Below are positions 1 through 64,000 of a stretch of 64,000 nucleotides of DNA, piece after piece. Each line of letters opens with the position of its first letter. Positions within the stretch are counted from its first letter, which is position 1. The position numbers and the translations under genes were made by a program. Origin of the DNA: Dimorphilus gyrociliatus (lineage: Eukaryota; Animalia; Annelida); contig CAJFCJ010000017.1 of NCBI GenBank assembly GCA_904063045.1, forward strand, positions 434,001-498,000, written 5' to 3'. The notes under the pieces were generated by a model. It had not been told where the DNA came from. It did not search any database and worked only from the letters and a program-made list of their open reading frames with translations.

Positions 1-2
1 CA

Positions 3-101
3 GAGAATGACGGTGCCGTGAGAATGAGTGCTCTTCATCCATACTCAATAAGCCAGCATAAAATCTCAAATGAGAATGAGCCCCATAAAATGGAACTTTG
101 A
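3..101 (+). CDS. Possible 3' end of a gene entering from the left edge (ENDGAVRMSALHPYSISQHKISNENEPHKMEL*)
   Basis: Frame 3 is open from the edge to TGA at 99-101; more GC-rich than the AT-rich sequence that follows. No recognisable homology. Confidence 0.3.
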   Translation, partial: ENDGAVRMSALHPYSISQHKISNENEPHKMEL

Positions 102-220
102 AAAGCTTTTGTGCTTTTTTAACATTTTTATAGTTCTCAAATACAAACTTCTTTACTCTTAATAAAGAAAAATCGAAATTTTATTATTAAATATATTCTA
201 TACACCAATATATAATTATT

Positions 221-255
<35 letters not shown>

Positions 256-992
256 TCTCTCACTCTTTCTTTCTTTCTTTTTAGCGCCGTTATTACAACT
301 TTTTACTTCTTTTCTAACTGTCTTTAGTCAATTTTTAAATAGATCATGAATATGAATTTTTTACGAAAATTACACAGTTTGACCTACTTTTTCATTTTTT
401 TTCCCTCTCTCTTTTCCAATGTTTCTCTTAATAAATAAACAATATGATATATAAGTAGTATAACTATATAAATGTTAACATACCAAAATTTTTCAAAAAG
501 GAAAAAAAGAGAGGAGAATACAAGCGGATATTCGTGAGATGCTATTTAAATGCATTCCTCCAATCATTAGACATTTCTAGATAATTGCTAAATTGGTTTG
601 ACGAATTTTTTATAGAAGAATTAAAAGATAGAATAAAAGAAAGAGTATGTAGAAGAAATTCAATAAAGAAAGTTATTGGAGGAAGAGGACTATTAGTAGG
701 AGGTTGCGAACAATTTACATGATTTTCTTTTCTTTATTTAATATCTTTATTATCTGTTTTTTTTTTCATGAGAGAAACATGAACATTTTATATGAATATA
801 CAATGTATTTTTTACATGTATTTCATTATATATATGTAATATATACTGTATATATGCTTACATAAGAGGAAGATATAAACAATTTTTATTCATATGTACA
901 GGCGAATTGAACCACGTTCCTTTTTTGCATTTATTAAAAAACACATAGTAAAAGAGATTGAGAGACAAAAAATAACGAATAAAAGAAAAAGA

Positions 993-1017
993 CTTCTTCT
1001 TCTTCTTCTTCTTCTTC
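993..1017. repeat. (TTC)n microsatellite
   Basis: Direct reading. Confidence 0.9.
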
Positions 1018-1316
1018 CGGTTGTCTTATAAAAGAAGAGAAAAAAGTGAAAAAAAACATACATTAATTATATAATATACAGTTAAAACAAACTTTGCAGA
1101 GCAAATTCTTGCACACTTGAACAATAACAATAAATAAGCTTTTAAAAAGGCATAAATTATTCTGTACGGTTTTTTTTATATTCCTTTATCATAACTTCCA
1201 AATCAAAAATTGAATAGATCGACCTACTTTTCCTTGCACGTCTCTTTCTCTTTCTGTCTATAAAGTCTATATATCTCTCGTTCTCATTCTCTTTCTGAAT
1301 CTTTATTTTTGTCCGA

Positions 1317-2045
1317 TTAATCATGTTTTTCTTTCGTAGTTGTGCTCTCTTCCTTTCCTAATATAAAGTCCATACCGAATTTTAGAGGCGTTTTTGTTGA
1401 ATCATTCTTTGGTTTTTCTGGTGACTTTTCCGGTGAAGTAAGAGACGGTTGACTAATTTGCATGTAATTAATCATAGGATAGGGTATAGATAGTGGTGGG
1501 ATACTTCGTATATCTAAAGAACGTATAGGAGATATGCCAGTATGAGAATTATGAACAAGGAGATGGCGTTTTAATAGAGCTTTCCGGCAGAAATTTCTGC
1601 CACATGTACCACATTTGTAACCAGCTCTATGATAATTATTAACGTGATCTCGTAAATCGGCCTTATTCTTGAATAAGATTTCACAACACTCCAGTATTTT
1701 ATCACATTCGTGATGCATTGTTGATATATGCCTTTTTAAATTGTTCTTTCTATCCGTTACGTATTGGCATTGAGGGCACTGGAAGAGTTTTTTACCCGAG
1801 GATGTATGAACTATTGGCGGTTGGAGATCATGGTTTGTTGAATTTCTTGTCATAGCAGTCATCTGGGCCATTCTCGCAGCATGGAGTGCCAGCATCTCGT
1901 TCCTTAAATGCCAGTTGGTAACGTTAATTCTAGGAAAGTTTAGTCCAGGGAAAATAGACGGTCTTGGAACGTTGAAAGTTCCTTTACTTTGAGGAGTCAT
2001 AATCCGTACAGGATTAGCATTTGATATCGATTCGTCGTCCATCAT
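1317..2045 (-). CDS. Single-exon C2H2 zinc-finger protein, 242 aa
   Basis: Fingers CPQCQYVTDRKNNLKRHISTMH, CCEILFKNKADLRDHVNNYH and CGTCGRNFCRKALLKRHLLVH; C-terminal eh1-like motif FGMDFIL. Confidence 0.9.
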   Translation of the reverse strand: MMDDESISNANPVRIMTPQSKGTFNVPRPSIFPGLNFPRINVTNWHLRNEMLALHAARMAQMTAMTRNSTNHDLQPPIVHTSSGKKLFQCPQCQYVTDRKNNLKRHISTMHHECDKILECCEILFKNKADLRDHVNNYHRAGYKCGTCGRNFCRKALLKRHLLVHNSHTGISPIRSLDIRSIPPLSIPYPMINYMQISQPSLTSPEKSPEKPKNDSTKTPLKFGMDFILGKEESTTTKEKHD

Positions 2046-2119
2046 TTATCTGATCACGATCGGAAGATCGACGGTCGGCATAAAAAATAACTGATACGCC
2101 TTCAACGTGAGTGGGCGAG

Positions 2120-2180
2120 CCAATCAGCACTCACGAGCGTCTGTTCGAGGCGCTGATTGGTCGGGTTGAATAGCGATTGG
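2120..2180. promoter_or_regulatory. Cluster of three CCAAT boxes upstream of the zinc-finger gene
   Basis: ccaatca at 2120, tgattgg ending at 2160 and gattgg ending near 2179, within a CpG-rich block (~2050-2950). Confidence 0.5.
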
Positions 2181-3224
2181 GGAGGAGGCCAGGTGTGGAG
2201 AGACGAAGCAGAGAAAATGGAACGGAGCGTAGCGGTTTTTGGTTTGCGTGTTGAATTTGTGTTGAATGGCGGAAACGAACACAATAAGAATGCAACAATT
2301 ATCGCAGCGCGTCGGCAAGCACAGAAGCGACAGACGGGTTTCCTAACTCGGCCTGTCTTGGGTATCTATTTAGGGAAATATGAATGGAAGAGGAACCGGT
2401 CTAGAATTGCAACGTCTCACGGTTCTGGCTCACCATCTGACGGTCGTTTTCAAACGTCACGCACGTTTGATGACTGCATGACCATCGCTTGACCACAAGG
2501 CCCTTTTAGACACGCATCGTCGAAATGCGTTTATTAGAGGCCTCCTTAGAAGCTATACACAAGCCGCTTTTAAGTAGATTTGTTTGGAGAATTAAAGACG
2601 TTCAAGAGAGAAAAGAGGAAAAGGGGGAGGTGAGAAAAAAACATGTTTTTGACGTATTTTTTCCCACTTTTACCTTTCCCTGGTAAACGTAAACCTTACG
2701 TAACTGACACGAGGCACCCAGCGTTTCTTAGGCGTCACCGAGCGGATGCGCGTGCAGTAAGTGGGCGTGGCTTCAAATCGACGGGATTCTCAGCGCAATA
2801 GGGTGATAGTTGCGATCAAGCAGTTCGGTTGGATGAATTTATCTGTCCAAATTCACCTTCAACAAATCTCGAACGGAATGATAATTGTTGCAATTTATCG
2901 TTTTGACACTCGAGATTTTTTTGTCATTGTTGAACGAATGTCGTGACTTATAAGTATTCTTCAACGTATATTTCTTATTGATCAATAGACATTATATCCT
3001 TAATTTTAAAGATACAATACAAACACTAATGTCACTCAGTAAGCCCCATATTAAAGTTGTTTTATCATATCCCACTATCTTAAATAGAGCATTATTTCTC
3101 CCCAATCTCCTCCTCTCCCTAAAGGGAGAAATATCTCTACTACACCCTTTCAAGTAATGTTCAAGCTATTACTTAATCATTTCGTTCCAAAAGATAACTT
3201 ACACATAGCCTTGAAAAACCTAAA

Positions 3225-3261
<37 letters not shown>

Positions 3262-4218
3262 AACTTTTCATACCATGGTGACATCTAGTAGTCTGAATGG
3301 GCATAATACTAGGATTTTCATTTCTACTAATTGCTGTTTAAACGAACAACTGTCAGAGCTGAGAGGAAATTCTTGTTTACGCTTCAAATATAGCTTATCA
3401 TTATTTGCTTACATAGTATTAGCATATTTGCGTGTTTTTAAACATTTTACGAGCTCATCTATAAACAATGGTTAGTTAATTTAATTAGGATGGCAATAAT
3501 TTAGCAAAGACAAATAAAAATCTTGTCGTATGATCTTCTATTTAGGTCGATATATCTCTTTGTCTCTCTGTCTCTCTGTCTCACTCGCTCGCTACCTTCT
3601 TTCCGATCTTTCTCTCTTTCTCTTTCTCTCTCTATCTCTTTCTTATGAATTAGTTATAAAGGTAATAAACTTTGATCCTAAGTCATAAAAATACCTTAAT
3701 TTTTTCATTTATGGAGTCTTTAACCTCTTTTTCTATTAAGTTTTGCGAAATATAATATACCCATGTAACTCAAGTTTTTAGCAATACACAGTGTATTATT
3801 ATTGTCTATAGCTATTAGTTTATTATTATGTATAGTCAGCGCCATCTATGGATATGCTAAATAGACGTAAGTAGATTTAGTTGGAAATTTTAAATACTCG
3901 AAAGAATGTTGTATGTTTTTGTATAAAATGAAATTATTTATAAAAAAAAAAGAGTTTTTTTTTTAAAGAAAAAGTTAAGATTTGTTCAGATTTAACAAGT
4001 TTGAAATACTTCTAAAATGTGGGACTTGTTTATTTTTACTCTCATTCATTCATTAAACATTTTTGTTAAACATACACTAACATAGTTATGTAAAAGCTAA
4101 GTCTCCCATATAGTGCTATACGTAGACAAAATGGAGAATAAGAATAAACGTTGCAGGAGGCAGCCGCAATAGTTGCAGTCTTTGCAACAAAATTTTCGTC
4201 TTCCAAAGGTAAGAAAAT

Positions 4219-5691
<1,473 letters not shown>

Positions 5692-5735
5692 TCAATCTCA
5701 AGCCGAGCTCGAAATGCTCACCACATACAGTGCAG

Positions 5736-5807
5736 TTTATATACTTTCGGTTATATACTATCGCCGCCTGATGGGAATTTTTGGCACATTACCATATTTG
5801 GTAATGT
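5736..5807 (-). promoter_or_regulatory. Actin promoter: TATA box (TATATAAA, 5743-5736) and CArG/SRF box (CCATATTTGG, 5792-5801)
   Basis: Perfect CC(A/T)6GG about 50 bp upstream of a TATA box and about 175 bp upstream of the ATG; CArG boxes are established regulators of actin genes. Confidence 0.8.
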
Positions 5808-7761
5808 TCTGTTTGCTGTAAAAAAAAAGTTTGTGCGTGTTTTCTGTCTCCTTTCCGGTTAGTTTAAAAAAAAACTATTTTATTGAACTTTAACGTTTAC
5901 ATGGGCCTAGATAATCTCGTAATGAAAATAATTGCATTATGGGTCAATAGAAAGTATTTTAAGTCCTTTTAGCAAACCAACCAGCCTCCCTCCCTTCCTT
6001 CCTCCCTCCCCACCCCCTGCAGCTTCTTCTTCCCTCTCAATACACCCTCTTTTACTCTAATAATTGTAACACAGTTCATTTCCACGTATGATAAAGCACG
6101 GAAAAATGTATATTTTTATAGAACTTTTACGATTCAATAGTATGTCTATAAACAATAAAGAATGATGAAAGTTGTAAAATATTCACAACTTTTGTCTACT
6201 TTTTTCTGTTTTAGACAAATATGGTAAGAAACAAACGAATAATATACACACGCAAAAAAACATGACTGATATATTAGGCCTATTCTAGCTAGCCAAGACG
6301 TAAAAGGAATTAGTGAATTTTCAACTTAAAAAAAAATTGATGTGATGCTAAATGTCCTTTTTAAGGATATTTAACAAAGATGTATTCGTAAAACCGAAAA
6401 AAAAACAAGCTTAATAATTCTTATATAGGATTAATTTGACGATTCCATCATTTGTTCTGCAATTAGTTAAATGTCATTTGTTATATAGGAAAATTATATT
6501 GTATCTATCGTTTATTGATAAGGATTCATCCGCCTGGAAAAAAAATAATACAGTATATTAAAAAAAAAAGGGTAGATAGGTGAAATACAGCAATATGAAA
6601 TATACTGGAGAGGAATTTTATTGGAATAAATGATAAAACTGGAATTCTTCTTTGTATTTCAATGGTTGTATCTACAAAAAAAGAGACGAATATTTAGAAA
6701 TGTTTTCATATTTTAAAACCTGCTGACCTCGTGTGTAAACAATACCAACAAATAGTTTTTACAATGTCAGCTATTACTTTCATTTGTATGAAAAGATAGG
6801 TAGCGGGAGATGTATATACTGTATATATATATATACATAGAGAGAGAGAGAGAGAGAGTTAAAATGCAAAAGGTGTATAAGCACTAGAAATCGATCAGAA
6901 TTTCAAATTAACTCGTAACCCTAGATTTCATTAATTACAATAACGTTAGCTATGCATTAATAACATATTCCTAAATTGTTACAGGCCAGTTAAAAAAAAA
7001 AGTATTCCATCAAAAATTTGTTTACTAAAGGCCTATAAATACCGAAGGAGTGTTGAATTCTTTTTTTTTACATTAATAATTATAGAATATAAAACATAAA
7101 ACTCTTTTGGGGAAAATTGGAAAAATTAAAAAAAAGAACAACCCTTGGATAAAAACTTCAACTATGTGGGTCACGTGATGAAATTTTTAGTTTATGTTGT
7201 TTTATATACGATTTTTATATTATCTTTTTATTTATGTATTTATATATATATATATTAAATGTATAAAATAGAGAGTTGCTTTATGTGCAAAACATCAGTA
7301 ATCAAACATTCGTAATAGTTTGAACATAGTAGTAGAAATAGTAGTTGTAGTAGTAATTAAAATATTTGACGTAATGAATATTGTTGTATTTATTTCATGG
7401 TTTAGTAGTTGTTTACTAGTATTGGTAAAGTAAAAATTTTTGTTTTTTTAAAAAAAAAATGCAAACAACAAATGTAAAAGGGAAAATTCTTTTTCTCCTA
7501 TTTTATGTGCCTTAGCAAGAAGAGAGAGAGAGAGAGGGAATGGGACAAATGTATGTATCATATAAATACATAACGTATGCAGTGTATACTTAATACAATA
7601 TATTAATAAATATTAGTATATATATATATATATATATGTATACACTTTGATGCTTTATGAATATTCATAAATCGTTTTCTTTGTGCAAAATAGGAACAAA
7701 AAATAATAATATAATTTATAAATGTTTTTATATATGTAAATGTATATATGTATATTTGTAA

Positions 7762-10700
7762 TCAATCGTCCAGTTGACATAGAGCAGCCACACCCCTATT
7801 AATCCAGTGTTGTTGAGGTTTATTAGATGGTAATTGCAACCATAGGACAAAATTAGTAGAGTGACCAGTTGTTGATAAAGTGCCTCTTCTGGCTGAAGTT
7901 TTATATACTGGACAGTCGTAGATTGGCCTTTTTTCGAATTTTGAGACCTCGCCCGGTTTGAGCCAAATAATTGGTATTGTATCGTATAGAATTTTCGGAT
8001 GCGATTCAGCTATTACCATAGTATCTCTGTCCCACCTTGCACCCTCGATAAATAAACCCTTTAAGGGGATAAAAACAATAAAAGCGTCATTAACAAGTCA
8101 TAATAATATTACTTATACTAAGTATTAATATTAATAATTTGGCAAGATAACTTACATAGATATAAGCTCCATCTTGTGGTTTCTCTTTCATTTCTTTTTC
8201 TTCGCTCATAACTTGAAATTCAAAGCCTAGATGATCAATTGGTATTTTATATCTACGAGCGTAGTTCTGCGACACTCCTGTAAAGAAGGATTGCGTAAAA
8301 TAGAAACCGGATACCCAAAAAGTAGTTGGAGTGCCGTTTTCAATCCAATCTTGAAAGAATTTTAATCTAGCTAAAAAGTCGCTAACGTAACCACCCAAAG
8401 GTTTTAGAGATGGATAGCTTTTTGCTGCCCAAACGGCAGGTACTTTACCGACTAGCATACTATCGAATATTTCTTCAAGTTCAGCCGACATAACGACTAA
8501 ACCTTTAATGGCCTTTTGTAGGTTAATAAGTGTACTTCTCACCACTCGAGTTAATCGATTAAATCGGATTAGTTCTTGTCTTAGTACCGTATTCATACTT
8601 TCTGTATATATAACGGGATATTTCTTAATTACGGCTTCCATATCGAAATCGGCTGGTAGTTTTGACAAGATATCAGCTGCTAAATCGAGAATAGTTTCGC
8701 CTGGTGACTTGCCCGCGCCTCCAGTCTGTCTTGGAAGTGTTAGGAGAATGCTGTCAAATAATTGGCTAGTTTCCTTATTATCTTTAGTAATATCAGCGTT
8801 TTCGTGTAGACCAAATACTTCGGGATGAGGAATAAGAGGCAAACCGCGGATATAATCAACGTACGATCTATAAGTTCCATCTTTAGGAGCAAAATATATC
8901 CCGGAAGCGGAAAATTTGTAGGATTCGATATCAATAATTTCATTACAGTAGAATAGTCCTAGTAGAGAGTTAAGAAGACGACGATCCTTGTCATCAGTGA
9001 CTCTTCCTCCGTAATTACATTCTCCTGTAAGGTAAAGGAGAGCTTCGAGAGGAAGTTCTTCGTAATCGGTTAAAAACATTCGCAATTGTGTTAACGAAAT
9101 TCTTAAATCGGATTCGTTAAATTCGTACGGTATGTTCCATCCTAAAGGTCCAAACTTTCGTCTCTCTTGTACTAAAGCGTGGAAGAAGCAGAGTCCGAAA
9201 AGCATTTTATGGAATCTGTGAGGTTCTCCACCTCCGTTGAAATAGGACGAATCGGAAACAGGATCGTTTAGGTATGATCTTAATAGATTTGCTCTTAAGC
9301 CTTTAGGAGGTTCGTTCGTCATCTTCACTCCATTCTGCAATATTGAAACTGGGAAATCATCGGATGGATAACTCGTTAGCCACAATCTGAAGTCCTTATG
9401 GGTATTTTCCGGTATAATTACTTCCTCGCAGATCTTTTCTAGTTTAGGCATCCAACTGGTTGCGAGATGGCAATTTTGTAATACAACCCAGGATCCATTC
9501 TTCAAAGCCTCATCTATCATACCCGATGCAATTGGACCTTGACCCTGTCCTAAGGAAATAGTCTTTATCTTATTTCCTGAGTATCCTTTATCTTCGGCAA
9601 ATTTAAGTAAGGCGTTCATTGGATCTGCACCAGGAGATAGAACAAATATAAGAGGAGCGCAGCAATTTGAGTCATTATACGATCCAGGTAGATCAAACGT
9701 AGGTGGTTCAATATATGACTGTCCCAGGTGTTCAACAATGAACTGTTGAACCGCTGGTACGATCTTATCAGGTCTAAACATTCTTAATACAACGATTCTA
9801 TCCAAACCAGACAGGATATCATAGGGCGATGGATATTTAAAAGCTTGCGGATCGGCTGAATCGTACATCGCCTTCCATTCATTAATATTATCCTTGACGT
9901 GCTCCATAAAATTTTTCAAGTTCGGCAGATCTGAAGCACGAACAATTTCCGACCATGATTTATCAATGAGCCAATCGGAGGCTGGATTTGGATGAGGATT
10001 TTCTAATGCAACTCCTCCAGTAAGTAGGAATCTCCATACCGTATCGTCAATTTGACCTCTTCCTTTAAGTATTCCGATACACAGTAAAAAGGAAAAGAGT
10101 AGCTTATCCTTTTCAAATAAAGATCTACAGACATTTTTGTAGATGCTATCGGAAAAATGTTCATTTAAATTCTCTATTCTAGTCTCTAAGTCTGTCGATG
10201 GTTCTGAATTTGCGATGGACTGCAGGTATAAATTAATAAACCAAACAAGAGAATACTGATACATAGGTTCAATATTTGATAAATCCGATATGCAGAAGAA
10301 TAGAATGGAAGAATGGACAGCTACAGGTTTATATCCATTTCTGGTTTGATCAATTTGAATTTCTGTTGTTGCTGCTATTTCTTGTTTAGCAGAAATCTGC
10401 TCTGAGAGATTTTTGGATGAAGATAAGATTTTAATTGCTTTTTCATCTTCTAGAATATTGCCTTGAGAAGAACTAAGAACCTCCAGAATGTTATCTTCAA
10501 TTTCTTTCAATTGTTTCTTATTTGCCGCACTTTCAACAATTAACTCGTTCTTTTTCTCTTCCAATTCGGGTTTTTCTTTAGCAGCGACAATACCCAACAA
10601 TTGGTCTTCTAATCCTTGAGGTGTTATCATAAAGTTCAATAAGCATACTTTGACGCTGACCTCGGGTAAATAATGAGGATTTCTTAAAACTGTTGTCATG

Positions 10701-13700
10701 TAGAGACGGAAATCTTTTGAGTATTCAATACTGTTATCTCCTAATTTGATATAGTCGACACCCTGTTGTCTGAAAGTTAACTTCTGAAGAACAGGCTCAA
10801 GGATAGGATCCAATTCTTCACCAACATTTTCAATCAATACTGGTTGGCCAAAAGTGATAGCGTTCTCCAAAGTTCTAATATAATTTGCATCAGTTAACTT
10901 AACAACATTCAATTTATTTGATTTTTCCATATTTTTGACCCATTTATTAGCTTGACCTTGAGGATCAATCATCAATGGCCAACGCCTAGAATTAGCAACG
11001 ATGATACCATTCTCAACTGAGAAAGAATCTACTGGGAGACCAGCTATGTTCCAAGCTCGAATTTTAACGGGTTCTCCTAGAGTTGCATTTAATGAAAATA
11101 TTTCAGAGCATGGAATCTCTTTCTCGGTGCATATTTTATGCCAAATTGCCGTTTGTTCATTACGGAAGTCGACGGTAAACGCTCCTAAATAAGCAACAAC
11201 AGCTGAAGATAGTAAAACGTCTCCAGTGATGTTAATATATTTTTCTCCAAGTTCTTTGGCATTAGCCGTCCATCTGTCTTTTTCTCCGCCTAATCCACCA
11301 ATAAGCTTCTCGGCTCTTTCCAACTTTTTCGTACATAGATCAATATTTTCTTCAAGATCTTTCTTTTTCTGGGTCATTGCTTCAAATTCATCATTAAGAG
11401 CTTGAAGTTTGCTTGTTACTTCGTTCACTTGAGCTCTTTTTGCATTTAATTTATCCATTTGAACGGCTAGTTCGCTTTCGGCTTCGTCCAATTTGGCTTT
11501 TTTCGGAGCAACAACTCGAGCTATCCTGTCGTACGTATCCATAGCCTTTACCCATTTACAAAGACCTTCACAAGCAGTAGACGCAGATTTAATAACCGAC
11601 GGTTCAAAATCGGGATTGCTCGTATATTTATCTCTAATCTTTTTAATGATAGGAGGTGGAATATTATCTTTATCGTAGGTTTTAAGTCTATTAAGGAAAT
11701 TCAAGTCGCTTAGAAGACGTAGAGATGCTGCCCAGTAGTCTTCTATCATTTTACCGGAACCACCAGGATCAGGTTTCCTATCCGCTTTCATATTTAACAT
11801 AACGCAAATAGATTCCATAACAATTTTAACAATAGTCGGCGGATTCTATAAAAAGAATAAATAATATATATCACTAAGATTACTCCTAGTAATTAGAATA
11901 TTAAATATACCTTCATCGATTTAACTACAGTGATATCATTAGGTTTTAAGGTATTTAGGGCACTAATTGCAGCTTCTAAAGCTGGAATAGCTTCGGCTAA
12001 ATCACTTTCGCAATCGTCTTTTATGGCTTGAGCTGCTGCCGCTGCTTCGTTTGCGACAGCTTCATCAGCAGCAACAACCTCCTTCTTTGCTTCAACTTCA
12101 ACGGTATCTTGTTCGATTTTAACCATAAGTTTTTCAGTTTCAGCACTAGTTTTAATCAATTCAGGTTGAAGATCAGTCAATTCTTGTTGCATAACTTCAA
12201 CTTGAGAAGCTGCAAATTCCAATTTCTCCAAACCGGTTAAGTATCTATTAAAGGTGTATTAAAGTTAGGTTTTACTTAATCGTTATTATATTGATATTTC
12301 TATTATTTACCGATTTTTAAGGGTCATTATTTCGTTACGCTTTTGACCCAATAGTTTCTTAAAGGTCAGAATTAGTTCAAGATAGGAAGTGGGCGTTACA
12401 TAATTCATTCTTCGGAGAGTATCATAATATTTAAGCGATAATTGTCTAACGCTTTCGTGAAAGTATTTACACATCGATACACTCTCAGTCCTTATATTAT
12501 CTTCTAAATCAACTTCTTCAAGGAACTTATTAGCCACCATTTCTAAAGCATCCTCCGGCCAAGCCTAATAAAGAAGTTTATTGATGAAAGGTACAACGCT
12601 TAATCGATTATTGTCAATAAATATAAAACTCACTTGGAACCAATCAATAGTACAGCAATTAATTAATGATGGAAATTGTCTAAGTCTAGTTCTAAAAGCA
12701 TCTCCTATTGGTGACATAGCCAGAACGATATGTAAATTTTGCCTGACACGATCAATGAAGTAATTATACATAGCTAACGGTGTAGCTTCCACTTTCTTTC
12801 CCTAAAAGTATAATAATTGACCTATTTTATTATATTATTACTTTTTAACATATAATAATTATTAAATATAAATAGAAATATACAAGGATAGACAATTGAA
12901 TATACAAGCGGTAATTTACACATTTAAAGCGACATTATAAAACTCTAGAACTTCGTCTCTTGTATAATGTCTACAAAATAATAAACAAACAAATTTCATA
13001 TATATCTATATAGTTTAATAAAACATATAATATATATGAAATGCCATTAAAACTTATAAATACTATATTTTATTAATTTTTTCTCCATTTAAATAGGTCG
13101 GGAAAGGTGACGTCATTTCACAGTATAATTTATCTTAATACTGTATAACTGAACGATAAGGATAATCAAAATCTAAAACTATCATGCAATAAGAGGGTCA
13201 AATACAGTATATGGAACCTCCATCTCTTTGTTAACCATTTCGCTAAGTTGCTCCGCTGAAATACCTAGTTTCTTCTTTTTCTTCTCTAATTCTTCTTGTA
13301 TCCTTATCATCTTATTTATGGATAATTTTTATAAGGTGTAGAAAAAAAACAAACAAATTGGATATTGTAGTTACATTAATTCAGTGTTCGATAAAAGGGA
13401 AGCTAAGGGATTTTGTATGATAAGAATTAATTATTTTTTATCTATTTTGTTTAGGTTATTAATTATTTATTTATAATCTAAAATTTAGGTCATTTAGTTG
13501 AAGGCTAAAACAGGGGGCGTGTCCTTAATCAAGTTCAATTTCATTTTATAAATTAAGGAATATATATATACTGTATATAAGATAAATTTTGAACTTACCT
13601 CGTTTCTCGCTACTGTTTGCATCTTTTCTATAATTTCCGCTTTTTCGTCCGATGCGTAAAGATTCGGCACATCTCCAGTATTTAGAATCATACTAATATC

Positions 13701-16700
13701 CTCCATGAATGATTCATTCTTTATTTGATTGTCAGAGAAAAGGAAGACAATTTGTTTACCTTCTGTACCAGCTTTCAACAATAGCTGAATGAAGAATAAT
13801 AATGAAAGTAATAGATTATAATTAGTATCTAATACACATATATAAAATACAAACTCTTTTGATATCATCTCTCCAATCGCTAATAGAGTAATTTTTTGTT
13901 ATTTCTATCTGGAAGAGGTCGTAATCTGCCATAAATGTTGCTAATTTTGTAGCACTTTGTCTTCCACTACCGCCAATACCTAAAGAGTAATTTAAATGTA
14001 AGATACTTGGAAAGTGTGATTATTCGAATAGTTGAATCTACCAGCTAAGAGGGCGTGTCCATTGTCCTGCAATAATACTCTACTAACTCTTGACACATGT
14101 TCAATAGCAAACTTGAACATGACCAAAGACATTGGAGCTTTGGATAGCTGGTTGTATTCACTAAGATAGTGTTCAATAGTTGATGTTAATTCTTTTAAAT
14201 CTGTAACTTCGTCATAGACTTTTGGTCCTTGATCTGGATTCATGTAATCTCCGAATAGTAACGATCTAATGTGTTCGTCTGTAACTTTTCCGCTTAGTGT
14301 CAAATGTCCAAGTATTTTATCAATGCTTTGTTTATAAGAATCCTGACAAACTTCTCTTACGACACTATATTTTTAATGGAAAATTGATTATATATAATGT
14401 ATATATAGGCAAATAAGCCATATAATAACGCATTACTTGAAAAAGGTTTCTCGGTCAGTATCGTCAATTAAACGATCGTAGAAGACTCTATATACTTCGT
14501 GTATCCAAAGTCTTAGTAGTTTGTCCGGTTCCTGCATCTTTGAAGATGGTACTAAAAGGACGCCCCTAATAACTCTTGAGAAATCTCGAAGGTTGAATAC
14601 GTAATGTGACTTTGTTGGCGTTGGTAAAAATCTAACGATTGTTTGTTTATAAACATTCATCGTCGCTTGAACCATAAGCTAAAAAATAGAGTACAAAAAT
14701 ATATTATTAAGTTTAATTATTGTTGGAAATCACAGTAAAAGCGTCTAATAATCAATAACATACTTTTCCCAATCGATTAAAAGCTTGATCGAATCCTTTA
14801 GCAAAATGCCAGTCTGAAATTGTTGTAAATATTCTACTCATAGTATTATCGTCAAATTCATCAATGGAAACAATCTGTAAATGACGAGTAAATCTTGATG
14901 TTATGTCGTTTCGTCCTCCTCCAGGTGGTCCCATAGCCGCGACAAACAACTATGAAAGAAACGGGTAAACTTAATGATAATACATCTATAGGCTATCGTC
15001 TTACATTATCAACTATGAATAACTTGGAAGTATCTTTCCTATCGTACCAATGACCATGATTTATCCATTGACGTAGTAGCTCAATTGGTGGTTGTGCACC
15101 ATATTTCTCTTTAGCTGGCATATTTAAGTCGTCAACAAAAACGACACATTTCTTGCCCAATGGAGGTCCATAAACGCCTTTTCGACGCCTAAATAGAGGG
15201 GAGGAGAGGGGGAAAGTTAATAAACATTATAAAAATCCTCTATACACCATAAGATTATTTATAGGAAAGTTAGTAAATGGTTATAGGTTGATAAGTTTAA
15301 AAATGTTAATATACTCTTAATAAATATTGAATGAATATAATAGAATATCTTAAAACGGCATTAGCATCATTCTAACTAATTGATTGACGCGTAATTTTCA
15401 TGCTGGAAGGAGGAAGGGAATGGAAGCGAAAAAAAAAAAACAAAAGATAAATCTACTTTGGATTCTTTATTATGGATTCAACAACATTAAAAATTATACC
15501 GTAGTTTACGATCACGTGAATCGTGATCTTGAATTAGAATGCCAGTGCGCCTGATTTGAACAATTTCGATAAAAAACAAATCATAACAACAGACTCTTTT
15601 CTTTACTTTTTTAATTTTGTATATCATTCCTTATTCATTGCTAATTAAATAGTTAGAGAGTGATTAACTAGAATATCATTCCATACACAAGCAGAATTGA
15701 TCATTGATTTTGACGTATAAATATGCAAATTAACTAGCAGGTACTTACTTATCAATTATTTATGATAAATAGAATATGAAGAAGGTTTTTGCTTACCTAT
15801 CAAGTTTACTCATTATAATATCCTGAGTTTGATTAGCGCTGGTTCGAGCAGAAAAGTTTACGCAATTTGGTATATATCTTATAAGAAAATGACAAGGATT
15901 AGACGTACTATATATAAAGTTATGAATATTCATTATATATAACTTACTGATCTTTTGGTAATTTAATAAGATAGCTGTTTGTGATAGCCGATTTACCAGT
16001 TCCGGTTGGACCAACGAATAAAACTGGGACCTCATGCATCAAATATGTAGTTAGAAAGAAGGACTGTCTAGCTGTTTCACTAGTAGGAATAATAAGGTCG
16101 CTGACCTAAAATTGTGGAAAAGAATAAAATTAAAAACCAATAGGTAAACCTTTAATATCATTTAAATAATTAGTTAATTAAAAGAGAAACTAATAAATTG
16201 TAATTAGATATTTGAATATTTTAACTAGAAAAATTTAGAAGTTATTTAAAGATTAATTAAATCAAAATAAAGAACTAAATAACTTTTATCAGGTTAATTA
16301 ATAAATGAAATATTAAAATTAAAAAAAAAGGTAACAGATTAAGATGCTTATGCAAACCTGTAACGGATCAAAAAAGTGCTGTATATATATATATAATAAG
16401 TGCAATTTTTTTTTAAAAAAACAAAAAATAACAAAAAAAATAATAAAAATAACAAAAACTTGTGTTCAATCTTTCAAAATTTGTTTGAATATGATTCTTT
16501 TAATAGATAAATGTTAAAATTTTACCTTTGCATTTGCCGCTAATTCTGTACTTTCTTTATCAATTGTTTCCATCCAATCAATCCAACCTCCGCTTCCTTT
16601 CTTTAGGAAGCAGAAATCGTAGACGCTTGATCTTTCTGGGAAAGCGTTACTCTAGAAAATTAGAAATATATATATATGTATATATATATATTTACATTAA

Positions 16701-17767
16701 ACATAAAAAAAGGATCGATACCTTTGTAATCTTGGATGATTTTGGTTTTGGATGATTAGAATTAGCTCCAGATATTAAATCTCTGAAGAAAACGTCGAAT
16801 TTTTTACGACTTTCTCCAGTTATTGTACCACCAACAGTCCAAACAAGTGAGAAAAGGAATAAACCTTGTAACCATAGCATAATCTGTTAAAATAAGATAG
16901 AAATAATGATAATAAGGATGATATTCTTATAATAAATAATAATATTCGAAATATCCTTCTGAAATGAATAAGAAAATAATGAAATATTAAAATTCTATAG
17001 ATATTTGTTTTAGTAAAAACATAATATTTAAGTAAGTAAAAACAACTTGAAATACGATAAATAAATAGAATAATAGTGCTATGACAAATTTTGTGGATGC
17101 ATACATTATTACGTAATACATTAATATTATGCAATAGTTTATACAATATATCTTTTTATGCAAGTGATATTAATAGTTCTTATTGTTATTTGGCATTCAT
17201 ATTTACAAGAAAAAAAAATATTGCGCAGCCAATAAACAAGGTGTTCGCTTTAAGCAAATTCATCTCAATAACTTTTAAGATAACATTCATGCAGTACCTG
17301 TTGATGACCCTGTATCGGGTCATTGTCAAGATCGAGTTCGCTATCCTATTATTTGCATATTGCATATTTGGTCAAGATGCAGGTTTGTTTGTTTTTTTTT
17401 GTTTGGTTTGGTTACGTTTTTGTTCGGAATTGTTTGTTTTTTGGGGAAGGAGGAAAAAAATAGGTCATTTCATTAGTTCTCACCGTAAATAGTAACTTTT
17501 GATTATTAAAGGTTCAATTAAAATTGGCATCCGCCTCACCTGATCCTCGGTAGACGGAGCCCTATAAAGGAATTGGAGCTTCTTTCCATACTATAAGTTA
17601 GAGTAGATTTTATCAATATTAATAAATTTTAATAGGCTTAAAATATAACTTATTCTTACAGTATGTTTACCTGTTTATAAATCAAACGTGCGTAATTAAC
17701 ACTTTTAACTTCTTCATCTTTTCCCTCATTCCTATCAGAATTTTCTTCAAGGGTAACGCCTAGACGC

Positions 17768-17801
<34 letters not shown>

Positions 17802-20800
17802 GATATAGATATATTTAATCAAGACTTTGTTATCTAATCTTTATATTCTATTCTAATTTTTCCCATTTAATAATTATTCATCTAGCTATTGAACTTTAAA
17901 ATACCTTTTGCTGTTGAACTGCCTTTTGAGTATCACTTTTCCGTCTACCTTTCTTTTTAAACTTGACATTTTTCCAGTGTGACTAATAACGAATGAAAAC
18001 TAGAGTTTTTCTCTTGGTCTTTGGGAGGGGAAGGGGAACATTTTTTTTTTAAAAAAAAAACTACTAACAAAAATTTTATCTCTATAAAAACTCTATTAAT
18101 TGGAAGAAAAAGCTTTAAAAATGTTAATATTTTTCTCTTCCAAGAGAAAAAGATTGCTTTTTTTCCTCATCAGAAAAAAAGACTTATGAAAAATTTCATG
18201 ATTGATTATATTTTTTTTATAAAATGGATACGTAACCAGCGAATATACCTGCGCAGGCGCATGCGTCTGTTGATTATTGCTATGATTATGATGATCTTTT
18301 TTCTTATTATGTTTCTTTTTCCGTTTTTTCGAATCCTTATGAATATCGATGCGAGAATCGGTTTTTTGAAGAAGCTAAATAATTCGTAGTTTTAACAGAT
18401 TTCGTTAAAATAATAAAATATGAATAGATGTTTTAATAAACGTGCCGAATGTCATATTTTGTTTAGTTATGTGTTGTTGTTGTTTTTTTTTGTTCACTTG
18501 TACAACGAGGACTCTTACCTGCTGCTTATTCGGAACCTCAATTTTACCATCAGGGTTTGACTAATACACAGTATTGAGTTATTTTTGGTAAGATATATAC
18601 AGTATATATATATATATATAGATAAATAAGAGATGAACAATACTAATTTTGCTGACTAAAACGAGTCCTACCTGCTGATTGGATAATTCCTTTCCTTCGG
18701 TTGCGCTGTCTCTTACTTCGTCTAATAAGCAGGTAAGTAGCCTTTGTAGAGTAAATACGAGGTGTATAGGAGAGGTATTTATAAGCATTTTGCAATTGTG
18801 CTGTATAAAATGCAAACAAGGATCTATTAACCAATCGAACATATCATTTAGCATTTCTTTATGATCTTCGCTCAAAGTATTAGGTAGTTCGTGCAACATA
18901 TAACTCTCTTTGAAAGGTTTCCAACCGAGTTGATGAGGTTCCAAGTAAATCATACCGCAACGTGATACAGTAGCAGGTGAAGCCTGCTCCAAGTCGGCAG
19001 GTTCAAAAATAAGATTCATTGAATTACTCATTTGAATAATTTCACCGGACATTAAGCACAGTTTTTTATTATCGTCCAGTACTGTGTTCATATTTTCAAT
19101 CCAGACCGCATCCACTGGACCATCGAATAAAATCCATTTTCTATCATCACTTGGATTACTTGCATATTCTCTGAAAGTATTAGCTAAAACTCCATCGGAC
19201 CATTCGTGGGATACGGGATCAAATTGACCATATAATTGCCCCATTGTTATAGATTTTGGGTTAATAATTCTATAAAAGACTTTGAATTCTTCCATTAGTC
19301 CTGATTCGTGTAAATCGCCTAAAGCATCAGCTAGAACCTGATAAGCGCTGGTCTTACCACCCATAGGTTCTCCAACAATCATCAGACCGTGTCTGACAAG
19401 AATCATTTCGTATACTTGAATAATCTTGTCAATGAACCACGGAACTTGTTGTAATTTTCTCTTGGCTATGTTATCTTTCAACGCTTCTAAGAAGACGCCT
19501 AAATCTGGTTTAACCAATTCGACACCAGGGAACAAATCGCTGATAATACCTTCAAAAAGAGGTACATCTTGAGCCAAGAATTTTGGCAAGTTAACGTCCA
19601 TAATAGCTTTAAGTAGTAATTCTGGTTCTTGTGTATCAGGGTGTTTTAATTTCAAGTTTCCAGCCGCAGTTAAAACACTCTTAACGGCTCTCATACCGTA
19701 ATCGTAGTGATGTTGTGAACTTAGCTGTTCTGAGCATAATCTATACGTAGCGACAATCTTCTGAGAGAGACTTCTAGCATCGACAAATCCCATAGAATAT
19801 AAGGATATTTCACCGATAAGAGCATAATCGGGTACCATCATAGCAACCGTACGGAAAAGAACTTTCAAGTTATCTGGCAATTCCTGTCTACCCGCATATC
19901 CAGGATTCATAGTAATAAACATAGTACAGGTTGGATTAAGAGATAGTTCAGTACCTTCAAAATTGAACTTCTTTTCACCACTGTTAATAGCCTGTTGAAT
20001 ACACTGGATCTGTTGAGCAACAACGGATAATACTTCTAATTCAATTCTATTAAATTCATCAAAACAGGCCCATGCTCCAGCTTGGGCTAAACCCTTGAAA
20101 AACTTTCCCATGGCTTTGTAATCCAAACCATCGCTGCAGTTGAAAACAACGCACTGTTTAGCAACCGCCTTCGCTAAATCTTTACTGGTTTCCGTTTTTC
20201 CAGTTCCGGCGGGTCCTTCGGGCGCTCCGCCAAGGTTTAGTTTAAGCGCACCCATAAGAGTTCTATAGCAACGATCCGTCAACGGTGTTATAACCAAACG
20301 TCCAGAGTTACCAAGGTATTCGTAACCGTATCTTAGTTCTGTTGTAATCATTCTTACCGATACATGCTTTTCTATCCAATAGTATCGTAACTGTGCCAAC
20401 CAGTCGAAATCATTAGCACTAGTTACATTTTTCTTGGCCATGGCCTCTACAACGTCTCTTGCGTGAACGTCTATGACGATAAGAGCTCCGAGAGTTATTC
20501 TTGCACCACTTTCGAGTTTTCCTCTCACTAATTCAACAGTTTCCTCTATTTGTTTATTACTCTTTTGTAAATAGTCATCTAAGCCTTTACTGTCTTTCAT
20601 CGATTCAGTAACTTCAGCAGTCCAGAAAATAGAACTAACACAAATTACAACTTGACCAGGCCATTCAAGTACCCATTTGTTTCTTGCTGTTGTCTTATAA
20701 CCATCTATTGATTTTGATATGACATTCCTTACGGATGATAACATGACATCTTCTACTTGTAAAAGCCATTTTTCAACCATACCTTTGGCTCTGGCGGGAA

Positions 20801-23800
20801 CAATTTTTTGTGTCAGTTCTACAGTTTCCTTTTCGGATGAAATCATCCCAACAATTTCCTGTTGTTCAGTAAATTCCAATTTAGCGATACCTTCAAAGCA
20901 CTTTTTCAAGTGTGGTTGAACTCGAAGAGGATCTTTTGTCTCAGATAAAATTTCTAAAAGTTCATCATTTGATAAGAAAAAGAAACGAGGGAAATAGAGA
21001 CGTTTCTTTTCTAGATAAGCGTTTAATCCTTTTTGAATTTCGTCCAAAAGGACGTTAGCCTCTTGTAGGCGTTTAAGCATATTGGGTTGGTCAGTCGCCT
21101 TTGAAAAGATAAATTGAATAATTGCTAAACAACAACGTAAAAATATTATTAATTATTACCTTTAAACAATGATTATCCTTAGAAGCTTCTGACATAATAT
21201 CCTTCCAAGTTGCATCAACTATACCAAACTTTCTCCCCTCCTCAGGCATTTGAGCCATAATATCTTCAGAGCTGAAAATTGGCTCCAAGTATAGCCAAGT
21301 AGCTTGAACCTTTAGCCACGCATCAATAATATCTTGCATAGACACTAATTTCTCAGTCCATTCTTTCATTTCAGCTTCGAATGGTTTAATGAAAGGGGAT
21401 CCTTGCATAGTTTGAGCTTTAATAATATGATCGTCCAAAACGACTTGAATATCATCAATTGCGGATAAGATTTTAATACCCTAAAAAGTTGATAGAAAGA
21501 AGAATATGAACAAAAGGAGGAGAGGTATAACCAAAACAATCATAAAAAAACAATGCATTTTAATAATAAGTCATATTCAGCTATTTATTTTCGACACTGA
21601 CGCTGATTGTTTTACATGTAATTCATATTTTTAAAAGGAGGGAAGTGTGCTATATATAGATATATACATTAAAATACTTTTAAATATACAACGACATTAA
21701 TCTCACCTCATAGTCAGGTAACTAAAAATATATGAAATATCACTAGTTAGTGAAAAGAAAACAAGTTCATGCGCGTTAATAATTTCATGCAGAAAGATAT
21801 GAAGAAGATAAGGAAGAGATATCAGAGGATAATTCCTAATCTTTTCTTCCTTTGAAGAAGATTTTCTTTTGTTTTTTGCCATGTTTTTTTTTAAAGAGTA
21901 TTTAAACATAAAAAGAAAGAAAATAAGCTAAGCTTGTTTGGATTAGTCAGAAAACTTGGATGAGAATTAGGACACGAACCATACGGATCTAAGTTAACCT
22001 AATCCTTATTTAACCCCTATCCAAGTTCGATTTACTCTTACACTCCCTTTCTTTAGCCTTAAACCAACAGGACCCTAACCGTTAATCCTTAAATTTCATC
22101 CGAGTTTTCTTACACTCCAGTTTATGTTTTTTGTTTGTCATTTAATGAAAAAAGAGTCAAAACAAAAAGACTTGTCTATCATATCAGTTCAATTAAAAAC
22201 TTGAAATACTAACCGTTTCTCTATATGGTACAAATTCAAAGTTCAAGTCTGTCCATTCCACTTTCATCTTCTTTAGATTCTTCTCTAAAGAGAATTCCTT
22301 ACTTGCAGCACCGCTTATTTCCTCTAATTTATCTAAGCATTTGCTTAAACCTAATTCAAGCATATTTGATAATGTAGCCTGTTCTCCTGGCTTAATATCC
22401 ATCTCCATAATATCACTCATTTGGGCCCAATGTCTATCTCTTATTCCTGGATTGCATATAACAGCCAAGATGGGTAGATTTTGCTTGAATTTGTCAATTT
22501 TAGCTTTGTAGACATTGGCTACTCTTTGAGGACCGGCCTGATCTTGGAAAGATTTATTCAATTTGAACAAAGTTCTATACATGTCTTGAACTTCTGATTC
22601 AATATCTTCAGCATTAAGTTGTTTAAACGGACCTAAAAGGGAATTGGTTCATTATTGTATATACATATAAATAATTTGTTAAACTTTTACCATTGAGCCA
22701 TTCTTCTTGCTTTTTATGGAAGAGATAGGTTGTATTCCATAGCTTTTCGTATGGTTCTTTTGCCTTGACCATAGCTGGTAATTGGATATATTCAGTTTGT
22801 TCCCATCCTAATAATTCTTCTTCCGTATTCACTTGTTCCATCTCTAATTTAGCAGCATCAAGATTTTCTTGTAACTTTGCCAAAGCATCTACATTGTTTC
22901 TCATCTCGTCAACGCTCATAATCTGTATTTAATAAACATGTAAAAAAAAAAAAGAAACAGGAAAACTGACGTAGAGATTATCTAATTAGCATATTAATTA
23001 ATAAGTTAGTTAATTAATCAAGTATATATATATATCTTTCCGATCATTAAATATCTAAATAAGAAGTTAATGTGATAGAAAGAAAGAAAAAAAAGATAAA
23101 TCTTTGCGGCCATTTTTAATTCTTGTTAGCGTTATTTATGAATTTGATATGAATGAATATATAGTATTTAAATAATAGTATAATCAAATATTCTGTGAAG
23201 AATATAAAATAATTGATTTAACCTCTCCGTATCGATTTATTGATAGCTGAAACAAAAAATTATCGCATCCACTTTCTTATTATTATGATTATTATTAAAG
23301 AAAAATACAAAACTGTAGTTACTATTTATGCACTCAAATTAAACAAACACAACCAGGTCGGTTCTAAATTTAATGGCCAAAATAAAAGAAAGAAACGTAC
23401 CTCTTTCTTCTTATACGATTCAACTTCTTTATGATATTCTTCTAATTTAGCTTCGAATGCTCTCCTCTTACGGCGAACTTCATCTTCAACTTGATCTCTT
23501 CTATTCATAAGACGATTTGTTGCCGTTTCGAATGTATTAAGAATTCTTTGTGGCCATTGAAACAATTGACTATTCAATTTTATATCTTCATCTATTCAAT
23601 TAATTAACATATAGTTATATTACTAACAAAATTATAAGTTATACTTGGCATAAAAGCGTAATCTAAAAGGAAACTAAGCCTATAGACAGCTTCATTGATT
23701 TCTTTTTTAAGTTCGTGGACAGTTTTATCCATACTCTGAAAAGATAATTAACATAAGATCAAGTTAAATATACAGGTGAATAAAATTTAAATAGATAAAC

Positions 23801-26800
23801 AAAAATAAAAAACCAATTAATTAATTAATTAATAAATATTTTAATTAAGTCATCGGAAGAAGAAAAAAATTAGAAAAAAATTCTTAACAATTTGACAAGT
23901 GTAGTTTGTTTGTTGTTATACTTTTAACATCAAATCAAGGCGACAACGAATGTAAAAGAGCTTACTTTTAAAGAGTTATTATAAAACATGTAGTGGGTGG
24001 GGTGTAATATTATAAATTACATAGAGTGTACACAGTTTATATATATATATATATATTTATAGATATATATATATATATATATTGCTTTTAATCTTTATAT
24101 ATTTATATAGTTCATATCAATAAAATAATAAATAAAAGTTGAGAAATGTAAACATTTAGTAGTGCAAGTTTTTGTTCTCTTATGTTTGAATTTTTATATT
24201 CAATATGTTTTTGGCGAGTGATTAATGAACGAGCTGCAAACCACTTACACCTTTCCCATATAGCTGATTGATTGATTTTAGTATGAGAAGAGTAAGGTCA
24301 ATTTAAAAATGAATATTCACATAGACAATGATAAATAATTATTTAGTTTGCTTTTAGGCTATTGAACATTGTTAAAAGTCTATTAGAAGTTACTTGAACA
24401 AGAGATTAAGTAGTTCAATATTTATTTTAATACCTTAGTTAAATATTTCTGTAGATTGACGAGCTCTTCAGTTTCTTCCGGTAATTCCATAACTTTGTTT
24501 TCCATTTCTACGTAACGACGAACAATACTGAAAATAAGGGAACATGACAAGAATAAATTGCTGAATATAGTAATATCAATAATAAAAATATCAATACTCT
24601 CTATTCATCCTGCGATTTTGGCTAACTTCAAAGGAGATTAGCTGCTCTTTTTGTTTATTTGCCCTCTGACATAGATCGTTGTTCAATTCCGAACAATTTA
24701 AACAAAACATCGATAGTGGTACAGTTATCCTTAAGGATGCAATTTCATCTTTTAAATTTTGAAATTCCCTAATTTTCTATAAAAATATTAAGAGAAAGAA
24801 TGGAAGAAACGTTAAATATCTTTCAATTAAACTTAATAAATATGCATAAATTATAAAAGAAGAGAAGAGAAACCTTAATAAAATCTGGAATATCATTTTC
24901 TTCTTGCTTCAGGAAATTAGCAACTGCTTGTTCAGCTTTATTATTCAAAAGATCATTATAACTCTTGTACGAGTTTAAATAATTATGAGGTCCAACTATA
25001 TTTAATTGAAAAATTTCCAGTGCTTGATTGATTATATCCTGAACTAGACTTTCTTCCAATCGAACTGGTCTGAGTAACATTTTACTGTCTGGAAATAGTT
25101 CCATTTCAACCTAGAATGAAACAATTAATCATATTTAATTAAGCAGTTTTTGTCACCAAGCTTTAAATAGTTGATAAATTACCCTCGGAATGTTGTCGTT
25201 ACAGTTTATTATCTCTTTAAAACACCTTATAATAATTTCTTTACATTCGGAAAATGGTGGATCAAAGATTATCTTTGGTTCTTCGACTTGTAATTTGATT
25301 AACATAATCTGTTTCATATTATAGACCAAATCCACATAATCTTCACCAAAATCGTTTCCATTCTGTATAATCAATGAATGGTTGTTTTTTATTAAATATT
25401 TAAGCTGATACCTTAGATTTTACTTAATAATTTACCTTATGAATTTGTAGAAACTTTAAAAAGTCATTTAAAGAATTGATTGTTAAGCTTCTTAATTGAT
25501 TTGACATTAAACTAGCAATAGAGCTAAAAAATTCTTCAGCCATCTCTCTAGAACCGGTAGGAGTATCCGGGCAAAGGTGCATCCAATGATTAAGATTTAC
25601 CTTAAATATTTCGCAAACTCTTGGAACCCATCTGTTAAGACGAGATTAAGTTTTATATGTTATTAATAAGCTACTTTCTAAATCTTTAATAGTTTACTTT
25701 TTTCTTAAAACGTCGTGCATCCTTGCGCATTGTTTCTTTACTTCCTGTTCAAAATCTTTCGGATGAAACGGTAAATCAGCCTCCAAGAGTTCTTCGTAGA
25801 CTACGAATCGTTTATCAGCAAATCTAGTAATAGAAAGAATAGAAATGTTGTATGATGTTGTTTAGATAAACATCTTAAGGAAACACTTACTCTTCCAGCC
25901 ATAACTTTTGTAAAAGTGACATCATAGGATTGACCGTATGCAAATGGTTAAGGTGAAAGTATTTAGCTTCTGTGTATTGTTCGTGCCAAGGCACGGGAGC
26001 ACGAATAACCCTATTTTAACAAATACACTCTTATGATAAAGAAAAAGAAGGATACGGTTAGGTATCCACTAACCTTTGAGGATAGGGCCTTGGTAACCAC
26101 TTAATATGAATTCGAACCTTCTCAGTTGGATCTTTCAGAATGTAATCAACTGTTTAAAACACAAACAAACAATAAATAAAGCTTTTCTCAGAACAGTTTT
26201 CTCTCTTCTTTGGTCAATTGCACACATATTTTTTTAATACAAAAATCTTACCGATAGCTTTTTTCAGGCTCATTTCGTAATCTTCCCTTACTTCTTCCTT
26301 TAAATTCGAGTACAAAGGTGCCAAGAGATTAGAGGCAAAAGCTGATTTCGTAAGGAATTTATTTGGTATTAAACGATCAATGCGATCCATAATGTCTCTG
26401 TCCTGAGCGGCTAGCATATCAGCGCTTATACCTCTATTTATATAATAATAGTAGCGCTGTTAATTGGTAAATAAGGAAATAAAGTTAAACAAAGTGTAAT
26501 TAGTCGTATAAAAGAAAATCGATAATTTATAATTTAAACCTCTAAATCCTGATCTCGAGGCTCTTCTATGTCTCTTGCCTCGTCCTCTTCAATTGTTTTC
26601 ATTATATCTAATTGCTCTACAGGAGTCAATGGTCTACTCCTTTCGCCGTTGTTATCTCTTTGTATGATCTTTTCGTCTAACTTTCTCTTTCTACTTTTTA
26701 AAGTAGTCAAGTCGAGCGAAGTTCTATTTCTTGGTGTCCTTTGCAAGAATGACATTTCCTTTTTTATCCTTGGAATGTCATTCATGGTCAGATCGCTTGC

Positions 26801-27336
26801 GGTTGGTGTATAATTATTACCAATAGACTGACTAGGAGTCCTATAATACTTTTGCTCCTTAAAAGGAGCAGCTTGAGTCCAAGAAGCCCTCATTATTGGA
26901 GGGTGTTCACCATGTTTTTGTACCATCTAGACGACAAGTAAACATTAAATTAAAATAGGATATCAATAAATCAATACTTTGAGCAGTGAAAAGGTGACAA
27001 CTCACTTTATACAAATCGGAAGGGTGATCTCTCTCCTCCGGAGGTAATGGAGGTAAGACTGGTAGTTTCATTTTATTACTTAATAAGTTACTGGAGGAAA
27101 ATTCGGGTGTGTTTTGATCTTCTCGATTGGAGCGCAAACTCAGCATCGGTAAACCAACCTCGAAAAGTGATAACAGAAAATATCATGCATTGTCTAGTGA
27201 TCGTCTGTTAATATAAAGTTATTAAATAGTAATTTACCTCGCTTCCATGTGCTTTTTCCGGTACTGGTAAACATTTCTTCTTCCTAGCAGAACCTATGCC
27301 ATTATAGTCCTGCAAATGGGCTGCAGCTGATGACAT
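7762..27336 (-). CDS. DNAH3: Axonemal inner-arm dynein heavy chain, DNAH3 orthologue (multi-exon)
   Basis: P-loops [31 protein letters not shown]; stalk and AAA5/6 in the 3.7-kb exon; C-terminal [15 protein letters not shown]. The N-terminus ([17 protein letters not shown]...[11 protein letters not shown]...SIGNNY) resembles DNAH3 as I recall it. Likely ATG at 27336 (MSSAAAHLQ). Confidence 0.93.
13182..13310 (-). other. Candidate DNAH3 alternative exon in the AAA4-region intron ([31 protein letters not shown]|[11 protein letters not shown])
   Basis: AG at 13312-13311, then a 42-codon frame matching the phase-0 intron. It is either terminal or a cassette using a weak GT at 13217. Confidence 0.45.
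15500..15550 (-). other. Candidate 51-nt phase-2 DNAH3 cassette exon ([18 protein letters not shown])
   Basis: aaatcag|GCGCACT...AAACTACG|gtataa; matches the phase-2 intron 15189-15796; no stop. Confidence 0.6.
16358..16378 (-). other. Candidate 21-nt DNAH3 microexon (HFFDPLQ)
   Basis: atacag|CAC TTT TTT GAT CCG TTA CAG|gtttgc in the phase-0 intron 16106-16525. Confidence 0.5.
17298..18560 (-). other. Array of six candidate in-frame DNAH3 cassette exons: 18560-18519, 18374-18249, 17982-17905, 17766-17671, 17590-17540, 17345-17298
   Basis: Each is flanked by AG/GT, has a length of 42, 126, 78, 96, 51 or 48 nt, has no stop, and is phase 0 like the host intron 16884-18671. Confidence 0.7.
21707..21721 (-). 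other. Candidate 15-nt DNAH3 microexon (LPDYE)
   Basis: atatttttag|TTA CCT GAC TAT GAG|gtgaga in the phase-0 intron 21481-22213. Confidence 0.65.
21946..22113. mobile_element. Putative MITE with imperfect TIRs and internal degenerate TAACCC repeats
   Basis: gtcagaaaacttggatgagaatt versus the reverse complement of the right end, gtaagaaaactcggatgaaattt (19/23 match); no clear TSD. Confidence 0.55.
23223..23246 (-). other. Candidate 24-nt DNAH3 microexon (LSINRYGE)
   Basis: ttttttgtttcag|CTA TCA ATA AAT CGA TAC GGA GAG|gttaaa in the phase-0 intron 22923-23400. Confidence 0.6.
24249..24263 (-). other. Candidate 15-nt DNAH3 microexon (LYGKG)
   Basis: aatcag|CTA TAT GGG AAA GGT|gtaagt in the phase-0 intron 23736-24433. 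Confidence 0.6.
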
Positions 27337-27533
27337 CTTAAATTATAGCTTGACAAACTTGTCAACTTTGTACTTTCTTAATTAATAGTTTGATATCGAG
27401 TATTCCCTGTTAACGTACAATCTTTAGAATAGAAAGATTTAGTTCTTCTTAGTTATATACAGCATACTATAAGCTTTGAACCTATTAAAACTTCAATTTA
27501 TTTCAAAAATCCATTATTTATCCGGGTCTTGCT

Positions 27534-27545
27534 GTTGCCAAGGTT
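27534..27545 (-). promoter_or_regulatory. RFX X-box-like half site (CCTTGGCAAC) upstream of DNAH3
   Basis: About 200 bp upstream of the dynein ATG; RFX is the established regulator of ciliary genes. Only one half-site matches well. Confidence 0.4.
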
Positions 27546-27718
27546 GTAGATTTCTTTTCGAAATTGGCGTTAAAAATGACGAGATTTTATTTTTAATAAA
27601 TTTATCATAATAATTATATTTAAATTTTAACGATAAAATAAATATAAAATATTTTTTTACGTTTTTTATTTTTATACGAAACTGAGATCTGAAAATAGCG
27701 GAAATCGTACTCATAACA

Positions 27719-29203
27719 ATGGCGGACGCAGAGGAAGAATCCTGTGAAAACTCGACACGAAACGCCAGAAAATGTAAAGATATATCAGCATTTTTTGTGA
27801 AAAGAGATTTGAGAGCAAAGAGAAAGCAGGTACATATATGAATATTAAATAATTTGATTGTAAAGACTCTTTTTAGTAATATAATACGATGTATTGTCTG
27901 TAACTAGGCTTAGTTGTTTGTAAACAATACCATTTTTTTAAAGATTTCGGCAATTTTGAGGAAAGTGAGGGATGAAAGAACACCTGAAGAGGATAAAATA
28001 CTCACAGATCATGCCGATCTTGTACGATCCATTGAACGGAATTCAAGAGCTAGGCAACGGATGTTAAACAGAAAAGTCGAAAAATTGGACAATGAAAATG
28101 AACTAGAAGAAAAATGCGCTCAGTTAGCTTTAGCGATTAGAGACTCAAAAAATATGGTAATTTATACTGGGGCTGGGATCAGCACTGCTGCAAGTATTCC
28201 TGATTACAGAGGCCCAAATGGCGTCTGGACTAAAATTCAAAAGGGCGAGGCACCTAGAGCCTGCGATCCTTCCTTTGCTGTACCGACGTGTACTCATATG
28301 GCACTTGCTGAGCTGCATAGACGTTCGCTGATTAAGCACATAGTATCGCAGAATTGTGATGGTTTACACCTTCGATCGGGTATTCCACGCTCCAATCTAA
28401 GTGAGCTTCATGGTAATATGTTTATTGAATTATGTCCATTGTGCGGTAAAGAATACGTTCGCCTCTTTGATGTAACGGAAAAAACTTCGCTACGCAAGCA
28501 TTCTACTGGTCGTAAATGCTATTGTGGAAATGATTTAAAAGATACAATAGTTCATTTTGGTGAAAAAGGAGGTCTTGGTTCACCTCAACGCTGGCCTGAA
28601 GCTCGAGCAGCCGCTGAGAAAGCAGATTCTATACTTGTTCTCGGTTCTTCGCTCAAAGTACTAAAAAAGTACTCGTGCCTTTGGCGGACTGACAAAGCTG
28701 TTAATCAAAGGCCAAATTTGTATATTGTAAATTTGCAGTGGACACCCAAAGATGATGTTGCAAAGCTGAAAGTTCACGCTACTTGCGATGTTGTCATGAA
28801 ACTTGTAATGCAGCACCTCGGTCTTTCTATTCCTGATTACGTTCCCCAATTAGATCCTCTTTTTAAGACGGCCAAGCCTTTGAAAAGAAGCGAATTTTCA
28901 ACAACAACAAGGGTTAGCCTAATGCCCCCTCTGACACCCCTTCCCGTCGGAGGAGATCATAGTTACGCTGCTTATGGAATATACTGTCAGAATTATGACG
29001 ACGAAACAGAAGAAAAACCGGAAATAAAGGAAGAAACTATAGAAGAAACTATGGAATACGAAGAAGTAAACACGGATCCGATTAATTGTACGAAAAAAGT
29101 AACAACTCAACCAGGATGGTTTGGAAAAGGTCTAAAAAAGCAGACGACTTATGGTTTATTCGGTAAAAGGAAGAGAAGAAAATTGATTACTGTTGCTACG
29201 TAA
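27719..29203 (+). CDS. SIRT7: NAD-dependent deacylase sirtuin 7; exons 27719-27829, 27944-29203
   Basis: GAGISTAASIPDYRGPNGVW, SQNCDGLHLRSG, HG plus zinc-binding Cys residues, VNLQWTPKDD (class IV sirtuin, SIRT7-like); basic C-terminus KRKRRK. Confidence 0.92.
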
Positions 29204-29508
29204 AAAACAGATCTTTTTATGATGATAATTCAACTATTATGTAGTTTTTTTTTCGGGGGAGGGAAACATTATTTTTTCTCTATTAATATTGGGAAATTGC
29301 CTTTTTTTTGGGGAGAAAGATATATTTAATACAGCTGTGCTTTTAGCAATATTTACATATTTATTTATATAAAATCCTCTTCTCACACAATAGAAAAATG
29401 AGCCATATGGCTTATTTTTAAAAAAGATGGCTTTTTCAAGAGTTTCTATTCCGTAAAACTGGACGAAGTTTATAATGTAGTGTGTTGGAAATGGAATAAA
29501 AAAAAATA

Positions 29509-29609
29509 TGGCAGCGGTGGGATTCGAACCCACGCCTCAATGAGACTGGTGTGCTTACTGTTAGTAACAGTCCTAAAACCAGCGCCTTAGACCGCTCGGC
29601 CACGCTACC
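29509..29609 (-). tRNA. tRNA-Leu(TAG) with a 20-nt intron (29552-29571)
   Basis: GGTAGCGTGGCCGAGCGGTCTAAGGCGCTGGT-TTTAGG-[intron]-CACCAG...GTTCGAATCCCACCGCTGCCA; oligo-T terminator downstream. Confidence 0.93.
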
Positions 29610-29687
29610 TCGTACTAAGCAGTGTGCTAAATAAAATAATAACGTGTGATGCACTAGTGAACAATAACAAAATATTCGCAAAAAATG

Positions 29688-29788
29688 TGGCAGCGGTGGG
29701 ATTCGAACCCACGCCTCCGAGGAGACTGGTGTGCTAATCGTTAAACTCGACCTTAAACCAGCGCCTTAGACCGCTCGGCCACGCTACC
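29688..29788 (-). tRNA. tRNA-Leu(AAG) with a 19-nt intron (29732-29750)
   Basis: Same body as the neighbouring tRNA, anticodon loop TTAAGG-[intron]-C; TTTTT terminator. Confidence 0.93.
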
Positions 29789-30250
29789 GTATACATCCTA
29801 GCCTTCGAATAATTCTATATGACCAAGCCTGTTCACAATTTCATAAGCCAATTTAATAATACAATTTATCTATGTAATTAAGCACTTTCCAGTCAAAACA
29901 ATTTTTTGTTATTTAGTAAATTTTATGACAAAGCCGGAATCGTTTAACTGAAATGGCGAAACAATCCTTTTTAACGACCAAGTATTCAAGTAAACGCTAA
30001 AAAAAAACTTGTATTAACCTATTTACATGTCATTATTAGACTTTGTTCTGTTTTATTTTTTAAAAGATCTTTATACTTATAACAGAAGAAAACTAAAATA
30101 GCCAAACGTTAAAATATAATAGCTTAAAGAGCATATTGCACATTGAACCTCGATTCGAAAGTTTACGAGCTGACAGATGGCGCCATTTTGTTATTAACTG
30201 GTATGCACCATATTGCAAGCTAGAACCAAACTCCGTTTTGCTGAAGTAAT

Positions 30251-31895
30251 ATGCTTCTATCTAACATATGCCTAGTATCCAACATTATATTTTTGGCTTT
30301 TTATCCAAGCAATGGTGCTAGTCTAAAGAAAGTTATTGTTGTGAGTTAATAAATTTCCATATTTGTCAGGGCTCTATAGGTCCCAAATAGTTCTAAGCTC
30401 AATTTCCTTCCTAGGTGTTTAGACATGGGGATCGTAGCCCTATTGGAACGTATAAGAATGATCCATATATAACGGAAGAGTATTGGCCACAAGGATTGCT
30501 ACAATTAACTCAAGTTAGTAATTTCTAAATAAACAAAAACTTTATATATTAATAATAATATACCATTATATAATATAATATCATACTATTCCAAGTATAA
30601 ACACACATATTAAAGACGTTTACTTTCACACAGAAAGGAATGTATCAAGAATACAATCTTGGGAAGTTTCTGAAGAAACGATACATGATGAACGAAAACC
30701 TATTGAACTCTACGTACAAGAAAAGTGAGGTATAGGAAAAAATTTTAATATTTGACATTCACAAACTGATTATATTAAATATTTGTCTGAATAGATCTTT
30801 GTAGAAAGTACTGATACGGATCGTACGTTAATGTCTGCACAAAGCGTTTTGAATGGCCTTTATCCACCAGTTGGAAATCAAATATGGCGTAAGGGTCTAG
30901 ATTGGCAACCCATACCCGTTCATACAACAACGTATGATTTGATATTAGGAGATTATGAGTGTAAAGCATTAGCAGATGCTATTAGTGAGACTAGAAAGTC
31001 GAAAAATTTTACAGAAACAACTAAAATGTATAAGGTAGAATTTCATAGACAATTGGTATTTTGTTATACAGTTTATTGATTTATTTATCCTTTATAATTA
31101 GAAATTTATCAACAAAATTAACACCAACACTGGAGAGAACTATAAAACGATTGAAGATATTTCTCCCTTTTGTGATAATGCTTTTTGTAATGTAAGTTCT
31201 CATTCTCCTTTAATTTCTTTTTAGTATATTTTAATATGTTAATCATATTTAAAAATTAGAGTCAACATAACAACACGCTTAAGTGGCTGAGTCACGAAGA
31301 ACTTGAAAAATGTACAGATTTTGTTCCAGCTTACGACGGTTGGTTTCAAAGAGGTTCTGAAAAGAAGGCAAAGTATGGTTTGGGATTTTTTTTCGCCAAC
31401 ATGTCTGAACTCTTTCACAATGCTAAAGATCATAAAATTCAAAGAAAGTTAACTTTATTCTCTGCTCATGACACAACTATTATTTCATTTTTCTATGGTT
31501 TGGGTGCGAAATTCGTAGCTCAACCAACTTATTCCTCTGCTGTTATGACTGAATTATGGCAGGACAAAAATGAATGGCAAATTAAATTAGCTTATAGGAC
31601 TTTGTCAAAAGACGGCAAGGAAATAGTTAAACCTGTAAAGGTTAAAGGTTGCAGCAATAGTGAATTTTGTTCATTCGACGAATTTATGAAAATAATAGAT
31701 AAAGTAAAGCTTACCAGAGATGAATATAACGACGCTTGTGTGGAAACAGAGGTGAAGAAATTGTCGGTAGCAACTATTATAGCTATTGTTGCTTCAATCA
31801 TTATTTGTTTACTAGCATCATTTTTAGTCCTATCATGGCTAAGAAGGAAATCTTCTCCTACCCCGTTTTATACTGCAATTCATAGAGGCAGTTAA
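30251..31895 (+). CDS. Lysosomal/prostatic-type histidine acid phosphatase (multi-exon)
   Basis: Signal peptide, RHGDRSP motif, [11 protein letters not shown], catalytic HD in SAHDTT, C-terminal TM helix and YTAI (YxxPhi) sorting motif; ACP2-like. Confidence 0.9.
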
Positions 31896-32043
31896 ATGGT
31901 TTAAATATATTATTTATTGAGAATTTTGTTTTTATAAGCAAGTATAATTATTTTTTTACAAACTACTGTAAAGATAGAAAGACGAAGAAGGAAGCGTGTT
32001 TTTCTCAAAATCAAATGTGAATATTAATTAAAAAAAACAGATG

Positions 32044-32240
32044 CGACAGAAAACGTTCTCAAATTCATGGTTTTACCATTACCCTAACCTAGCCCTTGTC
32101 TCTCTCTAACCTCTTTGATTACGCCTAACCCTTAGATGAAACCCTCCTAACTACAAATCAATAGCTACTTTACTGCTGCTAACCACTTTTCAATCCGAAA
32201 TGTTGATTTCAAATATTTCACTTGGGGATGTTTTCTGTCG
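32044..32240. mobile_element. Putative MITE with 11-bp perfect TIRs and internal telomere-like CCCTAA repeats
   Basis: cgacagaaaac (32044-32054) and gttttctgtcg (32230-32240); internal accctaacctagccct and cctaaccctta. Confidence 0.6.
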
Positions 32241-32985
32241 ATAATCATTTTAATTCTAGATTTTTCTCCCATATCTTTATCTTTATAGGAGATTAAAATG
32301 CAAGTGGAATATATAGTATATACTTTGGACTATTTAGACAGTATGTATACACTATGCTGTATATGCTCTAGATACTTCTTTTTACAGTTATTAGTACTAT
32401 ATCTTAGTCATACGAATTTAGAGAAAAATCTAAAAGAAATTACATGAATTGTAAATACTAAAAAGACAACAAGAGATATTTTCTAAGAACCAGTGTAATT
32501 ATTAAACATATTTTTACTACTCGAAAGGTATAGGCTTATTGTTTTCTCGCTTGCAGGCCTGCATCGATGACTATGTTAATAGTGATAGTATACCAATTAG
32601 ATTTTTTGTTAAAATTAGAACAGACATTAAAAATATATGAAACTAGGCATTCTCTATAACCTGGTCAAATTTTTTGCCTATTACTCTTAAAAAAACACCT
32701 TTAAAGAACAGAAAACCATAGGTTATGAAAAATTTCTATGGCCGCTGTATATATATATATTATAAATCTATATAAAAAATTATCCAACTATTTTACTGCG
32801 TTTTTGTTACTTTTGTTTTGTAAATTAAAGTTTTTTTTATTGTGTTGTAAACTACAATGCTATTTTGAAGTGTTTATCGCCAAGTTTTCTCATCTTTCCA
32901 TTGTTTTATTGAGTATATCTTAGAGTATAAAGTTTCACTTCTATTCGGATCCTTTTTCGTATATGTTGGATTATTTTAGATTATA

Positions 32986-35900
32986 ATGCTTAGAAAACGT
33001 CTAATACAATTTCTATCAAAAGAGAAACTTTACCTAATTGATGAGAACTCTTACACGAAAGATCTGGAAGAAAAATTATCGAAGCAAGGAATAGTAATAG
33101 ATGAGAAAAATGGAATTTGGTTTGTTAATATTCCAGAAAACTACCAAGAGAGTAAGATAAGGGATTTAATTAATAATTTTAATACGCTCTATGACGAGGG
33201 AGTAGAGGATATGAAACTAAATACTATAGCTGGAGTAGAAATTGCAAAACGATATTTAATTGTTAATAAGCAGCCAAAACTGAGATGGGAATTGAACAAT
33301 GATACTTTCACATTTAAAGGACCTTTAGCTTTCATATTAAATACAAAAATAAAAATATGTGAATTAGTATTCTATTCATTAAAATCTCCTATAATTCTTG
33401 ATAAATCAAACTTTGAGAAAAAGGTTTGTGCAATTTGTTTCAGATAGAAAGAGTGGTAAAAAAATACCTTTCAGATTATTCTAAAACTATTCCACCGACA
33501 AAGTTTCATTGATTTTTTATACAAAACGGCTTTTCCTGATAAATGTTTCTACATTGACACAAAATGGACCATACCAGTTATCTACAATTCCAAAGCTGAA
33601 GATACTAATTTAATGATTAATTGGTTCAATAGAAATTTAACTGTCCATATCGAAGATCAAACTGAGAATATTCACGAATTTTTGTCATTTAAATCTAATT
33701 ATAGAATATTTGACAAACTTTTAAATAGCTATCCAATAATCATTCAAATATGGAATATTGAGAATCCCAAAATAATTATTGGAGGATATAATGAACATAC
33801 AAATTTGGTTAAAAATGAACTATTGATATTTTTGAAAGATAATATTTACGTTCAAGAGAGTGTACAATATCCTGTAGAAAAATTACTCTTGATTGAAAAT
33901 GCTTTCGAAACTATTATACCATCGGCAATTTCAATTGATCACTCCAATAACTTCATTGAATTCAACGGTAAAGGTAGATTAATTGAAAGGTTAAAATGTG
34001 ATATCAGAGAATTTTGTAAAGGTATATAATAACCATTATAAAAGATAGTGTCAAACTTGATATTTATTTAATTTGAACAGGCATCCATTCAAGACAGAAA
34101 AGAATTGATAATATTAAATTTGCAAATTTTATCCTAAAGAAAGATCTGAATTGTTTGAATACGCTAAAAAATGGCGATATAGTATCTTTGAAACTTATCG
34201 ATGGTAATTTGCACAAAATTCGTCCAATATTCATTAATAATTGCTTACTGAGAGAGGATCGACAACGAATACTAAACGGAGTAACTATAGATCAAGGTCT
34301 AGAAAGGGGTATGAAGATTGTAAAAGGTTCAATAAAGGATCAACAAGTTGACGTCATCGTTAATCAAATCTTTCATGACGGAAGTAAAAGTATTGATCCA
34401 ACAGTTGATGAGTTAATAGGGAAGGACCAACTACTAAAGTTGAAAACTCAAAAAGCGGATGCTCAGAAATATAATATCGTTGAAACAGAATCAGGGAATT
34501 TGAAGAATACAAAGAAAATATATCACGTTTCAGTACCACCAGAGGATGATAATCATAGGGCTTTTACCAATATAGTTAAATCTATTTTTGATAAAGCAGA
34601 ATATGAGAAAATGGAATCAATAGCAATTCCATGTTTAGGAGTTGTTAAAACGAATTATCCAAAAGATATCGTTGCTTTCGTCTTGATTAGTGAAACGATA
34701 AAATTTCTAGAAAGTTCCAAAGTAAAATACTTAGGAACGATTGTATTTCCAATTTCGGATAATGAAATGTTTAAAATATTTATTAATGAATACCTCAAAA
34801 TCAAACTTAATAATGCAAAATCGAGAATAGTTGATGCTTCTACTCCGATTCAGGAAAATTATAAATGGGACTTTGGAGATTTACAATATACGGTTTCCAG
34901 GGGAAATATTCTGGAATATTATGCTGATGGTATTATTAATACCATTGGTAATTCGAATATTCTCAATTCAAATGGTAAACTTTCCAACGAACTGGAAATA
35001 CAAGGAGGTGAAGAGTATAAAAAAATTTGCAGGAAAATTGCTCCTGTTGAAAATGTTCAAATAATGCCTTCGACCGGTAACATTAAGCCTAAATACGTAA
35101 TTCACATTATGGCCCCTCGTATACCCACAAAGGAAGCGTGGATAGATAGAATAGCTTCTGCGTTTCTTCTTGCTGATAACATGAAATTGGTATCCATCGT
35201 TATACCAGCCTTTGGAACTGGACATTGCGGTAACCAAGGAGACGACATGGCTATAATTACGATGGAAGCAATTGAATTATTTTGTAAACATAATCCTAAA
35301 TCAGTTAAGCAAATAAACGTCGTTATCTTCCAAGAAAGCCTATTTCCTATATACAAGAAATGGAGTAGGCAAATTAAACAAGGTGACTTTTTTCAAGTTA
35401 ATTTTACATTACAATTATAATTAATTTTTGCATTAAAACATAAACAGGTCAAAAACTACAGTAAGTACAATTAGATAGGGAAAAAAAATTCAATGTCAGA
35501 ATAATAGGGGGAGTAGTTTAATTCTTTTTATTACATAAAGTTTCCCTTATACTGTATAGTTTTGTATCTTTACTAGGCCAATAACAACTTTTACACCTAT
35601 AACTTTACAAGTGAATTCAACTAATGAAATTGCAATTAATAAATTTTGGAAAGAGACCTTTAACGATTACGAATTGTCTATGTCATCGAAAATATTTGAT
35701 GTACCTCAACATTTAAATAAAAAGGTGATAAAGGATTTAATTGGTAATCACAAAACAATTGAATACAGAGAAACTGGAGGAGAAGTAGAATTATTCGGTG
35801 ATGAAGAAGAAATAAAGTACTTTGAGGAATATCTGAATCATCTATCAGAGAAGATAGCTGATGACTTCAATGAAAAATTCATAGAGAGGAGAATAAAATG

Positions 35901-36687
35901 GTATGTTTGGTATGAAAATAGAAGAAATGAATATAGTTCAAGGTTGAATTGCCTAATTGAACAAGCATATAAAAGATATTTAGATAATGGCATAGTTAAG
36001 AATGAGACAAGATTCTTTAGATTTATACAAGAAGGCAAAGTATTCTATATCGATTTTGAATATCTAATAGAAATTGACGAGAATAATGAAGTTTTTACTG
36101 TTAAAAGAGGTCAAATAAACGATATACCTGAAGAGTGGGTTGAACCGTTCGAAAGCAATAGAGAGATATCTTTAGACTTTTCAGAAAAGGAGTACAAAAA
36201 TGTTCAATCAAGAATAGGAAAGAATCTTCGCTTTTCGTTTCGTAAAAAGATCAATGACCTAAAAATTAATCGATATCAAAACCTAGAAATGTGGAAAATC
36301 TATAGTCAACATAGAAATTTTATCAAAAAGAAACTTGGACAAGATAAAATAGAGCAGGAATTATTTTATATTGCTAATAAAACTGATATTCATGAAATTT
36401 TAAAATATGGCTTCAATAGAAATAGAATAAATCGAGATTCTCGTATAAATAATGGTATTACTTTCCATCTAAATTTACAATTGTTGGATAATAATGATAT
36501 TAAGGATGAGATTTATGTTATTTTAAGTAAAGTTATTGTTGGACGTATGATTATTAGAACAGACAGAAACCAAATACCTTTGCCTGAAGAGACATTTGTT
36601 GATAGGAGACACGAACCAAGAGAATTTACCATCGTTCATGATGATGCTGCATATCCTTATTTCGTAATCAAGTTTAAAATTGTATAG
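32986..36687 (+). CDS. PARP14/PARP9-like protein (2 macrodomains, WWE, degenerate PARP domain); exons 32986-33423, 33475-34021, 34081-35382, 35612-36687
   Basis: Macro motifs KGSIKDQQVDVIVN/SIAIPCLG and RGNILEYYADGIINT/SIVIPAFGTG; WWE-like KWYVWYENRRNEY; PARP-like C-terminus AAYPYFVIKF. The spliced CDS is 3363 nt and open. Confidence 0.82.
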
Positions 36688-37193
36688 CTACTTAACAAAT
36701 TTTTGTGAGAGTATTATGCAATAAATTCAAACATTCTATATATTTATTAATATATATATACAGTATATACAATATAAAAACAAAGAGTTGGAGAGATAAA
36801 AGATAAAAAATGAACGCTTTTAATAAAAATGAATATCCAAAATAATTTATATTAGTATTCTTTTTAGTCTGGTTGTTATAAGCTGGAATATTCTTATTAT
36901 GTTTCTAAAAGAAAATAATGTTCTTTTTAAAATTAAACTGGTTCGGGGTTGAATATTTTATACTTTTACTCCAATTCTTTTAAATATATCTCCTTTTTTT
37001 CTGTGAATTGGTAACAAACATATAATTTACTATTGTACTTTTAAAGAACAAACACGTTTTTTTATATAAATGCATATTAGATCATATTTATGAAATAGTT
37101 ATATCATATTATTTCTCCAAAATTTTTAAAAACTTTATAATCAAATGGTCTATAAATAAAGTAACCTATTATCGTTCACTAGAATCCTGAAAA

Positions 37194-38573
37194 ATGCGTA
37201 TTCTATCGGCTCTTCGTTCTCAAGCTCTTGTCTCTTCGCAATGGTTGCAAAATAATTTGCTGAATAAACAATTAAGAGTACTTGACGCTACATGGACACT
37301 TAAGGCTGATGGATATGAGAAATATTGCCAGTAAGTTTGAATGGACTTTGAGGTCAAATGCAAAAGCAGTTTCTTTTCGTGATTTCTTTTTATTTATATT
37401 TATCAGGAAGCATATCCCCAATGCTGGACATTTTGACCTTAATGAATGTGCTACTCCTCATCAGTATAGACCTAATAATCTTCCAGTATTAAAACAGTTT
37501 AAAGAATACCTACAGTCTCTGGGTATAAATTCTGACACCCATGTTATATTTTATGATCAACTGGGATCAGTAGCAGCCAGTCGAGCATGGTCAACTCTTC
37601 GAGTAATTTATTAGATCTTAATTACAATTGAAACTTATATCTTGTATAATTAGTTTTATTATTCATCAAATTAGCTAATGGGTCATTCAAATTGTTCTAT
37701 TCTTAATGGCGGAATTCAGAGTTGGGAAGAGGATGGTTGCGAAACTGCAAGCGGAAGTGCACAGCCTGCAGCCGATGTATATTATAATACTTTATCATAA
37801 ATGCTATGTTAATCACTGACTCTTTCAATATTTTATATAAGAAAGTGTTGTTGTTATTTTTTCGGTACAGAAAGGAGATTTTGAGCTAAATTTTAATAGA
37901 AGTTTATTTAAAGATTTCTATGATATTATTGAAAATATTGAAAAGAAACAGTTTACCCTTATCGACGGAAGAAGAGAAGATAATTTCTTAGGAAAAGAAG
38001 AAGAGCCAACTCCTTGTAAGATTGTTATTTTTTTTTAGGTTTTGTTTGTAGAAGGAATGAAATTTTCTATATAATAAATGCTTTATACAGCTACTATTAA
38101 CGCTTTGAAAGCGAAAAACTTTAAAGTTCCCGAAGTTATTGCACGTGGTCACGTCCCTAATTCAATCAATTTGTTTGCTTTTGATGTTATCAATCGAGAA
38201 AATGGAAAGTTTAAGGAAAAGGAGGAAGTTGAGGATAGTAAGTCAAAATATAAATATTGAAATTGACTAAATTTTAAGATTAAAAAGCTTTATCTCAATT
38301 CTCTTCCCTTGTTATCAACTAGTTTTCGAAGATAGAGGTGTCGACTTATCAAACAATTTAGCTAGTATGTGTTACACTGGAAATTCTGCTTGCTTATTGG
38401 CGGTAGCAGCTCATACTATCGGTAAAGAAGACGTAGCTGTTTATTATGTAAGCAATTTAAAACGGAAACAATTACTGTTCTAAGATTAATTTTCCCTCTG
38501 TTTTCCACCTCAGGGTTCTTGGACCGAGTACGCACAAAGAGCAAGAAAAGATCAAGTTACTCTCGTTAAATAA
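37194..38573 (+). CDS. Tandem-rhodanese sulfurtransferase (MPST/TST-like, multi-exon)
   Basis: VLDATW, HIPNAGHFDL, LIDGRR, RGHVPNSINL, active-site loop CYTGNSAC, C-terminal YYGSWTEY. Confidence 0.88.
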
Positions 38574-39150
38574 ATACATCTAACTATGAATTATCGAAAT
38601 TGAACGATTTGATACAATTTGAAAATTAACTGTAATATTATTACGCCCGTTTAATTGCTAATTTAGTTAATCATTACGAAATTTATTACAATACAAAAGT
38701 CTGTGTAAATTTTTTTTAAAAATTACCAAGACCTGCTAGATGGCGTGGATAGATGTTATGCTAAACATCTTGTCTCAGTTGTAACTCTGTTGGCGTTTGA
38801 ATATCTCCTCGAGAGATAGATGAAAATATATTTGGATGTCTGCTATTTCAAGTTTGAGAACAATTAAGCTTACAAGTGAAATCTTTAAGTAATTTTTAGG
38901 TAACTTTTGATTCTATATGATACTTTTTTTGTTTATTTAAATATATATTTTTTATTCTGAAAAGAAACTACAGTTCCTTTATATATAGCATGTTAGCTTT
39001 GAAAATGAAGGAAGGGCTGTTGTGTTCAAATCTATTCAATATATCTTTTTAAGGTTTACTTTCGTGCGAACCATTTAAGTATTTACTTAGATAAATGTTT
39101 CCATCAGCATCCTAAATGTAAATGTATAAAAATAGACTAAACCTACACAC

Positions 39151-39187
<37 letters not shown>

Positions 39188-39830
39188 GTATATATATATA
39201 TATAAATATATATATTTTTTATATAAGTGTAAGCATATTTGTATAAAAAGTAAGATAAAAATGAAGTACATATATATATATCAAATATTGTGTTTTTCCT
39301 GAAACTATAGTAGCTAAAAAGAGAACGCAAAAAAAAAGTCCCAAGTTATGCTACAGAAACAATACCTGAGTCGAAAAGAAACGCGACCAGTTCAGATAGT
39401 CTTTACAATACTGTCTTACTATTAATTGAAAGTAATATTGTTGAGTGAGTCGGTTTCTCGACGTTTTCGGTGAGATTGAGAATTTTTGTATATTATACAA
39501 CTCTTCTATATTGCAGAGACTTTTCAGTATAAACATATATACATTATATTTACTATATATAAATTATTCTGTATAATTATACATTTAAAGGAGTAGTGAC
39601 GTCTCTATGGAAGTATTTCTAATATATACAATTCAAAATTTTTGCGCACAGCCTGTACATAGTACATTTCAATATTTCTTAGGCATCTTGATACTATATA
39701 TATATTCTATATGAACGCTTTTCGAGTTATATATGAAATAAATAGTATTCTATCGACGTTTTTAATTATCTATATTAACATCTAGGTGAACCTTTTAAAA
39801 AAAAAATAAGAAGAAACTTCTTCCCAGAAA

Positions 39831-42800
39831 ATGGATTTTAATTGTAGTACGGAAATAAAATTGCTCAAAGAATGGCGCAATAACGTTGCCGAAAATTTAG
39901 ACAGTTTTTTCCTCATTGTGGTTGCTATTATAATATATTGTAAGTATTTTATTTTTTTCTTCCTTTGAACGTATTCTTGTTTGTTTGATGTAATACAAAA
40001 TTTCTTTTAGCTTTCTTTTCTCTTTAACAATCTTTTACAAGTTAACTTTATGTCATAACAGTTTGATCTTTTTAACATTTCAATTGATATAAATTGATTA
40101 TGTTATTTTTAAAGTTTCAATGAAAATTATATTCTTTATAAAACAAATTATAGACTAATTTTACCTTATGTATATTATCTATTTCATTTTCCTTTCGTTA
40201 ATTTCTATCCTTTTAATAAAATGATCTAGATACGAGATAATAAGGCAAAGAACAACATATTTAAAACAACATTATATATAAGCATATATAATCAACTTTT
40301 GACATGCTTTGCCTTAATAAGTTATGTAATATATCTACTAACACAATTCTAAACATCATAAATAACTATACAATATTTTCATTGAACATTTTACAGTAAT
40401 GCAATGCGGATTTGCTTTCCTTGAATGTGGATCGGTCAGGAGTAAAAATACAACGAATATCTTAATCAAGAATGTCTTAGATTCCTGTAAGTTATCTATT
40501 TATAATAGTTGAATGAATTTAAATAATTTATTCAAATTAACGGATATAATATAGGAAAAAAAAGGAAAGAATCGTTGAGTAATAATAGTAAAAAGAATGA
40601 TTGAAAAATAGATCCAGTTTAATCCATTCGTTATTTATTATAGTCAAGGTTAATGCAAATGTCTCGCTTTTTTGCTTTTTATTATTTTTTATTATTATTA
40701 CTTGGTTTTAGTATACTAAAGTGGTAGTTTCCTTTTATATTCCTTTAAAAGAAATTAACTTAAAGTGTAGTTTTATATAAAGTAGAATAAACTTGATGTA
40801 ATCGCCACAATTTTCCTTTGAAGCTTAATTTGTAAATAAACACGATAATTTTAATTCTTTAAGATAATAACGACATTTTTTTTTGTTTTTTTCATCTTTT
40901 ATATATTTATTAATATTAGTATATATGTATAAAAAACATAGTTTTACGTGTATATCTTTAAATTGGATATAAAGGGAGAGTAGGAAGAATACTCTGAAAA
41001 ATAGAATAGTATTAAAAGCTGGATAATATATACACAAGTATATAAGATAAACAATATTATATATATATAGAGAGAGAGAGAAAGAGGCACTAACTCTTTA
41101 ATGAATATTTTCTTGTTATGTTCTATTTGTAATGAAATTTATTCTTTACAACTTTGACAGCTTCAACTTACTTTTTTCACCTAATTTTATTTTACCAATG
41201 TTTTACTTTCCCCTCTTTTATGATAACACCAAAAGGAAAATGAAAAATAAGAAACTATTGCATCACAGACTTGTTAATCGCCAGTTTCTTTCTATATCTT
41301 ATTCCATAGACTTATACACAATGAGAAAGACACCAAATTTTGTTATTGGCGTAATTTCATATTAGTCATTACCATAAAATCTTTATTATAATTACCTATA
41401 ATTATTATCCAGTGTTTCTTTTATAACATGTCTTTGATGTTTTCTATATGCTCTTGATATCTTCTAGTTCGTGCTCGTATACGTACATGTACCGAGCATA
41501 TTTATATATTTTATAACGTTTGTACTGTTAAACTTTTAAGTTAAATGGTTAAAAATCTATTAAACCCTTTCAAAATTATATGCAGTGAGAAATTTCATAT
41601 AAAAACTTGAGAAAACAGTCACGTGAAACTGGACGGACAAAAGGCATATTCTATTAAAACAGCCATTCGATATAAAAGGAACAATTGTTTATTGATAACA
41701 TAGCAAGCTTGAACTTTTATTTTTTTCTTTTCAATTCTATATTTTAAAAAAGAATTTTTTTAATACGGCAAGGCATTTATTAAAATATTCTTTTCCCTTT
41801 TCTTCCGTCAGTCCACCAAAAGTTATTTATTTAGCTTTCTTCACACATCATAGCTTATTTTGGTGATAAAACGAAGAAAATATCAAAGTAGAATATGCTA
41901 AAATGTCCAAAAATGAGGAGATTTCAATTTTCTTATTGGTTGAATATTTCCTTTATTCGACTTTCATTAATTTTCTTAATCCTATTCATAAATTGTTTCA
42001 TTCGTTTAAATATCGTTAGTTTTTCTCTCTATCTCCTATCTCATTAGGCCTTTTAAGTTCACTTATAACACTTGAAGATATGTGTTTAATGCTCCTATGC
42101 CTTTAAGGTATCAAGATTAATGAGTAAATGAATATTAACATACTCTAAATTTAAATATTTTACTGCTTTTTTTTTGTTTTTCATTATCTTATTCTATATT
42201 TAGATTGCTCTCACTCACTCCCTCTATTTCTCTGTCTCTCTGTCTCTCTGTCTCACTCTCTCCTACCCTCTCTATCTTCCTCGCCCTTAATAATATTTTC
42301 CTTTGTTATTAAGAGTAATTAAGGACAAATTGTAGTAAAAATGCAGCTTGGAAAAATGATATTAACAAATTCTCTCTGTTTATTTCTTGGAATCGTAGCT
42401 TTTATATAATTAAGATATGATAAATATTCATTTTGTATGTTTGTAATTAGATTAGTAAAAATCTTTTAATCGCATCCAGCAGAACAGCTTGAGAGAAAGG
42501 TTATTTTGATCTAAAAAGACAAAGTCTCTCATTCATAGTTTAAATGAAATATACTCATTTTCATTCCATTAGTGATTAATTTGTTGTTTGTTTTCTCTTT
42601 TTACTTTTCACAAGTTATTGCTGGAGTGGCGTATTGGATTTTTGGATATGCATTAGCTTTTGGGGATGATGTTGGAGGCTTTGTAGGATCGACTTACTGG
42701 GCACTTGGAAACAAGCCAAAAAAATTGGCACATTGGTTTTATCATTACGTTTTCGCCGCAACTGCAGCGACTATCGTTTCTGGAGCTTTAGCTGAAAGAT

Positions 42801-45556
42801 GCAATTTTATCGCATATCTCGTTTATAGTTTCATAATTTCAGGTAGAATCCTGATAATTTATGTTAAATCACAATCTTTCTCTCTTCCGTATGAAGTTTG
42901 TGTTTAATGACAAATATTTTTCTCTTTGCTATTAGGTTTTATATATCCTATTGGATCACATTGGTCAAAGTCTGCCGCTGGTTGGTTAGCCAAAGGTATC
43001 CAATTTGACGGTGACAAGATCAAATATTTAGATTCAGCGGGCAGCGGAGCAGTTCACGGTATGGGTGGAATATTAGCCCTTACAGGAGCTATTATAATGG
43101 GGCCAAGAATTGGTCGATTTGACGATGTGGACGGAAAACCAAAACCAATTAGAGGACATTCTGTTCCTTTGGCGGCTTTGGGCGGTTTTATCCTTTACTT
43201 TGGCTTCTTGGCTTACAACGGAGGGGCTAAAGGTACATTATCCAACGAAGGAGATGGAAATGAAATTGCACTATCAATTGTAAATACTATAGTTTCCGGT
43301 TCTGGTGCTGCAATGATGGCTTTGCTCTTACAAAGATATTTATCAGGAAGAAATGGTCAAATACCTAAATGGAGTTTGTTAACAACTATTAACGGTGGTT
43401 TGGCTGGAATGGTGTCAATTTGCGCTGGCTGCAAAAGTGTAGAACCATGGGCTTCGTTCATTACCGGTTGTATCGCCGCAATAGCTTATATGCTTTGGAG
43501 TAAGCTTCTTCTAAAGATGCAAATCGATGATCCAATAGACGCATTTGCCGTTCATGCAGGGGGAGGAATATGGGGAGTTTTAGCCGCTCCAATCTTTAAA
43601 TCAGGCGATGGTATAGTTTACGGAGGGAGCAGAGCTTCTTTCGTTCTATTTGGATGGAATCTTGTTGGTAAGTCAATAATCAATACTGTCCATAGATTTT
43701 ATATATTCACGTGTAAATATATACAAACGTATACATAGAGAATTCTCGGAAAAATTTCAATTAATGGACAAAGTGAAAGATAATTTTTTGCGGAGTACAT
43801 TACTCTTACTACAGTAGGCTTTTTCTTTTAGGTTAGTGACAGTTATTTCTAGTTAGAGGAAAAACGGTAGATTTACTAGCAATTATTAAATGACTAATGC
43901 AATAATACATTGACATAGGAGTGAATATATAAAATAATTTATAATTAATATATTCTTATTATTATAGAATTTATATCTATAAATAATCTTTGTATATCTT
44001 TATATATTTACTGTAGAAACTATCTTTTAAAGAGTAACCTATTGTAGGATAAATATTTTATTCAACTAATTATTAAGGTTTTAAAGATCAATTCAACTTG
44101 TCTTCTTTGTTAAAATAGCATCAATTTAATATAAAAAATAGTCTTTCATCAATCTAGGAAAATTGGTACTATATATAGCAGATATATATATATATATATA
44201 TACATATATGTTTAGATATGATATCTATTTATAGTTTTATTAATAGATGGAATCAAAGAAATAGGGCAAATAAGATAAAAAAAACAATAGAAGCTGTGTA
44301 TAGTTGTCTATTTTTATGCAATTAAGATAAATCTAAAGACGTTAAACTTCTCCTCTCTCTCTCTCTCTCTCTCTTTAGCATACTAATCTAGATCTGTTAC
44401 ATCTCACTTGGAAAAGAATCTAAAACAGAGACGAGATATTTAAGTAGTTTCTTATTATAATAATTTATTAGAATCTTTATTTGTATTCAAATATACAAAG
44501 ATTTCAATAATCTTTTTATTTTCGGTATTTTAATATTATTAATCTATTATTTAAATGATAAAATACTATATATTATATATATATTACATTGTAAATTGTA
44601 TAGTATAAAATAACTAACCCTATTTCCAAAAGAAAACTTCTATAATCCCTTCCAGAGCATCAATATGGATTCTGAGAATGGAATTTCCTTTGCCTTTTTT
44701 TTCTTTTCTTCTATTCCTCTTTTTTAGTTTAAAAATCTTTCCTATTTTTTACATATAGTACATTTAGAATGAATGGTAAACAAAACTGAAATTACTGAAA
44801 TAGTGAAGAGAAATTCCTTATAGTTCTTAATATATTCAACAATAATTAGTTAAGAATAAGCTTTTAAGGATTATTTAGATATATATAAATATTCAAGTAA
44901 TCAGTTTACATGTGGCACATCTGCATAAAAATGCATATTTAAAGATGATTAAACGGTTTGTATTGATAACAGGTGTAATTGTTTACATCGCTTGGTCTGG
45001 TTTCAGTGGTTTTGTCTTATTTTTTACTCTACATAAATTGGATTTGTTAAGAGTTCCTACAAGATTGGAACATTCTGGTTTAGATATACCAAAACATGAC
45101 GAACCAGCTTATCCTGGAGATAAATTAACTTATATTGAAGATTTAAGAGCGGCGACTAGAGGACGAAGGGGAACAATGTTTCATCTGGGAATGTTGTCGA
45201 GAATGGGCAAATTAAATAAATCTTTCGAGACTGATGAAGACGAGAAGAACTCTCAAACTTCAGCTCCTTGTTCTCCCAATGTTAAGTCAAGAAGAGTGAG
45301 TAGAGTAAAATTTGGAAGTGTAGAATCGCCAATACGAAGAAAGGAACAAGACGATTCGGACGACGATAAAGAGGCTGTAAACGGAAATATTATTCACGAA
45401 GAAGTACGAATCGACTCACTAGACGAAGTAAAAGAAGAGAACGATGAATTCGATGAAATGACAGATGAACCTAATGGGAATGAATTGAATCATAATATTA
45501 AAGTTGTAACAATAAGCGAAACAGGTATGAAAGATACAAATTCATCAGAATTATAA
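39831..45556 (+). CDS. Ammonium transporter (Amt family); exons 39831-39939, 40397-40486, 42615-42842, 42936-43667, 44973-45556
   Basis: [33 protein letters not shown], twin His residues (GAVHG and FAVHA), DDPIDA; long acidic C-terminal tail. Confidence 0.92.
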
Positions 45557-45563
45557 CATTAAA

Positions 45564-45565
45564 AG

Positions 45566-45596
<31 letters not shown>
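45564..45596. repeat. (GAA)n microsatellite just after the Amt stop codon
   Basis: Direct reading. Confidence 0.9.
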
Positions 45597-45597
<1 letters not shown>

Positions 45598-45673
45598 GAA
45601 GAAGAACTTTTATGTTTTTGAAATCATTTTATTTTTATGAAACAGGAAGAAACTATTGCATATCGAAATATAT

Positions 45674-45706
<33 letters not shown>

Positions 45707-46134
45707 TTTAATCTCAATTACTTTTAAGTTATACAACAGACAAATTTATTCTTTATTGGTTATATATTTATATATTTTAATTTTTTCTTGAAAGAAGGAT
45801 CTTCTAAACAATTTACCGCATATTTAAAAACTAAAGAAATTGCTTCTAATCAACATTGATTAAAGAGGAAAAAAATTGAAAACTTTATTCTTTTTTATAT
45901 TGTGAAATGTAAAACTAGTGAAACTTGTTCTTATGCTTCTTTTTTCTTTCTTTCTCTCTCTCTCTATCTCTCTCTCTCTATCTTCTTTTCTTTATTTTTA
46001 ATCTAATATTTGTATTTATTGTAACTTTATTTAATACAAAAAAAGACATTTTTTTTATTCTTAATTTGGAATATTCTATGAATATATTTACTATTTCTTC
46101 TCTTCCCTCTTTTAAATGTGTTTCGTAGTTCCGT

Positions 46135-47086
46135 CTAAGCTGATGGTTGCTTTTCAACGTCGCTTAGGAATACTATATGCTTTATCCATTCGTAAAAACA
46201 GTTTAACCAATTAGTAGATTTTCTACTATCAAGATGACCTTGGCTGTAAAAATAGTTTTGAATTAGGACAGTTGCAGTCAAAATTCCGAGCCAACTCAGA
46301 GTCGTTAGGGTTTCGCTCTGAAAGGATAAAAGAAAACACAAATCAGGATATGTCAGGTATTAATCTAGCTTTATAATATTTTTTCTTATGTATTATCGTT
46401 CATCTTAATCCGTTTAATTCATGAATAGTGCGATTAAAGTTCGTTGACATCGTTGATCATATAATTTTCGACTATTTAAATGAATCACTAATGTATAGCA
46501 AGCAATCTTGTGGATGGTGAATATTTGAAATAATTGCGCTAGCAGCCTCTACTAAGATGTTGGAAGTAGAATATTATACTCTAAATTAGCGTTTTTAATA
46601 GCCTAATGTTTACACATATTGGATATATTTAAAGTTTGTCTGTTATATAACAACGTTTGAACAGTAAATATATAAATATATAAATTCGTTCTACAAATGA
46701 CCTGTAGATGGGGCTATCTAACATTTAATCAGCATTAAATACTTTTTAGAGTAATCTTAAAGCTATATAGGATATTGGAAATTTAAAGATGACAACATTG
46801 AAAGAAATAGATTAAAAAATAGTATTATCTATATTTAATATAAATGAATTATTATTTCTTTTACCTGTTTATTATACAGAAATGATCTGATAATCTCAAG
46901 ATTGGTAGATTTAACTGCAGTTTGTCCTCGAGAATTAGATATCGATCTGTAATTTATTGGGGAACTCCTTGATCTATTAATAGTTTCTTTTCTTTTTTTC
47001 CTCAACCTTTTTCCGAAAGACATTGATCTCAACCTTGGTTTTCTTGTTTTAGTTAAATTTCTCGCTTTAAAAGATGCTTTCTCCAT
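46135..47086 (-). CDS. Candidate two-exon orphan gene (47086-46865 joined to 46317-46135), 134 aa
   Basis: 74-codon basic, Ser/Arg-rich exon ending CAG|gtaaaa; strong acceptor ttttcttttatcctttcag leads in phase 0 into a 60-codon exon. Confidence 0.45.
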
Positions 47087-49898
47087 ATTTTATAGTTTAA
47101 AAGATAAAAAATCCAATTATTCCCTATATGTTTTATGTTTTGTTTTTGATTTTCAGTTAATAATTTAATAACCAAATAGAAATAATTCAAAAATATCAAT
47201 TGTAAGTTTTTCCTTTGTTGTTCCGTTTTTGAATAAATTAAAATTTTTCGTATATAATTAATAGATAATCATTTTTTTGAATATTTAACTAACAATTTGT
47301 TTTCAAACAAAACTTGAACAAAGTATAATAGTATAAAAGATTGTATAAAAACAAGACAATCTATATAAATATTGAATGTTTACAGTATTTATACTGTATA
47401 GTTATAAAGAAAAAGCAATACATTTGTAAATTATGTACAAGTATACATATATATAACTTTAGGATGCTGTTTATAAGTAAAGAGTATACACCTTTTAATA
47501 AAGTTCAGAGGAATTAAAGAAGGAAATTTAAACTAATTCAACGAAAATGTCAAATGTTCTTTCCTTGTCTTCTTAAATCTTTTTACCTTTTTTCCCCTTT
47601 TAAATATTGAATAGTTTTAATAAACGAAAGTATACTTAATACTTATTGCAAAAAGTAATGGTTACTTGTGATAGGGGGCGGGAGAGAGAGAGAGAGAGAG
47701 AAGGAAATAGAAGACGAATGAGGGCAAAGTAATTAAAAAAAATGCAATATCATATCTTATTTTAGTCATATAACTCCTTATAAAGCAGTAATAATAATGG
47801 GGTTAATAAAACATGTCTATTCTCTCTATATTACATATGAAAATGAATGAAAAAGATAGTAAGGAATTTTGATTTACTAAAAACAACATAAAACCAAAAA
47901 GAAGCACGTCAATAGAAACTATAAAAAAGAGGGAAAGAGGAGGATTTTCACCATCAAAAAGAGAGAAAATCGTAACCGATTAAATATTGCCAATCGACTT
48001 TAATTATTTTTCTTCTTATTAAAAACGTTAAATATTAAGATAATTTATTCATATTTTATTGATTATATGTAAAAAAATTTACTATTTATAGATATTTTAA
48101 CTTTTGTTATATAATCATTATTAATGATGATTTATGAGAATAGTAAAGTTTATATAACGATAACGATTTTTTACCCATTTTCTTTATTGATTTTCCTTTT
48201 AAACGTTAAATATAGACTACAACTAAAACTGTTTTCTTTGAAAGAATTACATAACAGTTTATTAAAAGGAACAAAATGCTTAATGCTAAAACCATAAAAG
48301 TTAATATGTTTACATCAAGCACGATATATTTTTTTTATTTTCTCCTTTTTAAAATTCTCAGCTTTTCTCTCTCTCTCTCTCTCAGTTCCCTCTCCGTCCT
48401 CTTCTTTCTTTTCTATCTTTTTTCCCTTATATTTCTTTATTTTGCTCAAGAAGAAGAAAACACTAGATAATCCCATTTATATAAACCAAGCACAGAAATA
48501 AATAGATATATAAACAAAAAGAAAAGTCATTTTCCTAAAAGATATTAAGTTGATTGTAGTAAGAAGTAGTATTATGCCTCTACCCTTTTCACATTTTATA
48601 TCTCTTTCACTCATTCATTCTACTGTTTTCCTTATTCTATCTACAATATCATTCTGATTTTACATATGAAATCTGTGCCTTTTCTTAATTTGATATAGTC
48701 CAAAGACCCGAATAATGAGTTTTCTATGCAATATTATCTCTGACAGATGCCTATTTTAGAAGCGAAAAATTATTCTAAATTAATTCAAAGCTTTTTGTAG
48801 AAAGAGGGAGCAATGTTTTGTTTACCTATTTTATTTATATTCTATATTTTTGTTTGGTTTGTCATAAAGTTAAATTTGTGACATTTGATGAGTTATATAT
48901 AGTATATTGTATATACAGCATATACTGTATATATATATATAAATAATATATAAAAATAGCATATTCCTTATATTCCGTATATAAAGTATATAGAGTATAT
49001 ATGTAAAAGAATTGTATTCATATTTCATACCTCTTTTTTTATATAAATACAATACGAAAGAATAATTCTTCACTTGATTTAATGCGTCGCCGAAAAGAAA
49101 GAAAAGTGCACAATGCATGAAACAAGTTTTTTTTAAATATTAACTTAATAAAAAACGGATTTAAAGCAACTTATATATGTATTCTTTTTCTCCTTCTTCT
49201 TCTTCTTCTCCTTCTCCTTCTCTTCTTTCTCTCTCTCTCTCTCTTTCTATTTGTAGATACTATAGCTATAGTCAATTTTTGTATTATTTATAATTGTTAA
49301 GCTTTTGTTTTTCCTCTTCTTCTTTTTTCCCTATAGATGGCACGATATCTTATTTTTATTAGTAGTAGGGAATCAATTGGGGGTAGAAAACTTTTTAAAA
49401 GTTATCAATTTGTCTATTCATTTGTATTGCAAATTGCGAGTAAAGAGTTTGAGTAAGCGTTGATGAAGTTGAATTAGGATTGTAAGACTAAGTTAGAAGC
49501 AAAAACGACTCTCATTGATATTACTACCGTCAAACTGCAAAAACAATTCCAGTCGCGTACGACTGACCGGAAATAACTGACACCTATATATACACGAGCA
49601 GACTCATTATTTCTAAACGGCCTTCAAGAGAGCCTGATTTTTTCGTTAACTTTAACGCGTAATAAGCTAAAATATGAATGTTATCTATAAACCTATCAAA
49701 TATTCAATAGAAATCATAAATTAAAGAATTACTATCGCTTAATAACTTGTATTATTAATTATATATTTATAGACTAAAAATATAGAATAATACCGCACCC
49801 TTACTCCGCTAATCCCGACTAATCGTCGAAAGACAATCGCTCCCCTACCCCTTCGCCAGGTGGCGTTTGGTATTTGAAAAAAAAATCTGCGTCAGAAA

Positions 49899-52800
49899 AT
49901 GATTGTGCTTATCTACTGCTACTTGCTCATTAACGTTATCAACAAAAGTTTACAGGAATACGACTGGCATTCAAATTTTACACAAGATTCGGTATGCTAG
50001 ACTTGTTCAATTCAATTTAAACAGCAACTAATATACTTATATTGATTAGTGTTTAATCAGTTTTATTATTACTATTATTATTGTTGTTATTATTACTACT
50101 ATTAAATATTTATATATCGGTAGGTAGAGAAAACTTTGGCCGAGGTACTTGGGCCATATCCTCCAAAATTTTATGATAATCGAACAACGATAAGAATAGG
50201 TTACCTGGCAACTGATCAGAATGTACGTCCGGCTGTAAAGGGATTAGCGAGAACAGTTTCTGGAGCAGTGACTCTTGCTGTGCTGAAAATTAACCAAGAT
50301 CCGAACATTCTGCCAGGTTACAGATTGGATTTTTTATATTCCGATGATAGAGGGGATAGCCTTATAGGAACAAATAGGATTTGTGAACAGTGGAAGAGAG
50401 GAGCCTTAGCATTTTTCGGTCCGGAAGACTCATGTGATACTGAAGCAAGATTGGCAGCAGCGTGGAATTTACCTCTCATATCTTTTGTAAGTAATTAGTT
50501 TATATAATAAAAATCCTGGAAAAAAAAACCAATTAATTGAAATTGAATTAAAATAAAAACAAACATAAACACCCATTCAATTAAATAACACTTAAACATA
50601 ATATAAAGTGATAACTCTACGTAACTTGAATTTCGGAAATAAGCTAATATGAGTCAAGTATGAAGATTAACTAATCTCCAATTGGATAATACTAACTTCA
50701 CAGTTAATTATATTAAACGTTGATTAAATTTCAATAAGTTTTAATATGGTATTCTAAATGTGTAATCTAATATACAGTATATTGTATATATATATATTTG
50801 ACTCTACGTAGACTCTATACAATATAAGAGGAATTCATTTTTTTACTACAAGACTCTTATTATTTTTCTTAAACATTTCGGCGTCTAAGAACTTGTTAGT
50901 TGTCTTTTAGATCCAATTGTTAGAGAATTCAATAGATTATAGTTTGTATATAACTAAGGCAGGGGGTAGAGAGCGGGTGAGTTGAAGGTTTACTGTTCAT
51001 AAACAAACGAAATTGTGACTAAGAGATTGACTCAACACGATAAGCTATATTCTTGTATTTTTTTTTAACACGATTAACTCCATCAATCTACACGTTAAAT
51101 TGTGGATAATATGAAAATTCCGTATTTGGATCATATCTTCCTTAGCAGTCTATTCATTGCCTTTTTTTTTTACTCTATAAAGAAAAAACTTAATGAAATA
51201 AGACAACTAATAAGAAATAGTCTGGATAGGTAAATTAATATAAAAAAAAAAATCAATCCATCCTTGAACGCTACTCCAACTAGAATACATTTCTGTATTA
51301 TTCTTAAGAAGTATAGTTAATTTTTATAGAGTTGTTTAAATATTTCCTTACTAAAGTATACAATGTATAATTAAAGGATATATATATATATATATATTGT
51401 ATATAACTTTATATAGTATATTAAAAAGCAATTTTGAAAAATTCTCAATATTTCTTCTATATATTAAAAAAGTTAAAAATAACGTGGTTAATATATTTAT
51501 AACTGATTTTATTGTCATCTTTTCTCTCTCTCTCTCTGTAATGTTGACTACGAAAAGAGTATAAAAAGAAGAAGAATAGAAAAAAATATCTATGTATTTT
51601 CTTTTCTCTATCTGTTTCATTTTGTTGCTGCTTTATCAATGCCGAACAATTCTGTTTCTTTGAAGGGATGGTAGTGTCTTCTTTCTTCTTGTACCATAGC
51701 CTCTTTATTCTTTTTTTTTCCTGTTTAACCATCTATATTTTTAATATTTTGAGGGAGATTATAAAAAATTGCCCTTCTCACTCTTTCTTTCTCTCTCTCT
51801 CTCTCTCTCTCTTGATAGAATAGAAATATATAATTAATATAATAGATAATTCTGTTTTCTCCCTCTTAAACATCCTTGCTCTCCTTTTCTCCTTGGTTTT
51901 AATTTTTACTTTCATCTGTCCCAAGGCGCTTAATTGTCAGTTTTGTGCTGTTCATAAGGAATATTTACATGGTAACAAAGTGTATTTGTTTTTTGATCTA
52001 TATTGGAATATTTTCCTTGTTACACTGTTTCGTTTGTATCTTAACCATTCGTACCACCGGATTACAAGTATAATTGTATAAATAGCCAAAAAGCCAATTG
52101 AGGCCTTGTAATTACATAAAAAGACCTCCACCTGCAAGGGTCTTATTCCCACTTTGTAGTTCTTCCGTTGTTTCATTTAGCGTATGATTTTCTTTACTTT
52201 ACTGATCAGTCCATAATTGACTTCATTAAATGAGTATTTAAAGAGTTAACGTTTATGAATAATTATCTTTGGCAATCACCATTCGTCTATTCTCCATCAA
52301 TCCCTACCTAGTAGAGAGTTGTTTAGCATTAAAGTTAGTTTGTAGATTGTGGTATTTTTCCATTAAATCTTTAATAATCTTTTTTAACATTCAAGAGCGT
52401 TAGGAAGAGACAGAAACTTAAGAAAATTAATAAATCTCATGTATATTTTTGCCTCATTATGTCAAAATCATGTGTGCGCTTAAAGGAATCGTTCTACATA
52501 ATAATTACCTGAGAAACGGCTGCATTGAATAATATTACATACACAGAGAGAAAATTTACCTATGTATATGTATAAAGCTAGTCTATAAAGATAATAAACT
52601 ATATGTATATATATATATACTGTATATACACACACAAGATTTATAAGTGTTTTACCATATGTTATAGGGAATTTATTGTAGTCTTGCCAAGTTCTGCGAT
52701 CATCTGTAAAATAGAAAAAAATTTCCTGCCTCTTCTTACCCTAAATCGATTTATTACAATAGGCAGAAACAACCTGCTAGTGAATAGACCATTAATTCTA

Positions 52801-55800
52801 AAAGATGGTCCAAACGTTTTTCAATTTATTACTCTTGTTATTATTATTATTCTTTAGATAAACTATTATAAATATTCAGTAAAAAACCGACTCTATAGGA
52901 GGTGGTAGTGATGACGAAGAAGAAGAAGAGTATATAGGTTAAGATAATTAACTATACCCTGATATATATATATCTATATTAATTATTTTAATGATAACTT
53001 CTACCTTCTACTTAGAGGAGAGAATAGAAAAAGGCTTAAAAGTAGGTGTAGAAATTAAATGAAACTAAATTTATCGAACCAAAGCGAAAAGGAATCAAGA
53101 GTAGAATTCTACTCAGATGAAAACGTTATACAGATTTATTTTACTTAATTCTTAACATAATTAAATAGGACGACTTCTTAGATTTTTCATTAAAATATTC
53201 TCTCTTGGCAACTTTTATCTTATCTTATCATGAAAAAAATTTTCTGATGAATTCCCTTTTCATAGAAATGCTCTGATCATCGTCTATCGAATAAACTACT
53301 TTATCCAACATTTGCTAGAACTATTCCACCAGATACTCAAATAACAAAATCTGTTATCGCACTTCTTGAATATTTCGGATGGAAGAAATTTGCTATAGTA
53401 TCAGGAAAGAGCGAACCATGGAGTGTAAGGATTTCATTTAATAATTACTTTATCGTTATCTTTCCTTTCTTATAAACTTTTTTTAAAATATCTTAAATTA
53501 TCGTCATGTTTTAGTTGATGTCAAGGAAATTAAGCAAATTAGCAGAAGAAAGGAACATGACAATAAATGCATTTAGCGAATTTGAAAGTCCATATTTACA
53601 ACAAGCTGTAAGAAATCCCTTTGAAGAAATAGTTGAAAACACTTATATTGATACTAGAAGTTAGTTAATTTTTAACATCTCTTTTCTAATGTATAAAAAT
53701 TAAGAATAAGAATAAGAAGAAGCAGAAGAAGATGATGAATGATGATAGTAAAAACCTTATCGCTAGATGGAGTTACATAAATATATAATTCTTTTAGTTA
53801 ATTGTAACATAGGTAACAATAGTAAAAAGAAAAAATACATATTTATGAACAGTTTACGTCTTTATCGGAAATCACAATGGAATGGTAGAATTTATGAATG
53901 ATATGCAGAAGAGAGGCTTAACTGAATCTCAGAAATATGCAGTACTTTATCCTCAATTAGATATATTTGACGATGCGGATGCCGGAAAATATTTTCGTTG
54001 TTTGTATTTTATTCAAATTTCATATTTATTTAAATTATGAATAAATTAAAATATATTTAAACTTTTAGTTGAGCACGATTTACCAAAGACTAAGAGAATT
54101 GAGAAAGCTGCTGAAAATCTTCTTATTATACTCCACAGTCCTCCAACTTCTCCCGAATACAAACACACCTTTTCCAGAAAGGTTAACGAATACAATCAGA
54201 AGGAACCATTTAACTTTACAAAACCAAACCTCTCCGAACTAAATCCGTTTTTACCAGCCGATATGCTTTCTCAGCCTGTGGGTGTTTACGCTGCCTACTT
54301 ATACGACGCTATTTATTTATACGCCAAAGCCGTTACTGAATTACTCGAAAGAAACTCAACGTCATTTTTAGACGGTCGAAAGATTTTTCATATGCTGAGG
54401 GACAGAATTTATCAAAGTGTTCAAGGCTTTGACGTCTACGTCGACGAAAATGGAGACGCCGAAGGAAATTATACTGTACTTGGGAGGACAAAATTCCATT
54501 ACAGTTTACCTTTTTATAACGTTACTGGCGATTACAGTATGAAACCAGTTGGTAGATTTAGATTAGACAAAGAGTCTGGAAAGACGAAATTGCTGTTTAC
54601 CCCAAAGGATGGTATAGAATTAATGCAAATTATGGACGAACCATCCTGTGGATATAGGGGTGAAAAATGCCTTGTAAAACCTTGTAAGTACAGCAAATAA
54701 TTACATCAATCTAGGCCATTGTCTAATAGAATTACTCGTATTACAGCTTATACAAAAGTAATCGTGTTATCCGTATTAGGAACTCTCTTTTTGATAACTT
54801 GTATAACTGGCCTAGTTACTTATAGGTAAGTAAAAATCAAATATTCACTCTACGACTCTACTTTATAAATCGATCAAAAAATCTTAAGGAATTGGAGATA
54901 TGAGCAAGAGATTGACGGATTGTTATGGAAAATATCTTTAAGCGATATAGGTGGTTTAAAGGCAGATACAACTTCTGAATGGAGTGGAAATAGTGTGGAA
55001 TCTTTAGACTTTAGATCTCACAGATTACAAGAGTGCGCCAAGAAAGGGACTTATAAGGGTCAAGTGGTTGCTTTAAAGCACTTTTGTAGACCTTCAATGG
55101 ACATTGGTAGACTACTAAAGAAAGAGATGAAAACCATGAGATCGCTTAGACACGATAATCTTAATTCTTTCATCGGAGCTCATGTAGACGACGAAGATAT
55201 CATAGTAGTAACGGAATACTGTTCAAAAGGAAGCCTGCAAGATGTCTTATTTAACGAGAATGTTAAATTAGATAGAATGTTTATAGCATCATTAATAATG
55301 GATTTAATAAGAGCAATGATATTTATACACAGTAGCGAATTAAATTCACATGGTAACTTAAAGAGTTCAAACTGTCTAGTAAACTCAAGATGGCTTCTTC
55401 AAGTATCGGATTATGGTTTATACGAAATAAGGAGAGAGAATTATAAAATGCAGGACGAAAATTATCGTTTTAAACGTAAGTTCTTTGTAATAAAACACAT
55501 AATCTCTTTATGATTATTGATTAATTAACAAAAAAAAAAGAAAACAAGACATTTTTTATGGGTTTAATAATATGCCTTTTTAATCCAATTGTAATTTACA
55601 GTTAATCCTATTCGTCAAAATAAGACTATTTCTTCTATCTTCTATTGATACTATTAATATAACAAGTTGTTTTTTGTTGTCTTTTTTTAGAATTATTTTG
55701 GACTCCCCCGGAACATTTGAGAAACAAACCACCCAGAAGGGGAACACAAAAGGGTGACGTATACGCATTCGCTATAATTCTATACGAAATATTTGGTAAA

Positions 55801-56109
55801 ACGACCCCCTATTACGGCTTGGATTTAACTCCGAGAGAAATTATAGAGAAGGTAGCTGCTAAAAGCAATGAAATCTATCGTCCTGATTTATCAGAACTAA
55901 AAGAATGTGAAGATTATATTATGAATACCATAAAAACATGCTGGTCAGAGGACGCCGAGCTTAGACCTGATTTTCAGACTATCAAGACAAACTTGAATAA
56001 TTTATGCGGAGGAAGGTTAGTATCATTTTTCTTTTCTCTAAAAGAATAATATAAAAAATACCGAGCTAAGGAAAGAGTACCGAGAGAATGGGAGTGAGAA
56101 AGAGTGAGT

Positions 56110-56163
<54 letters not shown>

Positions 56164-57299
56164 AAAGACGCCATCTGCTTTTTATACTTTTAATCACAAG
56201 GAAGGGAGAGGGAAGAGAGAGAGAGAGAGAAAGTTAATTCTCGTTAAAGAATAATTAAATGTTAAAATTATTATGATTTGCAGGAGAAAGAACATCTTTT
56301 CAAACATGTTGAATATGATGGAAACGTATCAATCAAATTTAGAACGATTAGTAGAAGAACGAACCGAGCAATTAATGGACGAAAAGAAAAAAACAGAATC
56401 TCTTCTTTACAGTATGCTACCTATTTCAGTAGCCAAGCAACTAATAGCAAAGAAACCTGTCGAACCGGAAAGTTTTAGTTGCGTAACTATCTATTTCTCT
56501 GATATTTGCGGTTTCACGCCTCTATGCGCATCCAGTACACCTTTACAGGTCGTCAATCTATTAAATGACCTCTATACAATATTTGATAACATCATCAACA
56601 ACTATTGCGTATATAAAGTAGAGACTATTGGTGATGCATATATGGTTGTTTCCGGATTACCGGAAAGAATAAAAGACGCTCATGCAGGAGAGATCGCATC
56701 CATGTCACTACATTTACTGTCTGCCATTAAAACCTTTCAAATTCCTCATCGTCCAGAGCAGCTTATGCTGAGAATAGGTATACATTCAGGATCTGTGGTG
56801 GCCGGAGTTGTTGGCCAAACAATGCCTAGATATTGCCTGTAAGCTATTATTTACGTAATTAGCCATGAGAACAAAGCCTCTGATTTAATTTTAATACAAT
56901 TTCACTAGGTTTGGTGACACTGTTAACACGGCCAGTCGTATGGAATCGCAAGGTGAAGCTCTAAAAATTCATGTTAGTGCCGACTGTAAAAACGTTCTAG
57001 AGAAATTAGGTGGTTATAATCTCATTGAAAGAGGTCAAGTAACTTTAAAGGGTAAAGGATGTGTAAAAACATACTGGCTATTATCCGAAGATCAGAATAT
57101 AAGAGCCGATAGAGTAAAAAATTCAAAAGTACTGCAAAAGATGGAAATTGAAGCGACGAGTCGTCATAGCGTTCTTGAAATAATGACTTCAACCGATTTA
57201 AGAAGAACAATATCATCTCAAAGTATAAGAAGAGTACCGAACGGTAACGCAATTCATTCAGAAACTGAGAAGTTATTAGAAGAAGAAAGTAAAATATAA
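49899..57299 (+). CDS. Receptor-type (membrane) guanylyl cyclase, multi-exon
   Basis: Signal peptide, ANF-receptor-like ectodomain ([17 protein letters not shown]), TM helix, kinase-homology domain (HGNLKSSNC), cyclase domain with GTP-specific ETIGDAY and RYCLFGD. Confidence 0.95.
56115..56159. repeat. (GA)n microsatellite; one of many (GA)n/(TA)n tracts in the window
   Basis: Direct reading. Confidence 0.95.
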
Positions 57300-58156
57300 A
57301 CTTTCTGTTTGTTAATTTTATACTAATTACTAGAAATCTATAAGAACAAATACAGTATAAACTATATACAGTATATAGTATTTACACTGTGTAGACTTTT
57401 ACTTATAATGATTATTGTTTGCTTGTTTGTTTGTTTTATAATTTTAGTTTCTTTCGTTTGTTTTACTTGGTTTTTTTTTCTTTTTTAATTTAATACATTG
57501 TTGACTTATATAATAAAGAAACAGATAAAGAAAATATTACTAGTATTCATCTATATAGTTTCTTTTCTTTTTGCAGTTTGTACAGTATACTATAAGCCTA
57601 TAGTTTTTCATACTGTGCACTATTTATAAATGTATAAACATCGTCTTGTAATTAAATTTTTTAGTTCTATTATAAGTTTTGATAAGCACCATTGAAACCT
57701 TTTTATAAGTAAATGTAATAAATAAAATTAATCAATTTAGGTCATTCTTGACAAACTTTTTAAAAAGCTTTTTCTTGTTTCTTTTCTCTTTTCCTGTTTT
57801 TTTTTTCTTTTTTATTTATAAAAAAAAAGAAAAAACAAGTTTTCTTTGATTGTATATCTTTTCAGATTATTATTATTTCTCCTGCTTCTTTTTCTTCTTC
57901 TTCTTCTTCTCCTCCTTATTCTGTTTTCTTATCCTTCCTATTTTTTCTTTCTCTTTTTTTTCTATTAAAATAACAATATGCATCTTTCTCTCTCTCTCTC
58001 TCTCTCTTAAATAGAAGATAATTGAGTAAATAAGTAAATACACTAAAAGCAGAAATATTTCAATGTTTCTTTTTTTGTTTTTTAACAAAAGCAAGTAACG
58101 TTTGAGAATCATTTTTGTTTGTTTTTCTTTTAAATGTCTTGTTCTTCTCTCTTACG

Positions 58157-61100
58157 TTATAGATGCAATGGATCTATCCATAGAACTTGATGAGCATTAC
58201 CGCTATGAGGCCATTTACATTGGATATGACGTCTTCGACCATTTACTATTAGGAATGATTCGTCGGATGGAGATGCTAAATAGTCTCCGAAGTAACCGCT
58301 ATTTTTAATTGTTCTTTTAGATTTCATACTGGAACGAGGTTTCGGAGGAGCTCCAACGCCTATTGACAAAAAACATTGCTAGTATATATTCGTGCGTGTT
58401 AGCATAAGAACTTAATAGCTTACTTTCGATTATCTCTGTTCGATCCAAGTATAAATCGATAAATACGATTTCGTTGGTGCTAGTAGAATAAAAGAAATTA
58501 TAACCCAAAGTCGTTGAAGAAGGGAAATATTCAATTTCGATTAAGTTTTTCCTATCCCTGATAGTTTTTATTTTCTTAACTTCTCCACCGTCATTTATAC
58601 TATAAACCGTAATGTCTTGACCGTCAAAAATCGATAGTGTTCTACCGTCAGGTGAAATAAAACTCTTACCAACTTGAATTGTACCGATAGGTAAATCTGA
58701 AAAAGTATCGATCAAGGTTGACTGATTTCCACACCTAATTATCGCCTTTCCGCCAATAGGAAGGAAATTGACGCTTTGGTCGCCTTTACAATCGATGTTG
58801 CGGAGAAAGCGTTTTGTTTCTAGGGAAATTTTCTTAATGCTCTCACCGGACTTTAAATAGGCAAAGGTTGACTTTGATAATACGCCAGATGGAATCCAGA
58901 GTTTTTCTATCCGAAAGCCAACATCCAAAAGTGTCACTTTCCTATCACTTAATTTACTAACTGTAGACAAGACAAATATTGAATGGTCGCTTATTAACCA
59001 TATCTCATCTCGGTTTTCTATATAAGTTAATCCGTTCGGATTACCATCGATGTATATTACGTCAACTGGACTAGCTCTATCTTGTAGTTGTATAACTATA
59101 ATCCTTCCTAAATCCGGCTGTGCCGCGTAAATTAAGCTATTCTTAACTATTATCACATCTCCCCATTTACAAACTTTAGAGCACAAATCCGTCGGGCGTC
59201 TTTTAAGACCATATTGTGGCGACATCTGTAGGATATCGGACAAATCATGATTTGTGTCCAACTGCCGCCTTAATTGACAAGTTCCCGGTTCGTGTATATT
59301 ATAACCATAATCATGGAAGAATATAAAAAGATTATAAAATCCTATAGGACCAGTTGGAACCGATTGAGAATTTTCAATAAAGACGGTGGCTGTATCTGAT
59401 GAACTTCCGGCCGAATTTTGTCCAATACACTTATAGGCACCCGTGTCTCGACTACTAGTTGCTCTATCGATTTGCAATCTAGAATTGTGATCTGCAGAGA
59501 ACAAAATAGGGATGACGACATTAATAATTAAAGTTAACTGAATAGATAAAAGTCTTAAATCACGGTTGAATAGAAAATAACTTTAAATAATAGACAATCT
59601 ACCATCTTATAAAAACTATCAAAGTTTCTAGGAAATACTAGTGGCGACATCTGCCGACAAAATATATGAATTAGTCGATATTATAATGATTAGATTAACG
59701 AAATACGTTTGTAAAGTCACGTAGAAGAATTACATGACTTGTTAAAGAATGAAAGAGAGAACAAAAAAACAGAGTTTTTGGTTAAAATTCATTTTAAATG
59801 AAGAAGAGAAATGATATTTTATTTGTAAAATTATTAATTAACTTTGTTATAGAATGATGAAAAAAAAAAAAAAGACTGGCCAACTGTATATCGTTTATAA
59901 AAAAGGCCTTTTAATATACTTAATGATATTTATATATCCTTAATAAATCCTTAAATAAACATTTCTTTTATAGCGTATTACTTTGTACAAACTATCTATA
60001 TAGAAAGACCAATAGTCACGTTTATACAATCCTTTCTACCGTTAATAATCTGTGTTTGGTTATATTAATATATGTATTATTTAGTTTATTATGTATACAG
60101 TATAGTCTATCTGTTAGTAATATATTCTATATACAGTATATGGATTATTAGATTAACTAAAAATGACAAAAAAGAGGTTATATAGGTCATCAGAAGTATG
60201 AAAAACATTAAGCCTAAACAAGGCTGGCTTTTCGTAATCAATAAAGTATTAGTTTCTCATTTTTTGGGTAGCTATAAAAAATTTGTTTGGTATCCGTTGT
60301 TCTCTATTTGCCATACAAAATCATCAGATATAGTTAATTATCTTCCCTTTCCCCTCTCTCTCTCTCCCCCACCCTCTTTCAAATTCAATTGAAAGTCTTT
60401 CCTGAGAAGACTTAAAAATGTTTCTTTCTATTTTTTCACTCCCTCCCCCTTTACCTTCCCCCTCCTCCTTCTTTTAAAAAAGGACTTTTTATTATACTTT
60501 AAAGATATACAAAAGAAGAAATGAAGGGAAAAGAAATAAAGGAAGAACAAACCAATGCGAGAAGAAGAGATGTTAGAAAAAACACTTTATTTATTTTGTT
60601 AATTAAGTTAAAAAGACAACCATATAAAATAAAAAAAGGCGTGTAAGTCTATAGTCTGAGAAATGGGAATGAAAGGAGAAAAGGGAGAAAGGAAAGGAAG
60701 GTCAGAGATAGAGAACCTCTGTCGGTAACATCTGGCGTTGATTTACAATCGTCATTCGCACAAATTGACCCGAAGGGTAATTAAATGCATTTGGCTACTA
60801 TTTGATTTCCCCTTTTTTCCCTACATTTCAACTTAACTAGGTAATTATCGTTCAGCTTTACTAGTTATCCAATACGGTTTTTTACTATCTGTATAGTGTT
60901 AGATATATTCTTTTACTTATACCTCTTCTCTTCCTCCTCCTACTTATCTTTTCCCTCTTCCCTTTTGTATGCTCTAATAAATTAATTTGATAATTTAAAT
61001 AGTATTAAATCTCAAAGATTTCCTCTACACTGTTAGAGGGATTTTTTTTTGTAGGGCGCCTCCTGGAGGAAAAGTATTATATTTGATTTATTTAATTTAA

Positions 61101-63133
61101 GCTATCATTTTTGTTAACTGTTGAATATTTAATAAGTAAGGGAGTATAAGAAATATGATGAATAATTAAAGATAACGGAAAAAATGAGGCTTACTTTGAA
61201 ATGTTGTTTTTGTATCAAATGGATCATCGTAGAGGTTATGCTCGTTCATCTTCCATGAAAGCAACGGTGTCGGTATCCCATCAGCATGACATCGTAAATC
61301 GATGCTCGAGCCATTCAGGTGGAATTGAGTTGAAGGATAAATGATAACCTTTGGTTTTACTGTTTGTTTTATTTACATTTGTTTAATTATGAATGAATAA
61401 TTAAGTTGTTTATTAATTTAGAGAAAGTAAAGTAATAAAAGAGACAAATCAAAAGTTAAATGTAATTAAAATACTAAGTAAGATAATACTTTACCGTTTA
61501 CAGTAAATGTATGAGTTTGAGCAGCGTCTCCACACTCGCATGTATAGTTTCCTGAATGACTCGTTTCAACGTCGTCCAAATAGAGTACGTATTCTCCTAT
61601 AACCTGTACAAAATGGAGGAAGTAATTTATTAAAGATGCCCAAAATACGATATGAATACAAGGTGAAATTATGAAATTGGATAAGTTAAAAAGATGATAT
61701 TGTATGAAAGGATAAAAAGAGATTATTTAGATAGAGACAAAGAGAGAGAGATATACTGTATATATATATATAGAGAGAGAGGGAAAAGGGGAGGGAGGGG
61801 GGGTCTCAAAGAATTAAGAATGTCTCTGACATATAAATTACTGTTTCCCCTGTGCTTGGTATTTTTTCTATCTATTTAGTGAAAATTTTGCTCAAGTGCA
61901 TTAACGAGTAGGCCTACACATGGGATTTCTATTTCAACTTCTTTGTATTTATCTTATTCATTTCATTAGAATTAACAACTAAAGAGAGTTTGCGTTAATG
62001 TTAAGTAAATTTTTATGAATATATCGTATAACTCTTAATACCGAAGCAAACAATGCTATGTGTATACAAGAATTTGGAATTGTTGATCATTGTTCATCGT
62101 AACCGAAGGCTGTTAGCGAAAGAGAAATGACAATTGAAATATCAAAAGGTTTTGTCTTTTCTGTAAGTAAACAGTAAGAGAGATAATTTTAGAAAACTAC
62201 AATATATATTGTATATATAATATGCATAGAAGAGCAAACTGATTATTTACAACTACTAATATAACAAACATCTATCCGTTTGATAGAAAAAATTGTATTT
62301 ATTAATACTTATGGTTTTCTATTTCAGCTACCTGATAGAATACTGAAGATAGGCTGTAATCTATCTTAAGTAAGACGGTAGGACTACTAAAGGAAACAAA
62401 CTAGTAAGTTAGAATGGACAGAATTTTTCGTATGTGCGAAGTAAGACCTTCGGTGGATGCAAATTTCGTAAACTTAATCAGCAATCGATCGCCCTACCAC
62501 GCTACTCCTACCAAGAATGAGTAAAGGAAAGAAATTAGGAAATATACGTGACCTCCAACTGAACTTGTTCTCTTTTTTAAGATAAAACTTATTATCCTAT
62601 TTTTTTTTAAATACTTTCTCTCTGATCATTGAACTGGAATAATTAGAAAGAGATTTCACTATTAATCCCTAACGGAGAGCGAATAGAGAGAAAAAAGGAG
62701 AAACTTGCTTTTATCGATCCTAAATCTTTAAATTCCACTCCATTCCTCTTCCAAATGATTCTTTTCCCTCTTTTAATATCGCAACTCAAACGAACGTTGC
62801 TTCCTTCTTTAACAGAAGTTTTAACGTGCGTCAAAGATGGATCTATATAAGCGTTTAAATCGAATGCTCTATTGAATTCTTCTTCGCTAATTGTTCCATC
62901 TTCGTTGAGATCGTCGTACGTGATTAAATCCAGCAAAGTACACGAGGAAAAGCTATCCTTAATTTCTAAATTTATTTCGTTCTCTTCCAAAACACCATTA
63001 GAGTTTTTGTCCAAATCCATAAAAACTCTTACTCCACCATTCGATAGACAATCTTCGTTGCACAAACGTCTGAAAGCGTCATCCTTGAAACTTTGAAATT
63101 CAACGCCACACGAAGGCAATTCTACAGCAAATT
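58157..63133 (-). CDS. Follistatin-related protein 4/5-like (EF-hands, two Ig domains, beta-propeller); exons 63133-62709, 61603-61495, 61359-61195, 59491-58424, 58359-58157; upstream exons not located
   Basis: EF-hands DLDKNSNGVLEENE and DLNEDGTISEEEF; Ig motifs HSGNYTC and DTGAYKC; FSTL4/5-like C-terminus IKNSGYFGDYLASPS...VLWID. Confidence 0.85.
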
Positions 63134-64000
63134 CTGAAAGAAAACAAAGGAGAATGCATTATTCATCAATTTTCTGCAGTACATTCAATACTTTCTAAAT
63201 AATAACCCTAATAAAAAAGAAAATAGAAGGCTAATAAATAACTTTTTCTTATAATTTGCGCAATAAAATGTATTTTTTCCGAAATGACGCCGCTGGCTAT
63301 AACGTAAAAGGCGTTTTTTTCTTCCATAATTTGGATTGCTCTGTAAGACGAATTTATCGATCTTTTTCTATACATTATCTCTAGTTTGAAAGACGCCCAT
63401 CAACTGAATATTTCACGCTGTATTACATCTCAAAGGTGTTGTAAGACATTCCCCTATTTTATCTATATGCCAAATCAAATACACCAATTATCGGGAATAT
63501 CTACTGGAAAAATTGATATTATTGATCTTTTTATACAAAAAAAGAGACGTCTTTTTCTCCATTACTACTCCTTTCTCCGCCCCTCGCCCGCTTTCAAAAA
63601 GAGAAGAGAGAGCTGGTAGTAGTGTCAACTGTTAAAACCCGCCTTTCCTCCCCGTATTCTATCGAGAGCGAGAAACGAGAGGATGGGGGCGTCTTTTTAA
63701 AGACTAATCAAATAGATTTTATTGAAATAGCATTCAATAGCCCAACTACAGTTAGTAGGGACGGAAAAAGATAAATAAAGAGGGAGAGAGAGGGAGAGAT
63801 CTATATTATATACAATAGACTATTTTTAATTCATACAAAGACAATAATAAACTAAATGAAAAGCACACTTTATACATAAAAGATGAAAAGTTATATCTAT
63901 AAATATAAGCTTTTCAATGTTTTTATTGTCCCTTCTACCTTCCTTTCAATTCTTACTTTTCGTTCTTTTCGAACAATTAAGGGAAGAAATTATCAGTTTT

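Follow-up and report, generated by a model that had tools for sequence, protein, structure and literature searches.

The window is a 64,000-nt stretch of Dimorphilus gyrociliatus DNA. Its minus strand carries, at 7765–27336, an orthologue of the axonemal dynein heavy chain DNAH3 with 35–36 coding exons. The gene has three public models (DgyrCDS10811, DgyrCDS10812 and DgyrCDS10813), and each of three proteins in the public set (P0529, P0528, P0440) can be threaded exactly onto the minus strand starting at 27336. Pfam domains on P0529 (DHC_N2, AAA_6, Dynein_AAA_lid, AAA_7, AAA_8, MT, AAA_9, Dynein_heavy, AAA_lid_11 and Dynein_C) make up the architecture of a full dynein heavy chain: linker, AAA1–6, stalk and C-terminal domain. 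The closest orthologues of the D. gyrociliatus protein are DNAH3 from molluscs, nemerteans and echinoderms, at 70–74% identity. Seven of the nine top full-length matches (66–74% identity) are named DNAH3 or DNAH3-like; the other two are a Patella protein, whose cluster includes P. vulgata DNAH3, and an unnamed transcript product. Among the matches listed, the top-scoring metazoan protein named DNAH7-like has about 54% identity. Judged by match identity, the gene is a DNAH3-type single-headed inner-arm dynein and not DNAH7, DNAH12 or another paralogue.

The public proteins P0440, P0528 and P0529 differ solely by 15 residues and a 51-nt exon, and all three contain the peptide LYGKG. Alternative variants in the D. 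gyrociliatus annotation were derived from PASA transcript assemblies (PMC7854359).

Seven introns of the gene are long. They are GT–AG introns on the minus strand with the coordinates and phases that the initial annotation had assigned: six are phase 0 and the one at 15189–15796 is phase 2. Introns 1 (23736–24433, 698 nt) and 2 (22923–23400, 478 nt) lie in the tail region, and intron 3 (21481–22213, 733 nt) lies within the linker domain DHC_N2. Intron 4 (16884–18671, 1788 nt) interrupts the AAA lid domain PF17852. Intron 5 (16106–16525, 420 nt) falls at the N-terminal edge of AAA3, intron 6 (15189–15796, 608 nt; the phase-2 case) within AAA3 and intron 7 (12802–13598, 797 nt) within AAA4. The remaining 28 introns of the public models are 53–102 nt. 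The seven intervals are single introns in the skipping isoform, as first described, but four of them are already divided by annotated exons in public models: intron 1 into 170 and 513 nt by U1 (all models), intron 2 into 154 and 300 nt by U2 (one model), intron 5 into 147 and 252 nt by U5, and intron 6 into 246 and 311 nt by U6 (one model).

The initial annotation had pointed out that every long intron contains an AG..GT segment that is stop-free, in phase and of a length divisible by 3. Such segments are indeed present, at 5 to 106 per intron, but they do not discriminate. When each intron was shuffled 300 times with its dinucleotides preserved, the probability of at least one qualifying segment was 0.94–1.00 per intron and about 0.92 for all seven jointly. 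Similar segment counts came from the wrong phases and from the antisense strand. The count rose above the shuffles in two introns only (34 versus 14.5 and 106 versus 38), and a splice-site weight-matrix filter kept 13 segments in total versus 6.3 ± 2.8 in shuffles (p ~0.02). Most of the ~190 raw candidate segments are chance, and the statistical argument first made from them carries no weight.

Conservation separates a small set of exons from this background. We compared the introns with genomic contigs L001 and L002 of a diverged relative. For a large constitutive exon, the two species share 82% nucleotide and 96% amino acid identity, with dS saturated. The relative's homologues of all seven introns are also long (1294, 565, 615, 2048, 504, 568 and 861 nt for introns 1–7). 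The D. gyrociliatus introns hold twelve exon-like units of 15 to 126 nt, four of them in public models and eight unannotated. Identity to the relative is 82% in the units, 59% in their 40-nt flanks and 43% in the rest of the introns. All twelve keep their exact length, AG, GT and open host frame in the relative, including the phase-2 unit. The in-frame dN/dS (NG86) is 0.15 for the twelve units and 0.16, over 183 codons and with no stops, for the eight unannotated units alone; shifted frames give 1.7–1.9 for the twelve and 1.6–1.9 overall, with 13–59 stops. No Pfam or Rfam family matches the conserved islands. This comparison establishes that the exons are conserved and coding in the frame of their host introns, and the substitution pattern indicates that purifying selection acts on the peptides they encode. 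The claim that each long intron carries at least one exon in the DNAH3 frame stands on this ground.

All units lie on the minus strand. U1 (24249–24263) is a 15-nt microexon encoding LYGKG. It is observed as included only and, because it is present in all three public models, is possibly constitutive. It differs from the relative by one synonymous change, with AG and GT kept and nearly identical flanks; none of 50 DNAH3-like orthologues has residues at this site. U2 (23223–23246) is a 24-nt alternative cassette encoding LSINRYGE, found in DgyrCDS10813 only, with two changes in the relative, both synonymous. U3 (21707–21721), recognized by its conservation in the relative, is an unannotated 15-nt candidate microexon encoding LPDYE. 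It sits in the sole conserved island of intron 3 (21672–21777); the relative has LPEYE and retains AG, GT and an upstream ACTAAC branch-point-like motif. U5 (16358–16378) is a 21-nt alternative microexon encoding HFFDPLQ (LFFDPLQ in the relative), present in DgyrCDS10813 and DgyrCDS10811 and absent from DgyrCDS10812. U6 (15500–15550) is a 51-nt alternative cassette in DgyrCDS10812 only, adding 17 residues between LD and RRRKG. The phase-2 frame is the sole one open in the relative, and six of eight differences fall at codon position 3. U7 (13218–13310), also recognized by conservation, is an unannotated 93-nt candidate cassette of 31 residues, or 75 nt if the donor at 13236 is used. It has no indels over the 93 nt, the relative retains its acceptor and both candidate donors, and frame 0 alone is open in the two species. 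U2, U5 and U6 (24, 21 and 51 nt) vary among the public isoforms, and for each of them inclusion and skipping are both annotated.

The 1788-nt intron holds six unannotated cassettes. U4a (18519–18560; 42 nt, 14 residues) is 95% identical in the relative, with equal length and AG/GT. The lysine-rich U4b (18249–18374; 126 nt) is 89% identical without indels and has its frame open in both species, as does U4c (17905–17982; 78 nt, 77% identical, equal length, AG/GT). For U4d (17671–17766; 96 nt, 72% identical, equal length, AG/GT), frame 0 is the sole frame open in both. Differences at codon position 3 number seven of eight in U4e (17540–17590; 51 nt, 17 residues) and 8 of 12 in U4f (17298–17345; 48 nt, 16 residues). 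We rejected U4a–f as a mutually exclusive exon cluster (lengths of 42–126 nt, weak pairwise scores). A swap with U4a through an internal donor was also rejected; this donor is not conserved in the relative (GTAAGA versus GTCAAA).

RNA contig joints were checked at four of the seven long introns, introns 4–7. At all four, the dominant transcript lacks the exons. Direct joints across the 797-, 608- and 1788-nt introns are present in X1 contigs and in an X2 contig of depth 377, and the X2 contig also skips U5. One X1 contig has 23 unplaced letters at the U5 junction, which U5 fits as the sole 21-nt AG..GT segment in intron 5; from the contig coordinates we infer that U5 is included in this transcript contig. 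In intron 4, ends of X2 contigs coincide, exact to the nucleotide, with predicted k=31 branch points: 18548 for use of the U4a donor, 18347 for the U4b acceptor, 17568 specifically for the U4e-to-U4f junction, and 17318 and 17347 for the U4f acceptor. These matches cover four of the six new exons in this intron. An X2 contig at 13225–13622 and an X1 contig at 17449–17588 misfit the predicted branch points. Among the best-supported joints and contigs listed, there is no RNA support for U4c, U4d or U7. Intronic contigs of X2 follow the genome colinearly, one of them crossing the U4f donor unbroken, and inclusion in bulk RNA is low at best because their depth is 9–18 versus 377. At the four introns, U5 is both skipped and, as inferred, included; among the best-supported joints listed, beyond which there were 40 more, no junction reads or contigs lead directly into unannotated exons.

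The introns also contain candidate regulatory motifs. The seven introns contain 6 copies of GCATG, where shuffles give 1.5 (p 0.003). Each of the three complete TGCATG sites (a Rbfox-type motif, minus strand) is kept in the relative: 21786–21791, 69 nt upstream of U3; 17288–17293, 5 nt past the U4f donor; and 13183–13188, 31 nt downstream of U7. Rbfox-type factors may act through these conserved UGCAUG sites. U1, U2, U3 and U5 (15–24 nt) are within the ≤27 nt length of Srrm3/4 (eMIC) microexons, and in alignments inspected by eye a UGC upstream of the microexon, close to the 3' splice site, is conserved in both species only at U5.

Several explanations of the long introns have to be weighed. 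The AG..GT segments could be chance occurrences in AT-rich sequence, with the introns long through microsatellites, repeats or cis-regulatory elements in open chromatin. The shuffles speak for this, a palindromic motif recurs in the introns alongside (TA)n runs, and naive ORF chaining readily threaded spurious exons through them. The D. gyrociliatus genome paper explains large introns by intronic open chromatin, having associated them with ATAC-seq peaks (PMC7854359), and this may be a cause of intron size here too. However, the twelve units are conserved at the exon level despite saturated synonymous sites, with exact lengths and splice dinucleotides kept at low dN/dS, and four of them are in transcript-based models. 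Chance is largely refuted for the twelve units and very improbable as an account of the locus, yet it holds for most of the other ~180 segments.

We also consider it quite unlikely that the islands, instead of being DNAH3 cassettes, are conserved non-coding elements or coding exons of small same-strand genes nested in the introns. The U4a–f peptides are lysine- and glutamine-rich, of low complexity and unlike dynein; the X2 intronic contigs run unspliced through some unit boundaries; and in none of the orthologues examined does an insert fall exactly at the junction of the 1788-nt intron. These points suit this reading, but every one of the twelve lengths is divisible by 3, among them those of all six units in a single intron, and the frame that is open is always the one set by the phase of the host intron; in the phase-2 intron no other frame is open. 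In addition, DNAH3 models demonstrably contain four of the units, and the islands have no Pfam or Rfam matches. A non-coding reading is disfavoured because substitutions concentrate at codon position 3. The units might otherwise be ordinary constitutive exons that the initial annotation overlooked, with no alternative-splicing programme, as the presence of LYGKG in all three public models and the 21-nt insert deduced from X1 contig coordinates would allow. This is hardly credible, and for eleven of the twelve units the contigs already contradict it, given that the dominant X2 contig and X1 contigs join straight across four long introns, that public isoforms differ in three units, and that up to ~300 DNAH3-like orthologues align without gaps over most junctions.

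We favour regulated cassette exons, and in this the interpretation of the initial annotation is supported. With a probability of roughly 0.85, the seven introns owe their length to frame-preserving cassettes, at least one in each, and to the flanks that control them, with regulated inclusion and default skipping. Each intron would carry its small coding cassettes together with flanking control sequence, and the default transcript would skip most of the twelve exons. Inclusion through regulated splicing, which probably depends on cell type or stage, would add short, mostly charged peptides at two tail sites, one linker site, one AAA lid loop, the edge and interior of AAA3, and AAA4. The AAA lid loop would receive the six-exon array U4a–f, up to 147 aa. 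Any combination of exons would keep the dynein reading frame because their lengths are divisible by 3 and they are open in the frame of the host intron. The eight unannotated exons are presumably included in mature mRNA, inclusion would be cell-type specific, and the inserts may tune docking or motor regulation.

Four of the twelve exons are already in the public annotation, three of them as alternative; eight are new here. DNAH3 is usually treated as a single fixed protein but can probably be made in many versions. If so, the six-cassette array would allow up to 64 loop variants, and eleven optional exons would allow in principle about two thousand forms of one inner-arm dynein. There is also a wider reading, whose chances we put somewhat short of even: an ancient bilaterian map of DNAH3 alternative-splicing sites may survive as the sole long introns of this gene in the compacted genome of a miniature annelid, joined by a dinophilid six-cassette array in the AAA lid, with different ciliated cells building mechanically different motors.

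Six of the seven junction positions coincide with alternative-splicing sites in annotated DNAH3 of molluscs, echinoderms, hemichordates or chordates. Alternative inserts or mutually exclusive exons of RefSeq isoforms fall on these junctions at residue 494 in Dreissena; at 587 in sea urchins, sea cucumber, crinoid and Littorina; at 804/805 in amphioxus, Styela and Clavelina; at 1822 in Glandiceps; and at 2317 in Mytilus, Dreissena, oysters and Gigantopelta. The U6 site corresponds to residue 1901, where Octopus isoform X1 has 10 additional residues. At the U2 junction, the difference between isoforms is LRGK/PRGK in echinoderms and crinoids and 9 additional residues in Littorina. Inserts of 4 to 23 aa occur at the U7 junction in Mytilus, Dreissena, oysters and Gigantopelta, where the annotated isoforms differ in them, and in Macrostomum, where they are not annotated as alternative. 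These isoforms are database models, for which we found no describing paper. They differ from the Dimorphilus system in that the insert peptides mostly have no recognizable homology to its units and in that chordates have mutually exclusive exons at these sites instead of cassettes.

The Drosophila gene CG17150/Dnah3 has an unannotated frame-preserving 39-bp exon that is present in one ciliated cell type, chordotonal neurons, and skipped in another, testis (zur Lage et al., 2019; PMC6367277). This is likewise a small frame-preserving cassette in an orthologous single-headed inner-arm dynein. In Drosophila it is one exon near the 3' end with cell-type-specific use (PMC6367277), whereas Dimorphilus has twelve exons over the tail, linker, AAA lid, AAA3 and AAA4, known here from sequence and bulk RNA contigs. 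The mutually exclusive exon clusters of motor proteins found with WebScipio, such as those of Schistosoma cytoplasmic dynein heavy chain and arthropod muscle myosin (PMC3228551), similarly place several alternative exons in one intron and tune a motor domain. Unlike those mutually exclusive copies, U4a–f are cassettes of unequal length, with no homology among themselves or to the exon next to them. A further parallel is offered by neural and photoreceptor microexons that depend on Srrm3/4 (PMC9303857). Eight of the twelve Dimorphilus units are 42–126 nt and not strict microexons, but the two systems share short, frame-preserving exons with strongly conserved intronic flanks in enlarged introns, cytoskeleton or cilium genes as hosts, and skipping by default.

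On the minus strand, Pfam domains identify an axonemal dynein heavy chain gene. A nemertean orthologue query matches the public model DgyrCDS10813, with DgyrCDS10812 and DgyrCDS10811 in the same protein cluster, and exact threading aligns all three models to the window codon for codon from 27336 down to about 7765. Full-length identity is 66–74% to DNAH3 of Patella, Tubulanus, sea urchins and lungfish, and about 54% to DNAH7-like proteins. Judged by these sequence comparisons, the gene is the Dimorphilus gyrociliatus DNAH3 orthologue. A query with an 817-aa exon was blind to full-length proteins; the best representative there, P0001, is a chytrid DHC7.

Seven introns are long: 23736–24433, 22923–23400, 21481–22213, 16884–18671, 16106–16525, 15189–15796 and 12802–13598 (introns 1–7 below). 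All seven have GT at the 5′ end and AG at the 3′ end on the minus strand, and six are in phase 0, with 15189–15796 in phase 2. The remaining 28 introns of the gene span 53–102 nt; the genome-wide median is 66 bp (PMC7854359).

The initial annotation proposed that each long intron hides an in-frame AG..GT exon under regulated splicing. In-phase, stop-free segments with a length divisible by three are present in all seven, but their presence is statistically empty. At least one qualifying segment occurs in 94–100% of dinucleotide-preserving shuffles (300 per intron), so the in-phase criterion has no discriminating power. Wrong-phase and antisense controls gave segment counts similar to those of the correct phase, and only the 797-nt and 1788-nt introns held more segments than their shuffles. 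A weak splice-site filter left 13 ‘good’ candidates, compared with 6.3 ± 2.8 in shuffles. Naive chaining of open reading frames through introns likewise invented exons, which illustrates that such frames readily arise at random. That gene model carried false exons inside introns and about seven local errors relative to the public protein, and was replaced by threading of the public protein. The two disagree at short introns, at 12553–12594 (minus strand) and five other places; within the former, an in-frame stop at 12565–12567 is spliced out by a 69-nt intron in the public model.

Conservation in a diverged relative separates real exons from chance frames. We reached this relative through a Logan-derived protein in the cluster of the public models, and analyzed its genomic contigs L001 and L002 (runs SRR23372228/9). 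Over the large constitutive exon the two species share 96% of amino acids and 82% of nucleotides, and synonymous sites are saturated, so no alignment would be expected for neutral intron sequence. Exon–intron layout is identical across at least 15 kb, and the relative's introns 1–7 measure 1294, 565, 615, 2048, 504, 568 and 861 nt, each GT..AG. Conserved islands nevertheless occur in all seven long introns and resolve into twelve exon-like units. On the minus strand these are U1 (24249–24263, 15 nt), U2 (23223–23246, 24 nt) and U3 (21707–21721, 15 nt) in introns 1–3; U4a (18519–18560, 42 nt), U4b (18249–18374, 126 nt), U4c (17905–17982, 78 nt), U4d (17671–17766, 96 nt), U4e (17540–17590, 51 nt) and U4f (17298–17345, 48 nt) in intron 4; and U5 (16358–16378, 21 nt), U6 (15500–15550, 51 nt) and U7 (13218–13310, 93 nt, or 75 nt from 13236) in introns 5–7.

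In both species every unit is flanked by AG and GT, is of equal length without indels and a multiple of three, and is open in the frame set by the phase of its host intron. Differences are concentrated at codon position 3. By the NG86 method, the twelve units read in the host frame have dN 0.115, dS 0.78 and dN/dS 0.15, with no stops; shifted frames of all twelve, and of the eight absent from public models, have dN/dS of 1.6–1.9 and 13–59 stops. Those eight by themselves (183 codons) have dN 0.127, dS 0.81 and dN/dS 0.16 in the host frame, again with no stops. Identity to the relative falls from 82% in the units to 59% in the 40-nt flanks and 43% in the remaining intron. The units have a higher dN than the constitutive exon (0.12 versus 0.03) and a lower dS, which is the usual pattern of alternatively spliced exons. 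A splice-site weight matrix built from 27 introns of the gene, with weak separation of true sites, passed U1, U3, U4b, U4e, U4f, U5, U6 and U7 at its 10th percentile and failed U2, U4a, U4c and U4d.

Four units are already public. Relative to a skip-form protein, the public model has the additional peptides LYGKG (U1), LSINRYGE (U2) and HFFDPLQ (U5). U1 is in all three models, and the public isoforms differ in U2, U5 and U6, the last lying in the phase-2 intron; thus four of the seven long introns already have annotated exons, three of them annotated as alternative. Alternative variants in the genome annotation come from PASA transcript assemblies (PMC7854359). U3, U4a–f and U7 are not annotated.

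We examined RNA contigs over 12745–18744 (introns 4–7) in two sets: X2, which is D. gyrociliatus with a different label and has the character of a transcriptome, and X1, a coral metatranscriptome containing the worm. A 6692-nt X2 contig at depth 377 joins exons directly across the 797-, 608-, 420- and 1788-nt introns, and X1 contigs do so across three of the four. Nine DNAH3 orthologues are gap-free across all seven junctions once the long introns are removed whole. This first evidence, whole-intron skipping and gap-free orthologues, pointed against hidden exons. Inclusion is indicated by contig coordinates at the 420-nt intron, where an X1 contig lies on 16526–16651 and 16035–16103 with 23 unplaced letters between; with the ambiguity convention checked on a known joint, this is exactly as expected for inclusion of U5, the sole 21-nt AG..GT segment in that intron. 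X1 differs from the window in exons at 14205 (A>G), 14890 (A>G) and 14896 (T>C), most simply strain differences.

X2 also contains intronic contigs, colinear with the genome at depth 9–18. Logan contigs end where a k=31 graph branches, and we predicted, for each pairing of exons within the 1788-nt intron, where spliced and unspliced paths diverge. An X2 contig on the unspliced path from the U4a donor to the U4b acceptor ends at 18347 and 18548, and another from the U4e donor to the U4f acceptor at 17318 and 17568, all four as predicted. A contig from the U4f acceptor starts at the predicted 17347, and the main contig breaks at the constitutive donor at the predicted 18701. Position 17568 is specific for a U4e-to-U4f junction; alternative partners give 17569. 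These contig ends, rather than observed junctions, suggest that U4a, U4b, U4e and U4f are spliced. X2 13225–13622 and X1 17449–17588 do not fit the splice-branch predictions, and one X2 contig is unbroken through the U4f donor. Colinear X2 coverage extends from 17568 to 17076 and stops there; transcripts may read through beyond U4f and end early, or a regulatory element may be present.

Rfam detected neither snoRNAs nor any other RNA family in the introns, only a (TA)n-driven near-hit to mir-1277; a Pfam search of eight intronic open frames returned nothing above threshold; and a repeat search found microsatellites but no transposon family. The six U4 exons are not tandem duplicates or mutually exclusive copies, since their peptides are not homologous to each other. 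A swap between U4a and the upstream exon's end is not supported, as it would use an internal donor that the relative does not conserve. In intron 2, NRPGC (23349–23363) was rejected as the exon: the donor is just 37 nt away, and the segment is neither annotated nor a conserved unit. Three further islands in the 1788-nt intron, at 17066–17127, 17375–17389 and 17245–17258 (minus strand), are kept in the relative and have no AG..GT open frame.

Two other features came up in these searches. Rfam RMST_9, a region of a vertebrate lncRNA, matches 20756–20948 (minus strand) with 69.6 bits against a gathering score of 65; the match is inside the AAA1 coding exon, where the family model seems to recognise dynein coding sequence and not an RNA gene. 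The 15-nt palindrome TATATACWGTATATA has seven copies in the window (840, 6813, 13565, 18594, 36755, 52614 and 57363), two of them within long introns, and none in 100 shuffles. Many DNA-run contigs end at 13560–13579, which suggests a motif dispersed genome-wide beside (TA)n runs.

Six of the seven junctions are also alternative in database models of other animals. We mapped within-species isoform differences in DNAH3 sets from three cluster look-ups, using skip-form residue numbering. Events fall at residue 494 (intron 1; mutually exclusive exons in Dreissena), 587 (intron 2; LRGK/PRGK in sea urchins, sea cucumber and crinoid, +9 aa in Littorina), 804/805 (intron 3; mutually exclusive exons in amphioxus, Styela and Clavelina), 1822 (intron 5; +27 aa in Glandiceps), 1901 (intron 6; +10 aa in Octopus) and 2317 (intron 7; +4 or +23 aa in Mytilus, +7 in Dreissena, +4 in oysters and Gigantopelta). 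No event was found at the 1788-nt intron junction among the animals examined. Five further events, at residues 390, 765, 3120, 3174 and 3451, comprise one at a short Dimorphilus intron and four where Dimorphilus has no intron. Of the seven events located at one of the 35 Dimorphilus junctions, six hit the seven long ones, with a hypergeometric probability of about 3 in 100,000 calculated by hand, a rough figure because the sampled species are not independent. Database models thus put alternative splicing at six of the sites in distant phyla as well, suggesting that the tuning of the DNAH3 motor through splicing is old and widespread. Near residue 3174, in the large exon 8095–11845, Mytilus, Dreissena, Pecten and oysters have isoform inserts of 5–8 aa; with no Dimorphilus intron there, this bivalve alternative site was apparently lost along with the intron.

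Pfam coordinates on the public protein P0529 place U1 and U2 in the tail, U3 in the linker (DHC_N2), U4a–f midway through the AAA lid domain PF17852, U5 at the N-terminal boundary of AAA3, U6 within AAA3 (LD|RRRKG) and U7 within AAA4. Lysine, glutamine and aspartate are abundant in the U4 peptides. GCATG is enriched in the sense orientation of the seven introns, with six copies where shuffles have 1.5 (p 0.003). The full TGCATG occurs three times, and the relative retains each copy: one lies 69 nt upstream of U3, one 5 nt past the donor of U4f and one 31 nt past the donor of U7. Rbfox proteins bind UGCAUG, and the motif may act here.

The proposal of frame-matched exons in the long DNAH3 introns was right: four are public, and the other eight are newly predicted and strongly supported by conservation, with indirect RNA support for four of these. 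Where genomes are compact, the occasional long intron is a good place to look for hidden regulated exons, though real ones are told from chance only by conservation across species, not by open frames. The genome paper's account of larger introns is intronic open chromatin (PMC7854359), which is compatible with exons and control sequence.

The usual view is that each axonemal dynein heavy chain gene encodes one motor and that paralogues provide the diversity. In this case one inner-arm dynein gene has twelve conserved optional exons, several within the AAA ring, and the isoform events at six of the seven sites in other animals rest on database models that seemingly nobody has described. Whether isoforms of the same dynein differ among motile cilia (epidermal bands, protonephridia, sperm) becomes testable. 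A full-text literature search found no paper on a microexon or cassette set in DNAH3 or in another axonemal dynein. A cytoplasmic dynein heavy chain is known to have mutually exclusive exons (PMC3228551). The nearest precedent is Drosophila CG17150/Dnah3, with a 39-bp exon in chordotonal neurons, not testis (PMC6367277).

What the first reader, a model, noticed from the sequence alone, without database searches (positions are those of the whole stretch)
17298..18560. Tandem array of six in-frame cassette exons in one 1.8-kb intron at the AAA2 lid loop of DNAH3
Seen, in transcript order: [14 protein letters not shown] (18560-18519), [42 protein letters not shown] (18374-18249, with an internal AACAG that could give an 18-nt THAPAQ version), [26 protein letters not shown] (17982-17905), [32 protein letters not shown] (17766-17671), [17 protein letters not shown] (17590-17540, preceded by ctaacttatag) and [16 protein letters not shown] (17345-17298). 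Together they are 441 nt/147 aa, all phase 0, donors gtaaga/gtatat/gtattt/gtaaac/gtgagg/gtactg. The last has two TGC motifs just upstream of its AG and TGCATG (RBFOX motif) at +5 of its donor. A weaker 12-nt LLFT candidate lies at 17495-17484. Inference: modules of opposite charge (basic versus acidic) inserted combinatorially or mutually exclusively into a surface loop of the AAA ring could tune binding to tubulin tails or partners. Caveat: the terminal Gln is partly forced by the CAG|GT consensus.
Basis: partly seen in the sequence, partly recalled or inferred. Interest (0 to 1): 0.85.

Follow-up and report, generated by a model that had tools for sequence, protein, structure and literature searches.

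The report
Six conserved hidden exons in dynein
One long intron of a ciliary motor gene (DNAH3) in the tiny worm Dimorphilus gyrociliatus holds six small in-frame exons that the public gene models leave out but a diverged relative has kept codon for codon, so the motor probably exists in versions with an optional charged insert.

Summary
All six AG..GT segments sit at the stated coordinates, are open in phase 0, and total 441 nt / 147 aa.

The window is Dimorphilus gyrociliatus. The gene is its DNAH3 orthologue (DgyrCDS10811-13). All three annotated isoforms join 18672 directly to 16883, so the six exons are unannotated.

Single-sequence statistics were mixed. The donors are the strongest in the intron, and an exon-like filter gave 5-6 hits against 0.1-1.5 expected. 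But the acceptors lack pyrimidine tracts.

The decisive evidence is comparative. Two Logan genomic contigs from a diverged relative (control exons dS about 2) carry all six segments. Each has identical length, AG/GT kept and an open frame. Pooled identity is 81.6% and dN/dS is 0.17. The spacers between them are at shuffle-level identity and differ in length.

The same gene has three annotated in-frame micro-cassettes, and the two that I scored also have weak acceptors.

Best reading: real, conserved, alternatively included coding exons that insert a basic-then-acidic segment into a variable loop of the AAA2 lid. Inclusion in RNA was not shown here.

Not supported: mutually exclusive use, and the 12-nt LLFT exon. 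The UGCAUG after exon 6 is conserved.

The scan had earlier flagged cassette exons in this genome's dyneins, including this gene's long introns.

The parts
18672..21098 (-). Upstream constitutive exon (809 codons) covering AAA1, AAA2 and the first half of the AAA2 lid. It ends ...[17 protein letters not shown], residue 1924 of DgyrCDS10813.
   Evidence: ORF and translation; 100% identity to P0390; Pfam AAA_5 and Dynein_AAA_lid positions 1-56.
16884..18671 (-). Host intron, 1788 nt, phase 0, the longest in the gene. The median intron of this genome is 66 bp.
   Evidence: Spliced alignment; direct junction in all annotated isoforms; intron-size context from PMC7854359.
18519..18560 (-). Exon c1, 42 nt, [14 protein letters not shown]. 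It has the best donor in the intron and essentially no acceptor signal. Its donor flank resembles the constitutive donor at 18671.
   Evidence: The orthologue in L004 (5354-5395) is 40/42 identical with AG/GT kept.
18249..18374 (-). Exon c2, 126 nt, 42 aa, net charge about +8 (Lys-rich).
   Evidence: It has the only acceptor-like AG within 300 nt upstream of its donor, and that AG is frame-compatible. L004 5540-5665: 112/126 identical, same length, open, charge kept.
17905..17982 (-). Exon c3, 78 nt, 26 aa, net charge about +9.
   Evidence: L004 6081-6158: 60/78 identical, 9 synonymous and 6 non-synonymous codon changes. The relative has a pyrimidine tract directly upstream.
17671..17766 (-). 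Exon c4, 96 nt, 32 aa. The C-terminal half, [17 protein letters not shown], is conserved.
   Evidence: frame 0 is the best codon frame. L004 6293-6388: 69/96 identical, same length, CAG acceptor.
17540..17590 (-). Exon c5, 51 nt, [17 protein letters not shown].
   Evidence: L004 6466-6516: 43/51 identical. There are 5 synonymous changes and 2 conservative replacements, and nearly all differences fall at third codon positions.
17298..17345 (-). Exon c6, 48 nt, [16 protein letters not shown], net charge about -5.
   Evidence: L004 6731-6778: 36/48 identical, with 5 synonymous and 5 non-synonymous codon changes, 4 of them conservative. It remains acidic.
17288..17293 (-). TGCATG at +5..+10 of the c6 donor, inside a conserved stretch: gta[c/t]tgcatgaatgtt.
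   Evidence: An RBFOX-type enhancer reading is inference.
17372..17386 (-). Conserved intronic block AAACCTGCATCTTGA, about 30-40 nt upstream of c6. It may be a branch-site or regulatory element.
   Evidence: Alignment columns about 1490-1506.
17241..17256 (-). Conserved intronic block TGCTTAAAGCGAACAC downstream of c6.
   Evidence: 16/16 identical (columns about 1631-1646).
17484..17495 (-). It is not conserved as an exon. Only the donor-like ACGGTGAG block after it is conserved.
16722..16883 (-). Downstream constitutive exon, [15 protein letters not shown]... It starts at residue 1925 of DgyrCDS10813 and covers the second half of the AAA2 lid.
   Evidence: Pfam Dynein_AAA_lid positions 62-105.

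Best explanation
The 1788-nt intron of the Dimorphilus gyrociliatus DNAH3 orthologue contains six real protein-coding exons under purifying selection that the public annotation omits.

The default splice joins 18672 to 16883. That gives the canonical AAA2 lid found in every other dynein.

In some transcripts one or more of the six phase-0 exons are included. They then add up to 147 residues to a variable loop in the middle of the AAA2 lid domain. The insert is a neutral start, two strongly basic modules, a mixed module, a short module and an acidic end.

Strong donors paired with acceptors that lack pyrimidine tracts suggest inclusion is not constitutive and needs activators. The conserved UGCAUG just after exon 6, and other conserved intronic blocks, are candidate enhancers.

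Shown here:
- the exons exist;
- their length, frame and splice sites are conserved;
- their substitutions show a coding signature;
- skipping is annotated.

Inferred: inclusion in RNA, which cells use it, whether use is combinatorial, and what the insert does.
For: Identity and annotation:
- The window exons are 100% identical to DgyrCDS10813. The direct junction lies at residues 1924|1925 in all three annotated isoforms.

The relative, L004/L005 (Logan SRR23372228/9):
- Control exons are 84.6% identical, with dN 0.016 and dS about 2.
- All six candidates have orthologues of exactly the same length, with AG and GT kept and no stop.
- Per-exon identities are .95, .89, .77, .72, .84 and .75, pooled 81.6%.
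- Codon comparison gives 84 identical, 29 synonymous and 34 non-synonymous. NG86 gives dN .127 and dS .765.
- By my hand calculation from those numbers, about 39 synonymous-site differences occur where about 15 are expected if sites were equivalent (chi-square about 48).
- Spacer cores are at or near shuffle-level identity and differ in length: 266 vs 415 nt and 414 vs 519 nt.
- An independent MAFFT alignment shows the same six conserved islands.

Within the window:
- The candidate donors rank 1, 3, 6, 4, 2 and 10 of the 67 GT in the intron.
- 8 of the 10 strongest donors end an open frame of at least 14 codons that starts at a TAG.
- The exon-like filter gives 5-6 hits against 0.1-1.5 expected.
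- GC is 0.39 in the six exons against 0.24 in the rest of the intron.

Precedent in the same gene:
- Three in-frame micro-cassettes are annotated as alternative. The two that I scored have equally weak acceptors, 1.4 and -2.9.

The site tolerates variation:
- Loop length ranges from -13 to +42 aa among 140 homologues.
Against: - No transcript containing any of the six exons was seen. The three public isoforms all skip them.
- No homologue outside this lineage has an insert here. That includes full-length transcripts and genomes at 72-74% identity and about 250 other dyneins.
- The acceptors are background-like. The pyrimidine fraction is .35-.75 against .72 +/- .10 for the 22 real acceptors.
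- Stronger acceptors lie near c3 and c5. They would give a stop-containing exon and a 22-nt exon respectively.
- Frame 0 is the best codon-usage frame in only 2 of 6 exons. Lys/Asn/Gln-rich composition may explain this.
- dS in the six exons (.77) is lower than in control exons. Part of the conservation may therefore act at the RNA level.
- The relative's species is unidentified.
Confidence: 0.8

Rival explanations
1. The six blocks are conserved non-coding elements, for example intronic enhancers or splicing-control elements of a long intron, and are never translated. Their open frames would be incidental.
For: The genome paper reports ATAC-seq peaks enriched in unusually long introns. Other non-exonic blocks in the same intron are also conserved. 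The acceptors are weak. dS is reduced relative to control exons.
Against: All six keep exact length, AG/GT borders and open frames across a divergence that has saturated the spacers. Differences concentrate at synonymous sites, about 39 observed against about 15 expected, giving dN/dS 0.17. Replacements are mostly conservative and the charge pattern is kept.
Confidence: 0.08
2. The six exons are constitutive and the public models are wrong at this locus, so the real protein always carries the 147-aa insert.
For: The exons are conserved and under coding selection. With them, the intron breaks into pieces of 80-414 nt, closer to the genome's short-intron norm.
Against: - Three independently annotated isoforms differ at other cassettes, yet all use the direct junction.
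- Five of the six acceptors fall at or below the weakest of the gene's 22 constitutive acceptors.
- The direct junction reproduces the gap-free lid of all homologues.
Confidence: 0.08
3. These are chance pseudo-exons. An AT-rich intron yields many open AG..GT segments, and the reader picked the protein-like ones.
For: The intron has 11 non-overlapping open segments, which is typical. Every 'acceptor' is simply the in-frame TAG that bounds the open frame. K-rich translations are common in this genome's non-coding DNA.
Against: The exon-like filter gives P 4e-3 to 1e-7. All six are conserved in the relative while the unchosen open segments lie in unalignable spacer.
Confidence: 0.02
4. The blocks are relics of local duplications of the exon end plus donor and are no longer used.
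For: The c1 donor flank and peptide resemble the constitutive exon end: AAnCAGCAG|GTAnGA..CTCGTT, with p about 0.008 against other strong donors.
Against: Only c1 shows this. The other five have no similarity to the exon end or to each other. Relics would not stay open with a low dN/dS.
Confidence: 0.02

Closest known systems
The annotated micro-cassettes of the same gene (isoforms DgyrCDS10811/10812/10813): ELSINRYG, HFFDPLQ and [17 protein letters not shown]
   Same: Same gene and species. They are small, frame-preserving exons lying alone in the gene's long introns and optional between isoforms. The two that I scored have weak acceptors. The 51-nt one is conserved in the same relative.
   Different: They are single exons that are already annotated. 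The six here form a tandem array in one intron, are unannotated, and together add 147 residues.
CD44 variable-exon array (v1-v10). Recalled from general knowledge, not tested here.
   Same: A tandem run of non-homologous, frame-compatible cassette exons inside one intron-spanning region. They can be included in combinations to lengthen a surface segment.
   Different: CD44 is a vertebrate adhesion receptor and its insert lies in an extracellular stalk, with inclusion proven by RNA and protein. Here the host is the ATPase ring of a dynein motor and inclusion is still inferred.
Three-way mutually exclusive exon cluster in DNAH12 of the same genome (earlier finding s1-080344)
   Same: Alternative splicing inside the motor domain of an inner-arm dynein of D. 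gyrociliatus.
   Different: Those exons are homologous copies used one at a time, so they substitute for each other. The six here are unrelated in sequence and length, so they add an insertion.
RBFOX-activated cassette exons with downstream UGCAUG. Recalled from general knowledge.
   Same: UGCAUG lies within 10 nt downstream of the c6 donor and is conserved in the relative.
   Different: Only one of the six exons has the motif. No binding or expression data exist for this animal.

Membership tests
Cassette (skipped) exon | An AG..GT-bounded segment inside an intron of the host gene, on the sense strand | tested here: met
   for all six.
Cassette (skipped) exon | Frame-preserving when included: length divisible by 3 and no stop in the host phase | tested here: met
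   The host intron is phase 0. The same holds in the relative.
Cassette (skipped) exon | A skipping isoform exists | tested here: met
   All three public isoforms join residues 1924|1925 directly. I did not inspect the RNA basis of those models.
Cassette (skipped) exon | An inclusion isoform is observed in RNA or protein | not testable with these tools
No transcript contigs of this species were reachable.
Cassette (skipped) exon | Exon and splice sites conserved in relatives, with a coding substitution pattern | tested here: met
   L004/L005: identical lengths, AG/GT kept, dN/dS 0.17, spacers saturated.
Cassette (skipped) exon | Recognisable 3' splice signal (pyrimidine tract or branch site) | tested here: inconclusive
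   The pyrimidine fraction is .35-.75 against .72 +/- .10 for constitutive acceptors. Two annotated cassettes of the same gene score equally low.
Mutually exclusive exon cluster | Member exons are homologous and of similar length | tested here: not met
   No pairwise similarity among c1-c6. Lengths range from 42 to 126 nt.
DNAH3 orthologue (single-headed inner-arm dynein heavy chain) | Closest to DNAH3 among solved dyneins, with the full dynein motor architecture | tested here: met
   8j07_g3 DNAH3 scores E 4.5e-118 against DNAH7 at 1e-94. Named full-length animal hits are mostly 'DNAH3-like', and P0390 has the full domain set. UniProt auto-names it DNAH7.
RBFOX-dependent exon | UGCAUG in the proximal downstream intron, conserved | tested here: met
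   c6 only.
RBFOX-dependent exon | Dependence on an RBFOX protein | not testable with these tools
   No expression or binding data.
Recursive-splicing site | An acceptor immediately followed by a donor (AG|GT) | tested here: not met
   None of the six acceptors is followed by GT.

The most novel reading that the evidence does not exclude
An inner-arm dynein carries a conserved, regulated module in the lid of its second ATPase domain. Six independently selectable exons could give up to 64 isoforms. They would graft a basic-to-acidic disordered arm of up to 147 residues onto the motor ring in particular ciliated cell types. Candidates are the sparsely sampled dwarf male or its sperm, or specific ciliary bands. 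The arm would change how this dynein docks to neighbours or to tubulin tails.
Probability: 0.3. Interest if true: 0.8.

Novelty: new member of a known kind. Interest (0 to 1): 0.6.

Why it matters
Dynein motor domains are usually treated as invariant machines whose diversity comes from gene duplication.

Here one gene shows at least nine optional in-frame exons. Three are annotated and the six here are conserved. One further conserved candidate lies at 13310-13218. The six sit together inside an ATPase-ring domain.

If inclusion is confirmed, a genetically tractable miniature annelid offers a natural experiment on how a charged disordered insert on AAA2 affects an axonemal motor.

It would also show that RNA-seq-based annotation of this compact genome misses conserved, probably cell-type-restricted exons.

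Practically, the finding shows that long introns in a short-intron genome are good places to look for hidden exons. It also shows that one diverged relative is enough to tell real exons from pseudo-exons.

Tried and rejected
**Chance.**
- Counting open AG..GT segments, dinucleotide shuffles and window-wide nulls at first made the array look ordinary.
- I rejected this after the exon-like filter and the comparative data.

**Repeats or transposons.** Only (TA)n matches elsewhere in the window.

**A nested or antisense gene.** The + strand ORFs of 122-135 aa are T-rich junk with no family match.

**A parent gene or paralogue for the peptides.** There is no Pfam hit and no significant tblastn hit in the window.

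**Serial duplication of the exon end.** This is supported only for c1.

**Conservation in distant relatives.**
- L001 is a transcript at 74% identity. L002 and L003 are genomic. None has an insert.
- A 12-residue match of c4 in L001 is out of frame and is chance.

**Codon-frame test.** It spoke against typical coding in 4 of 6 exons. I now read this as an effect of extreme composition.

**Finding same-species transcripts.**
- Searches in three length classes failed.
- The annotated protein was reached only by profiling a full-length homologue together with window exons.
- Exact look-up of that protein returned no contig.

**Literature.**
- One full-text search for cassette exons in axonemal dynein heavy chains found nothing on such exons.
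- Searches for the run accessions did not identify the relative.

**Recursive splicing.** Rejected, because no acceptor is followed directly by GT.
Full report
**What is there**

The minus strand from about 26.9 kb to 7.77 kb encodes an axonemal dynein heavy chain.
- An 809-codon exon (21098-18672) carries AAA1 and AAA2 and ends ...[17 protein letters not shown].
- The next constitutive exon starts at 16883 with [15 protein letters not shown].
- Between them lies a 1788-nt phase-0 intron.

Each is bounded by AG and GT, has a length divisible by 3 and is open. Together they total 441 nt / 147 aa.

The best solved-structure match of the upstream exon is human DNAH3, 8j07_g3, with E 4.5e-118. DNAH7 scores 1e-94.

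Pfam places the junction inside the Dynein_AAA_lid domain, between profile positions 56 and 62. The label 'AAA2 lid loop of DNAH3' is therefore right.

**Single-sequence tests: a mixed picture**

A bare count of open AG..GT segments is unremarkable.
- The intron has 11 non-overlapping segments of at least 14 codons.
- All 1788-nt windows of the 64 kb average 8.8 +/- 2.7.
- The antisense strand has as many long ORFs as the sense strand.
- Every proposed acceptor AG is simply the in-frame TAG that bounds its ORF.

I built position weight matrices from 22 mapped introns of the gene.

Donors:
- The candidate donors rank 1, 3, 6, 4, 2 and 10 of the 67 GT in the intron.
- Five of them are CAGGT. The intron holds 5 CAGGT on this strand, where the window-wide density predicts about 0.75.

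Acceptors:
- Their scores are -6.2 to 2.7, against a leave-one-out median of 7.3 for real sites.
- The upstream pyrimidine fraction is .35-.75, against .72 +/- .10 for real sites and .45 for any AG.
- c3 and c5 have much stronger acceptors nearby. Those would give a stop-containing exon and a 22-nt exon.

Composition and codon usage:
- The six segments have GC 0.39, like coding sequence. The rest of the intron has GC 0.24.
- Their codon log-odds is 0.34 per codon. Real exons score 0.44 +/- 0.10 and decoys -0.09 +/- 0.35.
- Frame 0 is the best frame in only 2 of 6.

An objective exon-like filter required an open frame, a donor score and non-negative codon log-odds.
- It found 5-6 modules in the intron against 0.1-1.5 expected, under every threshold combination.
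- The null was the antisense of the gene plus the rest of the window, real exons included (P 4e-3 to 1e-7).
- Block shuffles gave 0.09 expected.
- 8 of the 10 strongest donors end a TAG-bounded ORF of at least 14 codons. The figure is 18.5% for all positions in the intron and about 5% elsewhere.

At that stage the array was clearly non-random. Its status as exons was still open.

**Distant relatives**

The direct junction aligns without a gap to fragments and full-length dyneins from many phyla. It also does so to a 13-kb transcript contig at 74% identity (L001).

Two compact genomic loci at 72-73% identity have no insert either (L002, L003).

Across 140 homologues the loop length varies from -13 to +42 residues, mostly within +/-5. 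None of about 250 later homologues exceeds +37. The site is variable, but a 147-residue insert is lineage-specific.

**Identity of the gene and its annotation**

I then profiled a full-length homologue together with window exons, so that full-length proteins fell within the search's length range.

This returned DgyrCDS10813 (4102 aa), which is 100% identical to the flanking exons. ELSNQQ ends at residue 1924 and IMLWLQ starts at residue 1925.

Its 90% cluster holds three annotated isoforms of 4094, 4102 and 4104 aa. All three use the direct junction.

The isoforms differ by three other small in-frame cassettes:
- ELSINRYG, window 23246-23223;
- HFFDPLQ, window 16378-16358;
- [17 protein letters not shown], window 15550-15500.

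Two conclusions follow.
- This gene does use optional micro-exons hidden in its long introns.
- The two cassettes that I scored have acceptors as weak as those of the six candidates, 1.4 and -2.9. The weak-acceptor argument therefore loses most of its force.

The annotation's RNA came from embryos, juvenile females and adult females. Male or sperm isoforms are thus poorly sampled.

**The decisive comparison**

The same protein cluster contains a Logan-derived 967-aa ORF. It lies on two unspliced genomic contigs, L004 (SRR23372228) and L005 (SRR23372229).

These come from a diverged relative.
- Control exons are 84.6% identical at the nucleotide level.
- They show 194 identical, 144 synonymous and 10 non-synonymous codons.
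- NG86 gives dN 0.016 and dS about 2.

In the homologous intron (2048 nt in L004) every one of the six candidates has an orthologue of exactly the same length, preceded by AG, followed by GT and free of stops.

| Exon | Identical nt |
|---|---|
| c1 | 40/42 |
| c2 | 112/126 |
| c3 | 60/78 |
| c4 | 69/96 |
| c5 | 43/51 |
| c6 | 36/48 |

Pooled, that is 360/441 identical nt. Codons split into 84 identical, 29 synonymous and 34 non-synonymous. NG86 gives dN 0.127 and dS 0.765, a ratio of 0.17.

From those figures I calculate by hand about 39 synonymous-site and about 42 non-synonymous-site differences. If sites were equivalent, about 15 and about 66 would be expected (chi-square about 48).

Replacements are largely conservative (I/V, L/M, D/E, K/R). 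The charge pattern is kept: c2 about +8, c3 about +9 and c6 about -5 to -6 in both lineages.

The seven spacers behave differently.
- Their lengths differ: 111/104, 144/144, 266/415, 138/134, 80/77, 194/214 and 414/519 nt.
- Their cores align at .46-.69 identity, against .45-.64 for shuffled sequence.
- An independent MAFFT alignment of the two introns shows the same six islands.
- It also shows a few short conserved non-exonic blocks. These include the stretch gta[c/t]TGCATGaatgtt right after c6 and the block TGCTTAAAGCGAACAC.

The 12-nt LLFT candidate has no AG and no equivalent exon in the relative. Only the donor-like ACGGTGAG after it is conserved.

**Interpretation**

Length, frame and splice dinucleotides are preserved, and changes are mostly synonymous, across a divergence that has erased the surrounding intron. 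That pattern is the signature of translated exons.

All public isoforms skip them, and their acceptors are far weaker than the gene's constitutive ones. The most economical reading is alternative, activator-dependent inclusion.

Compared with the motor core, dS is lower and dN is about eightfold higher. That fits what is generally reported for alternative exons encoding disordered surface segments. This comparison rests on general knowledge and was not tested here.

c1 may descend from a duplication of the constitutive exon end. Its donor flank and its peptide, S..[D/E]GK...N.QQ, resemble that end.

The six exons are not homologous to each other. A mutually exclusive scheme is therefore not indicated, and an additive insert is.

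What the insert does is unknown, including any tuning of contacts with tubulin tails or neighbouring complexes.

**Limits**
- I could not reach any RNA data for this locus.
- The relative's species is unidentified.
- The synonymous/non-synonymous chi-square is a hand calculation.
- The PWMs rest on only 22 introns.

**Verdict**

The regulatory and functional details remain hypotheses.

Noticed in passing
window 13218-13310 (-), in intron 13598..12802: Another unannotated in-frame open segment, [31 protein letters not shown]. It is conserved in the relative (L004 10829-10921, 74/93 identical, AG and GT kept, [31 protein letters not shown]). It is probably a seventh hidden cassette exon of the same gene.
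   Followed up: partly
window 23223-23246, 16358-16378 and 15500-15550 (-): The three public isoforms (DgyrCDS10811/12/13) differ exactly by these small in-frame cassettes: ELSINRYG, HFFDPLQ and [17 protein letters not shown]. The 51-nt one splits the LDRRRKG motif of AAA3 and is 85% conserved in L004.
   Followed up: partly
window 18500-18526 vs 18657-18680 (-): The donor region of c1 (AAGCAGCAG|GTAAGAGTCCTCGTTGTA) resembles the constitutive donor (AATCAGCAG|GTAGGACTCGTTTTA), and the two peptides end alike. This suggests an old tandem duplication of the exon end.
   Followed up: partly
window 17091-17122, 17241-17256, 17372-17386 and about 17470-17487 (-): Short non-exonic blocks of the intron are conserved in the relative amid saturated spacer. 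One is a donor-like ACGGTGAG and one is TATGCATCC. They are candidate splicing-control elements.
   Followed up: no
window 17768-17818 and 18593-18628: (TA)n microsatellites lie directly upstream of c4 and c1. The same repeat recurs at many places in the window (for example 24038, 39152, 44170 and 45668). It is absent from the relative's intron.
   Followed up: no
window 5491-5643 (-) and 30415-30729 (+): The exon-like filter also picked up exons of neighbouring genes. One is an actin-like first coding exon ([42 protein letters not shown]). The other two are exons with a histidine-acid-phosphatase-like RHGDRSP motif.
   Followed up: no
PDB entry 9fqr chain Xx: The top solved-structure hit is a 4069-residue dynein heavy chain whose molecule name reads 'putative malate dehydrogenase 1B'. 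This looks like a labelling slip in the deposited entry.
   Followed up: no
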